This document shows positions 1-64,000 of a DNA stretch of 64,000 nt, in pieces. Positions within the stretch are counted from its first letter, which is position 1. Every line of letters starts with the position of its first letter. The notes beneath the pieces are model-generated. The model worked only from the letters and a program-made list of their open reading frames with translations. It had not been told where the DNA came from and did not search any database. The DNA is from Candidatus Anderseniibacteriota bacterium. GTDB lineage: Bacteria; Patescibacteriota; Andersenbacteria; UBA10190. Both the position numbers and the translations under genes were made by a program. The stretch spans positions 98,875 through 162,874 of the forward strand of contig JBBDOX010000016.1 of the NCBI GenBank assembly GCA_040876835.1. The letters run 5' to 3'.

Positions 1-372
1 AATAGCTCGATTGTCATCGACGACAGCTATTCCGCCAGTGAAGATGCGGTGTGCAATGCAGTAAAACATCTTTCGCAATTCCCGCGGAGTGATAAGCGGG
101 TTATTATGGTTCCAGTGATTGAACTTGGCACAGAAGGATCAGCTGTACATACGCGCTTAAGCAAAGTGTTAGCTGCAAGCAAGGCGCGCGTATTTGTGTA
201 TGGGGACACATTCGCAGAGGAGTTGTCGTCAGCAATTCCCGCTGATCAAATTTCGTGGTTCGCTGATGCTAAAGCATTAGCCTCAGCGGCGACGGAAGGA
301 GTATCAAAAGATACTGTTGTTTTGCTGGAAGGCCGTATTCCCGCGGTTGTCCGTAAGTCCTTTTTTCTCTAA
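1..372 (+). CDS. murF: UDP-N-acetylmuramoyl-tripeptide--D-alanyl-D-alanine ligase (MurF-like Mur ligase), C-terminal fragment; 5' end lies outside the window
   Basis: Frame +1 from nt 1 reads NSSIVIDDSYSASEDAV...RVIMVPVIELGTEGSAVHTRL. IDDSYSAS resembles the Mur-ligase C-terminal IDDSYNANP motif and is followed by the conserved ELG...H segment. The listed ORF 49-372 is the internal GTG-initiated remainder of this frame. Confidence 0.55.
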   Translation, partial: NSSIVIDDSYSASEDAVCNAVKHLSQFPRSDKRVIMVPVIELGTEGSAVHTRLSKVLAASKARVFVYGDTFAEELSSAIPADQISWFADAKALASAATEGVSKDTVVLLEGRIPAVVRKSFFL

Positions 373-377
373 GTCCT

Positions 378-1649
378 ATGCAGCGACCGGTCACTATTTC
401 TCTCTCCCCCAATACCGAACTGGACGATATCCGGCAGGCGCATCGGGTATTGTGGCACCCGGCATCCTGGAAAGATACATCAATCTTTTCAGAGATCACC
501 AGCGCTCTTTCTTCGCATCTAGGTGGAAGAATGATTGCCCTTACCAGTTCGGCTCGCCAGGCTTTGTATGACGGCTTGCGGGCTGCCGGAATCGGCAAGG
601 GTGATGAAGTTATAGTTCAGGCTTTCACCTGCATTGCTGTACCCGAGCCGATTCTCTGGCTTAGCGCTACACCTGTCTATGCCGATATCATTCCGGATAC
701 GTACAATATTGATCCAGCAAGTGTGCGGGAGCGGATAACTGAAAAAACAAAGGCAATTATCATACAGCATACATTCGGTATTCCCGGACCGATTGAGGAG
801 CTTCGGGCAATCGCACGAGAGCACAACCTGCTGCTGATCGAGGATTGTGCCCATGCTTTAGGGGGCACCTATCACAATCAAGCGTTGGGTACATTCGGAG
901 ACATGGCCATTTTGAGCTTTGGTCGTGACAAGACGCTATCATCAGTGTTTGGGGGAGCGGTTGTGAGCGCTAATCAAACCCTTATCCGACGCATCCAGCA
1001 ATACGCTCAGGAGCGTTCATATCCGCCTCATCGCTGGGTATTCCAACAGCTGATGCACCCTGTTCTGCTCCACCTTCTTCTACCTCTGTATTTCACCGGC
1101 GGTATAGGCAAGGCAGCCTTAGTGCTCGCTCAGAAGTTGGGGATATTAAGCAAGGCCGTAGCTGTCGAAGAGCGGCAGGGTCGCCGACCTGGACATTTTC
1201 GTTATCGCTTCTCTCCAGCTTTAGGTCATCTGCTTCATATGCAGATCCATAAACTCCAGCGATTTACCAAAGCACGTCAAGATCTTGTTCGTGTGTACTT
1301 GGATGAGTTACGCGATGTTGTAACGCTGCCCACTATCCCGGCAAACTGCGAGCCGGCCTGGCTGCGATTTCCTATTTTGTCTAAAGACCCCAGGAAACTC
1401 CGAGACGAGGCGTTGGGTCAGGAGATGATGCTGGGTGACTGGTACGATGCCCCGCTCGTGCCCAGCACATGCTCCCTTGAAGCATTTAAATATACAGCGG
1501 GTTCCTGCCCGAATGCTGAGGACGTCGCACGTCGGGTGGTGAATCTTCCGACGTATCCCCTCTTAACTGACAAGCAGGCGACTCAGGTGGTGGAATTGGT
1601 AAAACACACCGAAGGCAGTAGTCTTGAATCATGGAATTTCGAGAAGTAA
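378..1649 (+). CDS. DegT/DnrJ/EryC1/StrS-family PLP-dependent sugar aminotransferase
   Basis: 423 aa. Characteristic layout: AxTSSARQAL near the N-terminus, then DEVIVQAFTCIA, then IEDCAHALG, then SFGRDKTLSS with the putative PLP lysine. Family assignment follows from the ordering of these motifs. Confidence 0.7.
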   Translation: MQRPVTISLSPNTELDDIRQAHRVLWHPASWKDTSIFSEITSALSSHLGGRMIALTSSARQALYDGLRAAGIGKGDEVIVQAFTCIAVPEPILWLSATPVYADIIPDTYNIDPASVRERITEKTKAIIIQHTFGIPGPIEELRAIAREHNLLLIEDCAHALGGTYHNQALGTFGDMAILSFGRDKTLSSVFGGAVVSANQTLIRRIQQYAQERSYPPHRWVFQQLMHPVLLHLLLPLYFTGGIGKAALVLAQKLGILSKAVAVEERQGRRPGHFRYRFSPALGHLLHMQIHKLQRFTKARQDLVRVYLDELRDVVTLPTIPANCEPAWLRFPILSKDPRKLRDEALGQEMMLGDWYDAPLVPSTCSLEAFKYTAGSCPNAEDVARRVVNLPTYPLLTDKQATQVVELVKHTEGSSLESWNFEK

Positions 1650-2650
1650 CAGATAAGAGACAGTGGAATGATTTTGTATTGGCCAAAGCGCCCAATACGT
1701 TTTTACAGTCCTGGGAGTGGGGTCAGATACAACAGCGTGATGGTGAGAAGGTTCGATACTTGGGATGGTTTGATGAAGAGCAACAGGTTGGCGCATCGCT
1801 GCTCATAACCGTAAAGGCGAGACGGGGTACTCATTTATTCTGCCCGCATGGCCCGATTGGAAAAGATGAGGTGACAACCCGTAAAATTATCCGGGAACTC
1901 GTTCAGCAGGTCCCGGCCTTTGCTCGGGAAGATGGTGCTGTAGCCCTGCGCATTGCTCCTCTGCTGGAAACTACAGTGGATACGAAGCAGCTCTTTAAAG
2001 ATCTCGGCTTCCGTCCATCCCCACTGCATGTTCACGCGGAACTTACCTGGGTGAAGGATATTTCCGCAGATGAGGAGTCCTTGCTTACTGCTATGCGCAA
2101 GACAACCCGGCACGCTATCAAGAAAGCCCAGAAGGAAGGTGTAACGGTTGAAGTTGTCCGCAATATCACAGCCTTAGATCGCTTTTGGCCCTTGTATATC
2201 GCGACAAAAAACCGTCACGAGTTTGTCCCGTTTCCTAAAGAGTTTATTGCGGCGCAGTTTGAAGAATTCATGAAGGAAGATCGGGCCTTTGCTATCATTG
2301 CTCGATACAATAATGAAGACGTAGCAGCCGCTGTCATTTTCCAGTTTGGCTCTACTTCTTTCTACTACCACGGTGCTTCAACGAAACTACCAGCATCCGT
2401 ACCGGCAGCTCAGCTGCTGCAGTGGGAGGCAATACGGGAAGCCAAACACAGTGGTGCAACCCGGTATAATTTCTGGGGAATTGCGCCAGACGATCAGCCG
2501 AATCATCCCTTCGCCGGCATCACGACATTTAAAAAAGGATTCGGTGGTAAAGCTGTAGATTACCTACACGCCCAGGACCTGCCGCTGTCGCCCAGGTACT
2601 GGAAACTGTGGGCTATAGATACGTATCGGAGAATACGCCGCGGGTTCTAG
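1631..2650 (+). CDS. FemAB-family (FemX-like) peptidoglycan interpeptide aminoacyl-transferase
   Basis: 339 aa. The N-terminal 'TFLQSWEWGQ' is typical of FemAB and lipid II aminoacyl transferases. The ORF overlaps the upstream gene by 19 nt. Confidence 0.5.
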   Translation: MEFREVTDKRQWNDFVLAKAPNTFLQSWEWGQIQQRDGEKVRYLGWFDEEQQVGASLLITVKARRGTHLFCPHGPIGKDEVTTRKIIRELVQQVPAFAREDGAVALRIAPLLETTVDTKQLFKDLGFRPSPLHVHAELTWVKDISADEESLLTAMRKTTRHAIKKAQKEGVTVEVVRNITALDRFWPLYIATKNRHEFVPFPKEFIAAQFEEFMKEDRAFAIIARYNNEDVAAAVIFQFGSTSFYYHGASTKLPASVPAAQLLQWEAIREAKHSGATRYNFWGIAPDDQPNHPFAGITTFKKGFGGKAVDYLHAQDLPLSPRYWKLWAIDTYRRIRRGF

Positions 2651-3054
2651 TATTTGTTCGCTTCAAGAGCAGAAATTCGTTTCTCGTACCGCTCCTGTTT
2701 TTCCTTGATCATCAGAACTTCATCACTACGGGCGGCACCGACATCCACCATTCGGTTATCAATATATGAATCAATATGTTCAAACAATTCATCAAATCGT
2801 TTATCCATTCTGCTCTCTAGACCATTCAAGTCGCTCTTTGTAGCCATCCTGAGTGTCTCCATATCATCCTTTGTAGCCATCCTGAGTGTCTCCATATCAT
2901 CCTTTGTAGCCATCCTGTTTTCAAGTGCCTTTAAATCGTCCTTGGTGGCAACCTGCTGAAACGCGGAATTTACCGCGTGCATCGCTTCGTTAAACTCACC
3001 TCGAGTGACAGGCTCATTAGGATCACCTTCGGCGGGAAGAATTTCAGCAATCAT
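2647..3054 (-). CDS. Small hydrophilic coiled-coil-like protein with 11-aa tandem repeats (RMATKDDMETL x2 plus a degenerate third)
   Basis: 135 aa ORF. It overlaps the upstream gene by 4 nt (ATGA) and is the last gene of a minus-strand operon. It contains a perfect 33-bp tandem DNA repeat. Confidence 0.5.
   Translation of the reverse strand: MIAEILPAEGDPNEPVTRGEFNEAMHAVNSAFQQVATKDDLKALENRMATKDDMETLRMATKDDMETLRMATKSDLNGLESRMDKRFDELFEHIDSYIDNRMVDVGAARSDEVLMIKEKQERYEKRISALEANKY
2841..2917. repeat. Perfect tandem direct repeat: 33-bp unit 'tagccatcctgagtgtctccatatcatcctttg' x2 (2841-2873, 2874-2906) plus an 11-bp partial third copy
   Basis: Read directly from the sequence. The repeat is in frame within CDS 2647-3054 and encodes KDDMETLRMAT repeats. 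Confidence 0.9.
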
Positions 3055-4511
3055 TCGCTCATTATGCCATCAGTTTCTGCGGTCAGCAACGCTTGTGAAG
3101 TAACTGCGGCGACAATCCAGAAAATCGCGTTTGTGGGAAAGATATCCCAGATATCAATGATAAGGGCTTGAACGAGAAAAGCGGTTAAGAATGCTCCGGC
3201 CCACAGACCAATCAGAGGCTTTTGTGTTCGAGCAATGCGCACGGCCGCACTTCCCACCCGCCAGTACAGCCAACCGTAGAGCACTAGCCCTACTACTCCC
3301 ATTTCTATAAACGTCTTCAGGTACTGGTTATCAACAAGAGTTTGGTCTTTCGTCAGTTGCACACTACGGGAGGCACCGGTGGCGATATCGTAGACTCCCA
3401 GATCAGTTTCACGGAAATTTTGCTCAAGCACGTCTCCTAACCCCCGTCCGAATACTGCTTCTGCATACGTCATGGGAGCAATCAAGCGCACGAGAAACTC
3501 GAGACGCTCCTCATTACTGCCGTAGGTAGGATCCACAATTGATCGCAGAAGCGGCCCAGCAGGAGTCGCTGTGACAAGCAGAATTCCCAGCAGCAATCCC
3601 CCGACTCCAAATCCGGTCGCCAGACTGGCAACTTTTTTTCTGGAGAGGCGTCCTGCTGCCAGATGCAGCAGGTAGAGTAGTCCCCCAACACCAAGAGCTG
3701 CTGCCAAGCCAAGCCAGACTCCTCGTGAATAGGTGGCGTATGTCACTATAAGAGACAGTATAACCGTTGCTAACACACCAGCTCGAATCTTCATTGAACG
3801 GACTGACACAGCAATTGCTACCAGCAATGTTTGGACAGTAATTAGGTATTCTCCGAAAATACTGGGGTGAGCCAGGATTCCGGAGATGCGCGGAATCCAG
3901 TTCTGGGTTAGCGGTTCAAACCGGAGCACCGCACTGTCCTGGGCAAAGAACCACTGCCAGGCGCCTAGAGATAATGTGACGATAAACGTGGCCAGTACCC
4001 ACCCCAGGCGCTGCTGCAAGGTTTTTTTATCATGCCGTAGGTACAGCACTCCGAAAAACAGGAGGATATACAACACGATATCTCGCAAGCGCAAAATACC
4101 CAGCACAAGAGAATCCGCCTGAAGGGCGGAAATAGTTGACCAGATCACTAAGGCTACGATCGGTGCCCACAAGATATTACGGCGATACTCCAATTTCTTC
4201 GCAAGCAGCGGAATGAAGAACATCCGCATAAATAACGTGATGATAATAACATCTTTAATGAGAGAGAAGGTGCCGATTGTCTGCGTAATTTTAAGCATTG
4301 GCAGAATGGGCATTAACACCAGAAAAAGGAGAAAGCCTTCCTCTGGATATTCCCATACCCACCAGGCAACAGCGGCAAACAGTAGAGTAAAGACGCCAAA
4401 TTGCAGACTAAAGAAAAAACTGATAAACGCTGCCACCAGGGTAATAATAAGCGCCCAGGCATAGCGCGGGTTAACTGTTAATCCTCTTGCATGTTCAAAG
4501 CGTCCAATCAT
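3051..4511 (-). CDS. O-antigen ligase / O-antigen polymerase family (Wzy_C) polytopic membrane protein
   Basis: 486 aa with about 10-12 hydrophobic segments. It carries a 'YATYSRGVWLGL' SRG motif, and later 'DNQYLKTFIEMGVVGLVLY', which resembles the Wzy_C H/N-x-YL...G..G signature. Confidence 0.55.
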   Translation of the reverse strand: MIGRFEHARGLTVNPRYAWALIITLVAAFISFFFSLQFGVFTLLFAAVAWWVWEYPEEGFLLFLVLMPILPMLKITQTIGTFSLIKDVIIITLFMRMFFIPLLAKKLEYRRNILWAPIVALVIWSTISALQADSLVLGILRLRDIVLYILLFFGVLYLRHDKKTLQQRLGWVLATFIVTLSLGAWQWFFAQDSAVLRFEPLTQNWIPRISGILAHPSIFGEYLITVQTLLVAIAVSVRSMKIRAGVLATVILSLIVTYATYSRGVWLGLAAALGVGGLLYLLHLAAGRLSRKKVASLATGFGVGGLLLGILLVTATPAGPLLRSIVDPTYGSNEERLEFLVRLIAPMTYAEAVFGRGLGDVLEQNFRETDLGVYDIATGASRSVQLTKDQTLVDNQYLKTFIEMGVVGLVLYGWLYWRVGSAAVRIARTQKPLIGLWAGAFLTAFLVQALIIDIWDIFPTNAIFWIVAAVTSQALLTAETDGIMSE

Positions 4512-5410
4512 GATATAAGCACTTTTTTATTTTTCTTCTGCACCATTCGATGCTTTAATGATGCCGGAAGAGACAGAAGGACGGCAACCGGGAACAAAAG
4601 CGTGAGAACTGCACCAGCAATGATTCCCAGATGTTTGTTTGCATACCGGTAACCACTCACGAGAAAAGGTAGCGAGCGTCGCAGTCCCACTAGTTGATTA
4701 AAACTTACTCCCCCGTAGTGCAGTACAGCAGCGTTCGGTGTATACATAGTTTTCCATCCAGCCTGCTGGGCTCGTTTGCAGTAATCAACCTCTTCAAACC
4801 AGATCCAATACCTTTCATCTAGCGGGCCGACCGCATCCATAGTTTCGTCGCGAATAAGATAGGCTGCCCCCTTTACTTCGTCCACCACCGTTTCGGTACT
4901 GATCCCAGCCTGCCCCTTCATGCTGTTGGGAAACAGTGAATGCAACTTCAGGTACACCGTAATAAGTGTTCCTAGTGTAGGAAAAGAATGAACGGAAGCC
5001 TGAAACTTTCCCCCCGGCTCAAACAGTTTTGGCCCCACAATACCTACATCGCCGTGCCGATCCAATACGTTCAGCATTGTCAGGAGGGCTGCCGGTTGAA
5101 CTTCCGTATCGGGATTTAATAACAGGATATGCTGATCCATTCCATGAGCGTGCAAAGTCCAATCAATGCCTACGTTATTGGCTTTGGCAAACCCTGCATT
5201 TGTTTTTAACTGCTTCCACTCAACCGGTATACCGTAGGTATCCACCTTAGCCTGCTCAACCGAATCATCCGTTGATGCGTTGTCAACCACTACCACCTGA
5301 GTGATCAGATCTTTTTCCGGTAAGGCGCTCAAAGATTCCAGACAACGCTTAAGCAGCGATCCAGTATTCCAGTTAACGATGATTACAGATAAACCTTTCA
5401 TGACAGACAC
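4508..5410 (-). CDS. GT2-family glycosyltransferase
   Basis: 300 aa. 'LSVIIVNWNTGSLLKRCLESL...VVVVDNASTDDS' is the classic GT-A N-terminus. Confidence 0.8.
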   Translation of the reverse strand: MSVMKGLSVIIVNWNTGSLLKRCLESLSALPEKDLITQVVVVDNASTDDSVEQAKVDTYGIPVEWKQLKTNAGFAKANNVGIDWTLHAHGMDQHILLLNPDTEVQPAALLTMLNVLDRHGDVGIVGPKLFEPGGKFQASVHSFPTLGTLITVYLKLHSLFPNSMKGQAGISTETVVDEVKGAAYLIRDETMDAVGPLDERYWIWFEEVDYCKRAQQAGWKTMYTPNAAVLHYGGVSFNQLVGLRRSLPFLVSGYRYANKHLGIIAGAVLTLLFPVAVLLSLPASLKHRMVQKKNKKVLIS

Positions 5411-6501
5411 CGATTAATAATATCAAACGTTTGTTGTGCTGTTTTCTCCCAGGTAAACTTCTGGGCTTGAGCAAGGCTCTTTGTAATGAGCTTGTCTCGC
5501 TCAAGGCGCGCCTGCTGAATACCACGAGCAATACTCGTAGGGTTATAGGGATCAACAAGTATAGCAGCCTCCCCGGCCACTTCTGGCATGGAGGAAACAT
5601 CACTCGTAACAACAGGTGCGCCACACGCCATCGCTTCTATAATCGGGATACCAAAGCCCTCATACAAGCTGACCAACGTAAATACTTCAGCATAAGTATA
5701 TAAAGCCGGGAGAAGTTCGTCGGATACGCGACCCAGCAATAAAATGTCCCTGACATAGGGTGAGGACTTGATACGATCTTCAATCGGTTTTCGTAGCCAA
5801 CCGTGACTGCCGCCGATAACCAGCTGTATTTCCGAGTCCTCCTTTTTAAGTTCTTCGAATGCTTCAATTAAACGAACCAGATTTTTTCGAGGCTGAATTT
5901 GTCCAAGATACAAGATATATGGCTTGCGTAATGCCGGATAGGCAGTTGCAAGTTGTTTCCAAGCAGATTCCTTCTCCTGCACATCAAACTTTTCATGATC
6001 CACACCGTGATGGACGACGTGCACATTCTTAGTACGGCCATATATCTTTTTAATATCATCAGCTGTTGTTTGAGACACCGCAATTAGGTGATCAGCCTCA
6101 ATAATTGCCTGTGCACCGAAAATGGTTAGCAACAGCCAGTTCTTGTAAGTAAACTGCTCGGGGAAGTAATGATAGGCCAGATCATGAATGACTGCGAGGG
6201 TTTTCATTTTGCGGGGACGAACAAGGGGCAGCTGCTGAATTGGCATAAACAAAAGATCCGGCTTTTCTTTATACAACTCCATCGGCATTCGGGACTGAGT
6301 CCAGTATTTCGGCCACGGAGACGGCGCCCACGCTGCATTATCTCTCAGCCTTGGGTGTGCCGGAACCTGACATTGCAGCATCATCTTCCAGGTATGTTCA
6401 GGTGCTACTTTTGGAAGACGGGCGACGAGCTCGTATGTGTACCGAGTCGTTCCGTCAGCCTGGCCGGCACACAGATCGGATGCATCAAAGGCGATTTTCA
6501 T
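5398..6501 (-). CDS. GT4-family (GT-B) glycosyltransferase
   Basis: 367 aa. 'SLYEGFGIPIIEAMACGAPVVTSDVSSMPEVAG' is the Glycos_transf_1 signature. Confidence 0.8.
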   Translation of the reverse strand: MKIAFDASDLCAGQADGTTRYTYELVARLPKVAPEHTWKMMLQCQVPAHPRLRDNAAWAPSPWPKYWTQSRMPMELYKEKPDLLFMPIQQLPLVRPRKMKTLAVIHDLAYHYFPEQFTYKNWLLLTIFGAQAIIEADHLIAVSQTTADDIKKIYGRTKNVHVVHHGVDHEKFDVQEKESAWKQLATAYPALRKPYILYLGQIQPRKNLVRLIEAFEELKKEDSEIQLVIGGSHGWLRKPIEDRIKSSPYVRDILLLGRVSDELLPALYTYAEVFTLVSLYEGFGIPIIEAMACGAPVVTSDVSSMPEVAGEAAILVDPYNPTSIARGIQQARLERDKLITKSLAQAQKFTWEKTAQQTFDIINRCLS

Positions 6502-9173
6502 GACCGTAGCGTATCACGAATTAATGCAAGTAATTGCCCCACACGGGCATCCCATCCATGCTGTCGAGCTAGTTCTTTCCGTTTAATTTCCCCCAGCGTC
6601 TCATGTCGCATCCACTCTTCGATTAATCGCTCGAATTCCCTCGACGAATGAGCATAGCCGATCAAATCCTCATACTGCTTCAATTCAGGCAATCCGGAAA
6701 CCACCAGCGGTTTGCCCGTAGCCATAAACTCCCAGAACTTTAGGGGGAAGCTGGCCTTGTTGTACGCGCTCGCCCGGTATGGAATGACGCAAACATCAAA
6801 GTAGTGGACATACGCAGGTACGTCTTCTCGCACGATTGTTCCCATTATGTGCACATTCGGTAGCTTTACCAACTCCGTTAAGGCTGGAGTTCTTTCATCA
6901 ACAACTGGCGACCCGACAAAAACAAATTGCCAGTCTGGATGCGCGCGAGCTACTGACTTAAGAAGCTCGAAATCAAATTTGTAAGCATCTAGCGCACCAA
7001 CCGATCCTATGATCGGATGCGGGATATCCTGAAGCGCTTCGAGCGCCCCCTGCTGCGCTGTTGCGGATACGGGTTTACTAAACAGTTCAACATCCCCAGC
7101 ATTCAAAACCAGACGCACGTTCTTGTGCTGACCTTTCTTCATGTCATATAGCGCTTTAGAAGTAACAGTGACGAGATCAGAGTGCTGAAATATCCGGTGT
7201 TCTTCAGCATGAACGCGTTTCGGATTGCGACTTACCCCCGCCTGCATCGCGTGATTATCAACACAGTCATATATCACCGTTGAGTTCGAAAAGGCATTCA
7301 GGTACTCAGCCGCCTCCGTGTCATAAATCCACATCACCTGTGTTCCCTCTCGAAAACCCAGCCACCAAGCCTTGCTCAACACACACCAGCGATTGAGGTA
7401 GTGATTCAGCAGTGCCACCCAGCGGTATTCACGGGAACCGGGAATGAGATTCCACTGAGAAATAACGTAGAGGTTTTGCTCATGTTGCTGATACCAGAGT
7501 ACTTGTTTTGCGAATTGAAGAAGTTCAGCAGGCTTCGCTAGGCGTTTCAAGAGATACCGCAGTATCCACACGCGTGGTTCGACGTACAATACGCGGTGCT
7601 GCTTCGCGACGCGATGCATCACGTGCTGACGATTCGTCCAGGTAGGTTGCAAATATTCCGCGCCGGCAAAACAGACAACATTCCATTGGTCGCTGGTAGT
7701 TTCTGCTCCCTTTTGTCGCTTAAGGAGACGAGCGACCTTGGTTGGAATCAGCTGGCTGCGATGGGCTTCGTACCCGGTATATACGCCGATGAGGATAAAT
7801 CCGATGATCCGATACACCAGACTAGGCTCCTGAAACAGCCACCAAACACTAGCAAATAACAGTGTAAGGAGTACTGCCAGCGGTTTCGTTAGGAGGGCAA
7901 TTCCATGTAGCCGCTTCGCGACCACGTTCATCCACACATAAGAGATAGCGGCGCCAGCCAACATGGCTGCACTGGCAAGTAGCGGATCAGGCTTAACAAA
8001 CAGGATCCATACTGTGAGAACCGCAGTTGTTGCCAGCATGACACCATAGATTGACATTCGGCGCTTCGGATCATTAGCCGGTACAAAAATGCTGCTGGTA
8101 CCGATATCCAGGAGGGCGTACAGAAAGAACGCGAGCGTCATCAGCCAGATAATGGGCTCGGCCGGGAGGTACTGCGGTCCGATGATGTACCGCAGTATTT
8201 CGGGCGTGAAGAATAACAGAACGAGTGTCATGAGCATCATCAGCACTAACACCCGATGCATATTCTTGGTTACATTCTTTGAAAATTCTTTCCGTTCGCT
8301 CTCATACAACGAGCTCATCCAGGCGAGGTTTACTTCGGAGAGTGCCATAGCAATAATGGTTAGCTTGGATCCAAAAGTAGACGAAACGTTCAGATATCCC
8401 AATTCTTCTACCGTTACAATCCCGCCTAGCGCTAAGATTGGCAGTCGCTGCCAGACCACAAAAAAGATGCGAGCCACATACATAAAGGCGCCGATGCGCA
8501 TTACGTTCCGCCCATATTTCTTTATATCTGCCTTATTCGGTAGCGACAGATTTCCTGCCAGATATTTGCGTAACAGCCACCAGAACATCACGACCATGAC
8601 GGTAGTGGTGAGAATAACTGCCCAGAAAAATCCACTGACACTAAAGCGCCAGGTTAGATACCCAAAGGCTGCGACATTCAATGTCGCGGTAATAATTTGC
8701 ACCCAGTACAGGGCGGCAAACTTTTTCATGCCGGTTAAGGTGGCGCCGAATACGTCTTGGAACCCTTGCAGTACGAGCGAAGCAGCAAATAGATAGATGT
8801 ATGGAATAATCTCCGGTTTGTTATATACCTTCACGGCAATAACGCCGGCTAGAGCCATCAGGCCAAGTGAGAGCGGAAGAGTAACTGCTTGCCTGACAAT
8901 ATTCGATACCCAAAACACCTTCCCTATCTCATCTTTTTTCTTTCTGATAGCGATCTCGCGAATAGCGCCATCGACGATGCCGAGGTGTTGTGAGACGCCA
9001 ATAACGCTGCCAATGGACATAACAAGGCCCACTAAACCGAATTCGGCGGGTGATAGGACGCGGACGATGATAATGCTTTGAATGACGCCTAAGACGGTAG
9101 TAACCGCCTTAGTCGTTAATGAGAAGAATTGGGTTCGCGCTAAATCCATAAGGCGTATTGTAACCCGTAACAA
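6498..9173 (-). CDS. Fusion protein: N-terminal Wzx-like polysaccharide flippase (MOP superfamily, about 480 aa, about 14 TM) plus a C-terminal GT4-like glycosyltransferase domain
   Basis: 891 aa uninterrupted ORF. The N-terminus resembles polysaccharide-biosynthesis (Wzx) proteins. The C-terminal about 390 aa ends 'FVFVGSPV...YRASAYNKASFPLKFWEFMATGKPLVVSGLPE', typical of a GT-B C-domain. Confidence 0.65.
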   Translation of the reverse strand: MLRVTIRLMDLARTQFFSLTTKAVTTVLGVIQSIIIVRVLSPAEFGLVGLVMSIGSVIGVSQHLGIVDGAIREIAIRKKKDEIGKVFWVSNIVRQAVTLPLSLGLMALAGVIAVKVYNKPEIIPYIYLFAASLVLQGFQDVFGATLTGMKKFAALYWVQIITATLNVAAFGYLTWRFSVSGFFWAVILTTTVMVVMFWWLLRKYLAGNLSLPNKADIKKYGRNVMRIGAFMYVARIFFVVWQRLPILALGGIVTVEELGYLNVSSTFGSKLTIIAMALSEVNLAWMSSLYESERKEFSKNVTKNMHRVLVLMMLMTLVLLFFTPEILRYIIGPQYLPAEPIIWLMTLAFFLYALLDIGTSSIFVPANDPKRRMSIYGVMLATTAVLTVWILFVKPDPLLASAAMLAGAAISYVWMNVVAKRLHGIALLTKPLAVLLTLLFASVWWLFQEPSLVYRIIGFILIGVYTGYEAHRSQLIPTKVARLLKRQKGAETTSDQWNVVCFAGAEYLQPTWTNRQHVMHRVAKQHRVLYVEPRVWILRYLLKRLAKPAELLQFAKQVLWYQQHEQNLYVISQWNLIPGSREYRWVALLNHYLNRWCVLSKAWWLGFREGTQVMWIYDTEAAEYLNAFSNSTVIYDCVDNHAMQAGVSRNPKRVHAEEHRIFQHSDLVTVTSKALYDMKKGQHKNVRLVLNAGDVELFSKPVSATAQQGALEALQDIPHPIIGSVGALDAYKFDFELLKSVARAHPDWQFVFVGSPVVDERTPALTELVKLPNVHIMGTIVREDVPAYVHYFDVCVIPYRASAYNKASFPLKFWEFMATGKPLVVSGLPELKQYEDLIGYAHSSREFERLIEEWMRHETLGEIKRKELARQHGWDARVGQLLALIRDTLRS

Positions 9174-9219
9174 CTAGCGCGTCTTAGGGAGTTTTGCAAG
9201 TAGAAGAAATTTATTAAAC

Positions 9220-9248
9220 AAAAAAATAGCAGCGTTTTCTACACTGCT
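9220..9248 (-). terminator. Rho-independent terminator for gene 9278-9739
   Basis: On the minus-strand RNA an 8-bp stem (AGCAGUGU / ACGCUGCU, including one G-U pair) with a 5-nt loop is followed by AUUUUUUU. On the plus strand this is 9228-9235 and 9241-9248, with the A-run at 9220-9226. Confidence 0.5.
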
Positions 9249-9277
9249 GATTCCTTCAATCAAAGTGCTTAGCCGCC

Positions 9278-9739
9278 CTACTCCTGCGCTGGCCAGGGAG
9301 GAGCCATCTGGGCAAGGTGATTCAGTTTGCTTCGTACCGTGGAAATGATGCGCTCAATCTGAATACGGACGCGGTTCCGTTTGTCCTGACTGACCGGCTC
9401 ATCATAGTACCGCTGCACTGACCCTGATTCGAACAGAGACGAGACAAGATCATCCGTTGATGCGAGCCCGTGCGTATCCGGCCCCGGGGTGAACCGCCAC
9501 AGTCCGTCTGCCCTAAACGAGTAGTTTTCGAAGACGTCAAGAATGTAGTTGTGGCTTCCTTGTTTGCGCATCGTCTCGAGGAGCGCTTTGATGGCCTGCG
9601 CCTCTTCCCCTTCAAGTAAATCGCGGAGCTCCGAGATGGCGCGATCGAACGCTTCCTGGAAAAGAGTGGTCGAAGACCATCTTTTTGCAGCGTCTTGCCA
9701 TCGATTCACCCATTCCTTGCTATCAACTTGATCAGACAC
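9278..9739 (-). CDS. Hypothetical soluble protein (153 aa)
   Basis: ORF with its own downstream terminator. G+C is higher than in the neighbouring genes. No recognisable motif. Confidence 0.45.
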   Translation of the reverse strand: MSDQVDSKEWVNRWQDAAKRWSSTTLFQEAFDRAISELRDLLEGEEAQAIKALLETMRKQGSHNYILDVFENYSFRADGLWRFTPGPDTHGLASTDDLVSSLFESGSVQRYYDEPVSQDKRNRVRIQIERIISTVRSKLNHLAQMAPPWPAQE

Positions 9740-9846
9740 TTGCTGTCTCCCCTATGTTAAGGAACATTCGTCTGTGTCCTCGCAGTCACGCTAGAGCGAC
9801 AAACAAGACAGTCTTATTTAGCATATGCATTAAAAAATTGCAACGG

Positions 9847-10941
9847 TTATCTTTGTAGCAGCAAGTCTAACTTCTTCGCTTGGACTTTCCAGATAAACCT
9901 CTGTCTAGCCCGCTTCTGTCCCTCGTCCCCTAAACGAATCGCAAGTGTTGTATCTAGCAATAATTTTTCCAGTGCTCCCTTTATGCCATCAGCATCCCCC
10001 TCTTCTACTAACAGCCCCGTCTCGTTATCAACAACGGCTCCCGGCACTCCCCCATGTTTCGTTCCAATAACAGGAGTTCCCGCTGCATTCGCTTCTAAAT
10101 ACACAATTCCAAATCCCTCTATATCCCCATCAACATTCTTTGGCGTTAAAGCGAATACGGAAGCTCCAGCTAAAAGTGCTGGCAGGTCAGCTTCATCAAC
10201 GTGGCCTAAGAATTTTGGTTGAACAAATAACTGTCGTGAAAGCTGTTGCAGCCGCTCTTTCTCCGGCCCCTCACCAACAATCACCAGCTGAACATCGCCA
10301 AGGGTTGTTTGTTCTAGCTTTGAATATGCTGTGATTAAATCATCAACGCCTTTGCGAGGTATAAGCCGGGCGACGATAATGATGTATGGCTTCTCGATGT
10401 CGTATTTTTCTAATACGTCTCCATTCTCTGACGCATTAAGATACGTTTCCTCAACTCCAGGTTGTACCTCCACAAGCTTATCAGACGTAACACCAAGTGC
10501 TTCTAACTTTGATTTCGTATGATCATTTATATACACAACCGATTGTGCGTGAGTCAGCGCTTGGATTAGCTTCTTCTTCTTGGTCTTCTCCCACTCTTCA
10601 ATTTCCATCGCATATGTGAAGACGATATACGGAACTCCATATTTCTTGTTTAGTATATATCCAAGTAACCCTTCGAATAATCCTTTGCCGCAAAGTAACA
10701 TATCAATTTCTTTCCGCTTAGCTTTTCTGGCGATATGCCAGTACAGCGGCAACCACGCCGGTTTTATAATCGGCCAAAAGAAACGCCTAGCGGTAATACC
10801 CTCACCGCCCGTACTGCCTTGGGGCGCTATAACTTCAACCTCGTGGTTCAGTAGTCGCAGCTCTTTCACAAGGTTGGTAAGATATCGCTCGATACCTCCA
10901 ACCCGAGGTGGCCAGTTTTCTGTCAGCAGTAATATCTTCAT
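9847..10941 (-). CDS. GT4-family glycosyltransferase
   Basis: 364 aa. N-terminal 'MKILLLTENWPPRVGGIERY'. C-terminal 'GFGIVYLEANAAGTPVIGTKHGGVPGAV'. Confidence 0.8.
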   Translation of the reverse strand: MKILLLTENWPPRVGGIERYLTNLVKELRLLNHEVEVIAPQGSTGGEGITARRFFWPIIKPAWLPLYWHIARKAKRKEIDMLLCGKGLFEGLLGYILNKKYGVPYIVFTYAMEIEEWEKTKKKKLIQALTHAQSVVYINDHTKSKLEALGVTSDKLVEVQPGVEETYLNASENGDVLEKYDIEKPYIIIVARLIPRKGVDDLITAYSKLEQTTLGDVQLVIVGEGPEKERLQQLSRQLFVQPKFLGHVDEADLPALLAGASVFALTPKNVDGDIEGFGIVYLEANAAGTPVIGTKHGGVPGAVVDNETGLLVEEGDADGIKGALEKLLLDTTLAIRLGDEGQKRARQRFIWKVQAKKLDLLLQR

Positions 10942-11033
10942 AGCCTCATGCTAGCTGGAATTGACAGAGTATTCCATGCCGCATACCGTCGTACCAGGAG
11001 GTGTTCTGAAAGCACATTTCAAGGGGAGGCATC

Positions 11034-11501
11034 ATGTTGGACTACGGCCGTCCTTTTGTTTGGCGCCAGGTCACGTACATCCGGTTCGAAGATCTCAGCG
11101 GTCATGTGCTGGATGAGAATGAGCCGGAGGAGAAGATAGTCTGGCACCCAGAAGCTTTGCCGTTTCGCGCTCAAGTGCAGGAGATGGCAAGAAGGCCAGC
11201 CGAGACATTTCGAGGATTTTGTTTCCTCTCGGCCCTTGCAACTGTGCTAGTACTGGCAGCTCTGACAGAGCTCCCAGTGTACGTTCCCGTTCCGTGGCGT
11301 TCGAACTGGAACGTGGCAGTTGGGCTCCTGGTACTGGCGGCAGGACTCGGCACAGGCTCTATCGTCTACTTGTGGGAACGCCTCAAGGCACGCGCGTTGC
11401 TCACGGAGGTAATCAAGAGGCACCCTGCCTTTTTGAAGGCCCTGCAGGAGACTGAGGATTACCGGCTCCTTGATGAGATCAAGAAGATGACAGGGAGATG
11501 A
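11034..11501 (+). CDS. Hypothetical small membrane protein (155 aa, 2 predicted TM)
   Basis: Strong SD 'aaggggagg' lies just upstream of the ATG. Two hydrophobic segments. Followed by a terminator. Confidence 0.45.
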   Translation: MLDYGRPFVWRQVTYIRFEDLSGHVLDENEPEEKIVWHPEALPFRAQVQEMARRPAETFRGFCFLSALATVLVLAALTELPVYVPVPWRSNWNVAVGLLVLAAGLGTGSIVYLWERLKARALLTEVIKRHPAFLKALQETEDYRLLDEIKKMTGR

Positions 11502-11506
11502 CGCAA

Positions 11507-11534
11507 CCGCGACACGGATCGCGGCTCTTTTTTT
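11507..11534 (+). terminator. Rho-independent terminator
   Basis: ccgcga (11507-11512) and tcgcgg (11519-11524) form a 6-bp GC stem with a 6-nt loop, followed by a T7 run at 11528-11534. It sits 6 nt after the stop of 11034-11501. Confidence 0.6.
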
Positions 11535-11560
11535 GACACTCGCTCTTATTCCGATATTAT
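11533..11560 (+). promoter_or_regulatory. Sigma70-like promoter: TTGACA, 16-nt spacer, TATTAT
   Basis: TTGACA at 11533-11538 and TATTAT at 11555-11560. It lies about 70 nt upstream of the small ORF 11633-11911. Confidence 0.45.
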
Positions 11561-11632
11561 ACGTTGGTCAGCAGAAGAGGTTGGCAAATACAAACTCATC
11601 ACCACCAAGTCGTTATCTAAGGAGGGTTAAGC

Positions 11633-11911
11633 TTGGAAGAGGAAATGTTCTTTGTTGAGCGTGGCGGGACAGTAATCTGTGTGGCCCTGGGCAGCACAAA
11701 GGAAGGAACGTATGTGTACAGCCGAGGAGCTACTGAGATGTTTCCCACTGCTCCGGTGTGGTTTGACCGAAGCCAACTTCGGCACTCCCACTCCTACCGA
11801 GGACGGATCTTCGGACACCTTCTGAGGCGGTGTCGCGCAGACCATGACAAGGCATGTGACTTTTGGAGTCGCTTTACGGCAATACTCCGATGCCTCAGTG
11901 TCCCCACCTAA
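11633..11911 (+). CDS. Hypothetical small protein (92 aa) with a TTG start
   Basis: SD 'aaggaggg' at 11619-11626 lies 6 nt before TTG at 11633. The stop codon is embedded in a terminator hairpin. A dedicated promoter lies upstream. Confidence 0.4.
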   Translation: MEEEMFFVERGGTVICVALGSTKEGTYVYSRGATEMFPTAPVWFDRSQLRHSHSYRGRIFGHLLRRCRADHDKACDFWSRFTAILRCLSVPT

Positions 11912-11927
11912 CCCGCGGTGGGTTTTT
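11902..11927 (+). terminator. Rho-independent terminator
   Basis: cccacc (11903-11908) and ggtggg (11917-11922) form a stem with an 8-nt loop, followed by TTTTT at 11923-11927. Confidence 0.45.
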
Positions 11928-13356
11928 AATATGCTTTAACCAGCTTTACCCCCTTGAAGTAATAGCTCAGAATTTTTTGAAAGCTCCAACCATCAGCCTT
12001 GGCAAACCCAAAGGCTCCTTGAGCACTCATACCAACACAGTGTCCCCTACAACTACTCGAAGCGTGATGCGGATCTTTTACCGAGTGCTGGAGATGAGGG
12101 AAACGGCTTGTGTTCCAGACTTCCTTGGCACTGCGAGTGCGCCCATCAGAATCCGAGAAGTATACTGTGGTCACCAAGTTATCTGCCTGACTATCAGTCA
12201 CTACAACTCCCTTTGTCTTATCAAAGATACTCGACATGCGAGAAGTTATAAGTTCATATTCATATCCACGGTAAAGCTGGTCATCGGCAGTATTAGTAAT
12301 GTCATATCCTTTAGCGGGATTTCGTCCGCCAGTAACTACCTTGTGGTAAAGAGCATATGTTCGAGCCGCTGCTCCCAGGGCTTTAATATATTCCTCTGGC
12401 CCCTCTCCTGAAGTTTCGGCTAATCCACGCAGATAATACTCCAAACGAAGCTCATTAATCGCCCACAACTCATTACACCCATTGCACTTTCGGATTTCAA
12501 TAATCCCCCGAAAACGATTGTAGTTCTTACCGGCATATGTAACGGAGGGATCGCTGTAGCTGGTTATTTGCATGATCGCCTGATTAAGAGGCACCAGACG
12601 AATTTCTCCAACTGTATCAAAACTAACTCCCGAGCCGCGCACGTGGTACTTACCATCAGACCAGGAGACCTGTACGTCATCGTCCTTACCGAGAGTTCCC
12701 AAAACCTTAAAGCCACCCTCCCGAATCTGGTAGGAACCATTGGCGGTAACATGAATTGCTCTACCATCGGTTTTGAAAATCCCGATCCGGATTTGATCAC
12801 CAGCTGGATGAGTGCTCACCCCAGCAATACTTCTACGAATAATGCCGCCTCCAGCAGACGCCACAGCTGCAGCCGGCTTCTGTCCACAAATAGTGTCCGA
12901 TCCCTTTCGAGACTTTTTCGCATGGTGATATTTCATCGAACCAATCAAAGCGGTCCGAGACTTAATCTCCCCACACGAAATGCGCTTTCTCCACCAGGCT
13001 TTTTCGGTGTTGGAAGGATCTGAGCTATAAATTTGTACAAAGAGAGGCAAGACATCTTTTATCATGGTCTGCTTATCATTAGAGCCTATGATCGTAGTAG
13101 CTGCGGCGGCTGGGGCAGTGCTGCCGCCCCCCGCTTTCTGGTAATACATGGCTCCAAGCAAAGCTTCATAGGTTTTCTTTTCACCCCTAACGACACGTCC
13201 CGCCCAATAGAGGTTTTCTGTAGGAGTGGGGTTTTTCCCATAAGCGGTGCGGAAAGCCTCATTGACACGACTTACCAATGGTGGGGTTTGAGCATGGGCG
13301 TTTCCAGCAAATAAAAGAATAACCAGACAGCCCAATGCGAAGGAAAGTTTCTTCAT
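11926..13356 (-). CDS. Secreted SpoIID/LytB-domain protein (amidase-enhancer / lytic transglycosylase-like)
   Basis: Signal peptide MKKLSFALGCLVILLFAGNAHAQ. The C-terminal region 'ELWAINELRLEYYLRGLAETSGEGPEEYIKALGAAARTYALYH' matches the SpoIID/LytB core pattern. The listed ORF extends to a TTG at 13392, but the ATG at 13356 is preferred. Confidence 0.55.
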   Translation of the reverse strand: MKKLSFALGCLVILLFAGNAHAQTPPLVSRVNEAFRTAYGKNPTPTENLYWAGRVVRGEKKTYEALLGAMYYQKAGGGSTAPAAAATTIIGSNDKQTMIKDVLPLFVQIYSSDPSNTEKAWWRKRISCGEIKSRTALIGSMKYHHAKKSRKGSDTICGQKPAAAVASAGGGIIRRSIAGVSTHPAGDQIRIGIFKTDGRAIHVTANGSYQIREGGFKVLGTLGKDDDVQVSWSDGKYHVRGSGVSFDTVGEIRLVPLNQAIMQITSYSDPSVTYAGKNYNRFRGIIEIRKCNGCNELWAINELRLEYYLRGLAETSGEGPEEYIKALGAAARTYALYHKVVTGGRNPAKGYDITNTADDQLYRGYEYELITSRMSSIFDKTKGVVVTDSQADNLVTTVYFSDSDGRTRSAKEVWNTSRFPHLQHSVKDPHHASSSCRGHCVGMSAQGAFGFAKADGWSFQKILSYYFKGVKLVKAY

Positions 13357-13454
13357 AGCCTGTGCATAATACCAAATTAGGCGGGATGCCAAAATGTTGA
13401 CATATTATTCTTATTATAGTATTGTAATATCCAATTTATACTACAATAGATACT

Positions 13455-14447
13455 ATGGAGTCTTCCAAAAAACTCGTTGTTATCATTCCTGCCCTTAACG
13501 AGGAAAAAACCATCGCGGAAGTAATTTCCGCAATTCCCAATCACTTGGAAGCGATTACCCTTACCCAAGTTATTGTTGTGAATGATGGTTCAACGGATAC
13601 TACTGCTGCAGTCGCCGGTGAGGCCGGCGCAACTGTCGTTTCTCACCACAAGCCGATGGGTGTGGGTGCTGCTTTCCATACTGGTATTAAGGAGGCTTTA
13701 ATGGCAGGGGCAGATGTTATTATAAACATCGACGCTGACGGTCAATTTGACCCGAGCGATATTCCTCGCCTCCTCAAGCCTATCCTCGACAATGATGCTG
13801 ATTTTGTGACGGCCAGTCGTTTTGCCGACCCCGCGCTAGCTCCTCACATGCCGGATGTAAAACGATGGGGCAATGGATGGGTTACCACGATTGTAAATAT
13901 CTTAACCGGGAAAAAGTTCACCGATGTGTCCTGTGGCTTTCGTGCATATTCACGGGAAGCGGCACTGCGCCTAACTCTCTTCGGACACTTCACCTATACT
14001 CAGGAAACTTTCATTGATCTGGCTTTTAAGAATATGCGTATCTTGGAAGTTCCTCTGAAAGTGCGCGGTGAACGGGAGCACGGCACCTCACGCGTGGCGT
14101 CTAATCTTTGGCGCTACGGAACGAAATCAGCAACGATTATGTTTCGAGCTGCTCGAGATTACAAGCCATTTTACTTTATTGGTGTTCCAGGAATTATCAT
14201 TTTCATGATTGGTGTAGCAGGTGGACTCTTTGTCCTCAACCATTATCTACAAACGGGACAAACCTCTCCCTTTCGCTCCCTCGTTACTGTTTCGGGAATT
14301 TTATTAATTATCGGATTTCTGGTGTTCTTTATTTCGCTCTTAGCCGACATGTTGCACCGCAACCGCGTCCTGATTGAAGAAATGCTCTACCTGGCTCGTA
14401 AGGAAGCGTATGGACGGGAAGCCCACCGAAATGACAAAACTGCTTAA
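13455..14447 (+). CDS. GT2 polyprenyl-phosphate sugar synthase (Dpm1/GtrB/ArnC-like) with a C-terminal 2-TM anchor
   Basis: 330 aa. 'VVIIPALNEEKTIAEVI...VIVVNDGSTDTTA...INIDADGQFDP' is the GT-A core. The C-terminal hydrophobic pair is typical of GtrB-like enzymes. Confidence 0.75.
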   Translation: MESSKKLVVIIPALNEEKTIAEVISAIPNHLEAITLTQVIVVNDGSTDTTAAVAGEAGATVVSHHKPMGVGAAFHTGIKEALMAGADVIINIDADGQFDPSDIPRLLKPILDNDADFVTASRFADPALAPHMPDVKRWGNGWVTTIVNILTGKKFTDVSCGFRAYSREAALRLTLFGHFTYTQETFIDLAFKNMRILEVPLKVRGEREHGTSRVASNLWRYGTKSATIMFRAARDYKPFYFIGVPGIIIFMIGVAGGLFVLNHYLQTGQTSPFRSLVTVSGILLIIGFLVFFISLLADMLHRNRVLIEEMLYLARKEAYGREAHRNDKTA

Positions 14448-15525
14448 GGTTCTGTTAATCAGCCGCTCATACGGTCAGCATGCCGGTGGGATGGAGCGGC
14501 TCAGTTATGAGCTCATTGATTCTGTTTCTCAACTGCCGGAGATAGAAGCCACGGCTATTGTGAACAATACTCCCGCAGGAGCTTCGCTGATGCGAGTGCG
14601 GCTGCAATCTCTTTTGTTTATTACTTTAATTGCGCCCCGAGCAATCTGGGCTGCACGCACGGCTGACGTCGTTCACTTAGGTGATCCTCTTTTGAGCAAA
14701 ATTGGTTGGTTTATACAAAAACTTTGGCATAAGCCGGTCACTGTAACCGTCCACGGATTGGACGTGCAGTACAGTAATCCTCTATACCGTTTATACTTAC
14801 GATTCTTTTTCCGAAATTTTGATGCCTATATCGCGATTAGCGAGCATGCCAAGGAGGCTTTACTTCGCTGGCGCGTCGCTGGAACTATCCATGTTATCCC
14901 TCCTGGCATCCACGACCGCTTGCATGACCCTACTATTACTAGGGAGCAGCTAACTGATCTCTTAAAAACAGATATATCTCATAAAGTTGTGCTATTAACT
15001 GCTGGGCGCCTCGTGGCCCGCAAAGGACACGCCTGGTTTATCACCAATGTTCTCCCCCTACTACCTGAGCATTTCATATACGTCATAGCAGGCGATGGGC
15101 AGGAGCGATCTTCCATTGAGCAAGCCGTGAAGCAGGATCAGCTGCAAAATCGTGTCATCATGCTAGGGCGCGTGTCGAACGATACACTCCGCACCCTCTA
15201 CAACACAGTTGATATATTTATCCAGCCAAATATTCCCATGTCGACTGATGCTGAAGGGTTTGGGATCGTATTAACTGAAGCTGCGCTATGTGATCGTATA
15301 GTTATCGCAGCAAATATTGATGGTATTCCGGCAGCTATTCATGACAAAAAGAATGGGTATCTAGTGGAGGCTCAACAAGCCTCGAGATGGCGCGATGTGG
15401 TTCTAGCGGCGCAAAAGCTGCCGAATGCTCGTGAATATACCCTGACTCAATTTTCCTGGGACAAAATCAGTCAGCAGTATCGGTCAGTTTTTCAACAACT
15501 GTCACAAACTGAGGAAACGGTTTAA
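14410..15525 (+). CDS. GT4-family glycosyltransferase
   Basis: 'SRSYGQHAGGMERLSYEL...' then 'EGFGIVLTEAALCDRIVIAANIDGIPAAI'. The ATG at 14410 has an 'aaggaag' SD. The listed ORF starts at 14374. Confidence 0.7.
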   Translation: MDGKPTEMTKLLKVLLISRSYGQHAGGMERLSYELIDSVSQLPEIEATAIVNNTPAGASLMRVRLQSLLFITLIAPRAIWAARTADVVHLGDPLLSKIGWFIQKLWHKPVTVTVHGLDVQYSNPLYRLYLRFFFRNFDAYIAISEHAKEALLRWRVAGTIHVIPPGIHDRLHDPTITREQLTDLLKTDISHKVVLLTAGRLVARKGHAWFITNVLPLLPEHFIYVIAGDGQERSSIEQAVKQDQLQNRVIMLGRVSNDTLRTLYNTVDIFIQPNIPMSTDAEGFGIVLTEAALCDRIVIAANIDGIPAAIHDKKNGYLVEAQQASRWRDVVLAAQKLPNAREYTLTQFSWDKISQQYRSVFQQLSQTEETV

Positions 15526-16099
15526 CGTCACCGTTTTCTTCCCGCCACCTTCGCCACGAGGGTAACGTACCTTCATAAGTACAGGTATTAGTATCAACAA
15601 TCATCTCCGGTAGAATCTCCCATTTCTCAAGATAGTGGCCAACGGCTTGGCGTAAGGATAGGTACGTTTTCTCTTTCCGACGCTCGACAGCAGTGGGAAA
15701 TAGCTTGGTAAATTGTTGTATTTCTTCCCCTTCATATTCAAAACCAAAATGTTTTTCACAGATATGCGGGCCGATCCAGACATACTCGATATCTGGCAGG
15801 GATATGCTTAGTGCTACTTGATCGAGAATAGAGCGAAGTAGTGATTTACGACTGATGTGTAAGACAAGCGCCTGCTGTACCGTCGTAATCACTAATGGCA
15901 TACAATCAGCCGTCCGCACCCCTGCTCGCTCCCCTGAGGCAATAAGAAACCCGCCCGCGTCAGAGCCTACTTCCGGCGAGACACTTGCTGGTTGAATCGT
16001 TCCGGTGTGTGTGCCCGTGACTGGCAGTAAAATAGTTGATGCCTCCTCTTGAGGAATGATTCGAACCCGCCAGGTGTCCAATATCCACTCTCGTGTCAT
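15467..16099 (-). CDS. YfiH/PgeF-like (DUF152) protein, a putative peptidoglycan editing factor
   Basis: 210 aa. The 'VRTADCMPLV' motif resembles the conserved TADCxPV of the YfiH family. The overall match is weak. Confidence 0.4.
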   Translation of the reverse strand: MTREWILDTWRVRIIPQEEASTILLPVTGTHTGTIQPASVSPEVGSDAGGFLIASGERAGVRTADCMPLVITTVQQALVLHISRKSLLRSILDQVALSISLPDIEYVWIGPHICEKHFGFEYEGEEIQQFTKLFPTAVERRKEKTYLSLRQAVGHYLEKWEILPEMIVDTNTCTYEGTLPSWRRWREENGDVKPFPQFVTVVEKLTDTAD

Positions 16100-17892
16100 C
16101 GAAGGGCGTAAATTGCTACCGGACCATTCGTAAAGACTGGTTCGCTATTTAGAGTATCAACTGTTTCCTGCCAGACGGCTGAAGTTTCTTGAGTAATTAG
16201 TAAATAATCCGCTTCAGATAGCAATGCAGCCTGGGTCTCTTTGTCTCCTTCTCTCGCCATCAGGAGCATGCTGTAAATTTCGTCATTGGGAGATAGCCAG
16301 AAATCAGCGCGCAGCATTGCCCGTCCTGTAAACGCCGGGACTGCAAATGGTGGCTGCTCGGAAGTAATAAATACTGCGTCACGGACAGTATTATCTTCAA
16401 TCCACCACAAGGCTTCACGCATGGAAGTTGCGATAACCTGCTCGTCTTTGAATATAAGATTATCGTAGGTACTCGCCACACTGCCTCCTGCTGGCAGGGC
16501 AACCAGCAGGAGTACCGCCGCTACCGCAGCAAAGCCGGCAGCCTTCTCCCCAATATTTTTTGTGCTATACATCAACTCCCGCTTAACGTAAAAAAAGAGT
16601 TGAATGATGAGCCCTAGCACTAATGGAAAGCCAATAAGGAGGCCGTGATAGAAAAAGCGAGAAGCATTTCCCACTACAATTTCCCGGCCGGAGAAAAAGA
16701 ATGTAATGAATGACAGGAGGATAAGGAAAGAGGCAGAGGCACCAAGGAAAGGTTCGCGCGATAATTGCTGGAAGACAGCAACAATAAGAGGAACAACGAC
16801 AATTGAAAGGCGCAGCATGTCGAAAGCCCCGATATATGAAATACCAGGTAGGGAAAACTGTGCATCACCCGGGGTAGCCACAAGGTACAATCCGGCAAGA
16901 ATGATTCCCCCCACCAGAAAGACTTGCCGTTCCGCTAACAATCTTCCCTTGTCAGTCACCCGCAAACCTGCAAACACCAAAAGAAGTGTTATGGCTGCAG
17001 TGCCTGTGACAGCATTGGAAAAAAGGAGAGCCACACCAGCTGCCAGTGCCGTCAGAACATATATAGTCTGCGCTTTCTTTTTCAAACCATAGCCAACCCG
17101 AAGAAGAGCAGTCTGTAATATAAAAATAGAGGTTATAAAAAAGTGGCTCTGAGGGTATACGTATCCGTCCCAGCTAACAGCCAAAACATAGATAACAATT
17201 AGACTCTGAAGGGCATAAATCATCCAGGCAGAAGGCACTCCTACCCAGCGCTCACGGTTGGGCTCGATCATAACTATGTCCCACAGAAGAAAAAAGAGCG
17301 GTATAAGAACCACCAGCTGTATGTATGTCATAAACGGCATGAAATGAAACCAGTTGGCTCCAACATGAACGGCATCAAGAAAAGTAGCCAGCCCAGCATG
17401 CAGCAGTGTCGGATACTCTAGGTAACCGTTAGCGGCAAAGGGATTCTCATTTACCAGGCCTGCAGTTGAGAATGAACGCTGTGTTAGCGCCATTAGAGTG
17501 GCCGTGTCCCCGTTATAAAATCCGTGCGTAATCCACTTATTGTCTTTAAACCCGTTGTGCTGGGCAATTAAGACAGCCCCCGCAATAACCAATCCGAGGG
17601 GTAGCAACACCCATGCGTCTCTCTTGCCACTCCCCACTCCATTTCCATATGGCAGATGCCATCGTTTGTAGAAAGATCCAAACGCGACCAGAAGGACAGC
17701 TGATCCAGCAACGAAAACGGTTGGTGTCGAAATCGATTGCAGTATTGTGCGGTCTAGCAATGTTAGTGTCAGCCATCCTGTTTGCCAGAGAGCACCAGCT
17801 ACTCCAAGATACGTTAACGCGCGTCGATGAGTGAACAGAACCCCGCTAGCAAGTAGCGAAGCAACTCCTAGCAACACAATGGCAATTAGCAT
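16096..17892 (-). CDS. Large polytopic membrane protein (598 aa) with a C-terminal extracytoplasmic domain; putative GT-C-like glycosyltransferase
   Basis: At least 12 hydrophobic segments followed by an approximately 130-aa hydrophilic C-terminus. No firm motif. Confidence 0.4.
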   Translation of the reverse strand: MLIAIVLLGVASLLASGVLFTHRRALTYLGVAGALWQTGWLTLTLLDRTILQSISTPTVFVAGSAVLLVAFGSFYKRWHLPYGNGVGSGKRDAWVLLPLGLVIAGAVLIAQHNGFKDNKWITHGFYNGDTATLMALTQRSFSTAGLVNENPFAANGYLEYPTLLHAGLATFLDAVHVGANWFHFMPFMTYIQLVVLIPLFFLLWDIVMIEPNRERWVGVPSAWMIYALQSLIVIYVLAVSWDGYVYPQSHFFITSIFILQTALLRVGYGLKKKAQTIYVLTALAAGVALLFSNAVTGTAAITLLLVFAGLRVTDKGRLLAERQVFLVGGIILAGLYLVATPGDAQFSLPGISYIGAFDMLRLSIVVVPLIVAVFQQLSREPFLGASASFLILLSFITFFFSGREIVVGNASRFFYHGLLIGFPLVLGLIIQLFFYVKRELMYSTKNIGEKAAGFAAVAAVLLLVALPAGGSVASTYDNLIFKDEQVIATSMREALWWIEDNTVRDAVFITSEQPPFAVPAFTGRAMLRADFWLSPNDEIYSMLLMAREGDKETQAALLSEADYLLITQETSAVWQETVDTLNSEPVFTNGPVAIYALR

Positions 17893-17958
17893 GGGCTAAG
17901 CATGACAAAATAAACGAGTCATGGCAATATAGCGGCTTCATCTGCTAGGGTATAGGTA

Positions 17959-18669
17959 ATGAAATCTCTCTCCCTTATCATTCCGGCATATAATGAAGAA
18001 AAGCGTCTGCCGCCGTTTCTGAAGTCTATCGCAGACTATGTTCAACAGCATCCTGACTACATTCAGGAACTTCTTGTTATCGACGACGGTAGCAATGACA
18101 ACACGGCAGCTGTTACCGAAAAACTGGCCCGGGAACTTCCCGGATTTAAACTGATTAAGCAGCCAAGTAATCAGGGAAAAGGAGCAGCTATAAAAACCGG
18201 TGTCCAGGCAGCGACTACTGAGCTAGTTGTTTTCATAGATGCAGACGGAGCTACTCCCGTTACAGAGTTACCAGCCATGCGGGAAGCTCTAACTTCGGCC
18301 CAAATTGCTGTTGGTAACCGCTGGATGCCTGGAGCTAAGGTTCACCGCAGCTCTCCTCTTAGGCACATTTCCGGCTGGGTGTATAAGACATACATGAGCA
18401 TGTTCGGCCTAAGTGGTATCGACACTATGTGTGGCTTTAAAGGGTATGAAGTCTCTGTTGCCCGGGATTTATTTCACGACCTAATAGAGCCGCGCTGGCT
18501 CTTTGATACCGAAATCGCCTATAAGGCGGTACAGCGCGGATATCGAATCAAAAACTTTCCAATTGAATGGAAGTCAGTTGACGGCAGTAAGCTAAGCTCG
18601 TTTGATTTACTCAAGTCAGCAATGTCTATCTGGCCGCTTATCCAGAGAATAAAGAAACAGAAAATATGA
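17959..18669 (+). CDS. GT2 Dpm1/ALG5-like polyprenyl-phosphate glycosyltransferase (soluble)
   Basis: 236 aa. 'SLIIPAYNEEKRLPPFL...VIDDGSNDNTA...VFIDADGATP'. Confidence 0.75.
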   Translation: MKSLSLIIPAYNEEKRLPPFLKSIADYVQQHPDYIQELLVIDDGSNDNTAAVTEKLARELPGFKLIKQPSNQGKGAAIKTGVQAATTELVVFIDADGATPVTELPAMREALTSAQIAVGNRWMPGAKVHRSSPLRHISGWVYKTYMSMFGLSGIDTMCGFKGYEVSVARDLFHDLIEPRWLFDTEIAYKAVQRGYRIKNFPIEWKSVDGSKLSSFDLLKSAMSIWPLIQRIKKQKI

Positions 18670-19109
18670 ATCAAAAGTATGAGCAATTTCATGTTGGGGT
18701 AAAAGGGTGCATTACCCGGAGCGACGAAGTTCTGTTGCTGGAGGCAGTTGATTATAAAGGGAATGCGCACTGGGATTTTCCTGGCGGAAGAGTACGAGAT
18801 AATGAGACGATAGAACAGACCCTTATACGGGAGTTGAAGGAAGAAATTCCTTCGATTATTAGTTCTGATATTCAAATCGGCCGGGTCATTCATGTGGGTC
18901 GTCTTCTTCAGAACACCGGAGATGGGCTACCACTAATCTTAATCTTTTTCCGTATCAAGACCGAGCTACCTGTTGTGAGACTCAGTCGTGAGCATACCGG
19001 TCACCGCTGGGTTACGGCAGATGATGTTGAAACTCTCCAGAAGGCCAGTGGTATTCGTCTGGATGAAGAAGCTGAGGGAAAAGCATTACGTAAACTGTTC
19101 AACCTATGA
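18666..19109 (+). CDS. NUDIX hydrolase
   Basis: Nudix box 'GGRVRDNETIEQTLIRELKEEI' (GX5EX7REUXEEXGU). Confidence 0.8.
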   Translation: MNQKYEQFHVGVKGCITRSDEVLLLEAVDYKGNAHWDFPGGRVRDNETIEQTLIRELKEEIPSIISSDIQIGRVIHVGRLLQNTGDGLPLILIFFRIKTELPVVRLSREHTGHRWVTADDVETLQKASGIRLDEEAEGKALRKLFNL

Positions 19110-20248
19110 AAATCGCCTTTGTCACTACGCAGACGCTTGCCGGTTCCACTGTTGTTGGGCGTGTCCTCCCGCTTGCGAAAAAACTCGCCGGCACGCACGA
19201 AGTTTATATGTTTGTACATGAGAGTGGCGTAGAGCTCCCTGATGAAATAAAAATTGAAAGTATTGGAAAAGATCCGTTCATTCGTACAGCTTCGGGCAAG
19301 AAAAGATTGCGCGGCATAGCTCTTATAGGACGGATGCTGTTAAACGCCTGGCAAACACTTTTAGCACTGGTTCATGTTCAGCCTGATGTGGCTATTATTG
19401 TTAAACCGCTCCCTCAAAATGTATTGGCAGTTTGGTTGTGGCATCTCTTTAACTCGAAACGAAGGGTAATTTTAGATGTCGACGACTTTGAACTAACAGC
19501 CAACGACCTCGCATCAGTCTATCAGCGAGCGACAGTTCACTGGGCAGAGCGCAGCGGGGCATCAATATCATCCGCTATTGCTACCGCAACTCCTTTTCTC
19601 GAAGACCACTTTCGACAGCTTACCGCGGCGAAAAAACATATAGAGCTCCTTCCAACTCCTTTACCACTGAGCATATCAAGAATTGTTAGTGACTCTTCTC
19701 TGCACACCTTGCTATACATCGGAAGTGTTTCCAGATCCTCAGGACATCGTGTGGATTTACTACCTGAAATTCTTGAGTATGTGCGTCGGGAAATCCCAAA
19801 CGTCACGCTTACAATTGCCGGCTCGGGAGATGATATAGAGGGTTTAAAAAAACAATTTGAAGCCAAGGGCCTTACGTCAGCCGTAACATGGCTAGGGCGA
19901 TTCTCATTCAATCAAGTTCCTCAGATACTTTCTGAAACCGCAGTGATCATTGATCCGATTGACGGCAGTATTGTGAATCGTTCAAAAAGCAGTTTTCGTG
20001 TCGCCCTAGCAGCAGCCGTCGGAATGCCAATCGTAACCAGTAATATTGGAATTCGTCCCCTACTTCTGCCGGAACATCTTCATACGCGCTTTTTTGCTCA
20101 ACCTGGTGACGCCACATCATACGCAAAACAAGTCATTGACCTGCTCGAAAGTCCGCTATCCACACAAGATGGTGACAGTTTACTTGCACGGGCAGGGCAG
20201 AACACTCCGGAAACCATGGCCCAGGCGTACGGAAAACTCCTCGTCTAG
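19106..20248 (+). CDS. GT4-like (GT-B) glycosyltransferase
   Basis: 380 aa. C-terminal 'AAAVGMPIVTSNIGIRPLL', with a GT-B-like two-domain layout. Confidence 0.5.
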   Translation: MKIAFVTTQTLAGSTVVGRVLPLAKKLAGTHEVYMFVHESGVELPDEIKIESIGKDPFIRTASGKKRLRGIALIGRMLLNAWQTLLALVHVQPDVAIIVKPLPQNVLAVWLWHLFNSKRRVILDVDDFELTANDLASVYQRATVHWAERSGASISSAIATATPFLEDHFRQLTAAKKHIELLPTPLPLSISRIVSDSSLHTLLYIGSVSRSSGHRVDLLPEILEYVRREIPNVTLTIAGSGDDIEGLKKQFEAKGLTSAVTWLGRFSFNQVPQILSETAVIIDPIDGSIVNRSKSSFRVALAAAVGMPIVTSNIGIRPLLLPEHLHTRFFAQPGDATSYAKQVIDLLESPLSTQDGDSLLARAGQNTPETMAQAYGKLLV

Positions 20249-20288
20249 CTCCTTTCGATGTTGGCTTGAATCGCTGTATGCTATCCGT

Positions 20289-22628
20289 ATGTTAACTGAG
20301 CTTAATTTTTGGCAGGCAATATGGGTCGTTATCCTGCCTTTGCTCGTTATTGCTGTTCCCGGAAAATTCCTGGTTTCTTTTTCGAACCCGCGCAATATTG
20401 CAGCAACAGCCGTACATATTTTTGTATCTAGTTTAAGTATCTGGACTCTTGGCGCACTGCTGCTGACAGTTATTCATCTGCCATTAAGTGTTTTTTATGG
20501 GATTGGCATTGTTGTCTGTCTAGGGTTGCTATGGTGGCATCGTTACCAGTTATTCCAGCTTAAAACTCTATGGTATGTACTGGCGATTACTCTCCCTCTC
20601 CTTATTACCTATGCCGCCTTTACGATTCCGTATCTACGCATTCACAACGGACTACCCACCGGGGATTCTCAGAAAGCGATTTACTGGGCTCAAGATGTCT
20701 TGGAGCGCCCTGCTTTACCTGACTACAGTCGAGCGCCGGCGGTATTGAATAGAGATCCGGTTGATTTCTTTACGCCCGGACTGCATTCCCTGGTTGCTGC
20801 GGTTATGGACCTTTCTCCTGCTCCACTTATGTCTGTGGGCTTACTCGCCCTCGTTATATCTGTCGCAGTGGCGTTTCTGGCTGCGGCAATAATTAAGGAG
20901 CTATTTGATGATTACCCCCATATTATTCCACCGCTTCTAGCCGCAGTTTTTGTACTGACCAATTTTCGCTTTCTACGGTATATTCGTGAGCCAGGATACC
21001 ATTTCCAGAATCTCGTCGGGGAGTTCTTTCTATTTGCGTTAGTGTTCTATGGTCTGCGATTCATAAAGAAAAAGAAAACCAGTGATGTGATTCTGGGAGT
21101 AGCTGCGGGTCTTTCGCTTATCTTTACTCACCAGTTCTCAGCATTTATCGCTCCTTTCGTTTTAATACCGATTGTTATTGCGGCTTTAGTCAAAGACCGT
21201 CAACATATCCGGCAGTTCTTTTGGAAGCACGTTGCAGCCGCCGTTGCCTTGATGATCGCCGCTGCCATCATCATCGGAGGCGGGTTTCTCCTGGGGCTTC
21301 ACCAAAAAATTCCGCACATTTTCTCTAGCGACCCACATCTCATTTCTCTTGTTCGCCCGCTCACGGAATACCCACTCACCATGGGATCTATATGGTTTGT
21401 AAGCGGTATTGCCGGATTTATTCTCATGTTGTGGCAGGCGAAGAAATATCAGGCACACTATGAGGCGGTTTGGGCCTTCGCCGGAGTGACGCTGGTTATC
21501 CTTCTGCTTTCGCAGGGCCCGCGACTATATATCGATATTCCTCCCGTTCGCGCCCTCCTGTACTCGATCGTGCCGTTGAGTATTGGCGCCGCATATTTCT
21601 TTGCCAAGCTCCTGCAGACTATTCGAATGTCAAATAGTCTGCTCATTCGCTTCGTACTTACGGGCATCTGGCTGGTAGTGATATTCTTTCCCGCATGGTC
21701 ATCAACGGGTAGGGCGTTTACAACAACTAGTCACACTGTTCAAACGAACTCGACGCTAACTCCTGAGCAACTCGTTCTTGTTGATGCAATAAAGGAACAG
21801 ACCACCGATCCCACAGCTGGGATACTCATTGATGATTATAACCGTCGCAGCAGTTCCTGGTTAATTCTCTCGGGGCAACCAATGTACACCAGAATCGCTG
21901 CGGATATTGAACGACAGATGGAGGAGGCTGAGCAGTCGCCGACTCGAGAAGAGCTATATCTTACTCTTCTGGATTACGAGAAAATATTTTCATTGGGTAG
22001 CAGGCCTGAACTGATTCACCTGCTCTACAAGCACAACATTCACTGGGTTACGGGAATATCAAAAAGCAGCAATACGTCTTTCGCAAAAAACCCTGCTTTA
22101 GCTCCAGTGGCCACCGACGGAGACATTACGCTGTATAGCCCAGAAGAGGCTGTGTCGTGCGAAATTAATTCTCGCTGCGCCTGGCTTCTTCGGGCCAGCA
22201 CCCTCGTTAATGATATCGGGGATAACGAAGATACGTTCGAACATCTACCAGCCAGTATTCGCGCTGCCCGCTTATCAACTCCTCAGCAAAACATTACATC
22301 CACCTTCCGAACCACCACTGCACCAATTATTCCCTTGGCATTTAATGTTGGGGACTTTGCTCGTATTTTGTGGGATAAGGAGCACACTGGCCGCCCAGAT
22401 ACGGCGGTCGAACTGATGATCGAATTTGCTTACACGCCTTCTAACCCCCTAACTATCCTAACAGCGACCGGAGTACCCTACCCCATCCCGCCCACAGGAG
22501 TAATCCGAATTCCCGGGCGTGAGGTGCCTTTCGATGAGCGCGGATTTATAACCCTGAGTGTACAAAACCCCGCGCAGGAACTTGTCGCAATTGATATGAT
22601 TGCCTTAGGGTTAAGCCACATTCCATGA
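20289..22628 (+). CDS. Large polytopic membrane protein (780 aa) with a C-terminal soluble domain; YfhO/GT-C-like
   Basis: The start was moved to the ATG at 20289, the first in-frame start after the upstream stop at 20246-20248. N-terminal loop motif 'PTGDSQKAIYW'. About 12 TM followed by an approximately 330-aa hydrophilic domain. Confidence 0.45.
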   Translation: MLTELNFWQAIWVVILPLLVIAVPGKFLVSFSNPRNIAATAVHIFVSSLSIWTLGALLLTVIHLPLSVFYGIGIVVCLGLLWWHRYQLFQLKTLWYVLAITLPLLITYAAFTIPYLRIHNGLPTGDSQKAIYWAQDVLERPALPDYSRAPAVLNRDPVDFFTPGLHSLVAAVMDLSPAPLMSVGLLALVISVAVAFLAAAIIKELFDDYPHIIPPLLAAVFVLTNFRFLRYIREPGYHFQNLVGEFFLFALVFYGLRFIKKKKTSDVILGVAAGLSLIFTHQFSAFIAPFVLIPIVIAALVKDRQHIRQFFWKHVAAAVALMIAAAIIIGGGFLLGLHQKIPHIFSSDPHLISLVRPLTEYPLTMGSIWFVSGIAGFILMLWQAKKYQAHYEAVWAFAGVTLVILLLSQGPRLYIDIPPVRALLYSIVPLSIGAAYFFAKLLQTIRMSNSLLIRFVLTGIWLVVIFFPAWSSTGRAFTTTSHTVQTNSTLTPEQLVLVDAIKEQTTDPTAGILIDDYNRRSSSWLILSGQPMYTRIAADIERQMEEAEQSPTREELYLTLLDYEKIFSLGSRPELIHLLYKHNIHWVTGISKSSNTSFAKNPALAPVATDGDITLYSPEEAVSCEINSRCAWLLRASTLVNDIGDNEDTFEHLPASIRAARLSTPQQNITSTFRTTTAPIIPLAFNVGDFARILWDKEHTGRPDTAVELMIEFAYTPSNPLTILTATGVPYPIPPTGVIRIPGREVPFDERGFITLSVQNPAQELVAIDMIALGLSHIP

Positions 22629-24076
22629 AACAATCACGACTCACTGGTGCTGTCTTTCTGATGGGAGCCCAAGCTTTTGTGCTCGGCTTGGGATATATCA
22701 CACACCTCATCATTGGACGATTGTTGGGGCCGGGGCCATACGGCGTCTATGGCGTCGTGCTGTCCATACAGTCAATTTTGGGAATATTCTTGGCCCTTGG
22801 AGTACCAAGTGCCGTATCGCGTTTTGTAGCTCAAGATGAGCAGCACGCTAAAAGTATCTTACGTCAGGCGCTCAGACTACAGGCATATATCGCCGTTGGG
22901 TTATCTCTCAGTACAGTTCTACTCGCTCCAGTTATTGCTCGGATACTAAACGATACCAACCTGACGCCGATTATCTACTTTGTTGCATTGGTTATCTTCT
23001 CTCAAGCGTTTTATCAAGTGCACGCTCAGTTCTTAAGTGGCATGCACTTTTTCAATCGGCAGGCAGCACTAACATCTCTGTATGCTGTGGCCAAACTTGT
23101 TGGAGCCTTGGCTCTCATCTTTGTGTTCGGAGTGTACGGAGCCTTCGCTGGCTTTATTGTCGGAGGTACCATTGCAGCGGCTGTGGGGTGGTACTGGACG
23201 AAAAAAGTTGGCGGCGATCGACACAAAAAACTACCAATGAAGTCTTTTCTTTCTTTCGCCGGAATCTACGTTCTGATTCTTGTTGGTCTCCAGCTACTCA
23301 TGAGCCTGGATTTATTTATGGTCAAGGCTCTTTTACAGGATGATGTGCAGGCAGGCTATTATAATGCGGCCGTAACCCTGTCACGTATTTCCTACTTCAT
23401 TCTCCAAGGGCTGACTTATATTATTCTGCCCAGTGTCTCCGCTCTAACCAAACCGGGAATGTCACATGATAAGGCGGCTGCATTTATTCGTGACGTCCTG
23501 CGGTATTTAATCGCCCTTATAGTTCCCAGCGTTGCTTTGGCGGCAGCAACCAGTAAGAATCTCATTATTCTGTTCCTCTCTCGTGAATATTTACCTGCCG
23601 CACCTCTCCTCACAGTGTTGATGGTGGGTCTAGGCGGGTTAGCCTTTTATCTCCTGCTCACAACAATTGTCGCAGGAGCCGGTAAGGCCAAGATTGGGCT
23701 GTATATTACAGTTGGACTCATTGTGTTGAGCGCTATCCTGGGCACCATTCTAATACCTCGTTTTGGCTTAATCGGCGGCGCCTGGCAAACAACAATTACC
23801 TCGCTCGTGGGGCTACTAGTCCTGGGAGTATATTCTTTCCGAACTTTCAGCATTCCTGTGCCGGTGAAAAGTGTTATTAACATTATTATTGCTACCGGCA
23901 TCGCTGTTGCGCCGACATATGTCTGGTCAGCTCCCTCGCTTCTACTACCAGTCCAATACGTCGTTTTGCTGTTGCTGTATATTATTGCGCTATGGGTTCT
24001 GGGTGAAATTTCAGTCAAGGATCGCACGTATCTTGCTTCTCTGCATCCGAAGCTTAAGTGGGTGATTAAGAAGTAG
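22625..24076 (+). CDS. Wzx-like oligosaccharide/polysaccharide flippase (MOP superfamily)
   Basis: 483 aa with about 12-14 TM. Its profile is similar to polysaccharide biosynthesis proteins. It overlaps the upstream gene by 4 nt. Confidence 0.6.
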   Translation: MKQSRLTGAVFLMGAQAFVLGLGYITHLIIGRLLGPGPYGVYGVVLSIQSILGIFLALGVPSAVSRFVAQDEQHAKSILRQALRLQAYIAVGLSLSTVLLAPVIARILNDTNLTPIIYFVALVIFSQAFYQVHAQFLSGMHFFNRQAALTSLYAVAKLVGALALIFVFGVYGAFAGFIVGGTIAAAVGWYWTKKVGGDRHKKLPMKSFLSFAGIYVLILVGLQLLMSLDLFMVKALLQDDVQAGYYNAAVTLSRISYFILQGLTYIILPSVSALTKPGMSHDKAAAFIRDVLRYLIALIVPSVALAAATSKNLIILFLSREYLPAAPLLTVLMVGLGGLAFYLLLTTIVAGAGKAKIGLYITVGLIVLSAILGTILIPRFGLIGGAWQTTITSLVGLLVLGVYSFRTFSIPVPVKSVINIIIATGIAVAPTYVWSAPSLLLPVQYVVLLLLYIIALWVLGEISVKDRTYLASLHPKLKWVIKK

Positions 24077-24079
24077 TAT

Positions 24080-24664
24080 ATGAACGCTGGTCTGCAAATA
24101 CTTATCACCTTAATTGCCGCGGTTATAATAACCGGCGGTATATTTGCGTTATCGCTAGTTCTGTCCGGGGAGCGAGCATACGGATTAATCGAGAACATCG
24201 ACGGGGTTCCTTTTACCGTGGCTAATGAGGCAACACTGGTCACGGAAAAACTTGCCCACCTTGATGTGTACTTACGGGAACCTGCATTGTTTAAGCGACT
24301 AGTCATAACTGTGGAATTCGACCCGCAGAACCTGCGGCAACTAGATGTAGGAGTTCGAGAAGGAGAGTTTTGGCTGAGCTATCCCAGGCATACGATTTAT
24401 GACGCTTTGCAGCACACGTCGGGTCGCAAAAGTATAACTATTCCAATTAACCTTACAGACAAGTTGCAAGATTCAGATCGTTCAGTTGACGTAATGTTCT
24501 TTGCTGCAGCCGAAGGGGCAACCTCAAAGGAGGATGAAGGCGTTGATGATACTGCGCTGTGGGAGTTGTATAACTTCACAGCACATACGGAGTTTACGTT
24601 TCCAACTACAGATGAGATGAAAGATTACATCCGCAGCGTTATTAAGCGCGAGCGACCCCTGTAA
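24080..24664 (+). CDS. Hypothetical N-terminally anchored extracytoplasmic protein (194 aa)
   Basis: A single N-terminal TM followed by a hydrophilic domain. Confidence 0.4.
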   Translation: MNAGLQILITLIAAVIITGGIFALSLVLSGERAYGLIENIDGVPFTVANEATLVTEKLAHLDVYLREPALFKRLVITVEFDPQNLRQLDVGVREGEFWLSYPRHTIYDALQHTSGRKSITIPINLTDKLQDSDRSVDVMFFAAAEGATSKEDEGVDDTALWELYNFTAHTEFTFPTTDEMKDYIRSVIKRERPL

Positions 24665-24667
24665 TAT

Positions 24668-24835
24668 ATGGTAAATACTTTTACAGACCGTGTATTTTGG
24701 ACACTCTTGATTGCCATCGGAATCATTGCTGCTGCCCGTTGGCTACATCCCGCAACTTTTAGCGTGCAAACATTTCTGGTCGTGACTGTGATTACCTTTA
24801 TTGTGGGGGTTCTGTATCTTAAAAAATCCTCCTAA
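24668..24835 (+). CDS. Small 2-TM membrane protein (55 aa), missed by the ORF track
   Basis: The ATG at 24668 lies 3 nt after the upstream stop. Translation is MVNTFTDRVFWTLLIAIGIIAAARWLHPATFSVQTFLVVTVITFIVGVLYLKKSS. Its stop overlaps the next start in a TAATG junction at 24833-24837. Confidence 0.35.
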   Translation: MVNTFTDRVFWTLLIAIGIIAAARWLHPATFSVQTFLVVTVITFIVGVLYLKKSS

Positions 24836-26055
24836 TGCTGTCCTCGCGTACAATATTTGGCTTTCTAGCTATTCTCCTGGGACTGGTATTGTGCCTGGTG
24901 CGAGCTGATCGCCAATTCATTTTCCTAGCTCCAACTGAAGGCTCCCCACACACCGTAACACTCAAAAACAACACTACCTATGCTCAAGAATTCTCGGTCT
25001 ATGAAGACTCTATCAGTGTGTTGGCGCTTTACCTTCGTCCTCTTCAGCGGAACCTTCCTGCAGATTCTGTTCAGGTTGAACTATTACAAGATGGCGAAGT
25101 CGTCAGTAGTCACGCCGTTCCAGGGATATTTCTTGATCCTGATTCCTCGGCGCAAATTCCTGTTGACCCTCCCCTTCACGTAACTCCAGGGCAAAAGCTA
25201 ACAGTCCAGATAACAGTACCTGCAACTCTTAGTGAAAAAGTTGGTGTTCAGCTGCGGCAGCCAGATGAAACGTTTAACATCCAGGACACTACGTTTTCTA
25301 TCGATGGAGTAGTCCAGGATGCACCATTGGCCTACCAGGTATTTCAACAGACGATTCCTGTTTTTCCTCTTCAGGTTGGTGGATTATTAATTTTGACAGG
25401 AATATACCTGCTAGCACAGCAGTATTTACGCAGACGCCCCGAAGTGCAGCTAGGATTCGTCGCCGGCGCTAGTGTCTTGTACTCTCTGCCGTTGATATTG
25501 TCTGGCAGAGTATCGATTACCCTTATTGTTCTTCAGGTTGTCGCTGCGTTACTGACAGCTGTCGCGCTACGGCGGCATCAACTTTCCCTGCCCGCAATTA
25601 TGCTTGGCAGTCTGGTATTTGCGCTTACCACCTGGTGGGTAATGCATGTAGTGGGGTCATCATTATCCTTTGATCCGTTATCGATAAAGGATGCCCTGTG
25701 GGACCCCAATCAGGTCGTCTCTTCGCATGCTGCGGGATCCTATATCGGTATCCCTGCTACGCTTCTGGCAATACTTGGAATTATTACTGCCGGCAGACGG
25801 TTTATGAGCTTTATTTACATTGCCTTACTCACCAGTCTTCTGACATTTTTACAGCCCATTGCCATTCCGCATCTTGTTATCATCCCCGTATTTATATTAA
25901 GCTGGTTTGCCTCTTTCGGACTTGAAGCTCTGTATGTCTTCCTGGGCAAAAAAACGCTGATATCAGATGTGCTGATTATCGCTCTTGCTGTTATTGTCCT
26001 CCTTGATCTATATACGGTGGGCTCTGCTTCACTTCAATCAACACTGTCCTTATGA
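24835..26055 (+). CDS. Hypothetical membrane protein (406 aa): N-terminal anchor, an approximately 170-aa external domain, then a polytopic segment
   Basis: Hydropathy pattern only. Confidence 0.4.
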   Translation: MLSSRTIFGFLAILLGLVLCLVRADRQFIFLAPTEGSPHTVTLKNNTTYAQEFSVYEDSISVLALYLRPLQRNLPADSVQVELLQDGEVVSSHAVPGIFLDPDSSAQIPVDPPLHVTPGQKLTVQITVPATLSEKVGVQLRQPDETFNIQDTTFSIDGVVQDAPLAYQVFQQTIPVFPLQVGGLLILTGIYLLAQQYLRRRPEVQLGFVAGASVLYSLPLILSGRVSITLIVLQVVAALLTAVALRRHQLSLPAIMLGSLVFALTTWWVMHVVGSSLSFDPLSIKDALWDPNQVVSSHAAGSYIGIPATLLAILGIITAGRRFMSFIYIALLTSLLTFLQPIAIPHLVIIPVFILSWFASFGLEALYVFLGKKTLISDVLIIALAVIVLLDLYTVGSASLQSTLSL

Positions 26056-27635
26056 GCGTCAAATCAACAACCGAATTTCAGCAAACAGCCAGCAGTGCCG
26101 GAGTGATCGGTTTGGCTGCCTTTGGCGGAGCGCTAGTGGGCTTTGTCCTACAACTCCTCGTTGCCTATTACTTTGGAGCTGGCGGAACAACGGATGCCTT
26201 CTTTATGGCGCAGTCGACTTCCGAGCTACTGGGAAAATTACTGATGGGAGGATCAATCACGGCCGTGTTCATTCCCATGTTCGTCGAACGACTGACGAAA
26301 GGTAAAAAAACCGATGCCTGGAGTTTGGCTCTAAACATCCTGCACCTCATGGCGGCTTTATATCTGATATTCATTGTTCTGCTACTTGCCTTTACTCGAC
26401 CGTTTGTGGCGTTTATAGCGCCTGGATTTACTGGAGAAACATTTGACCTAACTGTTACGCTCCTGCGGGTATTACTGCCCTCCTTCTTTTTCCTCTTCCT
26501 AGTTGAACTAGCGACATCAATGCTGCATTCCCTGCGCCAGTTTGCTCTTCCTGCACTCCTACGAGTGGTTGCTCCCGTGACATCTATTGTAACAATTATT
26601 CTCTCGGTACAACTGCTCGGCATCTACTCGTTGGCCCTGGGCACTGTCATTGGTGCAATTCTACAGTTTAGTATTCTGGCCTGGGGCTTGCGACGCCAAG
26701 GCCTAACATATCGCTTCATCTTTGCGCCCAAAGACCCAGCCATCCGACGCCTGCTGCAGCTGGTTTACCCTTTCATCTTTTCGGTTTTGGTGACTCAGGG
26801 AGCGGGCATTGTGTATCGTATTCTGGTGTCCGACTTAAGTTCTGGGAGCTTAGCATCACTAAAGTTTGCCGAGAAGATTACGCAACTACTAATGATTATG
26901 TTCCTCAATTCGGTAACCCTTGTGATCTATCCCCTGTTGTCAGAAAAAGCCGGCAAGAAAGATGCACCGGGGATGCAGGAGACAATGGCTTCAGCAATCC
27001 GCCTCATTTTCTTTGTGACCATTCCGTTGGTCATTGGCGTTGCCCTGCTACGAGATCCGCTAATTGATGCTGTATACGAGCGCGGCTCCTTTAGTGCTGA
27101 AGATGCTGCTATGACAAGCATCGCGCTTCTCTTCTTAGTTATTGGCCTAACCACGAACGGTATAAGTTCCGTTTTCGGACATGCAGTACTCGCCCTGCAG
27201 CAGACACGTGCGGCAGTAGCCGTGACGGTTGCCTCTCAGGTGATCGCTATTGCGTTGTTTGTTCTCCTTGTTCCCCCGATGCAGCACGCAGGCTTGGCCT
27301 TAGCCTCTTCCTTGGTGCCAGTGAGTGCTGCTTTACTGTATTTTCTGTACTTGCGACGCCATGTGCCAAATATGTCATTAATCTTTGTTCATCGCACCTA
27401 TGCAAAAACAGCCGTACTGGCAATAGCACTTGCTGCCGCTATTATATTGTCGCTTGCTCTGGTTCGACAGCTCCCACTTCCGTCCGGAGTTAGTTCTTTC
27501 GCAAGCTTGGTCATCCCGAGCGTTATTGGAGCTCTGCTCTTCTTTGGCGGAGCGTATCTCTGGAAGGTACAAGAAATGCATGAGGTTCTGGGTATTGTGC
27601 AGGGTAAAGTTGCCAAATGGCGTCAGGCGCCGTAA
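26052..27635 (+). CDS. murJ: MurJ/MviN-family lipid-linked glycan flippase
   Basis: 527 aa. The N-terminal 'LLVAYYFGAGGTTDAFFMAQSTSELLGKLLMGGSITAVFIPMF' is characteristic of MurJ. About 14 TM. Confidence 0.75.
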   Translation: MSVKSTTEFQQTASSAGVIGLAAFGGALVGFVLQLLVAYYFGAGGTTDAFFMAQSTSELLGKLLMGGSITAVFIPMFVERLTKGKKTDAWSLALNILHLMAALYLIFIVLLLAFTRPFVAFIAPGFTGETFDLTVTLLRVLLPSFFFLFLVELATSMLHSLRQFALPALLRVVAPVTSIVTIILSVQLLGIYSLALGTVIGAILQFSILAWGLRRQGLTYRFIFAPKDPAIRRLLQLVYPFIFSVLVTQGAGIVYRILVSDLSSGSLASLKFAEKITQLLMIMFLNSVTLVIYPLLSEKAGKKDAPGMQETMASAIRLIFFVTIPLVIGVALLRDPLIDAVYERGSFSAEDAAMTSIALLFLVIGLTTNGISSVFGHAVLALQQTRAAVAVTVASQVIAIALFVLLVPPMQHAGLALASSLVPVSAALLYFLYLRRHVPNMSLIFVHRTYAKTAVLAIALAAAIILSLALVRQLPLPSGVSSFASLVIPSVIGALLFFGGAYLWKVQEMHEVLGIVQGKVAKWRQAP

Positions 27636-27840
27636 GATCGTTATTCTTTCGTTACTTGTTCAAATCCCGCGTAAAGCGTTCGTCGATATTCTCCTGCAGT
27701 TTGGTAAGCTGATTTTGAACTTGACCCGCAAACAGCGCAAGATCTCCGTGGGTTGCTAAGATATCGTCGTGAATATCGGACGTGCCTTTTTTAACCATAT
27801 GTGTACTATACCGCAGCTGATTTAATGCTAAAGTGTATTC

Positions 27841-28929
27841 ATGAAATTCGCCGTTATTGAATATAGCTCCAAAACAGGCGCAATCTGGAAGCATACTTCA
27901 GAGCGGCCAAACTATCTGTGTGACCCAGTAAAGGAGATTGATCCAACCAGTTTTGGCTGCTATGTATCAGCCCTGCAAGGTGAGCATATTCCCCTCCTAG
28001 CCCTTATTAAGCCCAATTTCTATAAAAAGGTAATAAAGCGCCTAAGTGGATCCTGGCCCGGCCAGTACGATCTCTCCTACTTAGAGCCCTTTGATGCGCT
28101 CCTAGTGGTTTATCAGATAAGTGATGGACATGAGATGGTACGGCTTGTTAAGCGTCTTAAAAAGGAGTTTCCCGACAAGGTCATCGTGGGGGTGCCGACT
28201 CAGCCATGGGGCTTGTTAGAAATACACTGGAACAAGAACCCTCAAGCTAAATCTGAGATAGTTGATTTCATGAATGCCTGTGACGTGTTTCTGACAATTG
28301 TTAAGAGCACTCAGGAGCGCTGGCAGGCCATGACAAAAACTCCTGTAGAATACCTCCCTCAACCCTATCCCGTTGAGTATGCCGAACGTCATTTTCTTTC
28401 AAGAGAGAGAAAGGATAACGTAATTTTCGTCGCAGGTGTAACTGACCGGCCGAATATCATAAAAGGCCACCGCATTGCTAAACAATTGCAGCAGGAGTTT
28501 CCGGAATACGTTATTCACGTTACAAAAATTGATGGTATGCCGCTTGATACCTCAGAGTTGGAAGGGTCGCCGTACAAGGTTATGCCATTCGAGTTGTGGC
28601 AAGAACATCTTTGGTCTATGTCGAAGGTGAAACTGGTTATAAATACCGACTACACGCAAACACGCGGGCGAGTACAGGTTGACTGTGCTGCAGTGGGGAC
28701 TCCAAGCATTGGAGCAGACTCCGACGGCCAAATCGATCTGTTTTCTGACCTGCCTGCGGACAGTAAACAGACAGAAGAAGAGCTGCTTGCTCAAGCACGT
28801 CGTCTTCTAATCGAGCCTGAATTTTATGATGCAGTGGCGCAAAAGGCAAAAGAAAGATTACGAGCATGTAATTATGAGGAATCAGCTAGGCGTCTAACAG
28901 CCGTGATTCAAAGGTTTCGGCAACAATAA
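27841..28929 (+). CDS. Hypothetical protein, possibly a GT-B-fold glycosyltransferase-like protein
   Basis: 362 aa. 'GRVQVDCAAVGTPSIG' resembles the GT-B C-domain donor-binding loop. Otherwise unassigned. Confidence 0.35.
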   Translation: MKFAVIEYSSKTGAIWKHTSERPNYLCDPVKEIDPTSFGCYVSALQGEHIPLLALIKPNFYKKVIKRLSGSWPGQYDLSYLEPFDALLVVYQISDGHEMVRLVKRLKKEFPDKVIVGVPTQPWGLLEIHWNKNPQAKSEIVDFMNACDVFLTIVKSTQERWQAMTKTPVEYLPQPYPVEYAERHFLSRERKDNVIFVAGVTDRPNIIKGHRIAKQLQQEFPEYVIHVTKIDGMPLDTSELEGSPYKVMPFELWQEHLWSMSKVKLVINTDYTQTRGRVQVDCAAVGTPSIGADSDGQIDLFSDLPADSKQTEEELLAQARRLLIEPEFYDAVAQKAKERLRACNYEESARRLTAVIQRFRQQ

Positions 28930-28933
28930 ATAT

Positions 28934-30010
28934 ATGAAGAAGTTCTTGATCAGGCATTTGGGAAACATGGGAGACATGCTGTTTTTCGTCTCTCCCGTTC
29001 TTGAAACACTGAAGAAGAAATATCCCGATAGTCACATCACCTTCGTTACTGCCTGGGGGTTTAAAACTACTAAGCGACCCTTTCCTTTTGTTTCAAAGAA
29101 AGAATTCTGGGGAGACCGGAATCAAAGTGGGTTCTGCATCGCGCTCATGATGCATAATCCGCACATTGACGAGCTTGTTCACTGGCACGATGAGGACCTC
29201 TCGCTCGAAGGAATGATTTGCGCTGAAGAAGGTCGAAGGTTTCCGACGTGGAATAAGAGTTATTACGAGAAACAGAAAGAGTCCGGTAAATATGACGGCG
29301 TGTATGAGCTTGATTTTGGGATCGGGTACGAGGATAACCCCCTGGATCGAATGTATGAAGCCATTGGTATGTCCGGGGAAATGTTTTCAGATTATAAAAT
29401 ACATCTCACCGAGGATGACAAAGCGATTGCCAAAGCTGCTATGGAGCAGCATTCCACGCCGCGCATTGTGCTGCTAGAAGGCTTAGAAGGAACTACAACC
29501 CGCGGCTGGGACCCGGGAAAGATTCCAGCACTTGAAGCTGCAATTAAAAAGAACTATGGAGTAAAACCCATCTGGTTTGGCGGACGATACACACCCACAT
29601 TTGAAGGACGCCCCCTAACCCTGAGAGAGAATATTGCCACCCTGACTTTCTGTGACGCCGCTATTGGTGTTATGTCTGGCCCTCTGCATTTTGCGGCCGC
29701 AGTCGGGTGTCCAACCATTACCCTATATGGTGATCAGCCCTTACATAGAGCTGCACCTGCCTATTTTTTAAATGAATACATTCATAGTCCAAAAAAGTAT
29801 CATCGCACGATTATGGGGCCGACAAATTGGAATGAAATAAAGTTTTTAAAGGATGATTCTACGTTTGTAAATCTTACCCCCGTAGAGGTTAAAGCACAGG
29901 GTTACGAAAATTGGCAGAACCCCGGGCGCCAATCGACCAAAAGCTGCCTAGCAGTTATTACCGTAGATGAAATAATGGTGGTGCTTGCTGATGTTCTGGC
30001 AACAGATTAA
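28934..30010 (+). CDS. GT9-like (heptosyltransferase-family) glycosyltransferase
   Basis: The N-terminal 'RHLGNMGDMLFFVSPVLETLKKKYPDSHITFVT' and C-terminal 'GVMSGPLHFAAAVGCPTITLYGD' resemble the GT9 signatures (R.SALGD...P and NDSGPMHLAAA.G.P...LFGP). Confidence 0.5.
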   Translation: MKKFLIRHLGNMGDMLFFVSPVLETLKKKYPDSHITFVTAWGFKTTKRPFPFVSKKEFWGDRNQSGFCIALMMHNPHIDELVHWHDEDLSLEGMICAEEGRRFPTWNKSYYEKQKESGKYDGVYELDFGIGYEDNPLDRMYEAIGMSGEMFSDYKIHLTEDDKAIAKAAMEQHSTPRIVLLEGLEGTTTRGWDPGKIPALEAAIKKNYGVKPIWFGGRYTPTFEGRPLTLRENIATLTFCDAAIGVMSGPLHFAAAVGCPTITLYGDQPLHRAAPAYFLNEYIHSPKKYHRTIMGPTNWNEIKFLKDDSTFVNLTPVEVKAQGYENWQNPGRQSTKSCLAVITVDEIMVVLADVLATD

Positions 30011-30019
30011 GGTACGAAT

Positions 30020-30727
30020 ATGCAAAATCCCTGGGTAGTAATCCCGACATATAACGAAAAAGCTAATATTGAACAGATGGTGCCTCAGCTGTTCGGTCTC
30101 AATATTGAAAATCTTCATGTTCTTGTTGTCGACGACAATTCCCCCGATGGGACAGCTGGAGCAGTACGAGAATTTCAAAAGAAGTATTCCAATCTTCATC
30201 TGGAAGTACGGGGAAAAAAAGCAGGACTGGGACGAGCTTATGTGCACGGGTTTCAATATGCCCTCGATCACGGCGCAGATGCCGTTGTTCAAATGGATGC
30301 TGATTTCTCTCACGACCCCAAGGATGTGCCTAAGCTGCTCCACGCTCTCCAGAAGCATGACCTTGTGATTGGCTCGCGTTACGCTAACGGCATCAGCGTT
30401 ATTAACTGGCCCCTGAAGCGCCTGCTTATTAGCATTGCCGGGAATCTTTATGCAAGTAAAATCACCGGACTGCCAATCAAAGACGCTACCGGCGGACTAA
30501 AAGCGTGGCGGGCGCAAACATTGCGCGAAATTGACCTGCCAACCGTAGCCGCTGATGGCTATGGGTTTCAAGTTGTCATGAACTACCGTGCCTGGAAACA
30601 AAAAAAAACCATTGCCGAAATACCGATCATTTTTACTGAGCGTCGAGAAGGCCAATCCAAGATGAGCAAAAGTATTATTTGGGAAGCTTTGTGGTTGGTT
30701 TGGAAGCTGCGTTTTTTTGGTAAATAA
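30020..30727 (+). CDS. GT2 Dpm1-like polyprenyl-phosphate mannose/glucose synthase (soluble)
   Basis: 235 aa. 'VVIPTYNEKANIEQMV...LVVDDNSPDGT...VQMDADFSHDP'. Contains an A9 homopolymer at 30600-30608. Confidence 0.8.
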   Translation: MQNPWVVIPTYNEKANIEQMVPQLFGLNIENLHVLVVDDNSPDGTAGAVREFQKKYSNLHLEVRGKKAGLGRAYVHGFQYALDHGADAVVQMDADFSHDPKDVPKLLHALQKHDLVIGSRYANGISVINWPLKRLLISIAGNLYASKITGLPIKDATGGLKAWRAQTLREIDLPTVAADGYGFQVVMNYRAWKQKKTIAEIPIIFTERREGQSKMSKSIIWEALWLVWKLRFFGK

Positions 30728-30860
30728 GATTTGTTTGTTTAGCCTTTTAACCCCCGTTGATGGCTCGACTAACTCATAATAGTGGAAATGACATATCGTC
30801 TGATTTCAGTGTACGCTAAATTGTGCGTCTTATAGCACTAATTCCTAAGCGAAAGATACG

Positions 30861-32045
30861 ATGAAACTTCTTTTCTCTGTTCCCACTGGCTATCACTTGC
30901 GCGAACTCCTTATGCCACTCAAGGAGCATCTGGAGGCCGATAGTGCAATTGAACAAGTCATTGTTATGACTCCAGGAGCTAGGTATCGCACCGAAATATT
31001 TGCGTTGTACCCTGAAAAATTCGTATTCATTGAAAACCCCGCCATTGAAAATATCGAGGCGCATAAAACTCTTCTCCAAGAGCATCATCCTGACATTGTC
31101 ATAACCGATACAGTCGGTATCGACTTCCTTGATTATCCGGTCCTGAAAGCAGCGCAGGAACTACGGCTGAAAACACTGACGTTCATTGCCAGCTGGGACA
31201 ATGTTTGGAAGATAAACCGCCATATGCAGGCCGGAAAAAATGTCGCTTTTGCTGATTCTTTCATTGTCTGGAACGAGATGATGAAAGAACACCTGCTCTC
31301 CATAGTGTCTCCAGTTTTAGGCGAACAGGTCGCTGTCATTGGCGCTCCCCGACTCGACTATTTCTGGCACGAGGACAGAATTCCAACCAAACAGGCTCTA
31401 TATGAATACTTAGGGCTTACTGATACAAGCCGCCCCTTAATCCATTTTTCTACAACCGAACTCTACCCTATGGGCTACCTAGTAAAGGCTATCCGAGAGG
31501 GTATAACCAAAGGGGAAATACCACGAAATCCCTATCTATATGCTTCAGTGCATCCAGGCGGCAATATGGATAATCACAAGGATCTTAAGCAGTACGACGT
31601 TACTGTCCGCTACTCTTTCGGCCGACGGGACAATGCCCCGATGAAAGAGTTTGCATACAATATTACTCCTGATGAGCAATATATGCTGACGGCCGTGTTC
31701 AAGCATGCGGATCTCTTAATTAATCACTCCTCTAGTACTGCGCTTGAATCATTGATTGCCAAAACACCGGTCATCAACGTGAAGTATGGTCAACCACTCG
31801 ACTGGTGGCGCTGGTATCGATCAAGTGTGTACAGTGACTTCAAGGAACACTATTTAGACATCGTGAAATACAATGCTACGCGAGTTGTTCATAACAATAA
31901 GCAGCTTGTATCGGCAACAAAAGAACTACTAGAGAATCCTGTAATAGATGAGGGAGCACGCGCCAAAACGGTGCAGCGAATGATCTCTACCGTTGACGGT
32001 ACTACTGGACAAAGAGTACTTAATAGGATAAAACAGCTTGTTTAG
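30861..32045 (+). CDS. CDP-glycerol glycerophosphotransferase (TagB/TagF)-like or capsule-biosynthesis GT-B-like protein
   Basis: 394 aa. 'LINHSSSTALESLIAKTPVINVKYGQ' resembles the TagF-family C-terminal motif (TDYSS...E...KP.I). Weak match. Confidence 0.35.
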   Translation: MKLLFSVPTGYHLRELLMPLKEHLEADSAIEQVIVMTPGARYRTEIFALYPEKFVFIENPAIENIEAHKTLLQEHHPDIVITDTVGIDFLDYPVLKAAQELRLKTLTFIASWDNVWKINRHMQAGKNVAFADSFIVWNEMMKEHLLSIVSPVLGEQVAVIGAPRLDYFWHEDRIPTKQALYEYLGLTDTSRPLIHFSTTELYPMGYLVKAIREGITKGEIPRNPYLYASVHPGGNMDNHKDLKQYDVTVRYSFGRRDNAPMKEFAYNITPDEQYMLTAVFKHADLLINHSSSTALESLIAKTPVINVKYGQPLDWWRWYRSSVYSDFKEHYLDIVKYNATRVVHNNKQLVSATKELLENPVIDEGARAKTVQRMISTVDGTTGQRVLNRIKQLV

Positions 32046-32060
32046 CACATAACTTGGAAT

Positions 32061-32708
32061 ATGACGAAACGTGGAGCTGTCACTATCGTATTCGATGATG
32101 GGTATAAGCAGGTATACGAGACTGTCGTCCCCATGTTGACCAAATACCGTATCCCAGGGGTCTTTGCAGTGCCACTGGATTTTGCAGCTATTGAGCGAAG
32201 TGAGAAGCGATTGGTAACCCCCTGGCAGGAGTGGAAAAAAATTGAGACAGATGGGCATGAGATCGCAGCTCATACAGTATCCCATCGGAATCTGACTACC
32301 TTGCAAGACGTGGAGCTCGACCAGGAACTTCGCGAGCCGGAACAGGTACTGGGCGCGACCACTGTTGTCTATCCGGGCGGAGCTTACAACGAACAAGTGG
32401 TAGCCACAGCCCAAAAATATTACAGAGCTGGACGAACAGTCGTAAGAGGATTTGAGTCGTTTCAACCAGCTGACTCTATGCGACTGAAAAGTTTCAACTT
32501 CACACAGAAGAATTTTTCTGTCTGGAAAGTAAATGCGTTAGCGACTTGGGCTTACCTAACTAATACTTGGCTGATTGAAACATATCACATGGTTGATGAT
32601 GACGAGCTGATGCATTCTGTCCCCCTTTCGGCCTTTAAGAAGCATCTTGAATTCATCAAACGTCTTCCCATTGCTACCGAAACAATTCGACAGCATCTTT
32701 CCTTATGA
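32061..32708 (+). CDS. Polysaccharide deacetylase (CE4/NodB homology domain)
   Basis: 'VTIVFDDGYKQVYE...DGHEIAAHTVSHRNL' motifs. Confidence 0.75.
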   Translation: MTKRGAVTIVFDDGYKQVYETVVPMLTKYRIPGVFAVPLDFAAIERSEKRLVTPWQEWKKIETDGHEIAAHTVSHRNLTTLQDVELDQELREPEQVLGATTVVYPGGAYNEQVVATAQKYYRAGRTVVRGFESFQPADSMRLKSFNFTQKNFSVWKVNALATWAYLTNTWLIETYHMVDDDELMHSVPLSAFKKHLEFIKRLPIATETIRQHLSL

Positions 32709-33478
32709 GTCTCTCTGCTGCCATTATTGCCAAGAACGCGGAAGGCTCGCTCGAGCATACGCTGCGCTCAGTGCAATTTGTCGATGAAATCGTGGTGGTG
32801 GTCGATTCGAGTAGCACTGATAAGACGGCTCAGATTGCCAAAAAATATGGAGCCATTGTCTTCGAGCGTCCCTGGGCGGGGTACGGCCAGCAGAAAAACT
32901 TTGCCCTGGAACAAACATCTTCCGAGTGGGTATTATTTATAGATGCTGATGAAGAAGTTTCCTCCGAGCTGCAAGAAGCAATTAAACTGGCAGTTGCAAA
33001 CGGTCACCATGATGTTTACTGGATTCGAGTGATAACCGTATTCCTCGGCAAGCCCCTCCATCGCCTCTACGGTCATAACCCTCGCTTACTTAAGCGTTCC
33101 GCAGCCCGATGGACAAACAGTTTTGTACATGAGCAGCTGGTTACCTCCGATGGAGATGATGTAAAATTTGGCGATCGGGACCATGGTTTGTTAACTGCTC
33201 CGTTACTGCATTACTCCCATCCCACTTTAGCCTCATATATACAAAAAATGCATCAGTATACAACGCTGGATGCTCGTCAGATGCGCTCTACTGGTAAGCT
33301 GCGTTCAGGTAAGCCCATCCCTTCTCACCCCCTACTTCCGTTGCACCTCTCCGTAAAGCAATTTGTAAAGCTTTACTTCTATAGGCGTGGTATTCTCGAC
33401 GGTTTTGCAGGTTTTATGTGGAGTCTTATGTCAGCGTATTATGAGTGGGAAATGGCCACTAAATACAAAAGGGTATGA
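32705..33478 (+). CDS. GT2-family glycosyltransferase
   Basis: 'LSAAIIAKNAEGSLEHTLRSV...VVVVDSSSTDKT...LFIDADEEVS'. Confidence 0.8.
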   Translation: MSLSAAIIAKNAEGSLEHTLRSVQFVDEIVVVVDSSSTDKTAQIAKKYGAIVFERPWAGYGQQKNFALEQTSSEWVLFIDADEEVSSELQEAIKLAVANGHHDVYWIRVITVFLGKPLHRLYGHNPRLLKRSAARWTNSFVHEQLVTSDGDDVKFGDRDHGLLTAPLLHYSHPTLASYIQKMHQYTTLDARQMRSTGKLRSGKPIPSHPLLPLHLSVKQFVKLYFYRRGILDGFAGFMWSLMSAYYEWEMATKYKRV

Positions 33479-34620
33479 GAATAGTACACACAGCTTTGCG
33501 ATATCCTCCCGCCTCAGGCGGCGCAGAAACGTACATCCAAAATATTGTCGAACGAACGCGAGACATTGAAGCTGGACGTGATGTACGCGTACTAACAAGC
33601 AGAATGCGCACTCATGGCCCAATTAGCGAGCTTGATCCTGAGCTGCTTGTAGATGATCCTCCATATGTTCAACGACTTCACCATGCCAGCACACTAGGAA
33701 TATCATATCCCCGCCTACAAGCTCTCCGGTATTACTTAGGACACCATAAGCCTGACGTACTCCACGGATATGGATTTTGGTACCAGCCGGCTGACACTGC
33801 TGCTCGATACGCGCTGCATCATCATATTCCTTTCATTTTTCATCCAATCTATTACGAGAATGAAATCAGACAAAAAGCGGTATGGCAATTGTACAAACAA
33901 GTAATCGGGCGAAAAACGTTTGCCACTGCAGACATTGTGGTTGTTATCTCGCCCCAGGAACAACAACTTATAGAACAGGCCGGATTCCCGGTAAACCGTT
34001 TCGAGTTAATTCCACCGGGGATTGATACCTCCCGCTTTGAAACAACGTGTCCTAATCCTTTTATGGAGCGAGAAATAGCTGGCCCTATACTTCTGTCGGT
34101 CTCCCGGATTGCCGAAAGCAAAGGAATTCAGGATATCATTGCCATTCTACCTGATATTATTCGCATAGTACCGGATCTTCAGTATGTTATTGTCGGTGAG
34201 GACTTTGGATACAGGGAAACTCTACTGCAACAAGCAAACATCGTGGGCGTCTCAGACCACCTTCACTTCCTTGGGAAGGTATCTGATACCGAGCTGGCCG
34301 GAGCCTATCAGCATGCAGATGTCTTTGTGCACCCATCTCACTATGAAGCCTTTGGGATTGTTGTGGCTGAGGCACTGGCTGCCGGTACTCCCGTCGTTGC
34401 CCGAAACGCGTCAGCTATTCCTTTCGTGGCCCCACATGAAAAAGCAGGTCTTTTGTGTTCAACCTCTGAGGAATTTACTCGGTCAATTACAACCCTCTTA
34501 CAGAATCCAGGGTTGCGTCAGCAGTATGGCGCTCAAGGGAAACAGCGCGTTGTGAAAGAATTCGGTTGGGATAAAGTAATAAAAAAAGTGGTCGCGTTGT
34601 ACGACTCACTTGATAAGTAA
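33475..34620 (+). CDS. GT4-family glycosyltransferase
   Basis: 'MRIVHTALRYPPASGGAETY', then 'HYEAFGIVVAEALAAGTPVVARNASAIPFV'. Confidence 0.8.
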   Translation: MRIVHTALRYPPASGGAETYIQNIVERTRDIEAGRDVRVLTSRMRTHGPISELDPELLVDDPPYVQRLHHASTLGISYPRLQALRYYLGHHKPDVLHGYGFWYQPADTAARYALHHHIPFIFHPIYYENEIRQKAVWQLYKQVIGRKTFATADIVVVISPQEQQLIEQAGFPVNRFELIPPGIDTSRFETTCPNPFMEREIAGPILLSVSRIAESKGIQDIIAILPDIIRIVPDLQYVIVGEDFGYRETLLQQANIVGVSDHLHFLGKVSDTELAGAYQHADVFVHPSHYEAFGIVVAEALAAGTPVVARNASAIPFVAPHEKAGLLCSTSEEFTRSITTLLQNPGLRQQYGAQGKQRVVKEFGWDKVIKKVVALYDSLDK

Positions 34621-35040
34621 CTGTAGAAGCTTCCGAGCTTCCCCGTTGACCTCCGCCACGTGTCCCCAGAGCAGCTCCAGCGCTTCACTGGACACCAACT
34701 CTGGCCGCTCGAAGCGCATCAGGAAGGCCCCGATAGCTGCTGCGATGACACGGCGATACTCATGTTTCGGCTCGTCGCCAAACTCACTATCGCGCACGAG
34801 CGACTGGGCGTAGGAGATGCTCCCCAGGAGCTCGTCCAGATCATCCTCCGCCTTCAAATCTACCCAGTCTTTCGCCAGGACTCCAATGCGTGCCTGCTGC
34901 TCGACTGGGAGGCTAGCGAAGGCGATATGGCACCGTGCAATATCGCCCACCCCTTGAGAATGGATCCAGCTGTACACCTTTCTGATCGCAACACGAGTTT
35001 CCGCCTTGAGCGCCATTTTTCCCTCTTGCTTTCCTGACAC
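34606..35040 (-). CDS. Hypothetical protein (144 aa) in a G+C-enriched islet
   Basis: ORFs are present on both strands of this G+C-rich segment. The minus-strand ORF has the more protein-like composition. It overlaps the upstream convergent gene by 15 nt and lies 3 nt from the divergent gene 35044-36126. Confidence 0.3.
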   Translation of the reverse strand: MSGKQEGKMALKAETRVAIRKVYSWIHSQGVGDIARCHIAFASLPVEQQARIGVLAKDWVDLKAEDDLDELLGSISYAQSLVRDSEFGDEPKHEYRRVIAAAIGAFLMRFERPELVSSEALELLWGHVAEVNGEARKLLQLLIK

Positions 35041-35043
35041 GGA

Positions 35044-36126
35044 ATGAACTACGGTACAAGCAGTATGGCAACAAACAGATATGAGAGCAAAAATGTTTTA
35101 TTCGTGGCCCTCTCCGGTATCGGCAATTTCCTCATGCAGCTTCCTACTATTGAAGCATTCAAAGAAGCCCGACCCAAGGCTCGCATTACTGTATGGGTCG
35201 CCCCCCGCGGCACTAAAGTAGTTGCAGAGGCCTCTCCCTTTATTGATTCTGTTATTGAGGCCCCTATTAAGACTTCATTGCTGGGACACATTCAGATGAA
35301 CTGGAAGCTAGCTCAGCGGCGATTCGACACGGGAATTGTGTTGTCGCCTGGGCAACTCGTCAAAAGCGCTGCATATACATTCTTAGCTGGAATCCCGATT
35401 CGTGTCGGCAACACGTACCCGTTTCGAGGACAGCAGCACAGTCGTTTTCTGTTAACTCATCCCGTTATTGAAGAGGAGAATCGCCACGATATTGAACAAA
35501 ATCTGTGCCTGCTTGAGCCCCTTCAGATACCGACTGAAAATTTCTGGAACGCCTCCTACCATCTGCACGTCCCTGAAGACCATCAAGTAAAAGCTAGGGA
35601 GTTTCTTAAGCAAAAGAGGATCCCAACTGATAAACACCTGGTGGGAATTCATGCCGGATCGGCTCCAGATTTTCCGTGGAAACGCTGGCCGCTCGATCGC
35701 TTTTCAACAGTCGCTCGTCACCTCATCGATAAACAAAATGCTCATGTATTACTCTTTGGCGGTCCGGATGAAGACAGTCAAAAAGAGGAGCTCAGACAGC
35801 TCATTAACCATTCTGCGGTTACGTCCGTTTCCGCTCCCCTCCTAACTACCGCAGCTATCATGCGACACCTCAAATACGTGATTACAAATGATTCGGGATT
35901 AATGCACCTGGCTGCAGCCTCCGGAGTAAAGGTGTTCGGATTCTTTGGCCCGACCGATGAAATCAAAACCGGCCCGCGCGGAATTGCTAGCACAGTTATT
36001 CGCGCGGAGAATACAGTGCCAGTCTACAACACTGAAGAAAATTACAACCTGGGCTCGGGGCCGCACGAAACCATGTTGTCCATTACTCCCGAACTGGTTA
36101 TATCAACAATTCTTACAGCGTCCTAG
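35044..36126 (+). CDS. GT9-family glycosyltransferase (ADP-heptose:LPS heptosyltransferase-like)
   Basis: 'VLFVALSGIGNFLMQLPTIEAFKEARPKARITVWVAP' and 'ITNDSGLMHLAAASGVKVFGFFGPTD' are canonical GT9 motifs. Confidence 0.7.
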   Translation: MNYGTSSMATNRYESKNVLFVALSGIGNFLMQLPTIEAFKEARPKARITVWVAPRGTKVVAEASPFIDSVIEAPIKTSLLGHIQMNWKLAQRRFDTGIVLSPGQLVKSAAYTFLAGIPIRVGNTYPFRGQQHSRFLLTHPVIEEENRHDIEQNLCLLEPLQIPTENFWNASYHLHVPEDHQVKAREFLKQKRIPTDKHLVGIHAGSAPDFPWKRWPLDRFSTVARHLIDKQNAHVLLFGGPDEDSQKEELRQLINHSAVTSVSAPLLTTAAIMRHLKYVITNDSGLMHLAAASGVKVFGFFGPTDEIKTGPRGIASTVIRAENTVPVYNTEENYNLGSGPHETMLSITPELVISTILTAS

Positions 36127-37340
36127 GAAGCTATCTCGTAAAATTGTTCATATTGTGCAGCAATAGTTTGAATCGTCAGATTCTGTTCTACCCACCTACG
36201 GGCATTACGCTGCATTTCCCGCTTTGCATAACGGTCTATCGTTAGGGCTTTTATTATGTTCTGCTCCAATGATTTGGGCACACCAGCCTCACACACCAAC
36301 CCCGTTTCGCCATCGGTGACAAACTCGCCGGGACCGCCCAAGTTAGAAGTAATCACAGTTTTTCCTCGAGCCATCCCTTCGATAACAGTACGCCCAAACG
36401 GCTCGATCCACATATGTGGTGCCACAACAACAGCCGCCTTATCATACGTCTGCATAATCTGCCAATGAGGAACAGATTCCTCGAACGTCACCGAATACTG
36501 CAACCCTCGTGCCGCTACATATTGTTCATATTCTTTCTTCTGAGCACCACGACCAACAATAACTAAGTGGACCTGAGGAACTGCCTTTATAACATTGGTC
36601 CAGATACTTAGTAGCACGCGAACGCCTTTGTAATCTTCCACGCGGCCGATGTATAACACCTGTGCGGCTTCACCCTCGTGAAAAGGCTCTGTTAAGTACT
36701 CCGGATCAATTGGGTTGTAAATAACCGCTGTAAGAGCTTCTGAGAGGTTCTGAAATTTAGAAATTTCTTTCTGCTGACTGTGTGAAATGTAAATATGGTT
36801 CTTGATACGCAAAAATGCCTCCTGACGATATTTAATATTGTAGGCATACTGCCAGAACCGAAGAAGGTTGCGAGGAAACGGCGCTTCCCGCACGCGATGG
36901 GAGTCCCAGATCGACTTCCAGCGAAATGGCTCCTGCGGGATTTGGCCTGTCCAAAGGTAATGATTGGTATCTCCAGCTATTTGGGCATAATCACGCGCTG
37001 TCAGCACAACGCGGGGATGACTAATTTCGGAGAGCACCAGTGCCGAACGAAAATCATGAGCATGGAGAATGTCGTACTGCGTGCAATCAACTACTTTCTG
37101 AACCTGGCGGGACATCCGCCTACTTGCCCGCCTTTCAAATAAAGGCTTACCCGTTAGCCCTAGTGGCAATCGCGTTACGTGTACCCCTTCCAGCTCTGTA
37201 TCTTCGCGACGCATTCCTTCACACACCACATGAACTTCATGACCAGCCTGAACAAGTCCACGCGCAATAAGATGAGTTGAGATTTCACCTCCGCCGCTCG
37301 TGTTTGGCGGATAGTGGCCGGATAAAAAAAGAAGCTTCAT
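36123..37340 (-). CDS. GT4-family glycosyltransferase
   Basis: 'MKLLFLSGHYPPNTSGGGEISTH', then 'WIEPFGRTVIEGMARGKTVITSNLGGPGEFV'. Confidence 0.8.
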   Translation of the reverse strand: MKLLFLSGHYPPNTSGGGEISTHLIARGLVQAGHEVHVVCEGMRREDTELEGVHVTRLPLGLTGKPLFERRASRRMSRQVQKVVDCTQYDILHAHDFRSALVLSEISHPRVVLTARDYAQIAGDTNHYLWTGQIPQEPFRWKSIWDSHRVREAPFPRNLLRFWQYAYNIKYRQEAFLRIKNHIYISHSQQKEISKFQNLSEALTAVIYNPIDPEYLTEPFHEGEAAQVLYIGRVEDYKGVRVLLSIWTNVIKAVPQVHLVIVGRGAQKKEYEQYVAARGLQYSVTFEESVPHWQIMQTYDKAAVVVAPHMWIEPFGRTVIEGMARGKTVITSNLGGPGEFVTDGETGLVCEAGVPKSLEQNIIKALTIDRYAKREMQRNARRWVEQNLTIQTIAAQYEQFYEIAS

Positions 37341-37351
37341 ACTCCTTCAGT

Positions 37352-38509
37352 CTATATCAATCGTTTGTAGACCTCGAGCTCCTGTTTAGCTGCCGTGTCC
37401 CAGGAAAACATCTTCGCCCGCACTAACCCCTGACTACGCAACTCATCAACGAGTTTACTATCCTGTAGAACATGCTGCATATGCTCTGAAAGAACTGCTA
37501 CATCCAGCGGATCATGCGTTAAGGCGGCGCTTCCCACCACTTCCGGCAGTGATGTAGTGTTAGAACATATAACAGGTGTGCCAGCGGCCATTGCCTGTAA
37601 TGGCGGCAATCCAAAACCTTCATGAGTAGAGGGAAAGACAAACATATCAGCAAGATTGAAAAACTCGTTGAGCTCCTGATTAGACAGAGGGGAGTTAATA
37701 ATCCGTATAGCCTCACGTAGCTGGAGCCGATCAATCGTTCTCAGCAATAGTTCCCGCCCTGACGCTATACCAGGTGCTCCAACCTTAACAAAGACAGCAT
37801 TTGGAAATGCCTTACGTATCCGACTAAAAGCCTCAACAGCTGTAACAAGATTCTTTCGGACATGGTCAGAGCCAACATACAATATTATAGGTCCTGCCTG
37901 AGTCTCCAGCTGGAGCCGCTTACGCAGCTGTTGGTATCCGACCGTATTTGAAAAATTCTCAATGGGAAAAAATTCTCTCCCTACCCCGTTGTAAATAACG
38001 GTAATGCGCTCATCCGGGATATCGTATCGGTCCTGCACGGCCTTCTTGGTATAGTCTGATACGCAAATAATCTGATTCGCGCGAGCAATCCCGCTGTATA
38101 GGTACCGGTTGATGAGATATGCTTGCTTATCCTGCGGATCGAGGAGTTCGATGATGTCATGAACTGTAACCACGCTTGGTGACAGCTTCCCTGCTAAAAA
38201 GCTCAGTGTTTGATTAGTCAGATGATACAACCCAAAATCTGGACTATTTTTATCGCGAACATACTGCACCAGACGCGTTCCCAGCCGCACCCATTGCACA
38301 CTCTTTGCATTTAGCAATCCCGGCCAGCTTGAAAACTCAAACAACTGCTGCCCATCCACAGCTAGAGATCTAGTCTGCCCATCAAGCCGAAACTCGCTCG
38401 GCTGGACTTCGGCTGCATATTGCTCTTTGAGTATTGAAACGATGGCATGAGCACGGTGGCCCACTCCGCTATAACTACTTCCGTTTGTAATGTAGGCAAT
38501 CCTTGACAT
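37352..38509 (-). CDS. GT4-family glycosyltransferase
   Basis: The start was trimmed to the ATG at 38509 ([18 protein letters not shown]...). The listed ORF extends to 38899, deep into the upstream gene. C-terminal '[32 protein letters not shown]'. Confidence 0.7.
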
Positions 38510-38513
38510 CGAC

Positions 38514-39659
38514 CTACAATACTGCCACTCGATCGTACACGGCAAGCGTTTTCTGAATAACTGGCGGCCAGGAGAATTGCATCGCATGTCGCTGCCCTTG
38601 CTGAATAAGACTATCCCGCAAAGCTCTGTCCTGAAGCACCCGCAGTATTTCCTCTGATAGTCTCTGTACGAAGTCCTTATCTTGAAGTCTTGAAGCAACC
38701 GTTCCTTCCGAAAACGGTACAATGATTCCTTCTTGACCGACTGCTTCAGGCAGCGCGCCACCGTCACTTGTAATAACCGGTGTACCGCATGCCATCGCCT
38801 CCAATGGCGGAAATCCCCACCCCTCATATATACTCGGCCATACAAAGATATCAGCAGCTGTGTACAAGGCAGGTAAATCCTCATACCCCACTTTCCCAAG
38901 GATACGTACCCGACTTTCTAATTGAAGTTCGCCTACCAGGTGCTCCGTATCATCCCGCTTGTCCGCAGCTCGTCCAGCAATAACAACAGTGTGGGGAATT
39001 TGATTCTGTATCCTGGCGAAAGCCCGCAGTAATGCGGCAATATTTTTTCGCGCATCTCGCGTACCCACAAAGAGAATGTACGGACCCGTTATGTTATACA
39101 ACCGTAGAATCCGTCGTACACTCTCCTGCTCCACCGGTTTAAAGTGATCATGATTGATACCAAGGGGAGTCACCGTAATTTTATGGGGGTTAACATGCAG
39201 ATGCTCAATAATCCCACGCTTACTTGCCTCCGAAATTGTCAGAATGTGATCAGATTGACTGGCAGCTCGCTGAAGGGCCCGCGGCCAATACAGACGGCGT
39301 AGTGGTGATTGCATATTCGGCAGTAACAGGGGAATGACATCATGTATTGTTACAATCGTCGGGAAACGCTTGTGTACTGGGACGTCAGCCTTCGTGAAGT
39401 GCACGATGTCGGGCTGTAACCGGTTAAGAGCTTTTGGCACCTGTTGGTTAAGCCAGAACGGCAGAAACGCCTCCGCGTGAAGTGGAACTACTTCCCCATG
39501 CGCTGCTGGAAAAATACTCTCCTGTCGTTTATCACTATACAGAACCGTGACGTCATACTTTCCCGGCTCTTTCAGCAGGTATGAGATAAGCTCCCTAGTA
39601 TATGTCTGGATACCACCACCAGGTCCGGACAAAGATCGAGCTTCAATAACAAGCTTCAT
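38514..39659 (-). CDS. GT4-family glycosyltransferase
   Basis: 'MKLVIEARSLSGPGGGIQTY', then 'IYEGWGFPPLEAMACGTPVITSDGGALPEAVG'. Confidence 0.8.
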   Translation of the reverse strand: MKLVIEARSLSGPGGGIQTYTRELISYLLKEPGKYDVTVLYSDKRQESIFPAAHGEVVPLHAEAFLPFWLNQQVPKALNRLQPDIVHFTKADVPVHKRFPTIVTIHDVIPLLLPNMQSPLRRLYWPRALQRAASQSDHILTISEASKRGIIEHLHVNPHKITVTPLGINHDHFKPVEQESVRRILRLYNITGPYILFVGTRDARKNIAALLRAFARIQNQIPHTVVIAGRAADKRDDTEHLVGELQLESRVRILGKVGYEDLPALYTAADIFVWPSIYEGWGFPPLEAMACGTPVITSDGGALPEAVGQEGIIVPFSEGTVASRLQDKDFVQRLSEEILRVLQDRALRDSLIQQGQRHAMQFSWPPVIQKTLAVYDRVAVL

Positions 39660-39662
39660 ATA

Positions 39663-40808
39663 TTAGGCAATCTTAACGGCACGCTGTAATACCGTCTCAA
39701 ATTGTCGCGTGGTGTTATCAACGTAGAAAGCTGTCGCCTTTTTCGCATTTGCAGCACTCATGCGCTGAGACAAATCCTCATCTGAAAGTAATCGCCTCAC
39801 CGCCTCAGCCAAACGTTGCGGATGATCGGAGTCCACCAGGATAGCGTTCTCTCCATCAATGAGAAAATCAAGCTGTCCTCCATCGCTTGGTGCCACCAGG
39901 GGCAGCCCCGCGTCCATCGCTTCAATAAAGACGATCCCGAATCCCTCGTGCTTGGCAGCCGAGACGTACATGTCTGCCGCTCGCAAAAGTTGAAGTTTCC
40001 TCTCTTCTGAAATAAACCCCGTGAGTGTTACACGCTCCTGCAAGCCGTAATCTTTGATCCGCTTAAGCAGATTAGCCCTTAATGGGCCGTCACCAACGAT
40101 AAGCAAGTGAGCCTGTGGCACGTCCTTCCAGGCATCTAGTAGTACTTCATACCCCTTGCGTGGAATTAAACGCCCTACCGAAACTGCCACTTTCACATTC
40201 GCTGGCAGCCCAAGAGACTCTCGAGAGGTCACCTCTGTGTGTTGAGGCACAATGCCTAGCGGTGTGACTGTAATATTTTTCGTAACACCGTGCAGTTGCT
40301 GCGCTCGCCGCTTGGTATCCTCCGAAATAGCAGTGCAAGAAACCGCTGCTCGAGAAATAAGTCGTATTAAAGCACGGAACAACAAATGACGATGAGGGGA
40401 AATGCTTTTTGTAGGATCATAAATATCTCCGCCAATGAAGCTCAAAACAAACGGGATTCTGAAAAGCTTCACCAGGGCATAAGCTGGCAAACCGCTTGGC
40501 AACACAAACTGAGCGTTAAGCACATCAAATTTATCTCCCAAGCAAAGCCAAAATCCCCGCCACAATGCTGCCGGAACAAATGTTAGCATCGAAATGAAGC
40601 TTGCAGTTGGCAGATCGCTTCGCCCCCACACAGGCACCCGGTGCACTCGGACACCGAACGTTATTTCGTCAGGGACAGTATTCTTGGTAGCTGAGGTTAA
40701 CACATGAACTTCATGTTTCTTGGCGAGCTCCTCAGCAATTTGCTTTGTTGCCACTCCTCCCCCGCCTCCCAGTGGCGGATATTCATAATTAACAATTAGA
40801 ATTTTCAT
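39663..40808 (-). CDS. GT4-family glycosyltransferase
   Basis: 'MKILIVNYEYPPLGGGGGVATKQ', then 'KHEGFGIVFIEAMDAGLPLVAPSDGGQLDFL'. Confidence 0.8.
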   Translation of the reverse strand: MKILIVNYEYPPLGGGGGVATKQIAEELAKKHEVHVLTSATKNTVPDEITFGVRVHRVPVWGRSDLPTASFISMLTFVPAALWRGFWLCLGDKFDVLNAQFVLPSGLPAYALVKLFRIPFVLSFIGGDIYDPTKSISPHRHLLFRALIRLISRAAVSCTAISEDTKRRAQQLHGVTKNITVTPLGIVPQHTEVTSRESLGLPANVKVAVSVGRLIPRKGYEVLLDAWKDVPQAHLLIVGDGPLRANLLKRIKDYGLQERVTLTGFISEERKLQLLRAADMYVSAAKHEGFGIVFIEAMDAGLPLVAPSDGGQLDFLIDGENAILVDSDHPQRLAEAVRRLLSDEDLSQRMSAANAKKATAFYVDNTTRQFETVLQRAVKIA

Positions 40809-42919
40809 CTTGATTCAACCGTTAAAACTGGATTTTGAATAATGAGTTTCCCAGGTCCCCTCGACTGTATTAAAAGCTGGTGCTCTCCCGGAAGTAGCTC
40901 ATATCGCATTGACACACTGCCGCTACGATCAAACGTTGATGCTTGTTGCTCATCAATCCATATCTGACCCGAAGTAGTATTCTCTGGAGGCAATTGAAAG
41001 GAGATAATAACACTTTTCACGGACGTGGTGGTGTTGATTAGTGTCACCGTCGCTATTTCCGGAACTTCCGCAAAAACGCTACTGCGCACTTTATCAAACC
41101 CCACGCTCATCCACCCTTCCCCGCGCATGAGCAGCACACCGTCACCATGCTGGCTGGCTGGCTTCGTAAACACCCGAACGTCATCGTAGTCAACCGCGGC
41201 GAACCCTGCCCGCTGAGCCAGAAAGGTCTCCAAAGCTGAATTTTGTAAAGCGGATAAAGAATCAGTATGAACAACCACATTAGCAGCCTTGAGATAATCC
41301 ATTGCATCAAGCAGTGAATCATTCAGAGACTGACCAAAAAACTCTTCGCGATCTTCCCGTAGCTCAGTCGTTCGCAGTAACATTATCTGTCTAACACCAG
41401 GAAGCTGCTTAGCTAGAACGAAAGCCTCGTCGTCTAACGCGCGTTCCAAAGCAATGTTGCCCAGTACTTCCTTATGATGTTTGTTGCTAGCGTACAAGGC
41501 CCGCGAGGCAATCGTGTAGTTAGTCGCAGCGGGAATTTCCAGAACCGTGCCGCTAGCATCCGCTGCAATGTATTCGTATGCTGCCGAAAGCTTGGTGGAT
41601 TGAATTGGAACAGGCAGAAATAAAAACTCAATCAGTACTGCAACTCCAACTGCAACTGCACTACCACGCCGCTTTAGCTGTGTTGCCAGCACTAGACCGA
41701 AAAGCACCGTAGCCGCTAATCCCACCAGCGCTCCCGCCCGCGCCACTGCTCTAATGGAAGAGAAAACCGGTAAACTGTCGATCGCTTCATACGGCAACGG
41801 CAGAATTGTAACCGTTCCAAAAATATGCAGTCGTGGACCTAGGCTGATGATAAAAAAGATGGCCACCACAATATTCCAGAACCACTTGGTGCGTTTATCT
41901 ATCTGCTGGTGGAAAAAAGCTATGAGTAACAAAACAATAAACCCAATAAATTGAGTTGCTTCAGATATATTTCCCGTAAAGCCACCCGGGTCCGCATACA
42001 AAGGAGTAGCAATCTGTCCCCAGAGGGAGTGAAATGCCGCCGGAACCACATAGGCAAAGGGGTCAGCCGAAAAACGCACTAGCTGTTGGTATCCTAAGTT
42101 AAGAGACGAATCTGCCTGCAGCGCTAAGCGAATAGTAGGAAGGTATGACAAAAAAATGATACTACCTGCGATCAGTAAAATTCCAATCCCACTATAGGCA
42201 GTCCGACGCGTAAGTGCAGTCCGCACGTCAGCGCGATAGTAGACAGCAGCGATGGTGGCAAACAGCATCAACCAGAGGAAATAGTGATGTTCTGTCCACC
42301 CCTGCACAATAAGTAAGGCAGCTAATCCAATTACCTTAAGTTGAGTCGCCTTACGAATGAAACTGATACTGAGAACAATAATGAACGGGATCCATTGAAG
42401 CTGCATGGCTCCAAAGTGCCCGTAGGCGTGAGCAACGTGATATGGCAGAAACATATAGGTCATACCAGCAATAAAAGCTGCCGCCTCAGGTAGTTTTTCG
42501 TTTCTAGAAGCCAACGTGCCAACAAGCAAAAACACTGCATAGCCTGACAGTATAAATGACAATAGCCACACGATGTTGTATGCAAGCGGCTGACCAAATA
42601 ACCACTGTACCCACATCCAGGGCCAGACGGATAGATTAACTAATGCAGGCTGACTGCGACCAAAAAACTCCTCCGCCACATATGTCCCGACACTGCCCGC
42701 CTGTACCGCCTCGCTCAACATTTGTGCTTTATGCTCAAAGCGCCACATAGTCTGCCAGGGATCACCTCCGCTTCCGGCCACATGCGTTCCAATGTACCCA
42801 GCCACAGGCCAGGTCATGAATAACCCAAGGAGAAGATATCCTCCAACTACAACAAGGTGCGTATTAATCCTTTTCTGCAACGAGGACATAGTGAACAGCA
42901 AACAATTTACGCTTATCAA
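40805..42919 (-). CDS. Large polytopic membrane protein (704 aa) with a C-terminal extracytoplasmic domain; YfhO/GT-C-like
   Basis: N-terminal loop motif 'AGSGGDPWQTMW'. About 12 TM followed by an approximately 230-aa hydrophilic tail. Confidence 0.45.
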   Translation of the reverse strand: MISVNCLLFTMSSLQKRINTHLVVVGGYLLLGLFMTWPVAGYIGTHVAGSGGDPWQTMWRFEHKAQMLSEAVQAGSVGTYVAEEFFGRSQPALVNLSVWPWMWVQWLFGQPLAYNIVWLLSFILSGYAVFLLVGTLASRNEKLPEAAAFIAGMTYMFLPYHVAHAYGHFGAMQLQWIPFIIVLSISFIRKATQLKVIGLAALLIVQGWTEHHYFLWLMLFATIAAVYYRADVRTALTRRTAYSGIGILLIAGSIIFLSYLPTIRLALQADSSLNLGYQQLVRFSADPFAYVVPAAFHSLWGQIATPLYADPGGFTGNISEATQFIGFIVLLLIAFFHQQIDKRTKWFWNIVVAIFFIISLGPRLHIFGTVTILPLPYEAIDSLPVFSSIRAVARAGALVGLAATVLFGLVLATQLKRRGSAVAVGVAVLIEFLFLPVPIQSTKLSAAYEYIAADASGTVLEIPAATNYTIASRALYASNKHHKEVLGNIALERALDDEAFVLAKQLPGVRQIMLLRTTELREDREEFFGQSLNDSLLDAMDYLKAANVVVHTDSLSALQNSALETFLAQRAGFAAVDYDDVRVFTKPASQHGDGVLLMRGEGWMSVGFDKVRSSVFAEVPEIATVTLINTTTSVKSVIISFQLPPENTTSGQIWIDEQQASTFDRSGSVSMRYELLPGEHQLLIQSRGPGKLIIQNPVLTVESR

Positions 42920-43595
42920 CTACTCTATCAATGGCAATGGTCAATTTACTGCACCAATAAGTGAGCTCATGCACAACTAGTCCAATTATTGGAATGTCAT
43001 GAGTTACCCCAATAAGTAACGTAGCGGGAATGTGCTGCAAGAAAGCAATAAGCCCTCCACTAGGTTCAATCGTTTTAATTCGAAAACCGGCGTCAGTGAC
43101 TAATACCTCTAATCCATACTTTGTGTATCGGTAGAAATCATACGGCTCGTTGTGCAGATAACCCAAGTGCGGAACAGTAATAATTACCTTTCCTCCTGGG
43201 CGAAGGACACGATAAAATTCTTTTAATGCCTTGGCCGGATACGGAACGTGCTCGAGCACTTCAACACATAAGACTGTGTCGAAAGAATTATCCTCAAAGG
43301 ACATATCTTGAATGTCCCCCACTTTATCTAACTCTGGATGCGTCTCCTTAAAATCAATGCTTTTGTAGGAACAACCAGCGTCCCGAACTAAGTGCCGGTA
43401 CGATAACGTACCCGCACCTGCATCCAGCAAGTCCCCTTTCGCGTGCTTCCGTAATTTCGAATCAACGACCTCAAGCAACAATAGCACTAAAGCGCTACGC
43501 TCCCAGAATTTTTTTGTGCCTGTCGTTGCCCGTGACGAAGCAGCCCAGCCTTCCTTAATCTTTGTGTGCATAGGAATACATGTAGTCTCACTCAA
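42864..43595 (-). CDS. Class I SAM-dependent methyltransferase
   Basis: 'LLDAGAGTLSYRHL...DNSFDTVLCVEVLEHVPYPAKALKEFYRVLRPGGKVIITVP' (Methyltransf_11-like). Confidence 0.75.
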   Translation of the reverse strand: MSETTCIPMHTKIKEGWAASSRATTGTKKFWERSALVLLLLEVVDSKLRKHAKGDLLDAGAGTLSYRHLVRDAGCSYKSIDFKETHPELDKVGDIQDMSFEDNSFDTVLCVEVLEHVPYPAKALKEFYRVLRPGGKVIITVPHLGYLHNEPYDFYRYTKYGLEVLVTDAGFRIKTIEPSGGLIAFLQHIPATLLIGVTHDIPIIGLVVHELTYWCSKLTIAIDRVVDKRKLFAVHYVLVAEKD

Positions 43596-43652
43596 TTGTT
43601 ATACAGCGTCAACTTGCAGGAATGGCCCCACACAGCCTCTGTTCCGTAAGCA

Positions 43653-44570
43653 TTGAACCCCATAGCCAAGGAACAAAATATCTCCTACAGTATACCAATG
43701 AGCTTAGCTTCACGTGACGAGAAATTTGTTGCCCGGGTTGTCGAACTACAAAGCAATATGCCAGACCATCTGGTATGTGATGCCCATGCCGACCGAGAAA
43801 AACTGGCTCGAGACTGGTTGGACGAAACACGAGACCTCGACCGCTGGAAACTGATCGAGCGGCTACTCCCGATTGATCTAAAAAAATCTAAGACGTTAGA
43901 AATTGGAAGCGGCGTGGGAACATTTGTGATGGCTGGGGTTCGCCAGGGGCTTTCTGTAGACGGTATTGAGCCGGTAAAGGAGTTAGTAGAGTTGAATAAC
44001 GAGAGGCTACAGCAGGAAGGTATATCAGCTGACGTGCGTGTCGGTACTGGAGAGCATCTACCATATCCTGATCAGTCGTACGACCTTGCTACCTCCTTTC
44101 AGGTATTAGAGCACGTTGACGATCCCCAGCAGGTTATTAACGAGTCACTGCGAGTTTTGCGCCCGGGTGGCTACATATTCTTCATCATCCCCAGTTATCA
44201 TTCTTTCTGGGAAGGGCATTATGGTATTTTCTGGTGGCCGAACCTGCATCGGTATAAACCCCTTATGAGCCGATACATCCGCCTCATGCGCCGCGATCCG
44301 GCTTACGCAGACACTCTTAACTTCATTACTCCCCAGCTCCTTCACGAGGCTGTATCCAAAGCTCCCATCAAAGCAAATATTGAGAATCTTGGTTATGAGG
44401 TATGGCGGGAACGGCTGTACAAGAAAATGCCCGCGTGGGGCTACACCAGTCGTCTTCTGAGGGTTGTCGAGATAGCTCGAAAGCTTCGACTATTAAAGAT
44501 CGTCGAGGTCTTGGGCAAGCGGTGGGAATTTTATACTCCGATTATTTTTGTTTGCCGACGAGACTCCTAG
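43653..44570 (+). CDS. Class I SAM-dependent methyltransferase
   Basis: 'TLEIGSGVGTFVMAG...SYDLATSFQVLEHVDDPQQVINESLRVLRPGGYIFFIIP'. Confidence 0.75.
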   Translation: MNPIAKEQNISYSIPMSLASRDEKFVARVVELQSNMPDHLVCDAHADREKLARDWLDETRDLDRWKLIERLLPIDLKKSKTLEIGSGVGTFVMAGVRQGLSVDGIEPVKELVELNNERLQQEGISADVRVGTGEHLPYPDQSYDLATSFQVLEHVDDPQQVINESLRVLRPGGYIFFIIPSYHSFWEGHYGIFWWPNLHRYKPLMSRYIRLMRRDPAYADTLNFITPQLLHEAVSKAPIKANIENLGYEVWRERLYKKMPAWGYTSRLLRVVEIARKLRLLKIVEVLGKRWEFYTPIIFVCRRDS

Positions 44571-44571
44571 T

Positions 44572-46095
44572 CTATAAAGATGGTTCTTGAAAAATCCATA
44601 CGTACGGGAGCTTATTAACTGTCACAACGTGCACGGGAACTCGCTCCGGATCATCCAAATACCGCTTCGTAAAATCTGACTCAACCGAATCAGGCGCCCG
44701 CTCAAACATTGACCGATAGATGACTACATAGTCAGTATCATCACTCATATGTTCCAGCGAAGTTACATACCCAGTCCCTCCAAATTTATTCCAGCTGTAT
44801 TCAAACACGCTGCTGTAAAAAGCTACAACACTAGCTTGAGGGTCGCGCGCAGCAATATATTTTGCCGCCTCTTCTAATCCTTCACCCCACCCGAGTTTTT
44901 GCCGCTCGTGAAACGGAAGCAGACGATTGTAGTGACTCAAGTAATACGGATGAAGGCGAAAATCTGTAATAGCAAGTAAAAGAATGGGTAGGGCTGCCAA
45001 GACCAGCCCCACTTGGGGGGTGATAAAACGCTTAAGCAAGATAACTAATTGACGCAGTCCCATAACTGCCCAAATATCTACTGTAAGCAGTAGAAACAGC
45101 AGATAACGATCAGCCCGATCATTACTAGCATGGAGACACAGGGCATACACAAGACCGGAAGCCAGCAGAGTAAATAACATAAAGCGCACATGAGTCCTCT
45201 TTTCACGCCAGAAAGTTGCGACGCTCACAACGAAGAGAATTGAGATAGCCGCCGTCAGACGCATTGGGCCTTCTCGCATGTAGTACCACCACTGCGTCGA
45301 AGTTTCTCCCAATCGTCGATTGGAAGAGGAAGAATACCCACTGATGTTAGACCATAGATAGTCGAGTACTCCCAAGGCATCAACCCACAAAGCGGGCCAA
45401 ACAGCAAAAGCGGTGGCGACAGCTATGACAACCCAAAACCCCACTGTACTTCCCACCTGTTTTACCCGATGAGTTTTTTGCCAGACGTCCCACGCGACAA
45501 TCAAAGCAATCGGTCCAAGTGCGAAAAGAGCAAATATTTTTGTTGTAACGGCGAGTCCTGCCAGAATGGCGCTGAAAACAAGATAACGAGTTTCATACCC
45601 GTTGGAGCCTCCCTCCTTTCTGGCAACGCATAGACCGAGCACTGCAGTTAATAGTAAGAGAGCCAGTAGAGCATCCGTATGAACGACACGACTATGAGCG
45701 ATCAGGAACGGATCTAAAGCCAGTATGAAGCCGGTAATTACACCCCAGCGCCAAGCTAGAACCCTCACCAGAAAGTAGGTAGCAACAGCGATAAGCAAAC
45801 CTGTGGCAACAGCGATCGACGCCTGAGAGGCTGCCAGAGAATTAAAATGGGTGGTTACAGCTGACAGCCAGGTAGTGGTAACACCGGGCTGAAAGGCAAC
45901 TCTCGTATCAGCCATATGCAGACTGGCAAAGGCTTCCATAAACTTTGCACCCCTCGCCAGCCAAAGACGCTCATCAATTGTGAAGATTGTCCCGAGAGTT
46001 ATGATCCGCGGAACAAAAATTGCTGCAAATAAACCGACAAGAATGCTAACTCGTTGTATCAGTGTCATTCGCATAATCTGGTAGTATAGTAACAC
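44572..46095 (-). CDS. GT-C-fold glycosyltransferase, ArnT/PMT_2-like (paralog A of a local triad)
   Basis: 507 aa polytopic. A DE motif in the first loop (TIDERLW), then 'QPGVTTTWL', 'ALDPFLIAHSRVVHTDALL', and C-terminal 'QKLGWGEGLEEAAKYIAARDP'. Confidence 0.5.
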   Translation of the reverse strand: MLLYYQIMRMTLIQRVSILVGLFAAIFVPRIITLGTIFTIDERLWLARGAKFMEAFASLHMADTRVAFQPGVTTTWLSAVTTHFNSLAASQASIAVATGLLIAVATYFLVRVLAWRWGVITGFILALDPFLIAHSRVVHTDALLALLLLTAVLGLCVARKEGGSNGYETRYLVFSAILAGLAVTTKIFALFALGPIALIVAWDVWQKTHRVKQVGSTVGFWVVIAVATAFAVWPALWVDALGVLDYLWSNISGYSSSSNRRLGETSTQWWYYMREGPMRLTAAISILFVVSVATFWREKRTHVRFMLFTLLASGLVYALCLHASNDRADRYLLFLLLTVDIWAVMGLRQLVILLKRFITPQVGLVLAALPILLLAITDFRLHPYYLSHYNRLLPFHERQKLGWGEGLEEAAKYIAARDPQASVVAFYSSVFEYSWNKFGGTGYVTSLEHMSDDTDYVVIYRSMFERAPDSVESDFTKRYLDDPERVPVHVVTVNKLPYVWIFQEPSL

Positions 46096-46099
46096 TATT

Positions 46100-48388
46100 A
46101 TGCTGAAGAAAATTCGGGAAATCTACGAATTATGGCGAAGTATCGTGGTTCTTTTGAGTATAGTCATGATTGGAGGAGTGGCATTTCTGCTGCCGCTAGC
46201 GTTACCGGAATTTGTCATTGTCAGCGGCCCGGGCGGCAGCGGAGTATACGCGGAGCTCTCTCCCGGCACGACGTTTCGTCAAAACATAGAGATTCCGGAA
46301 AATCCGGCTAATAGCCTGTTTATCGCTTTAGAACATTCATCCGAGGCATCTCGCATCCAGGGACACCTTATCTCCTCTACTAACAGCTCTCCAATTGACA
46401 TCGGCTTTGGCCAACCAGCTAGAATACCAGTAACCGAAGAACGATCTATCTCAGGAGCATGGTGGCCAATTCCGGCTCTTGAGGCAGATGTTGGGCATGC
46501 TATTGAAATCTCGATTACAGACACAGCCCGGGATCCTATAAACATTGTAGCTGACGAGCGATCAACAGATAGCCAAGATGCAACGGTTCTAATTGATATT
46601 GCAGATGAGAAGCATCGACTGCCCTTAGCCCTCTCGACTACTCATCTGCGCCGACAACTGCGCTGGCCAGGGTTAACATCGCAAGACAAACAGTCGACAC
46701 AGCAAGCTGCTCTCTGGGCAGGATTGTCAGTTCTTTTCGTTATCGCAAGCATACTTGCAGTCAATGCCCTGGCTAAAGCTTCAAGGAATACAAAACAAAT
46801 GGTTTTTCTTATCCTAGGGAGCTGCGTGCTCATTGGAGGAATAGCTGCCCGAGTCTGGTTTGCGCGACAGCTTCCGCTGATAAATGATGAGCAGTTTTAC
46901 GTGTATGATGCAGTTTTATTCAGCCCTTCAGACCCCCACTTCTGGAAAAGCCCTCTCCTTATTACAGGTCTTCGCGTTTGGATGTCTATTACGGGCGCCT
47001 CTTCTCTCCTGGCTCTTCGCACCCTCCCTATACTCATATGTGCTGCTGCCTTAAGCTTGCTCGCCTACACCGCCTATCGACTAGCCGGTAAAGTTGCCGG
47101 AGCTGCAACATTGGTAGTTGGAATGCTCCTTCCGACGGTGATCCCATACACCTCGCTGATCATGACTGAGCATATGATGCTGCTACCGGCAATTGGAGCC
47201 GCCACACTGACAATATCCTTGCGGGACAGAAAAAAAATACTATGGTGGCAGTTGCTAATTGTGAGTGTGTTAGTGGGAGTAACCACTCTCGCTCGCTGGA
47301 GCGGAATTTTCTGGCTCATAGCTATTGTTTTGCTGTTCCGTATACGGGCTCCCCGCGAATATGCGAGAAGAGTTGGATGGCTGATTCTTCCCTACGTCGC
47401 CGCGTTCTTGGCCTTTATTGCTATATTTCCGAATATTCTACGTGGCTGGCGCATCACAGAAATGTTCGCGGAATTTTTCGAGCAATCCAGTGCCAGGGGA
47501 TGGCTAACAAAGTTTGCTGCCTGGCGCGTTCCTTTCGCCAATATTACCCCCCTGCTTGTAATAAGTGCCTGGGGATATAGCGGAGGCAACCGTGTACGGC
47601 GGATAATATATGCAATGATTGTCCTTGTTCTTATCCTCACTATCTTCCCAGTGCTGGAAATAGGCTCTCGCCTTCCAACGTATCCTCAGTACCAACAACT
47701 TGCCATATTCCTCCCCCTTACTCTGTTGTTTTTAGGGTTCACGTTTAAACCAATTTACTCAAGGCGGGCTCTTCTTGATGTCGCTATATTTAGCATACCT
47801 CCAGTTATTTCCTATATTATTTTCCATAAGATTAACGCAAAGTATCTGGCTGAATTCATGCCCGTTTTCATTCTTATGGCCGGTCTAGGTCTGGGAGTAA
47901 TATTCCAGCATATTCGTCAGAGGAAAGTTGCGGGAGGCCTTGCCTTCTTCATTTTGATTCTGTGGCTTCTCCCCTGGGTACAGCAGCCAATTAAGCATCC
48001 CTACGCTGGCACGCTTTCGGTTGAGGCAGTTACTGAAACAGTAGAGTATTTGAAAAAGAATAGCCGTTCCGATGAAAAGGTGCTGACCGGGGCAAATCTC
48101 ATTCCTCTCCTGGCTCAACGTGATCCGGCAAACAGAATTTCTCATCCCGCTTGGATTGCCCCTATGTTTCGAGGTCGGCCCGACGAGCGGTTTAACCAAC
48201 TATTTGATCCTGTAGCTGATCAGCTAGAGGCTCAGCAGATCCCGTGGGTAATTGACGAAAAGCTCACAACCGATACATATCGTGAACATCCCCGCATCGA
48301 TGCTATCCTCGCTGAGAAATATGAGGTGGTAAAGACAATTGAAAATGATCAGTCGGGACCCATAACTATTTTACGCCCGGCGCTGTGA
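46100..48388 (+). CDS. Large GT-C-like membrane protein (762 aa): N-terminal anchor, about 180-aa external domain, then a PMT_2/ArnT-like core with a DE motif
   Basis: 'LINDEQFYVYDAV', then multi-TM, then a C-terminal hydrophilic domain. Contains an A8 run at 47230-47237. Confidence 0.45.
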   Translation: MLKKIREIYELWRSIVVLLSIVMIGGVAFLLPLALPEFVIVSGPGGSGVYAELSPGTTFRQNIEIPENPANSLFIALEHSSEASRIQGHLISSTNSSPIDIGFGQPARIPVTEERSISGAWWPIPALEADVGHAIEISITDTARDPINIVADERSTDSQDATVLIDIADEKHRLPLALSTTHLRRQLRWPGLTSQDKQSTQQAALWAGLSVLFVIASILAVNALAKASRNTKQMVFLILGSCVLIGGIAARVWFARQLPLINDEQFYVYDAVLFSPSDPHFWKSPLLITGLRVWMSITGASSLLALRTLPILICAAALSLLAYTAYRLAGKVAGAATLVVGMLLPTVIPYTSLIMTEHMMLLPAIGAATLTISLRDRKKILWWQLLIVSVLVGVTTLARWSGIFWLIAIVLLFRIRAPREYARRVGWLILPYVAAFLAFIAIFPNILRGWRITEMFAEFFEQSSARGWLTKFAAWRVPFANITPLLVISAWGYSGGNRVRRIIYAMIVLVLILTIFPVLEIGSRLPTYPQYQQLAIFLPLTLLFLGFTFKPIYSRRALLDVAIFSIPPVISYIIFHKINAKYLAEFMPVFILMAGLGLGVIFQHIRQRKVAGGLAFFILILWLLPWVQQPIKHPYAGTLSVEAVTETVEYLKKNSRSDEKVLTGANLIPLLAQRDPANRISHPAWIAPMFRGRPDERFNQLFDPVADQLEAQQIPWVIDEKLTTDTYREHPRIDAILAEKYEVVKTIENDQSGPITILRPAL

Positions 48389-49491
48389 AGATACTGATGC
48401 TTAACTATGAGTTCCCTCCAGTGGGAGGTGGCGGTGCCCCAGTAACGTACGAACTATGCCGCGAACTGGTTGGCCGCGGTCATGAGGTAGATGTTGTGAC
48501 CATGCACGCTCGCGGAACAAAGCGGTTTGAAATAGTTGACGGGATTCGCGTCTTTCGCGTACCCGCCCTACGGAAGAAGACCGAGATTTGCTACCCCCAC
48601 GAAATGCTTACGTATGTCCTCTCCGCCTTCTTTTTTTGTTTACGACTTACTAAAAAGAAGAAATATGACATTATGCATGTGCATTTTATTTTTCCCACTG
48701 GTATCCTCGCCTACCCCCTCAAGCTCATTACCAAAATACCGTTAATCGTCACCGCTCACGGATCAGATGTTCCATTCTACAATCCAGAGCGATTTCGGTT
48801 TCTGCATCGGCTAATGCATCCGCTGTGGCAACTTATCGTGCGCCGCGTCGATACCTTGGTGGCTCCATCACAATACATGAAGCATCATATCCAGAAATTT
48901 ACTACCAAAGCAGTGGAAGTTGTTCCTAACGGATTCCGCATGGGAAACCTGCGCCCCTCGACTCGAGAACGCAAGATTCTGATTGTCAGTCGTATTTTTC
49001 GCCGTAAAGGAGTACAGCATTTCCTGGAAGCGATTAAAGATATGGATCTGGACTGGGAAATTACCATTGCCGGAGATGGTCCCTACTTAAGTCACTTAAA
49101 AAAGCAGGCGGAAGTAATCAAGCCGCGAGTTAACTTTGTCGGCTTTGTTCAAAATGAGCAGCTTCGTTCCCTCTATGAAACATCTTCTATTTTCATTTTC
49201 ACCTCTCAAAATGAATCTTTTGGCGTTGTTTTACTTGAGGCCATGAGTGCTGGGCTGGCAATTATTACGACCAACGTTAGCGCACTACCCGAAGTGGTTG
49301 AAAACACGGCTTTATTAGTCGAACCTAATAATCCCCAGCAAATTAGAGCTGCGCTAGACAGCTTGATCCGTGACGAATCCCTAATCCGGGAACTTGGTGA
49401 TAAGGGGAGAGAACGCGCCCGAATATTTAACTGGCCCCATATCGCTCAGCAGTATGAAACACTGTATGCGAAAACGCTTTCTCGCACCTAA
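48385..49491 (+). CDS. GT4-family glycosyltransferase
   Basis: 'MKILMLNYEFPPVGGGGAPVTYEL', then 'QNESFGVVLLEAMSAGLAIITTNVSALPEVV'. Confidence 0.8.
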   Translation: MKILMLNYEFPPVGGGGAPVTYELCRELVGRGHEVDVVTMHARGTKRFEIVDGIRVFRVPALRKKTEICYPHEMLTYVLSAFFFCLRLTKKKKYDIMHVHFIFPTGILAYPLKLITKIPLIVTAHGSDVPFYNPERFRFLHRLMHPLWQLIVRRVDTLVAPSQYMKHHIQKFTTKAVEVVPNGFRMGNLRPSTRERKILIVSRIFRRKGVQHFLEAIKDMDLDWEITIAGDGPYLSHLKKQAEVIKPRVNFVGFVQNEQLRSLYETSSIFIFTSQNESFGVVLLEAMSAGLAIITTNVSALPEVVENTALLVEPNNPQQIRAALDSLIRDESLIRELGDKGRERARIFNWPHIAQQYETLYAKTLSRT

Positions 49492-49559
49492 GCACCATTA
49501 CTCTCACTAGCCATCCTAACGCCCGGAGCGCTGTAAGGCCTCTTTAGCTGGACAGCACG

Positions 49560-50195
49560 ATGGTTGATGGTACTGTAATTTGTATGGCAATACTAAACTT
49601 GATTAAGCGACTCCCTATTGATCTAGGCCAGGGCCATTACCGTCATGAAACGAAGGCCAAAACAGTTGCTTTTGCTCTGGCTGGAGACGGAAACGGAAAA
49701 AAGGCTTTAGATTTCGGCTGCGGAGATGGTTTCTGGTCGGAACAGCTTAAAAGTCGCGGCTGGGACGTAACCTCGGTTGATAATTATGACTTCCGTTACA
49801 AATACACTCAGCAAGTAGATGCCGAACAGAAGCTTTCATTCCCCGACAATACATTTGAGTTAGTTTGGGTACTCGAAGTGGTTGAACATGTTAAGCATGT
49901 AGAGCAGCTTCTCGACGAGTTTAGACGTATCACGAAGCCTGGGGGACGCATAATTATCACTACTCCCAATTCTAATTTCTGGCTCTATCGCATCCTAAGG
50001 CCTTTTGGGATTACTCCGCCGAAAATTCAAAATCCGGATCACAAGCAGTTTTTTTCCTTTGCCGATATGCAGCGTCTGTTCCCCCAGGCATACATATACG
50101 GGTTCTTTCCGTATACCTTGATAAAATTGGTCATCAGTTCCGGGATTGGGTTCCTATCTCCTACCTTTATCGTCATTGAAGATCAGAGCGCATGA
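49560..50195 (+). CDS. Class I SAM-dependent methyltransferase
   Basis: 'ALDFGCGDGFWSEQL...FELVWVLEVVEHVKHVEQLLDEFRRITKPGGRIIITTPN'. Confidence 0.75.
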   Translation: MVDGTVICMAILNLIKRLPIDLGQGHYRHETKAKTVAFALAGDGNGKKALDFGCGDGFWSEQLKSRGWDVTSVDNYDFRYKYTQQVDAEQKLSFPDNTFELVWVLEVVEHVKHVEQLLDEFRRITKPGGRIIITTPNSNFWLYRILRPFGITPPKIQNPDHKQFFSFADMQRLFPQAYIYGFFPYTLIKLVISSGIGFLSPTFIVIEDQSA

Positions 50196-51730
50196 CCCAC
50201 CCCACTATTGAAGTTGAGCGTATAAACGCTCAGCAAAAGAAGATTATTCGCCTCCTTGCTGTCACCACCCTCCTCGTTGTCGCCGTTTTCGGCCCACGCC
50301 TATACCAGCTGGGATCGGTTTTAACAATTGATGAACCCCTGTGGGTAGACCGCGGCAAGAACTTCTTTCAGGCTATTAGCACTTTTCATTTTGCCAATAC
50401 TTTTCCACACACACAGCCTGGAGTTACAACAGCCTGGCTGACTGGTATTGGATCTATCTTTAATAGTCTCGCCGCCGCCCAGGCCGGAATAGCCATGGCT
50501 TCTGGTGCGCTAGTACTTAGCGCCACTTACTTTGCCGTGCTGCTATTCGGCAGACGCTATGGCCTGTTGTTCGGCTTACTTTTGGCCCTTGATCCTTTCC
50601 TAATCGCTCATGGGCGTGTTGCCCACACAGACTCCCTGCTAGCACTTTCCCTTCTTAACGCGACTTTCACTCTTCTGGTGGCCGGATACGCTCGAACTTC
50701 CGCCCTGCGAAAACAAGCTCGCTACTACGTATATTCCGGGGTTTTCTGTGGCCTGGGGGTGCTAACCAAAATTTTCGCTTTCGCTTTCTGGCCCCTGGCT
50801 TTTGTGTTAATTGCTATCCCTCTTTTTCAAAGTAAGCAGTGGCGGTTGATTCTAACACGTTACGTGCTCTGGCTAGGGATTACGGTGTTGACGATCTACA
50901 CCTTGTGGCCGGCTCTTTGGCTGGATGCCGGGGGAGTTGTTTTGCGTATGATGAATGAAATTGCCCCGTTTGCTGAAGGTACTCGGGAGCAGGAAGTGAC
51001 GAATCAGTGGTGGTTCTATTTTCGTGAAACACTCGTTCGCATCACTCCCATTACCAGCATCTTTGGAATAGTTGGATTGATTACCGCGATTAAAAATGTT
51101 AAGGAGCGTCAGAATCAGGCTATCCTCTTGCTGCTGGCAACAGCGATTATATACGCTGTCATTTTAAGTCTCCGCGGAGAAAAAAGTGATCGCTACATCC
51201 TCTTCAGTATGATTTCCTTCATTGGAGTTGCCACCCTTGGGGTGCAGGCGACCATTGGCTGGTTACGCCGCGAATGGCATGGTCGGGAGAAAGTGCTTTT
51301 TACAGTTATAACCACCATTTGTATCTTGTTTCTCACAGTGCAATCAGGTAGGCTCCACCCGCATCAGCTGGCCTATTATAACCAGTTTTACCCATTCAAG
51401 CAGTACCAGAAGATTGGCTGGGGCGAAGGACTCGAGGAGGCAGCTATCTGGGTGAATGAAAACCATCCTGACTGGCCAATTAGCACCTTTTATCCTCGCG
51501 TCTTTGAGCATTTCTACGAGGGCAAGGCAAGTGTTCAGTCGACCGAGCACGAGCCCAACACTAAGCCCTCTCTTCTCATTCTCTACCGCTCTATGCTCGA
51601 ACGCGGCCCTGACACTCCTGAAACTGACATCTTGAATAACTATTTGTTTGCTGGCGTGGAGCCACTCCATGTGGTCACCATCAACAACCTACCATACGTG
51701 TGGATTTACGAACGCATTCCGGGTAAGTAG
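50192..51730 (+). CDS. GT-C-fold glycosyltransferase, ArnT/PMT_2-like (paralog B)
   Basis: 512 aa. 'TIDEPLW', 'QPGVTTAWL', 'ALDPFLIAHGRVAHTDSLL', 'QKIGWGEGLEEAAIWVNENHP'. Confidence 0.5.
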   Translation: MTHPTIEVERINAQQKKIIRLLAVTTLLVVAVFGPRLYQLGSVLTIDEPLWVDRGKNFFQAISTFHFANTFPHTQPGVTTAWLTGIGSIFNSLAAAQAGIAMASGALVLSATYFAVLLFGRRYGLLFGLLLALDPFLIAHGRVAHTDSLLALSLLNATFTLLVAGYARTSALRKQARYYVYSGVFCGLGVLTKIFAFAFWPLAFVLIAIPLFQSKQWRLILTRYVLWLGITVLTIYTLWPALWLDAGGVVLRMMNEIAPFAEGTREQEVTNQWWFYFRETLVRITPITSIFGIVGLITAIKNVKERQNQAILLLLATAIIYAVILSLRGEKSDRYILFSMISFIGVATLGVQATIGWLRREWHGREKVLFTVITTICILFLTVQSGRLHPHQLAYYNQFYPFKQYQKIGWGEGLEEAAIWVNENHPDWPISTFYPRVFEHFYEGKASVQSTEHEPNTKPSLLILYRSMLERGPDTPETDILNNYLFAGVEPLHVVTINNLPYVWIYERIPGK

Positions 51731-51733
51731 GTT

Positions 51734-54112
51734 CTATCGACGTCGATGCAGAATGTAGTCATCGTCCGTCTGAGCCGCGTTCAGCGTAAACACCGGTTCA
51801 AACCTGCTCGCTAAAATTTCCTGTCGCTGAGAATACCCATTGAAATATACTTCGTTAGTTCGGCGATCCGTGAGAACAAAGTTAACCTGCGAATCCAGAA
51901 ATTCTGTAATATTCTCCGGATCCTGGAAATATACTTTTCGTAATTCCGTAGACACTTCCCCTTCCGCCTCGTACAGATACCAGCCTGAATGGCTGTATGA
52001 GAACATAATTTCTCGGTCTGCGAGAGCGGTAAATGCCGACTGCGCTGTAAAAATGGGTTCATTCTCCGGAACAAATCGCTGAATTGCCTGGGATACTTGA
52101 GCAATTTCATCATGCTCAATATCGCCTGCGTGAGGATACTTAAGCGCCAGGTTCCAGCTCAGCAAATACGATAGAGAAACAAGCCACAACAGGCTGAAAT
52201 ATGCCAACATTCGCCCCGGTGTCCGGGTTGCGTTGCGTACAACCCGGACAAATCCGGTAAGGCTCATAGCGGCCATAATAGTAAGTGGTGGCAGGAATTC
52301 CACCAAGTAGTTCTGCACGAAATTTCCCCACGAGCCATACAAGAGAATCAGCAATCCAACCCAGATCCCCCAAAACGCTATCCATCGGGTTTCATAATCA
52401 TTGTTCTCCTGATCGCCTAGGATTCGCAGTACCAGAGCGACAATGTAGACAACGACCGTAGCCAGAGAAGTTGCAATAATGATAAGCGGGGAGCCTGTGG
52501 GCAGTAGATACGCCATGTCGTGCGCGTGCCAGAAGAACATAAACACTCCAGCAGACCAGATAATTAGCACAATGCGGCGAGTCCACGCATTGCGATAATG
52601 CACAGTAAATAAAGGAATAAGAAGCACTCCGAGAATCAGCCAGGGAGAGCTTTTCCAGAGAACTCGAGCATTTTCAGCGATAGAACGAAGAATGGGTTCT
52701 TCGGTATGCTCAGATGCTACAGCCTGTCGCTCGCCAGCAATAGTGAGAGCTTCAATGTTAAACAAAATAGCGGTTTTAGTTTGTCCTATCGTGCCAAGAG
52801 AAGCGAAGACTATACCCGCGGTTATAACGAGTCCAGAGATGACATACGTCGCAACATTGCGCCAGCTGCGGTTAAAGAGCAGCAGGTACAACAACCCCAT
52901 AAAAATTCCCACGGCACTGCTGGCCCGGGTTAAATACGCAATAACCATCAGAGCACCAGCAAGCGCGATATAATACTGATTCTTCTTACTACTCCCTGTG
53001 GCCAGCGCGGCTAGACCGCCGACGACAAACATTGTGCTAACTACCTGCAAGAGGAGAGGTGTTGTCAAAACAACTGCTGCGGGCGATAGAGCTAGCAAAG
53101 CCGCAGTGATTCCGCGTAACAATGGGGTTACTCGGTTGCGTCTCAGAAACACATCAAACAGTAGGATCACCGCACTCCAGGCGATGGCCGATAGTGTCCG
53201 CAGCCACAGTATGGAATCAGGAACAATGATCTGCCACATCTTGAGGAGGTAAATGTATACCGGCCCCTTCGTCAAGAAATCCGCAATTGGCACGTTATGG
53301 ACATTTGTCTGAACAGCATCCTGCAGATATGCGCCCTCATCGTTATTTAACGGAAAAATGTTAGCGCTCCAGAAGTGAAACAGCAGTGCCAGTAAGGCAC
53401 TAATGTACACCACTCTTCGGACACGCACCGCAGGCCTTCGAACCAGTCGATATACCGCCATTAGGGCAAGAGCTACAAAGAATCCTTGAACAAAGTACCG
53501 GCCACCAGCCAAATTTAACCAGACCTGCTCAGGATCAACATGGGTCCAGGGACGCGTGGATATAAAATTAAGAATCCGAGCCTGGCTTCCATTCATACTA
53601 AAAGCATAGTTTCCGCTGATGACAACTGCTTTTACGTATGCATCCCCCTGAATGTATGCGTTATCATCAATCTCCCGATATACCACCACCGTCTTATCGG
53701 CATTGTGGGGGGCCTCCAGTATCCAGGTTAGCTTACGATTTCCATGCAGAGGCTCAAAAGAAAACTTTGCTTCTCCCGACTGTGGTGCGAACATCGGTAT
53801 TACCCGTAGGTCCTCGCCATCCAATCCCTCTCGGATATGCAGCAGAATCGGCCCACTATCTTCTACTAGAATCTCTAAGGGAATGGTCAAAGACTTCAGT
53901 CCAGGAACAGCGATAAAGGACTGTCCCACAGTCCGTGTATCTCCAAAGCTGATTCCGGCTTTTTGATTCGGCGCAGCTGGGATCGTATGGGAAACCGGGA
54001 TAGGGGAAAACAGGTACGTCAGCCCCAATCCGATTAGAATAGTTAACACTAACAACCGGGAATGGCGCTGGAGATATCTGGTGATTAATAATAGTCTGGC
54101 AGCGGTTTTCAT
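51734..54112 (-). CDS. Large GT-C-like membrane protein (792 aa): N-terminal anchor, about 200-aa external domain, then a PMT_2/ArnT-like core with a DE motif
   Basis: 'LNNDEGAYLQDAV', then multi-TM, then a C-terminal hydrophilic domain. Confidence 0.45.
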   Translation of the reverse strand: MKTAARLLLITRYLQRHSRLLVLTILIGLGLTYLFSPIPVSHTIPAAPNQKAGISFGDTRTVGQSFIAVPGLKSLTIPLEILVEDSGPILLHIREGLDGEDLRVIPMFAPQSGEAKFSFEPLHGNRKLTWILEAPHNADKTVVVYREIDDNAYIQGDAYVKAVVISGNYAFSMNGSQARILNFISTRPWTHVDPEQVWLNLAGGRYFVQGFFVALALMAVYRLVRRPAVRVRRVVYISALLALLFHFWSANIFPLNNDEGAYLQDAVQTNVHNVPIADFLTKGPVYIYLLKMWQIIVPDSILWLRTLSAIAWSAVILLFDVFLRRNRVTPLLRGITAALLALSPAAVVLTTPLLLQVVSTMFVVGGLAALATGSSKKNQYYIALAGALMVIAYLTRASSAVGIFMGLLYLLLFNRSWRNVATYVISGLVITAGIVFASLGTIGQTKTAILFNIEALTIAGERQAVASEHTEEPILRSIAENARVLWKSSPWLILGVLLIPLFTVHYRNAWTRRIVLIIWSAGVFMFFWHAHDMAYLLPTGSPLIIIATSLATVVVYIVALVLRILGDQENNDYETRWIAFWGIWVGLLILLYGSWGNFVQNYLVEFLPPLTIMAAMSLTGFVRVVRNATRTPGRMLAYFSLLWLVSLSYLLSWNLALKYPHAGDIEHDEIAQVSQAIQRFVPENEPIFTAQSAFTALADREIMFSYSHSGWYLYEAEGEVSTELRKVYFQDPENITEFLDSQVNFVLTDRRTNEVYFNGYSQRQEILASRFEPVFTLNAAQTDDDYILHRRR

Positions 54113-54140
54113 ATAGCCAGCATACTAGCCTTCGGCTGCT

Positions 54141-54221
54141 TGGCAAAATATGAATGGCCGCTGGTCGCTTTTTAAAAATCTGATAGACTTAATTTCGTGC
54201 AACAGCTGGCAAAATATGAAT
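54141..54221. repeat. Direct repeat 'tggcaaaatatgaat' x2 (54141-54155 and 54207-54221; extended flanks are near-identical), spaced 66 bp
   Basis: Read directly from the sequence. Copy 2 overlaps the start of CDS 54197-54724. Copy 1 lies in the divergent intergenic region. Confidence 0.8.
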
Positions 54222-54724
54222 ATTTAGTAATCGGAGCTTTAGGAATTTTGGCTCTACTAATTATTATTCCTGCTGTCTTTAAGGCCCGAATAGCCGTTCG
54301 AGATGATTTGCGTATGCAGGATATGGCTATTCTCAAACAGGCCGTCGAACAATACAACAATACGCATGATTTTTATGTCACCCCTCCAACCACTACTTCT
54401 CCTTGTACAACATCTATGGAGTTAGACAGCTGGCTATTTGGAAGCAACTCGAGCCTGATCAAGGAGGGGCATATTGATGCTCTACCACACGATGTACGTG
54501 AGTCCACCGATCGGCACTATGTCTACTGTGCTACCGACATTCAGAGTGGGCGCACAACTGGGTATTACCTTGAAGCACACTTGGAACAGCGTCTAGAACC
54601 AGAAATTGGTTTTGATGAGGACGAGAGTCGAAAATTTGACTATCGGATTTTGAATCAGGACGACAAGACTCTGTACCGTGTTTGTGGTGGGACAGAGACA
54701 CAATGCAAACCGCAGGACGCATAA
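54197..54724 (+). CDS. Hypothetical N-terminally anchored small protein (175 aa) with pilin-like architecture (GTG start)
   Basis: An N-terminal hydrophobic helix is followed by an amphipathic segment and a C-terminal Cys pair (VCGGTETQC). There is no canonical prepilin G-F-T-L-I-E site. Confidence 0.35.
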   Translation: MQQLAKYEYLVIGALGILALLIIIPAVFKARIAVRDDLRMQDMAILKQAVEQYNNTHDFYVTPPTTTSPCTTSMELDSWLFGSNSSLIKEGHIDALPHDVRESTDRHYVYCATDIQSGRTTGYYLEAHLEQRLEPEIGFDEDESRKFDYRILNQDDKTLYRVCGGTETQCKPQDA

Positions 54725-56883
54725 CCGGCTTCGTCGGCATAATTATTCTTGGACTGCTTATTCTGAGCAGCTTCGTTCGGCTGCATCCCCGAGCCACCCT
54801 TACGCATACTCCCGATGATAAGCACCTACATCAAGTATTCGGGCGGCACCGTATCACTCAACAGATCGTTGCCCCCACGGACACACTGGCCGGTTTAGAA
54901 CTGTTTGTAGATGAGAACTCACTAACACCCGCGGATGCCCCGCTCTTTCTTCACGTTCGCTTAGCAGGAACGGATGAAGACATTCGCACCGTCAAGCAGT
55001 CTATCGCCAAGACTCAGCATGGCGAGCGCCTTGTGTTTGCCTTTGAACGGATTGAAAATACTCATGACAGGGCATACGAATTCGAGCTCGAAGCTCCTTC
55101 GCTCAATCAGTCCCAAGCGCTCCGTATTCGCTATCAAACTGATGCGAGTAAATATCCGCTTGGTCGGTCATGGTCATCAGATGAGGCAAAGCAAGGCAGC
55201 CTGGGATTCGTTGTGATTGAGGAGCCCTCAGCTCTCGCCATTATCGCTCGATGGATAATCGACTCTGATAATTTCCTTGTATGGCCTTCTATTGCTGCAA
55301 TGATCTTTGGAATACTTGGGTGGCACTACCAGAAAAATGCCGCAAGAGCTGAAACATGGTGGCACGACCGTTGGAATCACGTTCCGCGAAAGCATCTCTT
55401 CTTTTGGTTTCTAGGTATCTTAACCGCTACTTTTTTCCTGTACTGGCCGGCACTGCAGCAGTTTTACTACCACGATGACTTAGCTCTCCTGGCCCGCGGT
55501 ATTCAATTTACCAGTGAGCATCCCTGGGAAATTATTAGCGCCAGGGCATACCTAGAAACGGACCCTTACTCTCAGTTTGCTCTTCCGTTTTGGCGGCCAC
55601 TTTCGGCCGGGATATACCCCCTGGTAACTTTCTTTCTGTTTAAACTCAATAGCGTCGCCGTATTTGCACTCCATCTTCTCCTTACCGGAATTACTGGTGG
55701 CCTTCTCTTCTTGTTAGCACTGCTCTATCTGCAAAAACCGATAGTTAGTGGATTGACGGTCACATTTTGGCTTGCACATTCTTCAAAGGTTGGGGCGCTA
55801 TACTGGTGGAGTTCTTCTCAAGACATTCTTGCCAGCCTCTTAATTCTCACTAGCATACTGCTATATAGCTACTGGCGCTCATATCCTTCTAAGCGCGTTG
55901 TATTGTACGGAGCAATTAGTACAGCAGCTCTGGCAATGCTCTCCAAAGAGCACGCCATTCTAGCTCCCCTCATTATCTGGATCTTTTGTGAATTTCCGCC
56001 TCTTCTTCAGGCCTGGAAGAAAAAATACCTTGTCGCCTCCTTTATACGTATTGCTCCCTTTGTTTTCACAGCGGGTATATATCTTGCCTTACGCACTATT
56101 GCCTTTAGTGATCAAACGTTGCCGGAACTGTTTCGCAACGACACAACCTACGAGATGGCAACGAGCGTGAGCAAAATCGCTCAAAATTTTGTCACTTACG
56201 GTGCCTGGTCAGCTGAGCAATGGATCTGGCCTGAAAATATTTTTAATGGGCTCGATGGCGCTCTTGGAAGCTGGATGTGGGAGATAAAGATTCAGAAACC
56301 GCTGTATCCCGGTATTATTGCGCTCATCGCCCTACTTCTTCTACCCATACTATTCTGGAAAAAAACGAATATTCGAACCAATCTCTTGCTTGGGACTGCA
56401 TGGTGGCTTCTTTTTCTGGGTCCAACGCTTTTTCTTAACCACCAATGGGATGCGCGCTGGTTGTATATGCCTATCTTTGGAGTGGGATTCATCTTGGGTG
56501 TCCTGTTTCTCCTCCTGAAGCCGCAGTTAAGAAATCCACTCGTCATCTTATCTATAGTCGCTCTTCTTGGTTACGGCTTCTGGCAAGCTCGTGACGAAGA
56601 ACATACAAAATTTTCTCGGGAACAAGCAGCGTATAGCCGCGTAGCATTTAATCAATTTAAGGACCAAAAACATGTGCTGAATGCTGACTCCAAAGTAGTG
56701 GTAGTAGGCGTTACTCCTCATCAAACAACCTCGGTCAATGCCTATCTGTTCCGTCTGGCTGGTATGCCAGCCAACACCCCACTTATCCGCACCGATAGGA
56801 TGCCCACAGAATTTTCAGAACATGATATCGTAATTGACATGTCAGATTACGACGCCTTTTACCCTCACTATGATCAGGACTAA
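54682..56883 (+). CDS. Large polytopic membrane protein (733 aa): N-terminal anchor, about 170-aa external domain, then a polytopic core; YfhO/GT-C-like
   Basis: 'WPALQQFYYHDDLALLARG' loop motif. At least 12 hydrophobic segments. Confidence 0.4.
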   Translation: MWWDRDTMQTAGRITGFVGIIILGLLILSSFVRLHPRATLTHTPDDKHLHQVFGRHRITQQIVAPTDTLAGLELFVDENSLTPADAPLFLHVRLAGTDEDIRTVKQSIAKTQHGERLVFAFERIENTHDRAYEFELEAPSLNQSQALRIRYQTDASKYPLGRSWSSDEAKQGSLGFVVIEEPSALAIIARWIIDSDNFLVWPSIAAMIFGILGWHYQKNAARAETWWHDRWNHVPRKHLFFWFLGILTATFFLYWPALQQFYYHDDLALLARGIQFTSEHPWEIISARAYLETDPYSQFALPFWRPLSAGIYPLVTFFLFKLNSVAVFALHLLLTGITGGLLFLLALLYLQKPIVSGLTVTFWLAHSSKVGALYWWSSSQDILASLLILTSILLYSYWRSYPSKRVVLYGAISTAALAMLSKEHAILAPLIIWIFCEFPPLLQAWKKKYLVASFIRIAPFVFTAGIYLALRTIAFSDQTLPELFRNDTTYEMATSVSKIAQNFVTYGAWSAEQWIWPENIFNGLDGALGSWMWEIKIQKPLYPGIIALIALLLLPILFWKKTNIRTNLLLGTAWWLLFLGPTLFLNHQWDARWLYMPIFGVGFILGVLFLLLKPQLRNPLVILSIVALLGYGFWQARDEEHTKFSREQAAYSRVAFNQFKDQKHVLNADSKVVVVGVTPHQTTSVNAYLFRLAGMPANTPLIRTDRMPTEFSEHDIVIDMSDYDAFYPHYDQD

Positions 56884-59749
56884 AGCCATACAACTTCTTC
56901 GCGATAACCGAGTAGGCCTTGCGCTGATCGTTATTGCCTGGATTATATTTTTTAGTCCCATTCTGTCGGGGAAATATGTTTACTTTCTCGATGACTTAAA
57001 AATCATTTACTACCCCTTGGAGTATGAATATGCCCAGGCTCAGGAGAACTGGCAGCTACCTGTGTGGAGTAATACCTTTGGATTTGGGCAACCGCTTATC
57101 GCCTGGGGTCAACTCGGCTTCCTTACCCCCATTCACCTTCTCCTACGGCTTATAGGAATTGCTCCCCTCAATCTTCTACAGGTGTCCGTTGTGTCCTACT
57201 TTTTAGTAGGGCTACTGGGCATGTACACCTTTTTCCGTCAACGCCTCTTTGATCAGCTACCATCAGCCGTGGCTGCTGTTATCTTCGCATTCTCCGGTTT
57301 TGCGATTGGGCATTTGAATCATGTGAACTTTTATACTTCCACCATGCTACTGCCCTGGCTACTGGTGTCAGCATATGCATTACTTCAGAAACCAACCCTG
57401 GGAAGATCTCTTGTTCTTGCCCTAGTTGCCGCTGCCACCACTGTCAGCGGTCAGCCACAGATAGTACTATTTGTCTTTATTGCCGCAGCGGGAGTGAGTC
57501 TGGGACTGCTTATCGAAAAATATGCGCTACAGATTAAAAAGCAAAGAAAACGTATTGCGAAACTAGTATCCTTGACGATCCTGGCCGGCGGCCTGGGCCT
57601 TGTGCTGTCAGCCTTTGCTATTCTCCCTTTGTATGAATTTATTCCGCTTACCGAACGAGCTGAGCCGCTTCCGCCGACAGAGCGTCTGGAATTTAGCTAC
57701 CCGCCCCTCCATGCTGTTACGCTGGTATTACCGTATTTCTTTGGTAATCACGAAAACTACTGGGGGGCTAAGGGCTTTCAGGAACTGGCGGCATTCACGG
57801 GCCTGATCCCGCTATTCCTATCTGGAGCAGCCTTAGTGCGCTGGAAAACTCACAAACCCGAGCGAGTAGTAGGAATACTGTTCATCGCCCTGGCAGTCAT
57901 TATGGCTCTGGGTCGACATTCTTTCCTCTACGCCTACCTGGTCGATCGTCATATTATAACCTCCCTGGGCGTCGCCGGACGATTCGTATTTTTCTTTGAC
58001 CTGGGAATCATGCTGCTGGCCGCGTCCGCGCTTCAGGATCTACAAACTTCAAAGAAGAAGTATGCTTTGCTGGCATGCATAACTGGTCTTCTTTTTACTG
58101 CCGGTATTCTCACCCCCTTCTTCATTTACATGCAGGGCACACCGGATGTCTATACCCGCTTTATTTCTATAGCTTCATCTGCAGACGCTACTTGGATTGC
58201 CGCGCTTCTTGGACTACTGATTATTCCTGCCTACGTCCTTGTGGCATACAGGCAACGATTGGTGAAACCTGTATCGGTGATGATAAGTATCATCGCCACA
58301 GCCACTCTCCTTACATACTCATGGAATTACAATCCGCTTACTTACCGCTCTGCCGCAAACGCTTCAGTTATCTTTGCTGACAACCTCAAACAATACACCA
58401 CCGACAGTGTCACTCCTGCCCGCCTGTACTCTCGTCCCGATCTGATCCAAAATTCCTCTATCACAAAGCATACTGATCCAATTTCTCCTGTCTTTGCTGT
58501 CTACCAGCCGTTTGATATTGAACTAGACAATCTCAGCTGCTTCCGACTGCCTATGCAGTCAGGACCCGAAGCAGTTGGCGAGATTCACCTGGGGTTGCAC
58601 GAAGACCCTCTAGCACAGCCCATTCGCACCCTGACACTTGATAGCGCTGAAGTAGACGCCATATTTGAGGAAAAAGTATGCTTCAATCCGGTTTCAGACA
58701 GTGCCGGTAAACAATACTGGCTCTCAATTACCAGTGATTCCGTCAGTGGAGTAACTCTCTTTTATCAGGACACGGAGCAATCGCAACCTCAAGTATACTT
58801 TGTTCGTAAAGCAGACCCCACAGTCGAGCAATGGCGGCAATCTCAAAAAAACGCGGTGGTAATCGCTGAACCAATCTTCCCCAAACAAATTGACGAGGAA
58901 GCGATTCTTCTAGCCCGTCACTTAAACGTACCTGCCGACAGCTCGAGTGCCCGCTGGATTGGTGCGTTATCTCTGCGTGACTACCGTGCCTTCATCGAAT
59001 TCTTCTTTGCTAATGACAGGGAGCCTATTGACGGAGATGGTCTACATGTTATCCAGCGCTACCGTAATATCCTGAATATGGTTGGAGTTACTCACCTAGC
59101 CCAGATACTCCCCCTCACCAACGAGGACAGCATGTTAAGTAATAACTTCGAGTTAACCGATGAGGTGGCTGTAAGTAACAAGCGCGCCCGCCTATATACC
59201 AATCCACAGGCTTACCCTAAAGCCTTTATGGTAAAAAACGCCGTTTGGAAATCAGCCGCAGACGAGACCCGTGATCGCATGCGTTCATCAGCATTTGATC
59301 CCCAAAAAGTTGTATATATCAGCGGCCCCAGACCCCCGACTGAGCTTGTTAACCAGGACTGGGAGGCAGCTGAAGAGCTGGCCTTAGCCGACACCTCTTC
59401 TCTGACATATACGGCTACTGTTGATCAGTATACCCCCACTCAAGTTGATCTTACCGTTCAAACTGACGAAGACGCCTGGCTGGTGATGACCGACTCCACC
59501 ACTCCGCAATGGCATACAACGATTAACGAGGAGCCCGCTGCACAATATGTTGCGTACTCTGTTTTTAAAGCCGCTTTCATTCCGGCCGGAACCCAGAAAG
59601 TATCCTTCACATATTCCTCCCCGGCAATTGAGTTATCGAAAAACCTAACATTGACGGGCCTAGCTGCCGTTGTCCTTTTATCCGGCCTGACTCTTTATCT
59701 CAGCAAACGCGATTCTTCCTCCGACACCAAGACACCGCCAACTGCATAG
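56870..59749 (+). CDS. YfhO-family-like GT-C membrane glycosyltransferase (about 960 aa)
   Basis: 'FFSPILSGKYVYFLDDLKIIYYPLEYEY' resembles the YfhO N-terminal loop. A polytopic core is followed by a roughly 450-aa C-terminal extracytoplasmic domain. The start is ambiguous between TTG at 56834 and ATG at 56870. Confidence 0.5.
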   Translation: MIRTKAIQLLRDNRVGLALIVIAWIIFFSPILSGKYVYFLDDLKIIYYPLEYEYAQAQENWQLPVWSNTFGFGQPLIAWGQLGFLTPIHLLLRLIGIAPLNLLQVSVVSYFLVGLLGMYTFFRQRLFDQLPSAVAAVIFAFSGFAIGHLNHVNFYTSTMLLPWLLVSAYALLQKPTLGRSLVLALVAAATTVSGQPQIVLFVFIAAAGVSLGLLIEKYALQIKKQRKRIAKLVSLTILAGGLGLVLSAFAILPLYEFIPLTERAEPLPPTERLEFSYPPLHAVTLVLPYFFGNHENYWGAKGFQELAAFTGLIPLFLSGAALVRWKTHKPERVVGILFIALAVIMALGRHSFLYAYLVDRHIITSLGVAGRFVFFFDLGIMLLAASALQDLQTSKKKYALLACITGLLFTAGILTPFFIYMQGTPDVYTRFISIASSADATWIAALLGLLIIPAYVLVAYRQRLVKPVSVMISIIATATLLTYSWNYNPLTYRSAANASVIFADNLKQYTTDSVTPARLYSRPDLIQNSSITKHTDPISPVFAVYQPFDIELDNLSCFRLPMQSGPEAVGEIHLGLHEDPLAQPIRTLTLDSAEVDAIFEEKVCFNPVSDSAGKQYWLSITSDSVSGVTLFYQDTEQSQPQVYFVRKADPTVEQWRQSQKNAVVIAEPIFPKQIDEEAILLARHLNVPADSSSARWIGALSLRDYRAFIEFFFANDREPIDGDGLHVIQRYRNILNMVGVTHLAQILPLTNEDSMLSNNFELTDEVAVSNKRARLYTNPQAYPKAFMVKNAVWKSAADETRDRMRSSAFDPQKVVYISGPRPPTELVNQDWEAAEELALADTSSLTYTATVDQYTPTQVDLTVQTDEDAWLVMTDSTTPQWHTTINEEPAAQYVAYSVFKAAFIPAGTQKVSFTYSSPAIELSKNLTLTGLAAVVLLSGLTLYLSKRDSSSDTKTPPTA

Positions 59750-61740
59750 CGTAGCCGTATAGCAAGATTACCTTCTCTTACGTCACTGTCAGTAATACTT
59801 CCGCTTTGCGAAAAGAACATGTTTGAGTTGCGATACTTATGCTCACTAGTGTATCGGACTGTTGGAGCGTTTCCTGTTGCAGTACCAGTAGCATATATTT
59901 CTACAAACACCGCTTGCCCGCTTCGATTGATCGCTTGCGGCAATGGCAAGGTCATCCATTCATCGTTTGCAATATTGCTAACGGGTACCTCCCAACGATG
60001 AAGCAGGTGACCCTGGAGCGCATCTTTAAGTTCGGCAACAAATACGCCCGAGTCAGCTCTGCCGCTGAATGTCGGTACAAGCACATCAATACCCCCGAGT
60101 TGTTCGTGCTCGACTGCTATTTCCTGCCCTACTCTAACCGCTGTTGTAAGCTCGCCCACATGCCGTTCATATGACCGCTGCTCATATACCCAGGCATATT
60201 CCTTACCAGAAATCATAGCGACAAATACTGGCGTTCGTTTGCTGTAATACTGTTCAACCATCTCCGTAGCTGGATGATCAGCAGCTCGCCCGAACATGTT
60301 GCGATACAGCACGACGAATTGATTCTGGGGATGTTCATGGGCGCCGTAGTCCAGAACCTGGGCGGAAGTATATGCCTGGAGCTCCTGCGGATACCACGAA
60401 GCTACAACAGCCTCAGGATGATTTTCCGAAAGCCACAAGCCCACCTGATCCAACCCCTCTCCCCAGCCCAGTTCCTGACTTAGGTTATCGGGGAATATGG
60501 GGTTACTGTACGCAATCTCGTACGGATGGTACTGCCAAACCACTGTTGCGAGATATATCACAGCAGCGCTTATCGGTACTACCGGAGCTATGCGCCAGCG
60601 TTTAATAGCCATGGTGCCAATGCCAAGAAGAGCAGTGGCCGCCAGTATATCCAGCACCGGGTACACTGGCAAAATGTACCGGTCACCTTTCTTTGCTCCC
60701 AGAGTCATCATGAGCACAAAAAATATCACGAACGATACGAGCAGCAGTACCGGGCGACTATCTCGCCCAGCCAACCCCTCTTTTGCAATACGCCAGATAA
60801 TATACAAGACGGCTAGAGTCGCAAATATTAGCGTTACTGGGGTAGTGCGCGTCACCAGTGCTGCCGGATAATGCCAGGGATTTAAAGTATATTCCTCGGC
60901 CATGTGGTGAGGTGTTACGGCAGCAATTGTTAAGTCTCGTCTAATAAGGTTAGCGTTGCCTTCGGGGTTAGGGACGAATATTAAAGCCGGCCAGGTAAAG
61001 AGAATGAGCAATATAATCATAAGCAACCACGCTACCAGGTCACGACTACGTGCCAGCAAAACACGCTTTAAGAATATCTTTTTGTTCTCATACACCAATA
61101 CTGTCAGTAGGAAAAACGGGATGATAAATATGGCAGGAGCCTTAGTGAGAATAGCCGCAGCTGACAACACCCCCGAGATCACCAGCCACCGGCGGGAATA
61201 ACCTTCTTGCGCGTAGATGATGACTGATAAGGCGGCTAATACCAGTAGGCTCGCCAGCAATGCATCCACATGAGCCACACGTGAATATCCAATCAGAAAA
61301 GGATTTAGTGCAATCAGTATCCCAGCAGTACCAGCCAGCAGCTGTGAAATAGACAGACGACGAAGAAAAATATATATCAGTGGAACTGCCAGTGCATTCA
61401 CGAGCGCAATGGGAAATTGAGCTGCCTTTACAAAATGGATGATATTCGCCAGTGAGAACGGCACGTGGCCGATCATCATTTTAACCGCAATAGCTGTGCC
61501 CGACAGCCACATAGTTGTGACCCCAGGATGCGTTGTCTGCAACATGTCATTAAAACGCAGGTCTTTGAACGCTCGCACGAACTCATAGGAGCGTATCATC
61601 CAGTTTTTTTCATCCGCAGTCAGAAAGGACCCAAGATCAAGCAGACGCGGGAGTGCTGCAATGATAAAAATTCCGATGACAATAAGAATGTCACGTTTAT
61701 GAGTGACGTAAAAACGATGGATATGAGTCCGTACCTGCAT
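59695..61740 (-). CDS. GT-C-fold glycosyltransferase, ArnT/PMT_2-like (paralog C, with an extra C-terminal domain)
   Basis: 681 aa. 'LTADEKNW', 'HPGVTTMWL', 'ALNPFLIGYSRVAHVDALL', 'QELGWGEGLDQVGLWLSENHP'. It overlaps the convergent gene by 55 nt. Confidence 0.5.
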   Translation of the reverse strand: MQVRTHIHRFYVTHKRDILIVIGIFIIAALPRLLDLGSFLTADEKNWMIRSYEFVRAFKDLRFNDMLQTTHPGVTTMWLSGTAIAVKMMIGHVPFSLANIIHFVKAAQFPIALVNALAVPLIYIFLRRLSISQLLAGTAGILIALNPFLIGYSRVAHVDALLASLLVLAALSVIIYAQEGYSRRWLVISGVLSAAAILTKAPAIFIIPFFLLTVLVYENKKIFLKRVLLARSRDLVAWLLMIILLILFTWPALIFVPNPEGNANLIRRDLTIAAVTPHHMAEEYTLNPWHYPAALVTRTTPVTLIFATLAVLYIIWRIAKEGLAGRDSRPVLLLVSFVIFFVLMMTLGAKKGDRYILPVYPVLDILAATALLGIGTMAIKRWRIAPVVPISAAVIYLATVVWQYHPYEIAYSNPIFPDNLSQELGWGEGLDQVGLWLSENHPEAVVASWYPQELQAYTSAQVLDYGAHEHPQNQFVVLYRNMFGRAADHPATEMVEQYYSKRTPVFVAMISGKEYAWVYEQRSYERHVGELTTAVRVGQEIAVEHEQLGGIDVLVPTFSGRADSGVFVAELKDALQGHLLHRWEVPVSNIANDEWMTLPLPQAINRSGQAVFVEIYATGTATGNAPTVRYTSEHKYRNSNMFFSQSGSITDSDVREGNLAIRLRYAVGGVLVSEEESRLLR

Positions 61741-61768
61741 GGCGCCAGTGTATCAATATTTGGTTAAT

Positions 61769-61810
61769 AAAAAAATGAAGCCCCGGGTCACAAGGTGCGA
61801 CGCGGGGCTT
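61769..61810 (-). terminator. Rho-independent terminator (minus strand)
   Basis: aagccccg (61778-61785) and cggggctt (61803-61810) form an 8-bp GC-rich stem with a 17-nt loop. On the minus strand it is followed by UUUUUUU (plus-strand A-run at 61769-61775). Confidence 0.45.
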
Positions 61811-61811
61811 A

Positions 61812-61855
61812 CTGCAGGAGAAGGAAATGAACGATCAAATGTATTTCTCCTGCAG
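61812..61855. repeat. Perfect 11-bp inverted repeat: ctgcaggagaa (61812-61822) and ttctcctgcag (61845-61855), with a 22-nt spacer
   Basis: Read directly from the sequence. It lies adjacent to the terminator hairpin. Confidence 0.8.
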
Positions 61856-61856
61856 G

Positions 61857-62460
61857 AATGGTTCCGAAAGAAGAGAGCTCTCCGCCTGTTGCACAGAGGG
61901 CGTGTCGGGTGAGTTTAGCCCGCACAGAGGCCAAAGCTGGTGCACGACAGGCGGAGAGCCGACAGAGGAAGGCCTCCACCCGCCTGCAAAGCACTCCTGA
62001 CAGGAGACACTTCGTGCCGGATGTACTTTGCGGCGACCCACACTAGACGCGGGTCACAGCGGGTGGAGGGTTCGCGACGGGGAGCTCCTGGCGAAAGATC
62101 TTCCCGACGCTATCTGGAAAGACATAGACTCAAGACGTCCACACATGCCGAACAAGTCCGGCAAAGCTTGCTTGGTAGGCCCCCTCAGAACCCTAGGCAA
62201 GCTGTCTTGTCCTATCCTCCTCGAGGAGAGTTAGAGTTACATCTTCCCAAAGTACGTGCGTGATGCAGAGCGCATCACGCGGGCCGGCGGCGCCGGTCAG
62301 TCGCTATTGATGCTCCCACGGCCAGCGTACGACACACGCATTTTGGGGGTCTCCTCTTCCTCTGAGAAATTGAAAGTGGCTAGCTTCTCACCATGAGAAG
62401 CTGCCTGACAAAGGTATAATTTGTTTACACCTAGACTCAGGAATTGTCAATAATGCCGAC
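61857..62460. other. G+C-enriched non-coding region rich in nested helices; candidate structured RNA of unknown class, or decayed remnant
   Basis: No credible ORF (only Arg-rich, SD-less frames). Nested complementary pairs include ctccgcctgt (61880-61889) with acaggcggag (61947-61956), caggcgg with ccgcctg, and agcttctc with gagaagct (62382-62402). Confidence 0.3.
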
Positions 62461-62495
62461 TTACAGTACTAATATTTACCCCTAATAAGCCATTA

Positions 62496-63281
62496 TTATA
62501 TCCCCACTATGCGGAAATGCGACAGTTCAGGGCAAAGGTCCCCAGGAGCTGTTCCTCCTGGTGTTTCCAGGCGCCTATAATGCACCAGCCACTTTGCCTG
62601 TTTAGCATCATCTTCTGGCAGCACAGTCAGTTTTGCATTCGTGTGACTGACATATTGAAGCCGATTCCAGATATGAATGTTTTCACTATATACCGGCCCC
62701 GCATCTTCTAAACATCGGATCAACGACCGGGTGTCAGCCAGGTCAGCTGCAGTATTTGTCCGATTTCCTAACGAAAAATCGTTTACACTACCACCGGTTT
62801 TAACGAACGGTATAAATACTCCAAACAACGTCCAGGCAGATAATCCCACTGTCAGTGTAATTACAAGTATTGTTCGAACGGAGGTTAGTTTGATGAATCT
62901 CTCGACGACTGCCCCCACACCCAACCCTGCCAGAATCCACAACCCCAGAACAAACATAGTGAAGTACCGCAAATTGAGACGATCGATTATATAAAGCAAT
63001 ATACCCAGGTGCAGCATTAGTCCCGCAATCCACAACCATATAGCCTTACGGCGCCACAGCAATACAATTGCCAGCATTGCCAGAGCAATAACAATCCAGC
63101 TAATAATCTGCGTAACTGGAGGGGTGAGCTCTAATCCCGTGTAGTTAGCTATATAGGAAGATCCTGATACATATAACATCCACGCCTCTTTGAAAGCCTG
63201 AGCCCGTTCAGAGAACAGTTCCGCAACCGCACCGGGGTCCCCCTGATCTTCTTTGTATAGTGCCAGGACTACAAACTGCAT
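62496..63281 (-). CDS. Polytopic membrane protein; probable C-terminal half of a split PMT_2/ArnT-like GT-C gene
   Basis: 261 aa. It is in the same frame as 63294-63986, separated by a TGA and 12 nt. Confidence 0.4.
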   Translation of the reverse strand: MQFVVLALYKEDQGDPGAVAELFSERAQAFKEAWMLYVSGSSYIANYTGLELTPPVTQIISWIVIALAMLAIVLLWRRKAIWLWIAGLMLHLGILLYIIDRLNLRYFTMFVLGLWILAGLGVGAVVERFIKLTSVRTILVITLTVGLSAWTLFGVFIPFVKTGGSVNDFSLGNRTNTAADLADTRSLIRCLEDAGPVYSENIHIWNRLQYVSHTNAKLTVLPEDDAKQAKWLVHYRRLETPGGTAPGDLCPELSHFRIVGI

Positions 63282-63293
63282 TGCGAAACCAGC

Positions 63294-63986
63294 TCAGAAT
63301 CCTACCGCAGCTTCAACGAAGCTAACACCAAAAAATTTCAGCTGAAACTTAACTCCCTCTTCCCTTTGATCGAGTGCATCTTTCACAAACACTCCAAGCC
63401 CGACAAGACCAGCAGCAGCAAGTGTCGCCAGGAATATAATGTGGTTAGCCAGACCCAATCCACCCGCAAGACCAGCCCACAACCATTTACGCTTCCAGTT
63501 GCGCAATAGAATATTTAGTATCAAGAATGCAAAGAAAGGAAATAGCGTAATCGTCCAGCCCAGTCGCTGATACAGAATATATATTGGAGTAAACGTAAGA
63601 GCCACGAGGCCATATAACCCCGCCCAGCGACCAAACAGTGTGCGCAATACATATTCGGCCAGCCAGAACGTTGCAAACGAGAAGAACAGCATCGGTAGCC
63701 GTATCGCCAAGGTCGTATAGCCAAACAGCAGGATAAATGGAACCCGCAGGTAATCTATCAGCGGTCCGATGTATGACCGCTCGCCTGTAACAGTGATGCC
63801 TTCGCGGGTAAGCAGCTCGTACACATTTTCCCCCTCCGATCCCTCATCCCCCATCAGGCCAGGGGCACTCGAAATCCACAGCGAATTCATCACTACAAAA
63901 AGCGCAAACACTGCCCAAACGGCTCGACGATACCACATATCTGGAGGGTTCTGAGAGTCCATATCTTCTTGTATACTACAACACAT
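63294..63986 (-). CDS. Polytopic membrane protein; probable N-terminal half of a split PMT_2/ArnT-like GT-C gene
   Basis: 230 aa. The first-loop 'MGDEGSEGENVYELL' DE motif is followed by multiple TM and basic loops. Confidence 0.4.
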   Translation of the reverse strand: MCCSIQEDMDSQNPPDMWYRRAVWAVFALFVVMNSLWISSAPGLMGDEGSEGENVYELLTREGITVTGERSYIGPLIDYLRVPFILLFGYTTLAIRLPMLFFSFATFWLAEYVLRTLFGRWAGLYGLVALTFTPIYILYQRLGWTITLFPFFAFLILNILLRNWKRKWLWAGLAGGLGLANHIIFLATLAAAGLVGLGVFVKDALDQREEGVKFQLKFFGVSFVEAAVGF

Positions 63987-64000
63987 GAAGATATCACGAA

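Follow-up and report, generated by a model that had tools for sequence, protein, structure and literature searches.

A hairpin-dense, G+C-rich spacer between two glycosyltransferase genes of a Candidatus Andersenbacteria genome: an orphan candidate for a large structured RNA

Large structured RNAs and their look-alikes in bacteria

Large structured non-coding RNAs are rare in bacteria, and the retention of 0.7 kb of non-coding DNA calls for an explanation in CPR bacteria, whose genomes are very small. The element described here resembles OLE, GOLLD, and ROOL (and also raiA and HEARO) in its size of 0.6 to 0.8 kb and in being non-coding and G+C enriched relative to the genome, and it shares with them a multidomain predicted fold, a discrete terminator-bearing unit, and a sporadic distribution. 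However, those classes are defined by hundreds of covarying representatives, whereas the present element is without homologs in our searches; its helices are longer and more perfect than theirs, and it has no definable conserved junction motifs.

Two further groups of described sequences invite comparison. Long G+C-rich intergenic regions have been used as a criterion for enriching structured RNAs (PMC6429828, PMC8632094), and our spacer, the longest of its window and G+C rich, is of the kind so selected; like the orphan candidates of that work (PMC6429828, PMC8632094, PMC11109978), it is unclassified for want of representatives, and those pipelines require homologs before naming a motif, of which we found none. 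The second group comprises REP/BIME sequences, MITEs, and IS200/IS605-derived palindromic elements, which likewise form stable palindrome clusters by a terminator, are present in a lineage-specific manner, and may carry a short flanking direct repeat. Unlike the members of this group, our element is single copy in 71 kb, has no terminal inverted repeats, and consists of 0.7 kb of non-repetitive sequence with branched domains rather than one repeated unit; it is also G+C rich and not A+T rich.

A functional RNA at this locus, if real, would represent a new class in a poorly explored phylum. Its current value is more modest, namely, that of a well-delimited, strand-assigned candidate with clear module boundaries.

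A G+C-rich spacer in an envelope glycosylation locus

We analyzed a 64-kb stretch of DNA (the window) from a metagenome-assembled genome of an uncultured Candidatus Andersenbacteria bacterium (CPR/Patescibacteria). The longest ORF-free gap in the window, 755 nt at 61741-62495, is the spacer between two minus-strand ORFs, of which the upstream one (62496..63281, ending at the gap with its stop) encodes the C-terminal portion of a PMT_2-type glycosyltransferase and the downstream one (59695..61740, ATG at 61740) encodes a GT39/PMT-family glycosyltransferase of 681 aa, which matches a protein from a Candidatus Andersenbacteria metagenome-assembled genome at 100% identity. The spacer, that is, sits between two envelope glycosyltransferase genes.

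G+C content reaches 0.55 to 0.61 in the core of the gap (300-nt windows, 61750-62349) versus 0.45 to 0.50 in the flanks, and it is 0.539 for the whole gap versus 0.483 for the full window, which places the gap 6 to 12 points above the genome. A first-pass annotation, made from the sequence alone, had described the region as G+C enriched over its flanks and as the only long non-coding stretch of the window; the enrichment is confirmed, with a core of 55 to 61% against 48% for the window, and the second description holds in the sense of the longest ORF-free gap.

Hairpins, predicted fold, and strand

Five local inverted repeats with perfect arms of 9 nt or more lie in the gap (Table 1), where a mean of 0.26 is expected. 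Chance was controlled with 1,000 dinucleotide shuffles, none of which reached five, and with 81 other 755-nt tiles of the window, which hold 0 to 2 such repeats each. The hairpin excess of the gap is far beyond chance. Three of the helices had been noticed in the first pass: the 11-bp perfect repeat at 61812-61855 stands as described, and both the 10-bp pair 61880-61889 / 61947-61956 and the 8-bp hairpin at 62382-62402 proved longer, at 13 and 9 bp, respectively. The G+C-rich hairpin followed by a U-run that the same annotation reported on the minus strand was likewise recovered.

Table 1. Features of the spacer and its borders, from the upstream to the downstream gene (positions are those of the window)
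Feature	Position	Strand	Details
Imperfect 12-nt direct repeat, GTACTAATATTT and GTATCAATATTT	62466-62477 and 61750..61761		repeat search
-35-like box TTGACA, perfect	62445..62450	minus	read from sequence; 46 nt past upstream stop
-10-like TAAACA, weak	62427-62422	minus	17 nt after TTGACA
Hairpin, 9-bp perfect stem, 3-nt loop	62382..62402	minus	arms 62382-62390 / 62394-62402; -13.3 kcal/mol, z -3.3
Mini-ORF MRVSYAGRGSINSD, 14 codons	62297..62341	minus	AGGAG 9 nt upstream; no similarity to anything
Hairpin, 9-bp perfect stem, 5-nt loop	62258..62280	minus	arms 62258-62266 / 62272-62280; -16.4 kcal/mol, z -4.8
Palindrome CTCCTCGAGGAG, perfect, 12 nt	62217..62228		read from sequence
Branched domain of short helices	62119..62208	minus	predicted fold
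Y-shaped three-way junction, 12-bp closing stem and two arms	61973..62069	minus	11-bp perfect repeat 61973-61983 / 62059-62069; -61.2 kcal/mol, z -7.3
Long hairpin, 14 bp + 5 bp + apical helices	61876..61960	minus	13-bp perfect repeat 61877-61889 / 61947-61959; -47.3 kcal/mol, z -5.9
Hairpin, 11-bp perfect stem, 22-nt A/U-rich loop	61812..61855	minus	11-bp perfect repeat 61812-61822 / 61845-61855 (14 nt at 93%); -19.3 kcal/mol, z -6.3
Intrinsic terminator	61769..61810	minus	14-15-bp G+C-rich stem 61778-61810, CA, U7 61775-61769; stem -23.2 kcal/mol, z -6.2
TGATACACT, extended -10 promoter of GT39 gene	61747..61755	minus	6 nt before ATG 61740

On the minus strand, the minimum free energy (MFE) of the whole gap gave z scores of -8.8 and -10.0; on the plus strand, the scores were -6.6 and -5.8. 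The six other stretches of the window longer than 150 nt and free of ORFs of at least 150 aa all had |z| < 2. In 200-nt windows across 61701-62400, z was mostly between -2 and -5, with a weaker window at 62001, against a background of -0.2 ± 1.2. The MFE and centroid structures coincide for the Y-shaped domain, for the long hairpin and the 11-bp hairpin, and for the terminator stem. Long-range pairings (a 9-nt pair 384 nt apart and 13 nt at 85%, 217 nt apart) are about at chance level by our own estimate, and what is robust in the prediction is a succession of local domains rather than a global fold. Within it, the apical part of the long hairpin carries the 9-nt direct repeat CCUCUGUGC twice, and several helices of the branched domain use G-U pairs that can form on the minus strand only. 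One of the six control stretches, 34621-35043, which had been counted as ORF free, is in fact a 144-aa ORF.

The element ends in a G+C-rich stem-loop followed by a U-run, the arrangement of an intrinsic (Rho-independent) terminator, and the U7 follows the stem on the minus strand only. Together with this terminator, a larger number of G-U pairs in the fold (25 versus 18 on the plus strand) and an MFE 18.6 kcal/mol lower than that of the plus strand favor the minus strand in these models. The folding-based part of the preference is weak because 162 of the ~250 predicted pairs can form on either strand, so a role at the DNA level is also possible.

At the other end, TTGACA and TAAACA may constitute the element's own promoter. 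A promoter scan did not call the pair, the -10 box lacking its final T, and we consider it a candidate by analogy with the starts of comparable gaps in three other genera (L004, L006, and L014; see below). The element may accordingly form a unit of its own, serve as the upstream gene's 3' trailer, or do both.

Comparison with known RNA classes

No Rfam 15 family reached its gathering threshold anywhere in the window, and relaxing the cutoff to E ≤ 10 for the region 61600-62600 brought up only chance hits at the level of single hairpins, none of them above 21 bits, versus thresholds of 42 to 117. As far as covariance models tell, this excludes RNase P, tmRNA, SRP, 6S, OLE, ROOL, GOLLD, HEARO, and raiA, as well as introns of groups I and II, riboswitches, and T-boxes. 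The first-pass annotation had named OLE, ROOL, and GOLLD as possible classes and an Rfam scan as the check, and no family matched even at the relaxed cutoff. Its statement that tmRNA and tRNA are lacking was upheld by ARAGORN, which found neither in the window, also when introns of up to 900 nt were allowed.

The gap shares the words AAGUCCGG and CAGAACCC with RNase P RNA on its plus strand, where AAGTCCGG (62154) and CAGAACCC (62186) lie 32 nt apart. The criterion for RNase P was that the CR-I word GAAAGUCCGGGC pair with the CR-V word ACAGAACCCGGCU into a P4 helix across more than 200 nt. In RNase P RNA the words are more than 250 nt apart, whereas those of the gap fall within the branched domain on the strand opposite the terminator, and the 3' word lacks the CCGG needed for pairing. 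RNase P RNA was rejected on these grounds and for want of a model match, in agreement with the first-pass remark that spacing and pairing were wrong.

Group I introns are common in tRNA genes of Patescibacteria, from which group II introns are reported absent (PMC13011429); neither Intron_gpI nor a group II intron gave an Rfam match at E ≤ 10. A group IIC intron inserted after a terminator was also rejected (wrong strand, no GUGYG, and no model match), as was a hammerhead-like reading of the Y-shaped domain, whose junction has no unpaired core. The gap contains no direct or tandem repeats as in a TIGR/CRISPR-like array or a DGR and is therefore not an array.

Occurrence among relatives

To find homologs, we collected the neighborhoods of GT39 orthologs in about 35 related genomes, which together amount to ~0.6 Mb. 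The element was found in none of them by nhmmer --max, blastn, or a covariance model of the 205-nt Y-shaped domain plus long hairpin, run with default filters and with filters off, and blastn against phage and plasmid collections gave no match to it. Six exact-word scans over three collections (genome, metagenome, and viral) were made; among them, a 22-mer was absent from genome_contigs, a 20-mer had one chance hit in metagenome_contigs, and four words had no hits or chance hits in viral_contigs. Homologs with compensatory changes, by which a conserved structured RNA would be recognized, were thus absent among the ~35 genomes and the collections searched, contrary to the conservation expected under the first-pass proposal.

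In the closest relative (L002), whose GT39 protein is 69% identical and which apparently comes from the same sampling project, judged by its adjacent run accession, the spacer is only 139 nt long and holds a membrane ORF of 45 codons that overlaps the stop of the upstream gene. Alignment between the two spacers is confined to ~25 nt following that stop and to the 18 nt immediately preceding the ATG, and the small membrane ORF is cut to three codons in the window. This comparison suggests that the element is an insertion or replacement in the lineage of the window or, alternatively, that it was lost in L002.

The upstream gap measures 0 to 250 nt in most GT39 orthologs, and long gaps occupy this slot in four other genera, spanning 513 nt in L014 (z -5.0), 627 nt in L035 (z -5.2), about 620 nt in L006 (z -3.8; this gap also contains a 38-codon ORF and an odd tRNA-like gene), and 318 nt in L004 (z -3.0). 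The gaps of L014, L006, and L004 open with a near-consensus TTGACA or TTGACT accompanied by a -10 box, and each closes with a terminator, the T-run of which leads into ...TTTTTTTAT, before a leaderless promoter; that of L035 has neither a promoter box nor the shared terminator motif. Apart from the terminator T-run, no sequence is shared among the long-gap bodies of the five genera. The slot thus appears to hold different structured transcription units repeatedly, which makes transcription of the window's element more plausible, although homology is not shown. The 3' arm and T-run of the window's terminator resemble those of the L014 terminator in the equivalent place (GGGGCTTyhTTTTTTTAT), so the terminator may be older than the insert; TTTTTTTAT at the terminator is common to L004, L014, and L001, the contig carrying the window's locus in a second assembly.

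A minus-strand structured RNA as the favored reading

The feature is real and statistically striking, and it is an orphan candidate rather than a demonstrated large RNA. Our leading reading, which we hold tentatively and with slightly more doubt than conviction, is that a lineage-specific insert of about 0.65 to 0.7 kb (roughly 62470 down to 61812) gives rise to a long minus-strand RNA that is highly structured and capped by a terminator. Transcription would proceed by read-through from the upstream gene and/or from the TTGACA-type promoter, and the transcript would fold successively into two short hairpins, a branched middle domain, the Y-shaped junction, the long hairpin, and the 11-bp hairpin before ending at the strong intrinsic terminator (61810-61769). 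This terminator would insulate the GT39 gene, itself started from its extended -10 promoter as a leaderless mRNA. We infer transcription, its strand, and the importance of the RNA fold, as opposed to DNA palindromes. Our guess as to its role is a stand-alone or 3'-trailer structured RNA, stable through its fold, which might regulate the glycosylation cluster locally or else be a selfish passenger.

The first-pass proposal of a large structured RNA is supported in part: G+C content, folding z scores, defined modules, the strand-specific terminator, and TTGACA, all of them single-sequence evidence, speak for it, and the lack of an Rfam match and of conservation in the relatives searched speaks against it. 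Several observations weigh against the RNA reading. No homolog was found that would give evidence of selection on the fold, TAAACA makes a poor -10 box, the stems are long and perfect and many pairs form equally on the other strand, long-range helices are no more frequent than by chance, and the adjoining gene has a premature stop.

A bolder version of this reading seems unlikely to us, namely, that the insert of this genome-reduced CPR bacterium encodes a large structured non-coding RNA (about 0.65 kb) of a new class and, in addition, that the slot as a whole (L001, L014, L006, L004, and L035) holds a fast-evolving promoter-to-terminator RNA family, with bodies diverged beyond recognition, acting on the envelope glycosylation cluster.

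Foreign or mobile DNA as a possible origin

The main rival, which we consider rather unlikely and yet the most serious, is that the insert is an inert relic, either a non-autonomous element or a piece of phage, plasmid, or host-genome DNA, with palindromes that matter at the DNA level and an incidental read-through transcript stopped by a pre-existing terminator. The first-pass annotation had offered a degraded mobile remnant as an alternative, which is possible in view of the absence of the element from the closest relative, its foreign G+C content, and its neighbor with a premature stop. Stems that are long and perfect characterize young palindromes more than old functional RNAs, and those of the gap are 9 to 14 bp long, consist of Watson-Crick pairs only, and fold on both strands. 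The insert is present in this lineage only, in a slot that unrelated sequences occupy in different genera, and it is bracketed by the imperfect 12-nt direct repeat, which could be a target-site duplication; however, such a repeat is expected by chance with a probability of about 0.1 (our own estimate).

The decay of the neighborhood is suggested by the upstream glycosyltransferase gene, a single frame (62496-63986) broken by an in-frame TGA at 63294-63296, where a conserved Trp codon is expected and two orthologs have Trp (VGFWAGF). UGA recoding was rejected as an explanation of the split gene; it is unlikely because TGA terminates 9 of the 31 long ORFs in the window.

A MITE would be recognized by terminal inverted repeats, a target-site duplication, and several copies per genome. 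Against a relic, the insert has no terminal inverted repeats, its one flanking repeat is at chance level, and it occurs once in the 71 kb made up of the 64-kb window and 7 kb beyond. No integrase or transposase was found among the called genes near the gap, phage and plasmid collections and viral word scans gave no match, no coding remnant is recognizable, and a z score of about -9 is not expected of random foreign DNA.

Coding potential of the gap

Decayed or unrecognized protein-coding sequence, including genes for small proteins, is an improbable source of the gap. ORFs of up to 107 aa are present, and a 14-codon ORF is preceded by a Shine-Dalgarno-like AGGAG; other occupants of the slot include the 38-codon ORF of L006, with a strong AGGAGG, and the membrane ORF of L002. 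However, the ORFs of the gap are short, Arg rich, and overlapping on both strands, a pattern typical of G+C-rich non-coding DNA, and the genes called independently on the Logan contig include none in this interval. A six-frame pseudo-protein of the gap, designed to reveal either a pseudogene or spurious ORFs called on homologous elements elsewhere, had no match at E ≤ 10 among 5.8 billion proteins, and the 107-aa ORF had one match among 1.84 billion representatives (E = 3.7e-4), to a repeat protein that we judged meaningless. There is therefore no recognizable pseudogene, nor did these searches show that a gene caller had placed a spurious ORF of this kind on any homologous element. A z score of about -9 is, moreover, not given by coding sequence. 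The gap is non-coding, and the 14-codon ORF is probably fortuitous. The first-pass statement that all ORFs here are Arg rich and without a Shine-Dalgarno sequence is accordingly right in its first part and, given the AGGAG of this mini-ORF (62341..62297), wrong in its second.

The downstream GT39 gene and its promoter

Only 30 nt separate the U-run from the GT39 start codon, arranged as TTATTAACCAAATAT-TGATACACT-GGCGCC-ATG and containing no Shine-Dalgarno sequence. TGATACACT is identical in L002, and a TAnnnT motif lies 5 to 9 nt before the ATG in 16 of 30 GT39 orthologs (in 9 of the 16 with a TGn extension), with a sharp peak at offsets of 6 to 7 nt that persists in orthologs with upstream gaps of only 12 to 56 nt. 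This conserved placement, also where gaps are short, points to a GT39 gene that is probably transcribed on its own as a leaderless mRNA. Its promoter lies outside the element and sets the element's 3' limit. As a side result, the GT39 family is apparently leaderless, with a conserved extended -10 box directly after a terminator.

These observations bear on the possibility that the element is a cis-acting GT39 leader, a signal-sensing, riboswitch- or attenuator-like RNA controlling read-through of the terminator. The succession of a promoter-like box, structured RNA, terminator, 30 nt, and ATG is that of a classical attenuator, and the terminator arm GUGACCCG and CCCGCGUC recur in the Y-shaped domain, where they could allow alternative pairing. 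We nevertheless regard a leader as highly improbable: with its own leaderless promoter (TGnTAnnnT exactly 6 nt before the ATG, an arrangement found also in the orthologs without any leader), the gene would not need the element as its leader, 650 nt far exceeds known leaders, no riboswitch or T-box of Rfam matched, and the element is absent from the closest relative.

Integrity of the assembly

An assembly chimera or other artifact, conceivable for a metagenome-assembled genome with an abrupt G+C step at the insert, is scarcely credible, since the Logan assembly of run SRR27977662 encodes an identical GT39 protein and contains the spacer at 755/755 identical positions with the same flanks (L001:9246-10000), and both junctions lie within sequence homologous to L002.

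Probable promoter box of the GT39/PMT family

Genes of the GT39/PMT family carry a TGnTAnnnT box conserved 6 to 8 nt 5' of the ATG, with no Shine-Dalgarno sequence ahead of the start codon. A TAnnnT lies 5 to 9 nt from the ATG in 16 of 30 GT39 orthologs, and the box is frequently found directly 3' of a terminator T-run. The position of the conserved box and the missing Shine-Dalgarno sequence imply that the mRNAs of this family in Andersenbacteria are probably leaderless.

Locations of features in the window and in contigs of related genomes with GT39 ortholog neighborhoods (L handles)
Feature	Location	Strand	Remarks
TGnTAnnnT box	window 61738-61755	minus	equivalents in L002, L004, L022, L025, L035, L039, L042, and others
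Structured slot unit	L014:9470-9982		promoter box to terminator
Structured slot unit	L035:5694-6320		
Structured slot unit	L006:5281-6000		promoter box to terminator
Structured slot unit	L004:993-1310		promoter box to terminator
tRNA-like gene	L006:5618-5689		
Small membrane ORF	L002:294-431		45 codons, predicted
Counterpart of small membrane ORF	window 62487-62476	minus	ATG GCT TAT TAG
Glycosyltransferase frame	window 62496-63986	minus	
In-frame TGA	window 63294-63296	minus	
Promoter-like site	window 62393-62420	plus	ATGAGA-16-TATAAT, 10/12 matches
Terminator-like site	window 62615-62630	plus	
Folded coding segment	window 60001-60200	minus	z -5.3
Tandem 33-nt duplication	window 2836-2901		

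Structured units upstream of GT39 orthologs in other genera

In other genera, the slot upstream of the GT39 ortholog holds significantly structured, unrelated units (folding z-scores against shuffled sequence of -3 to -5). The four units tabulated share no sequence or covariance-model similarity with one another. The G+C-rich gap of L006 also contains a gene that resembles a tRNA but whose anticodon loop is aberrant; ARAGORN reports it as tRNA-??? with anticodon 'tt'. Beside it lies an ORF of 38 codons that has a strong AGGAGG.

Upstream glycosyltransferase gene and neighboring ORFs

Upstream of the element, two ORFs of 230 and 261 amino acids form a single glycosyltransferase reading frame split by an in-frame TGA; at this position a Trp is conserved in the L014 and L042 orthologs (VGFWAGF). 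Because TGA is the ordinary stop of 9 of the 31 long ORFs in the window, the interruption looks like a nonsense mutation or a split gene and not recoding. In L002, the closest relative, a small predicted membrane ORF (MNSGVTLEYYPRILWWAVSITGAGILLAGAWYLGLRRFISSTLK) overlaps the upstream gene's stop, and its counterpart in the window is cut down to three codons and a stop.

A plus-strand promoter-like site within the element is followed, ~200 nt downstream, by a terminator-like site; as a pair they could yield a ~200-nt antisense RNA overlapping the upstream gene's 3' end. Such promoter- and terminator-like sites are no more numerous than in shuffles.

Other features of the window

Methyltransferases and membrane proteins of very large size (PMT_2, YfhO-like) predominate throughout the window (1-64000), suggesting an envelope-glycosylation island. 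No tRNA genes and no Rfam matches at gathering thresholds were found across the 64 kb. The most extreme folding score outside the element, based on 15 shuffles only, falls on 200 nt within the GT39 coding sequence. Elsewhere, within 400 nt that contain no long ORF, a 33-nt unit (CTTTGTAGCCATCCTGAGTGTCTCCATATCATC) is perfectly duplicated in tandem and is followed by a partial third copy.
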